Shown: positions 1 through 12,431 of the stretch, in pieces | How the letters are laid out: each line of letters begins with the position of its first letter | How positions within the stretch are numbered: position 1 is the first letter of the stretch | Assembly (NCBI GenBank): GCA_023254095.1 | Contig: JALNLM010000024.1 | Span: 1-12,431, forward strand | Source of the DNA: Candidatus Geocrenenecus huangii | Lineage (GTDB): Archaea; Thermoproteota; Nitrososphaeria_A; Caldarchaeales; Wolframiiraptoraceae | DNA length: 12,431 bases | Direction: 5' to 3' | Program-made: the position numbers and the translations under genes | Notes under the pieces: generated by a model | What the model was told of the DNA's origin: nothing | Seen by the model: only the letters and a program-made list of their open reading frames with translations | Database searches by the model: none

Positions 1-2
1 TG

Positions 3-1976
3 CTTACACTACTATCTCTTATGATCTATTTTTACGGTGGCTGGCCCTTCCTCAAAGGTTTAGTAAATGAGGTTAAGGTTAGACAGCCCGGCATGATGAC
101 CTTGATTGGTGTGGCTATCTCGGTCGCCATGTTCTACTCGCTTGGAACAGTCTACATCTTCGGTGGTAGAGACTTCTACTGGGAGCTTGCGACACTAATC
201 GATGTTATGCTTTTGGGTCACTGGGTTGAGGCAAAAAGCCTAATTGGTGCATCAATGGCGTTAGAGGAGCTTATCAGAATAATGCCGACTACAGCCCACC
301 TAGTTAAGAATGGTGAAATCATAGATGTGCCTGTTGCCCAGCTAAAGAAGGGGGATGTTGTGCTGGTTCGACCTGGCGAGAAGATCCCGTCAGACGGCGT
401 CGTTGTCGAAGGTGAGTCGTCGGTTAATGAAGCTTTATTGACTGGTGAGTCTAAACCGGTAAGTAAAGCTGTCGGCGACAGGGTTGTGGGAGGCGCTGTT
501 AACGGTGAAGGCATGCTAAAAGTTTTGGTCGAACGAGTGGGTGAAGAAACCTATCTATCACAAGTTGTAAGGCTCGTTAAACAAGCTCAGGAAAGCCGTT
601 ATAAGACTCAGGATTTAGCCAATAGGGCTGCAGCCCTACTCTTTTACGTAGCGCTTACAGTTGGGATAATAGCCTTCGTAGTATGGAGCTTTCTAGCAAG
701 CTCGGATACTGCCCTAGAGAGATCTGTGACCGTACTTGTTATTGCTTGCCCTCACGCTCTCGGCTTGGCTATACCCCTTGTCGTAGCGATCTCCACATCA
801 ATTACCGCTAAAAGCGGCATCCTCATAAGGGATAAACGAGCCTTCGAAAAGATTAAAGATGTCGACATAGTGGTTTTCGATAAGACTGGGACTTTAACGA
901 TAGGGGAGTTCGGCGTAGCTGATATTGTTGCCTATATTCCGGAAGAAAAGCTTTTAAGTTTAGCGGCCGCCGTCGAGCTTAACTCGGAGCATGTTATTGC
1001 TAAAGCCCTCGTGGAATATGTGAGAAACCTGGGAATTGTGATCCCTCAAGTAAAAGAGTTTAGATCTTTGCCTGGGCGAGGCGCTTATGGTAAAGTTGGG
1101 GAGAACGAGGTCTATGTCGGAAGCGTAACTCTTCTAAGCGATCTAGGATTAACTGTTAACGATCTAAGAGTAGAGGAGATGCAAAGACAGGGTAAAACTG
1201 TTGTCTTCGTCGTTGTAGATGGTAAGGTTGCAGGCGCCATATCCCTGGCTGACATGATTAGGGCCGAATCTTATGAGGCTGTTAGAGAACTCAAGAAGAG
1301 GGGGGTAAAGGTTTACATGCTTACCGGGGACTCCGAAGAAGTTGCCGGCTGGGTTGCGAAGGAACTAGGCGTAGACAGCTATTTCGCTAGAGTCTTACCA
1401 GACGAGAAAGCGGAGAAAATAAATTTGTTAAAGAATGAAGGCTATAGTGTGGCAATGGTTGGAGACGGCGTAAACGATGCTCCAGCTCTCGTTACGGCGG
1501 ATGTTGGCATAGCCATAGGGGCTGGAACAGACGTAGCCATCGAGAGCGCCGACATAATCCTTGTCCGAAACGACCCGAGAGACGTGGTTAAGGCCATGGA
1601 TATTTCTCGAAAAACCTATGCTAAGATGGTTCAAAACTTGTGGTGGGCAGCTGGCTACAACACGGTGACGATACCGCTGGCAGCTGGCGTGCTGGCAGGC
1701 TATGGTATAAGTCTACCTCCAGCCGTCGGAGCGATAATAATGTCTTTAAGTACGGTAATCGTTGCTTTGAACAGTCAAACATTAAGGAAGTATGAGCCGG
1801 AATGGGTGAAGATAGAGATGGAGAAAAAACGTTTAGTCACAGATCCTGTTTGCGGCATGAAGATAGATCCTGATACAGCCTATAGCAAGGTCGAGTATGG
1901 GGGCCACGTCATATACTTCTGTTCAAGAACGTGCGAGGAGGAATTCAAGAAGAAACCGAAGAAATATGTGAAATAG
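3..1976 (+). CDS. copB: Copper-translocating P1B-type ATPase (P1B-3/CopB type, CPH motif) with C-terminal TRASH/YHS metal-binding domain; 5' end lies upstream of the window
   Basis: Motifs [35 protein letters not shown], QNLxWAxGYN and MSLST. C-terminal DPVCGM...[11 protein letters not shown]. The frame is open from position 3 (ctt aca cta cta tct ctt ATG), so ATG 21 is probably internal. Confidence 0.93.
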
Positions 1977-2297
1977 CTCTCCGACTATCCACATATCTTC
2001 TTCTAAATTTTCTCAACAGAGCTGAAGGAAGATTCAGCCCTCTATACAGTAGATAGAGAAGTTGCATTAAAGATTTCATCAACGAGTGTAAGATGCTGCC
2101 TGATATAGCATAATCATGTAAGTATAGGAGTGCCTTTGACTCGTTTAGGTTTAGGATAATAAGATTCTCAGAGTATTTTCCACATTTAGATGATGACGTG
2201 TTTAAGTAGATTGGAGTTAGCCTAGGGCTCTCAATCCACGAGTATGTCACAGTATTGTTGGATCTTTTAGATTCAGAGAGGTCTTCTGGGGATTGGA

Positions 2298-3383
2298 TTA
2301 ATTTATTGTTATTATATTGTATCCGCTTGCTTTTCTTAACCTATTCATTATTGTTAAGCCTAGCCCTTTTTCTTCAAATCCTTCTGACACCGCTATGTCT
2401 ATATCTAACTCGTCTATTTCTCTCAAGAGCTTGTATAGGTTTCTAGCCACTTCGAATAAGTTTTTCCTCGAACCTAGATTTAGAGTCTTCACTCCACGAT
2501 AATACTGTGTTGTTTCCACAGTTGAGAGTAGGACGACTTTGACCCCCTTATCTATTAATCCCTTAACATGCTTGAATACTTCTAGACTATATCTTTCTAG
2601 GTTGCCGTAGTCTCGAGTTTCAACTACATGTAAAGGTTTGGAAGGTGCGTAATGCCGATACTTCATGCCTGGAGCAATAGCTTCGGAGGCCTCAATTAAT
2701 CCTCTAGCAGATTCAGGTATAATGATTTCCTTATTGAGCATTCTCTGCACCTCCTCTACTGGTAGTGCACCTGGTCTAAGAAGAACTGGCAAATTTCTCG
2801 TCATGTCGATTATCGTGGATTCCACACCGAAGAGCGTCTCTCCCGAATCTATGATTACATCTACTTTCCCCATCATGTCTCTTTTAACATGTTCTCCGCT
2901 TGTAGGTGATGGTCTACCAGCAGGGTTAGCGCTTGGAGCAGCTATAGGCGTCTCACTAAGCTCTATCAATTTAAGGGCCACAGGATGAGCAGGCATCCTA
3001 ACCGCGATAGTCTCCAAGCCTGCGGATACTTCGTCAGGTACTTTCTCTGATTTCCGGATTATTACTGTTAACGGCCCTGGCCAGAATTTTTCTGCAAGTC
3101 GGCATACGTCTTCACTTAAATCGCTTGAGAGTATCTCTAGTTGATCTAGATTTGAGATATGGACGATTAGAGGGTTGTCTAGAGGTCTATTCTTCACGTA
3201 GAAGATCTTCCTAACAGCTAGACTATTTAATGCATCTGCTCCAAGACCATAAACAGTTTCTGTCGGGAAGATTACTAGTCCCCCTTCCTTGATTACTCTT
3301 GCTGCTTCTAGGATGTATTCTGTCTTGGGGCTTGAAGGATCTATCTCTATTACCTTCGTAGGCTTGACGGCTAGTTCACGCAT
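2298..3383 (-). CDS. sua5: L-threonylcarbamoyladenylate synthase Sua5 (YrdC domain plus SUA5 domain), t6A37 tRNA modification
   Basis: PTETVYGL, KNRPLDNPLIVH, FWPGPLT, AVRMPAHP, AAPSAN, GVESTIID, LLRPG, linker APGMKYRHYAP, C-terminal IMNRLRKA. Confidence 0.96.
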   Translation of the reverse strand: MRELAVKPTKVIEIDPSSPKTEYILEAARVIKEGGLVIFPTETVYGLGADALNSLAVRKIFYVKNRPLDNPLIVHISNLDQLEILSSDLSEDVCRLAEKFWPGPLTVIIRKSEKVPDEVSAGLETIAVRMPAHPVALKLIELSETPIAAPSANPAGRPSPTSGEHVKRDMMGKVDVIIDSGETLFGVESTIIDMTRNLPVLLRPGALPVEEVQRMLNKEIIIPESARGLIEASEAIAPGMKYRHYAPSKPLHVVETRDYGNLERYSLEVFKHVKGLIDKGVKVVLLSTVETTQYYRGVKTLNLGSRKNLFEVARNLYKLLREIDELDIDIAVSEGFEEKGLGLTIMNRLRKASGYNIITIN

Positions 3384-3464
3384 TCCTACACCTACAGTAT
3401 GTTGATGTAGGGTTTAAGCATGATGTCGGTCTTCATCAATAAATTATCTAGAATTAGATTTTCG

Positions 3465-3869
3465 TTAATCCCCTCTTTTGAGGATATGCTTCTGGAACCT
3501 CTCTGGACTGAATTTCATGGTTAAGTATAGTATGGCGTCTTCGACGTTAAACTCTTTGCATGCGTATACGTCTACTGTTGCAAGCCCATCTTCTACGAAT
3601 GTGTGTATACTTATGTGGCTTTCACCTATTATTACGAATCCCGATACTCCTGGAGATGGGTTATCATATTCTTCTACGAACGGTTCAGAAAGTCTCGTTA
3701 ATTTTAAGTAATCTGGAAGTTCTAGTAGAACATGGTAAATATAGTTCTTATCTCTTAAAACGTCTTCTCCACATCCATACATATCAACGATTAGATGTAA
3801 TCCTCGCATTCCAGCATCTATCCTATTCGATGTAGGTCGCATGACTAAATATATCTTCCATCTATCCAA
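3465..3869 (-). CDS. speD: Pyruvoyl-dependent S-adenosylmethionine decarboxylase family proenzyme (short class 1B type); exact substrate not provable from sequence
   Basis: GLHLIVDMYGC, self-cleavage motif GESHISIHT, DVYAC, terminal KRG. Start uncertain: TTG 3869, ATG 3842 or ATG 3809; family homology begins near 3809. Confidence 0.85.
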   Translation of the reverse strand: MDRWKIYLVMRPTSNRIDAGMRGLHLIVDMYGCGEDVLRDKNYIYHVLLELPDYLKLTRLSEPFVEEYDNPSPGVSGFVIIGESHISIHTFVEDGLATVDVYACKEFNVEDAILYLTMKFSPERFQKHILKRGD

Positions 3870-3876
3870 CTACCTT

Positions 3877-4782
3877 CTATTTTAGTATAATCACTAATAT
3901 ATATGAAAAAACTACTCCAAGTAAGAAGGAGGCCACCCAAGATAATATCAGCTTCTTGAATAATCCCACATTGATTATATGTGTCGAGGATGAAAGTGCG
4001 GCTCCCACCAAGCCCCCGATCATTATCTGGGTTAGTGCAGCTGGGATGCCGACCTGCGTTAGTATCCATAGGAGTAGAGAGGATGATAAGAGACTTGAAG
4101 AAAGCTTTAGCGGGCTCAAAATCGCTAGTCTATCCCCAATCACGTACGATATCTTTTCTGAGAATATGGAAGCACCTATGAGGATCCCTATGTATACTAT
4201 GGGGTATAATGATATAGAATATCCACTCAGCATCGACAGTATGAATCCTAGATTATTCGCTGATATAGTGTATGCACCGTAAAAGCTTGTAGAATATATG
4301 ATGAGCCTTGTATAGAAGTATAATTCACCCATCCTAATGCATCTAGATAGTTTCATTAATAATAGATAAATTAACTTAGATAGATACATTGTTGCTAGAG
4401 GTGCAAGTATCCATGATAGAACCGTTATAGTTAGGAAGATTTGGTTTACCTGAATGTTTAAAGCTAGTGATGAACCAATCAATGAGGCCACAGCAATATT
4501 CGATATGCTTACGGGGATCGCCAGGACACTACATATAAGAAGAACTACCAAGATAGCTATCAACGGAATCTCAAATGAGTTGAAAATTATTAGCTTGGAT
4601 GGGTTCATCTTCCATCCTTCAAGCATTAACCCGAGGAACATAGAGAGAACAGTGAAGATTACAGAATATCTGAACTTCGCTGCGCCTGACGACGTCATCC
4701 CACTTACGAATAGTGAGCTATTATTCCAGCTGAAGAGAATACTTGACACGAGGCATAAAATGTAAAGCAGGAGAAAATCCAT
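3877..4782 (-). CDS. PiT/PHO4-family inorganic phosphate or anion transporter, divergent
   Basis: Highly hydrophobic 301 aa with two PHO4-like half-repeats (SWNNSS...PVSISN; SANNLG...GIPAALTQ...WVAS). Lies directly downstream of a DUF47 gene. GGAG upstream of ATG 4782. Confidence 0.8.
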   Translation of the reverse strand: MDFLLLYILCLVSSILFSWNNSSLFVSGMTSSGAAKFRYSVIFTVLSMFLGLMLEGWKMNPSKLIIFNSFEIPLIAILVVLLICSVLAIPVSISNIAVASLIGSSLALNIQVNQIFLTITVLSWILAPLATMYLSKLIYLLLMKLSRCIRMGELYFYTRLIIYSTSFYGAYTISANNLGFILSMLSGYSISLYPIVYIGILIGASIFSEKISYVIGDRLAILSPLKLSSSLLSSSLLLWILTQVGIPAALTQIMIGGLVGAALSSSTHIINVGLFKKLILSWVASFLLGVVFSYILVIILK

Positions 4783-4819
4783 TAATCGTCTCCACTCATG
4801 GTCTATACTGTTTGAAAAT

Positions 4820-5497
4820 TCACCCGTATCTTTGAGCGATTATCTGGAACAGGATATCAGAAGCATCTTCGGCTGAATCGCAAATATTGTCCATAATATC
4901 TATCATCTCTTTAACCTGCATTATATCTAGTACTCTGAATCTATCGGCCTCTCTAAAGATCGCCTTAATTATTGTAGTCTTCAGTTCATCTGCTTCCTCT
5001 TCTATATCTTCAATTTCTTGAAGTAGTGGTTTAGCTTTCTCTACATCATGTTTAAACTTCCTGAAAGATTCAAGCAGTTTCCTAGATGCATCAATGCATG
5101 AGTTGATATATTTATCCATCTCCGGGATGGAGAACATGAAGTAGAGTAGGTCATAGCTAGGAGCAGTCATCATTAACTGCTTAACTGAGTCCTTCGTATA
5201 GTCAGCAATATTATCGATCTCTTCTATGAGGTTAAGTAAGTCCTCTCTAAGATGAGCGAAGAAGGTTCCCCTGCAAAGCTCCTCTGATATCATTCTCCTC
5301 ATGTTATCCGCTTCAGTCTCTAAGGCATCTATCTTCTCGTAGATCTTATCAATCTCTCCTACCCTTCCATTCTTTATCGCATTAGAGACGTCTTCAAGAT
5401 ACTTCACAGTATCCGCTATTTTCACAAGATACTCTTCTATAGAATCTATGGCCTTCTTCTCTCTTCCATAGAATAACTCGATAAACCTGAATGGCAT
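4820..5497 (-). CDS. DUF47 / PhoU-like phosphate-transport regulator (Pit accessory protein)
   Basis: Two helical repeats with acidic motifs LETEADNMRR...REDLLNLIEEIDNIAD and IEEEADELK...MDNICDSAEDASD. Adjacent to a PiT gene. Confidence 0.9.
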   Translation of the reverse strand: MPFRFIELFYGREKKAIDSIEEYLVKIADTVKYLEDVSNAIKNGRVGEIDKIYEKIDALETEADNMRRMISEELCRGTFFAHLREDLLNLIEEIDNIADYTKDSVKQLMMTAPSYDLLYFMFSIPEMDKYINSCIDASRKLLESFRKFKHDVEKAKPLLQEIEDIEEEADELKTTIIKAIFREADRFRVLDIMQVKEMIDIMDNICDSAEDASDILFQIIAQRYG

Positions 5498-5603
5498 AGG
5501 ATGGGATCCTATCTACCAAGTGATTAATCTAACTTTTACATATTTCTGTACTTGACAGATTTCTTTCTGAGGTTATAGAAAAATATTGTAGAGCCCCGCC
5601 CTT

Positions 5604-6551
5604 CTACTCGGTTAAGATTGATTTTATTAATGCTGCTCTAATGTAGACACCGTTCTCAGCCTGCGTGAAGTATTTTGCTTGAGGTAGAGAATCGACCTCC
5701 GGCGATAATTCGTCAACTCTGGGTAGAGGATGCATTATGATAGGTAACTTCTTAAACTTCTTCAGTAAATTTATCGTCAAATTATAGCTTCCCTTCAGCC
5801 TCTCATATTCTGAAGGGTCTGAGAACCGTTCTTTCTGAAGTCTGGTTACATAGAGTACATCTAGTTCTTCAATGACTTCTTCAACTCTCTCAACCATCCT
5901 CCACTCCACCCTCCTGTCTATCTTCTCTAACACTTCACGGCGAATCTGCAATTCCTTCGGTGCAATGTAGTATATCTTTACGTCATCATACTTGGAAATC
6001 GCATAGCTTAGACTGCTGGGGGTTCTACCATATTTAAGGTCTCCCATTATACCTAATGTCACGCCATCTATCTTCTTGATCTCTCTCCAAATCGTATACA
6101 AGTCGAGTAGAGCTTGAGTTGGATGCTCGTTCCAGCCATCACCTGCGTTAATTACGGGGGCGGAAGCTATCTCAGCGGCTTTCCTCGATGAGCCCGGCTC
6201 TCTATGTCTTAAGACTATTATGTTAGGCTTGTACCCATCAACCATTCTAATAGTATCTTCGAAGCTTTCACCCTTCGCTATACTTGCAGCCTGTTCTAAA
6301 CCAAAATCTACGACTATCCCTCCAAGCCTCGTCATAGCGAATTGGAAGCTCAGCCTAGTCCTCGTACTCGGCTCAAGGAATACTGTTACCATTATCTTAT
6401 TTCTACAGTAGTCTAGGATGCCCTTCACTTCTAATTCCTGTCTAATTTTCTCTGCTTCATGAAATAGGTAATCCATAGTTTTCCTATCAAAATCCAATGC
6501 TGAGATAACGTCCCTATTATACAGGCTATTCAAGTTTGATACACCTCTCAT
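5604..6551 (-). CDS. pyrB: Aspartate carbamoyltransferase catalytic subunit
   Basis: FLEPSTRTRLSF, KGESFEDT, VLRH, INAGDGWNEHPTQALLD, GDLKYGRT, YVTRLQKERF, MHPLPRVDE, QAENG. The true start may be TTG at 6533, preceded by GAGGTG. Confidence 0.97.
   Translation of the reverse strand: MRGVSNLNSLYNRDVISALDFDRKTMDYLFHEAEKIRQELEVKGILDYCRNKIMVTVFLEPSTRTRLSFQFAMTRLGGIVVDFGLEQAASIAKGESFEDTIRMVDGYKPNIIVLRHREPGSSRKAAEIASAPVINAGDGWNEHPTQALLDLYTIWREIKKIDGVTLGIMGDLKYGRTPSSLSYAISKYDDVKIYYIAPKELQIRREVLEKIDRRVEWRMVERVEEVIEELDVLYVTRLQKERFSDPSEYERLKGSYNLTINLLKKFKKLPIIMHPLPRVDELSPEVDSLPQAKYFTQAENGVYIRAALIKSILTE
6538..6551 (-). repeat. 14-bp inverted repeat, copy 1 (ATGAGAGGTGTATC on the minus strand, at the pyrB start)
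   Basis: The + strand reads gatacacctctcat at 6538-6551, the exact reverse complement of 9046-9059. Confidence 0.6.
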
Positions 6552-6642
6552 TGAAGAAATATCTTTAATGTCTATTCTTTAATATTTCCTCCAAGCTACT
6601 ATCGTCTTCTTAAGCTGAACGAGGATTTATAGAACTCTATCG

Positions 6643-7398
6643 TCAATCTTCTAGCTCAGCCAGATATTTCTTTACCAGTTCATTTGTCAATTTTTCATAT
6701 TTCTCGATCGAGCCTACATCATACCAGAAAGCATCTGTAACATATGGTTTAACCAGTCTTCGACTCCTAAGCAAGTATGGTATAAAGTCTGACATTATGT
6801 CTAAGCTATTCTTCTCTGCGGCCAACTTATCAAGTTCGGGCAGGACCCCGGCATTTAACGCTAGTATCCCTATGCTAACGTATATATCGATGGATGGCTT
6901 CTCCGTGAAGGAAATTATCCTATCATCTGAGACTTCCGCCACACCGACCGGAAGCACATATCTTCTAGATAATGCGACGGTAGCTTCCGCGCGAGCTTCT
7001 TCATGCTTCTTGATCACATCGGCAAGATCGATATTCGAGAGTATATCACCATAATGAATTAGGATTATATCCTTATCTTCTAGACGCTCTTGTCTATACA
7101 GGTTTAAGAGGGCGCCGCCCGTCCCCTTAAGCTCAGGGTTGTCATGTATGTATTTGATTCTTATACCGTATAGTTGTCCTTCCCGAAAGTAGTTTATGAT
7201 CTGCTCAGCCTTGTATCCGACCAATGTGAAGACATCATTTAGCCCAGCCCTCTTCATGTTGAGTATAATGTATTCGAGCAGTGGTCTCTGCCTAGGTCCG
7301 ATCGGGATCATGCATTTCTGAAAATAATATGTTAATGGTCTAAGCCTACTCCCCTCCCCTCCGGCCAATACTACTCCTACAGTATTTTTTGAAGTCAT
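6643..7398 (-). CDS. Sugar-1-phosphate nucleotidyltransferase (NTP_transferase family), catalytic domain only, no beta-helix domain
   Basis: VLAGGEGSRLRPLT...K, PLLEY, GTGGAL, YGDILSNIDL, FTEKP, WYDVGS. Confidence 0.88.
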   Translation of the reverse strand: MTSKNTVGVVLAGGEGSRLRPLTYYFQKCMIPIGPRQRPLLEYIILNMKRAGLNDVFTLVGYKAEQIINYFREGQLYGIRIKYIHDNPELKGTGGALLNLYRQERLEDKDIILIHYGDILSNIDLADVIKKHEEARAEATVALSRRYVLPVGVAEVSDDRIISFTEKPSIDIYVSIGILALNAGVLPELDKLAAEKNSLDIMSDFIPYLLRSRRLVKPYVTDAFWYDVGSIEKYEKLTNELVKKYLAELED

Positions 7399-7492
7399 CT
7401 TGATTCATTCTACAATCACCATCTTTCAAATAAATATGTGTCGTCCCTATAGAAGCTCTTCAACTCATAGGATGTACATCAATAAGAGATCA

Positions 7493-7508
7493 TTTATAAG
7501 ATATATAG
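7493..7508 (+). promoter_or_regulatory. Probable archaeal TATA box region for pyrC
   Basis: TTTATAA (7493-7499) followed by ATATATAG, in the divergent intergenic region about 70 bp upstream of TTG 7572. Confidence 0.45.
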
Positions 7509-7571
7509 TAGAGGTAAGTTAACAATGTTTAGCAGTAAGGTCTTGGCTGTTGGAAGGATGGTGTATGAGAA

Positions 7572-8936
7572 TTGTCTGGAAGTCTTCTTGTAAAGAATGG
7601 CGTGATCGTAACATCCACGGGTATACAGAGGCTTGACATATTGATAATCGATGGAGTAATCGAAGCTCTAGGTAGAGACCTCAGAAGAGAAGATGCAGAA
7701 GTTCTAGACGCCGGCGGGCTACTAGTCTTCCCTGGAGCAGTTGATGAACATGTACATATGAGAGATCCAGGCTTAACCTATAAGGAGGATTTCGAGACTG
7801 GGACTATCGCCGCGGCGTTTGGTGGAGTAACAACTATACTGGAGATGCCTAATACTCTTCCACCCGTAGACTCGGCCAAGATCCTAAGAGAGAAGAGGAC
7901 TCTCCTAGAGAATAAAGCATATGTGGACTTTGGATTGTATGGGGTACTCCACGACTCGAATATAGATGATTTACCAGAGATGTGGATGGAGGGTGCCGTG
8001 GGGTTCAAGATATTTCTAGGCCCGACAACCGGGAACATTCCTGCACCATCTGATAAGACCTTGATCAAAGCATTTGAAGAAAGCGCAGCTCACGGTTTCA
8101 CTCTAGCTCTCCATGCAGAAAACTATAAACTTGTTGAACACTATACAGAGAATGTCAAGAAGACTGGACGTAACGACGCAGATGTCTACCCGGATTCAAG
8201 ACCAAACATATGTGAAGAAGAAGCTGTATCGAGAATTATTCTATTCGCCAAGAAGACGGGGGGAAGAGCATTGATAGTTCATACAAGCACGAATGAAGCA
8301 GTATCGTTAATTAGAGAAGCGAAGATGAGAAACATTAAAGTGTTCTGTGAAACGTGTCCACAGTATTTGCTGATGACCCGTGAAGCGTACAGGAGGCTTG
8401 GGACTCTTGTAAAGATAAATCCTCCGTTGAGAGATGAGAAGGATAGAGAAGCATTATGGGATGGGCTAAGAGGAGGAATAGTGGATACCGTCGGGTCAGA
8501 CCATGCCCCTCACAGCTACGAAGAAAAAACCGTAAATAATGTCTGGGAGGCTGCAGCAGGATTCATAGGAGTAGAAACACTGTTTCCATTAATTCTTGAT
8601 TCGGCTTTAAGAGGGCTGATACCACTAGAGAAGATACCACTAGTACTCTCTGAGAACCCGGCCAGGATATTCGGCATATATCCTCGGAAAGGATCGATAA
8701 CAACTGGAGCAGACGGAGACCTAGTCATAGTAGATCCAACGCGGGAAAATACGATAAAGGCGGATAAGCTACATAGTAAGCATAGGTTGACACCCTATGA
8801 TGGAGTGAAGGTCAAAGGTAGGATTAAGTATACAATACTACGTGGAGTAAAGATAATCGATGACGGGGAACTCGTAAATGAGAAGATGGGTAGATTCATT
8901 AAGCCCATAACGAGAGATGACGTCACACTAACCTAA
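7572..8936 (+). CDS. pyrC: Dihydroorotase (long, allantoinase-like cyclic amidohydrolase type)
   Basis: PGAVDEHVHMRDPG (HxHxR), GGVTT, EMPNT, GFKIF (carbamylated Lys position), LHAE, VHTS, ETCPQYL, KINPPLR, SDHAPH, NPARIFG, GADGDL. The Arg/Asn/His substrate residues fit DHOase, and pyrB is about 1 kb away. TTG start preceded by GGTG. Confidence 0.8.
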   Translation: MSGSLLVKNGVIVTSTGIQRLDILIIDGVIEALGRDLRREDAEVLDAGGLLVFPGAVDEHVHMRDPGLTYKEDFETGTIAAAFGGVTTILEMPNTLPPVDSAKILREKRTLLENKAYVDFGLYGVLHDSNIDDLPEMWMEGAVGFKIFLGPTTGNIPAPSDKTLIKAFEESAAHGFTLALHAENYKLVEHYTENVKKTGRNDADVYPDSRPNICEEEAVSRIILFAKKTGGRALIVHTSTNEAVSLIREAKMRNIKVFCETCPQYLLMTREAYRRLGTLVKINPPLRDEKDREALWDGLRGGIVDTVGSDHAPHSYEEKTVNNVWEAAAGFIGVETLFPLILDSALRGLIPLEKIPLVLSENPARIFGIYPRKGSITTGADGDLVIVDPTRENTIKADKLHSKHRLTPYDGVKVKGRIKYTILRGVKIIDDGELVNEKMGRFIKPITRDDVTLT

Positions 8937-9045
8937 TAAATCGCAACGACTGCTATTAACGTCTTCACCTATAGATAACTTGTAGAAATTGTTGACTTTC
9001 ATATGTTGACTCCCTACCAAATCGAATCTTGGTAAAAATCACTAG

Positions 9046-9059
9046 ATGAGAGGTGTATC
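9046..9059 (+). repeat. 14-bp inverted repeat, copy 2 (ATGAGAGGTGTATC, intergenic, downstream of pyrC)
   Basis: Exact match to the first 14 nt of the pyrB ORF on the opposite strand. Confidence 0.6.
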
Positions 9060-9166
9060 TCCGACTTAACGAGTTTCTTCCTTGGTGGCCATTACTCATT
9101 CCATCAACTGCTGTGAGCCTCTACTGATCCATCGCTAGATTCTCAGACCTAATGTTTCCTTATATT

Positions 9167-9289
9167 TCAGTCTACTTCTATCCCATGTTTTCTTAAAGCT
9201 TCCTTAATCTTAGCTATCTCTTCTTTTAACATCTTGATCTCTTTAATTATCATCTCGATGTCGGATGGGAAGATGCTTGAAGGTATCAT
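9167..9289 (-). CDS. Small 40-aa coiled-coil hypothetical protein MIPSSIFPSDIEMIIKEIKMLKEEIAKIKEALRKHGIEVD
   Basis: Translated by hand from ATG 9289 to TGA 9167. Clean 3-4 heptad pattern, E/K/I-rich like the neighbouring proteins. TATA-like AAAGTTAATA 25-34 bp upstream. Confidence 0.7.
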   Translation of the reverse strand: MIPSSIFPSDIEMIIKEIKMLKEEIAKIKEALRKHGIEVD

Positions 9290-9313
9290 AATAATAGGTA
9301 TTTCTGTCTAGAC

Positions 9314-9323
9314 TATTAACTTT
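9314..9323 (-). promoter_or_regulatory. Probable BRE/TATA for a leaderless transcript of the 40-aa ORF
   Basis: Minus strand reads gtAAAGTTAATAg, with TTAATA 25-30 nt before ATG 9289, the canonical archaeal spacing. Confidence 0.4.
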
Positions 9324-9480
9324 ACTTACGCGGTTCCGAGATAAATCTCTTCGCCCTATTTCTCTGTGAAGCCTTCTTGGAAAGTTAGTCTACATTGATT
9401 GATGAATTAACGTAATGTAATATCTACCTCTATAACATGCTAATATTCATTACATCGCTCTTTGATAATAGTATCTGGAG

Positions 9481-11622
9481 ATGAAGGAAGAAACAGATTA
9501 TCTGAAGTATCTTTTTGACCCAGCCTCAATCGCCGTCATAGGTGTTTCACAGAACCCCTCAAAGATAGGAAGCATAATATATCATAGACTCATTAATAAT
9601 AAAAACTTGGGAATCCTTAAAGCAGAGGTTTACCCCGTCAATCCAAAAATAAGCTCCCTAAACGGTGTAAAAGTCTACCCCACTATATCTAAAATCCAAG
9701 ATGATGTCGATCTAGCAGTTATTGCTGTCCCAGCGGAGAGTGTGCCTGAAGTTGTGAGAGAAGCAGGTGGAAAAAACGTTAAGGTAGCCATAATAATTAG
9801 TGGAGGATTCGCAGAAAGCGGTAGAAAAGACCTAGACGAAAAATTGAGAAAAGCTATACAGGAGACGAGCATACGGGTTGTTGGACCAAATACTATAGGA
9901 ATACTTGATCCCTATAGTGGAGTGGATACATTCTTCCTACCTAGGTTTAAGCCATTATCAAATAGGGGGATGGCTGAGAGTCTTCCAGAGGTTCAACCCG
10001 GAAATGTCGCAGTGATCTCTCAAAGCGGTGCCTTAAGCGAGATAATAATGGATTGCCTAAAAGTGAGCGGGATAGGTATTCGGTCAATAGTATGCGTTGG
10101 AAATCAAGTAGACCTTACTGTTGAAGATTTCCTTAGATATTTTTCACGAGATCCATTAACGAAAGTTATAGCATTGTATCTTGAAGGGGTTAGCGATGGT
10201 CGGAGATTCCTTAATGCTTTGATTGAAGCTTCGACTGAGAAACCTGTAGTAGTACTTAAAGCAGGAAAGACAGAAGTAGCGGGTAGGGCAGCATATACCC
10301 ATACTGCTAGCATGGTTGGAAGCATTGAAGTATATAGAGGGGCGTTCAAGCAAGCGAGAGTAATAGAAGTTGAAGACATGGAGGAGATGATTGATATTGT
10401 TAAAGCTTTCAGTATTATGAAACCCGCTAAAGGCAATAGATTATTTATCCTAACTAATGCGGGAGGTTTAGCGGTCATCTCATCCGATCTAGCTTTGCGG
10501 TACGGTTTAACGATTCCAAACATACCAGAAGAAGTTTACAGGAATCTCGATGAGCTAAGAATGAAGAAGATAATCGACCCGATCGTTGTCCTACAAAATC
10601 CACTAGACTTAACAGCGCAGGGAACCTCTGAAACCTTTGAAAAAGTATTTAGAGTAGTTGCAGCCAGCGGGTTTTTCGATCTCTATCTATTGATGCCAAG
10701 TCATCAGCCCCCCACGGTTGATGATACCGTTATAGATAAATTATTCAAAGTATGCAAAGAACATGATTGTGTTGCAGTAGTATGTGAGCATGGAGAATCA
10801 GAATGGTCCAAGTACATAAGAGAAAGATTCGATCAACTAGGCATACCTGCATATCCGGATGTGAGGAGAGCTTTACGTGCCCTCTCAGCCTTAGCAACAC
10901 ATAGAAGACCAGCGAATAGATTATTTGAGAAAACCCTAAATGTGAACAAGATCGCATGGTTAGATGACCTAGAGGATGGGCCACTAGATTTAGAGAATGC
11001 TGTAAAACTCTTAAACCATTATGATTTATCAACTCCAAAAACTTTGAAAATCTCGAGTGAGGATGAATTAGAATACGTGAGTAGAGAATTGTCTTTTCCA
11101 TTGGTTATGAAGATCTACTCTAGGAAGATTACTCATAAAACGGATATAGGTGGAGTAGTAGTTGGTTTAAAAACATACGATGAGCTAAGAGAATCATATA
11201 ATAGATTGAGGAAAAAGATATCCGAGATGGGCATAGAGTGGGAGGGAGTAATTATTCAAGAAATGGTTAAGGGAGTAGAGCTACTCCTTGGGTCAAGCCA
11301 TGACCCGGTCTTCGGGCCTACAATCACTTTCGGTATAGGAGGAGTACTCACAGAAGTTTTAAGAGACTTCTCGGTAAGAATCGCCCCCGTAACCCTCGAT
11401 GACGCATTGGAAATGATCAATGAATTAAGAACTAAAAAGGTTCTTGAAGGTTTCAGAGATCTACCCCCGGTCAATCTAACCGAGCTCGCCTGGACAATCT
11501 CAAAGTTCTCGAGGATAACCTGGGAGAATCCTTCGATAAAGCAGTTAGAGATAAATCCATTAATAGCTTCAGGGAATAGGTTTGAAGCTGTGGATGTTAG
11601 AGGATTAATTACTAGAATCTAA
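9481..11622 (+). CDS. acdAB: Acetate--CoA ligase (ADP-forming) / acyl-CoA synthetase, fused alpha-beta subunits
   Basis: CoA-binding domain (SIAVIGVS, YPVNPK, DLAVIAVP, IISGGFAE, GPNTIG), SQSGAL, phospho-His motif AYTHTASMVG, TNAGG, NPLDLT, ATP-grasp domain (FPLVMK, HKTDIGGV, QEMV, DPVFGP, LEINPL, VDVR). GGAG directly before the ATG. No GNAT domain. Confidence 0.92.
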   Translation: MKEETDYLKYLFDPASIAVIGVSQNPSKIGSIIYHRLINNKNLGILKAEVYPVNPKISSLNGVKVYPTISKIQDDVDLAVIAVPAESVPEVVREAGGKNVKVAIIISGGFAESGRKDLDEKLRKAIQETSIRVVGPNTIGILDPYSGVDTFFLPRFKPLSNRGMAESLPEVQPGNVAVISQSGALSEIIMDCLKVSGIGIRSIVCVGNQVDLTVEDFLRYFSRDPLTKVIALYLEGVSDGRRFLNALIEASTEKPVVVLKAGKTEVAGRAAYTHTASMVGSIEVYRGAFKQARVIEVEDMEEMIDIVKAFSIMKPAKGNRLFILTNAGGLAVISSDLALRYGLTIPNIPEEVYRNLDELRMKKIIDPIVVLQNPLDLTAQGTSETFEKVFRVVAASGFFDLYLLMPSHQPPTVDDTVIDKLFKVCKEHDCVAVVCEHGESEWSKYIRERFDQLGIPAYPDVRRALRALSALATHRRPANRLFEKTLNVNKIAWLDDLEDGPLDLENAVKLLNHYDLSTPKTLKISSEDELEYVSRELSFPLVMKIYSRKITHKTDIGGVVVGLKTYDELRESYNRLRKKISEMGIEWEGVIIQEMVKGVELLLGSSHDPVFGPTITFGIGGVLTEVLRDFSVRIAPVTLDDALEMINELRTKKVLEGFRDLPPVNLTELAWTISKFSRITWENPSIKQLEINPLIASGNRFEAVDVRGLITRI

Positions 11623-11698
11623 AGTCACGGTATACTATATTGTATTAGATACTTTCCACGATTGATCTTATTAGACCCTAAAGATGATAAAATATGTT

Positions 11699-12400
11699 CT
11701 AGGCGGTTGGCTCAACTATGCTTTGTTGTTTATACCATTCATCTTCTGTGAAGGCATTAGCTAAAGCTTCTCCAAAGGCTATGAATGTTGCATACCATAG
11801 ATTATAGGGATCTTCGCCTCTGATTAAGTCTACGTGAAGTGTTCCACCGATTGCTTGAGCAAACTCTACGAAGAATGATTTTAATGCTTCTTCAGATATT
11901 TCTCCCACCCTACCGAAGAATTTTACATTCGGCCCCCTTGTTATCCAGCATCCCGCTTTACCAGTTAAAAGAATTCTAACCTCCGCGAAGGCCTCACCAT
12001 ACAACCCCTGACTATATCCTAGTTTTCTTATACCTGTTGTTTTGCTTTTTTCTTGTGTTAGGATTCTCAGAGCTTCACCCAAGACTTTCCCTATATTTCC
12101 GATGATCCATGTACTCGATTTTACTGTATTAGTCTCAAGACGTAGATCAATGTTTAACTTAGAGTATTGAGCTAGTAGCCTTAGCATTTCGTCGAAGGAT
12201 CTTACACTAGTGTTTATGTTCCAGCTTTCCTTCGAACCCATCGTTATCCTGCAGTTTACAGTGGCGTCTTCTACACCCTTAACTATCTTTACAGCCTGAG
12301 GACTTGCTTCTAATACTTTGAAAAATGATCTTCGTCTAGGTCTTTCTACCTTTTCAATTTCTGTAGAAGTATTCGTACTATGTGAGGAAAAACTGTGCAT
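11699..12400 (-). CDS. Imidazoleglycerol-phosphate dehydratase (HisB)-fold protein lacking the catalytic metal ligands
   Basis: Scaffold motifs align with IGPD: INTSVRSFDEMLRLLA (cf. TGxxFxDHML), IGKVLGEAL, GIRKLG (cf. GIxRyG), GEA (cf. MDEA), FFVEFA, TLHV, GED, FIAFGEAL (cf. FKAfgxAL). Both HHxxE motifs are absent. Confidence 0.8.
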   Translation of the reverse strand: MHSFSSHSTNTSTEIEKVERPRRRSFFKVLEASPQAVKIVKGVEDATVNCRITMGSKESWNINTSVRSFDEMLRLLAQYSKLNIDLRLETNTVKSSTWIIGNIGKVLGEALRILTQEKSKTTGIRKLGYSQGLYGEAFAEVRILLTGKAGCWITRGPNVKFFGRVGEISEEALKSFFVEFAQAIGGTLHVDLIRGEDPYNLWYATFIAFGEALANAFTEDEWYKQQSIVEPTA

Positions 12401-12431
12401 CCTAGTGTTGTAGTTTCATGACTAAATATTA

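Follow-up and report, generated by a model that had tools for sequence, protein, structure and literature searches.

Gene neighborhood of an IGPD-like gene in Geocrenenecus

The window analyzed here, a stretch of 12,431 nt, is the whole of one contig (C15) of a 1.61 Mb Geocrenenecus assembly in 32 contigs that is 96.4% complete. At its far end lies a complete ORF coding for a 233-aa protein on the minus strand (11699..12400), which starts with an ATG, is read from 12400 to 11699 and ends in a stop codon at 11699-11701. The earlier note had picked this out as an intact, full-length ORF for a protein with the HisB/IGPD fold, leaving its strand unstated; the ORF is real. Its neighbors in the window code for a Cu-type P-ATPase, Sua5, an AdoMet decarboxylase, a Pit transporter, a DUF47 protein, PyrB, an NTP-transferase, a dihydroorotase-like amidohydrolase, and a convergently transcribed ADP-forming acyl-CoA synthetase (ACS). 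Pfam searches on all 10 other large ORFs recovered no his genes in the window, in line with what had been said of it from the sequence.

The 3′ end of a second contig (C6) overlaps the end of the window by 127 nt and thereby supplies the upstream context of the gene. A gene coding for CdvB (242 aa, ESCRT-III domain plus winged helix; PDB CdvB2 9s97, E 7e-22) lies 254 nt upstream on the same strand and is itself preceded by glmS, herA, and nurA. We use the label type B for the clade of the 233-aa protein and type A for the divergent HisB proteins described below (both labels are our own). When the neighborhoods of the homologs were compared, as the earlier note had suggested, the type B gene kept a constant place in the genus, namely 3′ of cdvB in each of the six genomes where its copy is complete. 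We considered a functional tie to cdvB and set it aside: the synteny is conserved in one genus only, where it proves nothing functional. Our searches brought up neither a binding partner nor a ligand for type B, and no link to an operon.

The protein retains an intact IGPD fold

In profile searches the 233-aa protein matched the Pfam IGPD domain (PF00475) with 63.8 bits (cut-off 27; E 2.5e-17), the match extending over residues 64-213 (11762..12211, minus strand) and over all 144 profile positions (1-144/144), i.e., above the gathering cut-off across the whole domain. A phmmer search against the PDB sequences returned IGPDs only (18 distinct sequences, best 1rhy, E 1.2e-8), and a search of a protein atlas likewise recovered IGPD clusters only. 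We further obtained an AlphaFold2 model from a 13-sequence alignment (mean pLDDT 84.9, pTM 0.82; residues 1-22 disordered), for which the top 29 Foldseek matches in the PDB were all IGPDs (target-normalised TM 0.76-0.89, E 6e-14 to 6.5e-11), the next match having an E of 0.016. The profile search and the structural superposition that the earlier note had called for are thus both in its favor, and the Pfam, phmmer, AlphaFold2, and Foldseek results confirm an intact IGPD fold. Like the canonical IGPDs (PF00475; PDB 6fwh, 4mu0, 1rhy, 5dnl), type B has a four-helix bundle between two sheets, with a TM of 0.83-0.89 to solved structures, and matches the profile over its full length; unlike them, it has an added N-terminal strand and a disordered tail. 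The 233-aa protein passes none of the 13 NCBIfam HisB equivalog models (41-64.5 bits versus cut-offs of 189-443), whereas a canonical HisB from the same archaeal family clears its cut-off (235 bits versus 231).

The N-terminal tail (residues 1-25; 12326..12400, minus strand) is Ser/Thr-rich and then basic, predicted to be disordered (pLDDT <50 for residues 1-22), specific to type B, and poorly conserved, with a pI of 10.8 for residues 1-28. We considered whether its 'RRRSFFK' stretch, which resembles a twin-arginine motif, could be a Tat signal, and rejected this as the RR pair is unconserved in other type-B proteins and what follows the motif is taken up by strands of the fold. The full-length type-B proteins are basic (median pI 8.84 versus 5.80 in type A and 6.14 in canonical sequences); this shift is mostly due to the tail, since the core alone shifts little (core-only median net charge 0 in type B versus -3). 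Nucleic-acid binding was accordingly rejected as a deduction from charge, the shift coming mainly from the tail and being too weak to carry it.

Dismantling of the two-metal active site

In canonical IGPDs, two Mn2+ ions are held by residues from different subunits, and removal of the metal yields inactive trimers, as set out in PMC10978614. We compared the motif columns in an alignment of 66 sequences (25 canonical IGPDs, 31 type A, and 10 type B). The eight Mn-ligand positions are all kept in 25/25 canonical sequences, in contrast to one of eight in the 233-aa protein, which has exactly three histidines, H2, H7, and H189, as had been noted from the sequence. In the former 'FxDHM' motif (residues 69-73, FDEML; 12182..12196, minus strand), the Mn-ligand His is replaced by E71, a position occupied by K, R, E, or Q across type B. 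The former DxHHxxED motif (residues 95-102, SSTWIIGN; 12095..12118, minus strand) has lost both His and the Glu, the first HH pair corresponding to T97/W98 and the ED pair to G101/N102. Similarly, in the former HHxxE motif (residues 199-203, YNLWY; 11792..11806, minus strand) both His and the Glu are gone, the second HH pair being Y199/N200 and the Glu after it Y203; the intervening W202 is invariant in type B and common to type A too. The sole former metal-ligand position that is still a His is H189, from the 'LH' motif (11834..11836, minus strand), which is invariant in type B and falls in a predicted subunit interface.

The losses extend beyond the metal ligands. The Glu of RxTxET is replaced by D45, none of the three phosphate-binding positions is kept (the GIxR Arg is K126, the SGR Arg is K148, and the FKA Lys is I207), and the C-terminal PSTK (S-T-K) loop is absent, with V229/E230/P231 in its place. 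The functional roles given here to these positions follow the literature on A. thaliana IGPD2. Every motif replacement listed in the earlier note (DHM, both HH motifs, RxTxET, GIxR, FKA, and PSTK) was borne out by the 66-sequence alignment. The same replacements occur in 10 further database proteins (59-78% identity) and in homologs from the genomes of relatives; chance is therefore no explanation for the motif losses of the 233-aa protein.

Type B arose from a divergent HisB of the same archaeal family

The 10 further proteins came from a word-indexed protein search with the 233-aa protein. Among 1.84 billion cluster representatives, a profile search gave 1113 matches at E <= 1e-3 and only four at E <= 1e-30, of which three were type B (one a fragment) and one was type A. 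We next sorted the IGPD homologs of 35 genomes of the GTDB family Wolframiiraptoraceae, within Caldarchaeales, into three classes. Canonical HisB proteins (191-193 aa; Pfam 166-184 bits), which pass an NCBIfam HisB cut-off, occur in genus g4, in one g3 genome, and in one g5 genome. Type A (Pfam 95-114 bits) is found in nine g5 genomes and in one further genome, G012; in g5 it is the only IGPD homolog and is encoded between hisD and hisG-hisA-hisF-hisE-hisH-hisI. Type B (Pfam 49-69 bits) is restricted to genus g1 (Geocrenenecus), always 3′ of cdvB.

Type A, which occurs in Wolframiiraptoraceae and in many other lineages (e.g., L023:6023-6679, P0013-P0035), is the ancestor-like sister group of type B, with 35-39% identity. 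The two have derived features in common, namely W202, a GxSQG block, an additional strand at the N-terminus, and a C-terminal DEW-K motif. Unlike type B, type A keeps six to seven of the eight ligand positions as well as the Glu of RxTxET, and its C-terminal part carries a GVKGT loop; of the first HH pair it lacks the second His, and Gly replaces its GIxR Arg. Its gene lies in the his operon, and in P0019 and P0020 the protein is joined to HisD, neither of which holds for type B. As judged from the retained ligands, Glu, and loop together with the operon and the HisD fusions, type A is probably an active enzyme.

In an IQ-TREE phylogeny of the 66 sequences, canonical IGPDs are separated from type A plus type B with support of 100/100, and type B is monophyletic (100/99) and nested in a clade (100/96) with the family's own type A; these support values are rough because the bootstrap had not fully settled. 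The stem branch of type B is long, at 0.70 substitutions per site. A quick tree agrees with this phylogeny. One genome, G012, carries both paralogs, type A and type B, along with hisD. The nesting of type B within the type A clade and the presence of both in G012 indicate that type B is a paralog that arose when type A was duplicated within the Geocrenenecus lineage.

Loss of histidine biosynthesis in the genus

The 233-aa ORF codes for the only IGPD homolog in the 96.4%-complete genome of this hot-spring archaeon; the second, canonical hisB for which the earlier note advised a search is not there. Profiles for HisD, HisG, and PRA-CH (HisI) had no match anywhere in this 96.4%-complete genome, and hisA/F are absent from it, the only above-cut-off match to His_biosynth being partial and belonging to a GGGP synthase (NF003198, 315 bits). 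The genome also contains a weak partial match to PRA-PH (24.6 bits). Across the genus, HisG is missing from 8/8 genomes and HisD from 7/8, and all His_biosynth matches are of the partial, GGGPS-like kind. Geocrenenecus has thus lost histidine biosynthesis yet kept type B. In the main text of the paper that names the genus Ca. Geocrenenecus (PMC9246946), the word 'histidine' occurs 0 times.

As read from its sequence, the 233-aa protein cannot be a normal Mn-dependent dehydratase, because it keeps one of eight ligand positions and none of the three phosphate-binding residues, passes 0/13 NCBIfam models, and is encoded in a genome with no histidine pathway; here too the earlier note had judged rightly. 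The earlier note had offered, as one option, an inactive subunit in a hetero-oligomer with a real HisB, and this idea fails for the present genome because the partner HisB is absent. More broadly, type B might still be a histidine-pathway protein, either as a metal-independent IGPD or as a regulatory subunit, itself inactive, within an oligomer of real HisB. The co-occurrence of type B with type A and hisD in G012, and the existence of tandem double-IGPD proteins with one degenerate repeat (P0033, P0034, P0062), are in keeping with such an arrangement. However, the lack of hisG, hisA/F, hisI, hisD, and a second IGPD homolog in the genome, the loss of HisG throughout the genus, and the single remaining ligand position speak so strongly to the contrary that we consider a present-day role in the pathway highly improbable. 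A hetero-oligomer could instead describe an ancestral state still visible in G012: given the tandem proteins and the coexistence of the two paralogs in that genome, a mixed oligomer may have been ancestral.

A predicted homotrimer with a drifting former active site

We modeled a trimer by folding three copies of residues 24-228 with the alignment, alongside three controls. The homotrimer was predicted with a score of 0.92 versus 0.01 for the best control, an outcome that may stem from likeness to the solved IGPD trimers; the mark used for this score is reached by 20/30 proteins solved as same-chain pairs and by 1/23 solved as single chains. Across the trimer runs, at least 96% of the contacts agree, with a partner pLDDT of at least 92. 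The trimer raised in the earlier note is in this respect favored by the model, with the same caveat that it may echo solved members of the family. The predicted interface, equivalent to that of canonical IGPDs, comprises residues 127-152, 187, 189, 194, 200, 207, 211, 221-222, 56-57, and 78-81; its main segment, residues 127-152 (11945..12022, minus strand), contains an invariant GYSQG-L-EA block and R142. Invariant residues in the predicted interface are Y79, Q131, G132, E136, R142, T187, H189, and W222, although conservation is not significantly enriched there (12/30 versus 49/175, one-sided p = 0.13).

The earlier note had proposed that the aromatic replacements form a remodelled pocket, and this proposal is weakened by the variation within type B (n=10), where W98 is W in 6/10 sequences, Y199 is Y in six and H in four, and Y203 is Y in 4/10. 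Of the 25 positions of the former active site, only five (D45, D70, Y79, E136, and H189) reach 90% conservation or more in type B. With the others drifting from one member of the clade to the next, the idea of a conserved and remodelled pocket of aromatic residues is unsupported. A related possibility is that the inter-subunit cleft has become a small-molecule site for new chemistry or ligand sensing, built from these five residues and W202. The conservation of the five positions is compatible with this, as are the placement of H189, E136, and Y79 in the predicted interface, the presence of D45 instead of the catalytic Glu in 9/10 type-B sequences, and the long stem branch, which would be consistent with a functional shift. 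Yet the remaining 20 of the 25 positions, including those of the three aromatic replacements, drift, no new Cys/His/Ser constellation is seen, no metabolic genes are linked, and most residues whose conservation is peculiar to type B are surface charges (the charged ones being E31, K94, K160, K174, E179, and E219); we hence regard such a ligand site as unlikely.

Maintenance under relaxed purifying selection

The type B ORF is intact and of full length in six genomes and in 10 further database clusters. In one genome (G013), what appears to be a type-B-like reading frame is cut off by the end of the contig after some 37 codons. A flag of two TAA codons in G008 was dismissed since the match overruns the stop codon by 9 nt; the 227-aa ORF there is intact and equals P0012. 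In G007 (94% complete), type B is cleanly deleted, such that cdvB is followed by 124 nt and then by the convergent synthetase gene, and type B is therefore dispensable in that species.

Type B is the fastest-evolving gene of its neighborhood: its identity to five congeners is 65, 60, 45, 42, and 36.5%, as against 89-71% for CdvB, 88-77% for GlmS, and 73-44% for NurA. We calculated dN/dS by the Nei-Gojobori method (NG86), using the four least saturated pairs (dS 1.05-1.35). Type B gave values of 0.205-0.234 in these four pairs, compared with 0.03-0.04 for CdvB (three of the four pairs, one being saturated), 0.05-0.06 for GlmS, 0.09-0.13 for ACS, 0.10-0.16 for NurA, and 0.05-0.10 for the NTP-transferase, which makes it two to five times that of the neighboring genes; all of these values are rough because dS is near saturation. 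Over the 11 of 15 pairs that were computable, the type B ratio was 0.18-0.44, the other four being too saturated. Near-identical strains differ at 12 coding sites, nine of them synonymous and three conservative nonsynonymous (N10S, V48I, T53A), and 33 columns are invariant across 13 sequences at 33-75% identity. Purifying selection on type B is thus real, although relaxed, and one species at least can do without the gene.

These data bear on whether type B is a functionless relic of the lost pathway, held by weak residual constraint (e.g., against misfolding) and destined for eventual loss as in G007. Its rate and dN/dS, the highest in the neighborhood, fit a relic, as do the clean deletion in G007, the narrow distribution, and the drift of the former active site. 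However, six complete genomic copies and 10 database clusters have stayed intact despite a dS above 1 between species, dN/dS is about 0.2 and not 1, synonymous changes outnumber nonsynonymous ones among the strains, and the 33 columns remain invariant. A TATA-like box, TTTAATATTT, is also found at -33 to -24 from the ATG, within a block conserved in the three closest species (G000, G009, G010), an additional point against a relic, which we think improbable on balance. The earlier note had taken dN/dS near 1 with frequent disruption as the mark of simple decay; no such decay is seen, the ratio being about 0.2 and the complete copies intact.

The 31 nt of the window upstream of the start (12401..12431, minus strand) include 8/10 nt of the TATA-like box, the rest lying on contig C6, and the box is a putative promoter for a leaderless transcript. 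Metatranscriptome contigs from three runs (two studies) map on the type B gene, a hint of expression only, because DNA carry-over is possible in such libraries. One 870-nt RNA-library contig extends upstream past the window; it cannot prove a single transcript with cdvB, and we found no evidence of co-transcription with cdvB beyond it. The contigs from the RNA runs stop short of the 3′ end of the neighboring ACS gene, where the missing cover proves nothing.

A probable IGPD-derived pseudoenzyme that outlived its pathway

The best reading of these observations is that type B is a non-catalytic, probably trimeric, IGPD-derived pseudoenzyme with a role unrelated to histidine, to which we assign a probability of roughly 0.6. 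Under this reading, the family's own divergent HisB (type A, encoded in his operons) was duplicated in the Geocrenenecus lineage, and the copy relocated downstream of cdvB and evolved fast along its stem branch. The two-Mn site disappeared from it, as did the residues that bind phosphate, while the alpha/beta sandwich and the predicted trimer interface were retained. Histidine biosynthesis was later lost from the genus, the paralog remaining under purifying selection. The fold, the ligand losses, the origin as a paralog, the missing pathway, the purifying selection, and the one clean loss are established by the data; the homotrimer is a prediction. Selection on the paralog after the loss of the pathway means that its present role would not be in making histidine; type B is probably kept for another, non-enzymatic job. 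Without the bridging metals it would most likely form a metal-free trimer instead of a 24-mer, and it may act by binding something, be it a protein or another ligand, for which the type-B charged surface (E31 to E219, as enumerated above) and the basic, Ser/Thr-rich tail are candidate features.

More tentatively, and with the balance of our expectation tilted against the full combination, the metal-free trimer may use the cleft (D45, D70, Y79, E136, H189, W202), the charged surface, and the tail together to bind a specific ligand or partner, and would then be the first neofunctionalised IGPD pseudoenzyme, kept by a histidine-auxotrophic genus after the pathway was lost. In the open-access literature that we searched, we found no description of an IGPD pseudoenzyme or of an 'IGPD-like' protein. 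As a target of herbicides and antibiotics, IGPD has been studied in depth, and its family is treated as single-function. A selected member devoid of the active site, which is the sole histidine-pathway remnant of its genome, suggests that the scaffold is reusable for another purpose and would be a clear case from nature in which an enzyme scaffold has outlasted the pathway it served. The impact of this is limited because it concerns one uncultivated genus and a fast-evolving gene with one loss and no known function.

A partial parallel is offered by HisZ, a paralog of histidyl-tRNA synthetase that has no catalytic activity and serves to regulate HisG. Whereas HisZ works with an active partner as part of histidine synthesis, for the 233-aa protein both the pathway and any partner are absent; the two are alike as dead paralogs of histidine-linked enzymes that would have been retained for a non-catalytic role. 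Within one archaeal family, the series from canonical HisB through type A to type B may show, step by step, how a site for two metals is taken apart. Because the protein passes the Pfam threshold, automatic annotation will call it "hisB", a label that would wrongly imply histidine prototrophy in metabolic reconstructions from Caldarchaeales MAGs.

The genomic setting of type B

The last 127 nt of the window (12305–12431) are an exact reverse complement of the 3′ end of another contig of the same genome (G000 contig C6, 87464–87590), and the two contigs are therefore joinable through this overlap of their ends. Once they are joined, the type-B ORF, whose IGPD-fold product retains one of the eight Mn-ligand positions, lies 254 nt downstream of cdvB. 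In the intergenic region thus reached, a second conserved block, TTGAAAAAT-GTTA ... TTTATAG, lies ~75–110 nt upstream of the type-B start in three Geocrenenecus genomes (G000, G009 and G010), and it is represented outside the window by L016:9788–9822. One RNA library (run X17) yielded an 870-nt contig that starts inside the type-B gene, covers window positions 12034–12431 and extends ~470 nt past the window end in the direction of cdvB; it could reflect either read-through transcription or carry-over of DNA. In the sister species G007, the type-B gene is precisely missing: at the corresponding site (L035:2215–2338), a gap of 124 nt separates cdvB from the convergent gene for the acyl-CoA synthetase.

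Type A, a divergent HisB in his operons

The sister group of type B, which we call type A, is a widespread, divergent IGPD subfamily (proteins P0013–P0035). Its first motif takes the form L-x-H-x-x-x-E-D, with one His only; the Arg of GIxR is changed to Gly, FKA becomes FRA, and the C-terminus reads G-V-K-G-T. Type-A genes (e.g., L023:6023–6679, plus strand; L026:6051–6725, minus strand) are housed in his operons, and in P0019 and P0020 type A is fused to HisD. Because of these associations, and given scores of ~117 bits where the NCBIfam HisB cut-off is 189, type A is probably an unrecognized class of HisB that is active with an altered metal site.

Two unrelated HisB types, canonical and type A, occur within a single archaeal family: the canonical form is found in genus g4, in one genome of g3 and in one of g5 (G026), and most g5 genomes carry type A. 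Their presence within one family therefore implies replacement of one by the other, via transfer or differential loss. The sole Geocrenenecus genome retaining type A together with hisD is G012, where the type-A gene (L021:4675–5355, minus strand) sits in an ABC-transporter operon on contig C18 (L021:3611–9727; SBP_bac_8, two permeases, type A and the ATPase) with hisD adjoining. The G012 genome is devoid of hisG and of full-length hisA/F; its type A and hisD could serve in a salvage route or be left over from the pathway.

Degenerate IGPD homologs in other lineages

Degenerate His motifs were also seen in IGPD homologs of other lineages (P0050, which has an N-terminal extension of ~110 aa, P0055, P0056, P0060, P0078, P0154 and P0159). 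Tandem double-IGPD proteins with one degenerate repeat likewise occur (P0033, P0034 and P0062), and the IGPD active site may thus have been lost repeatedly.
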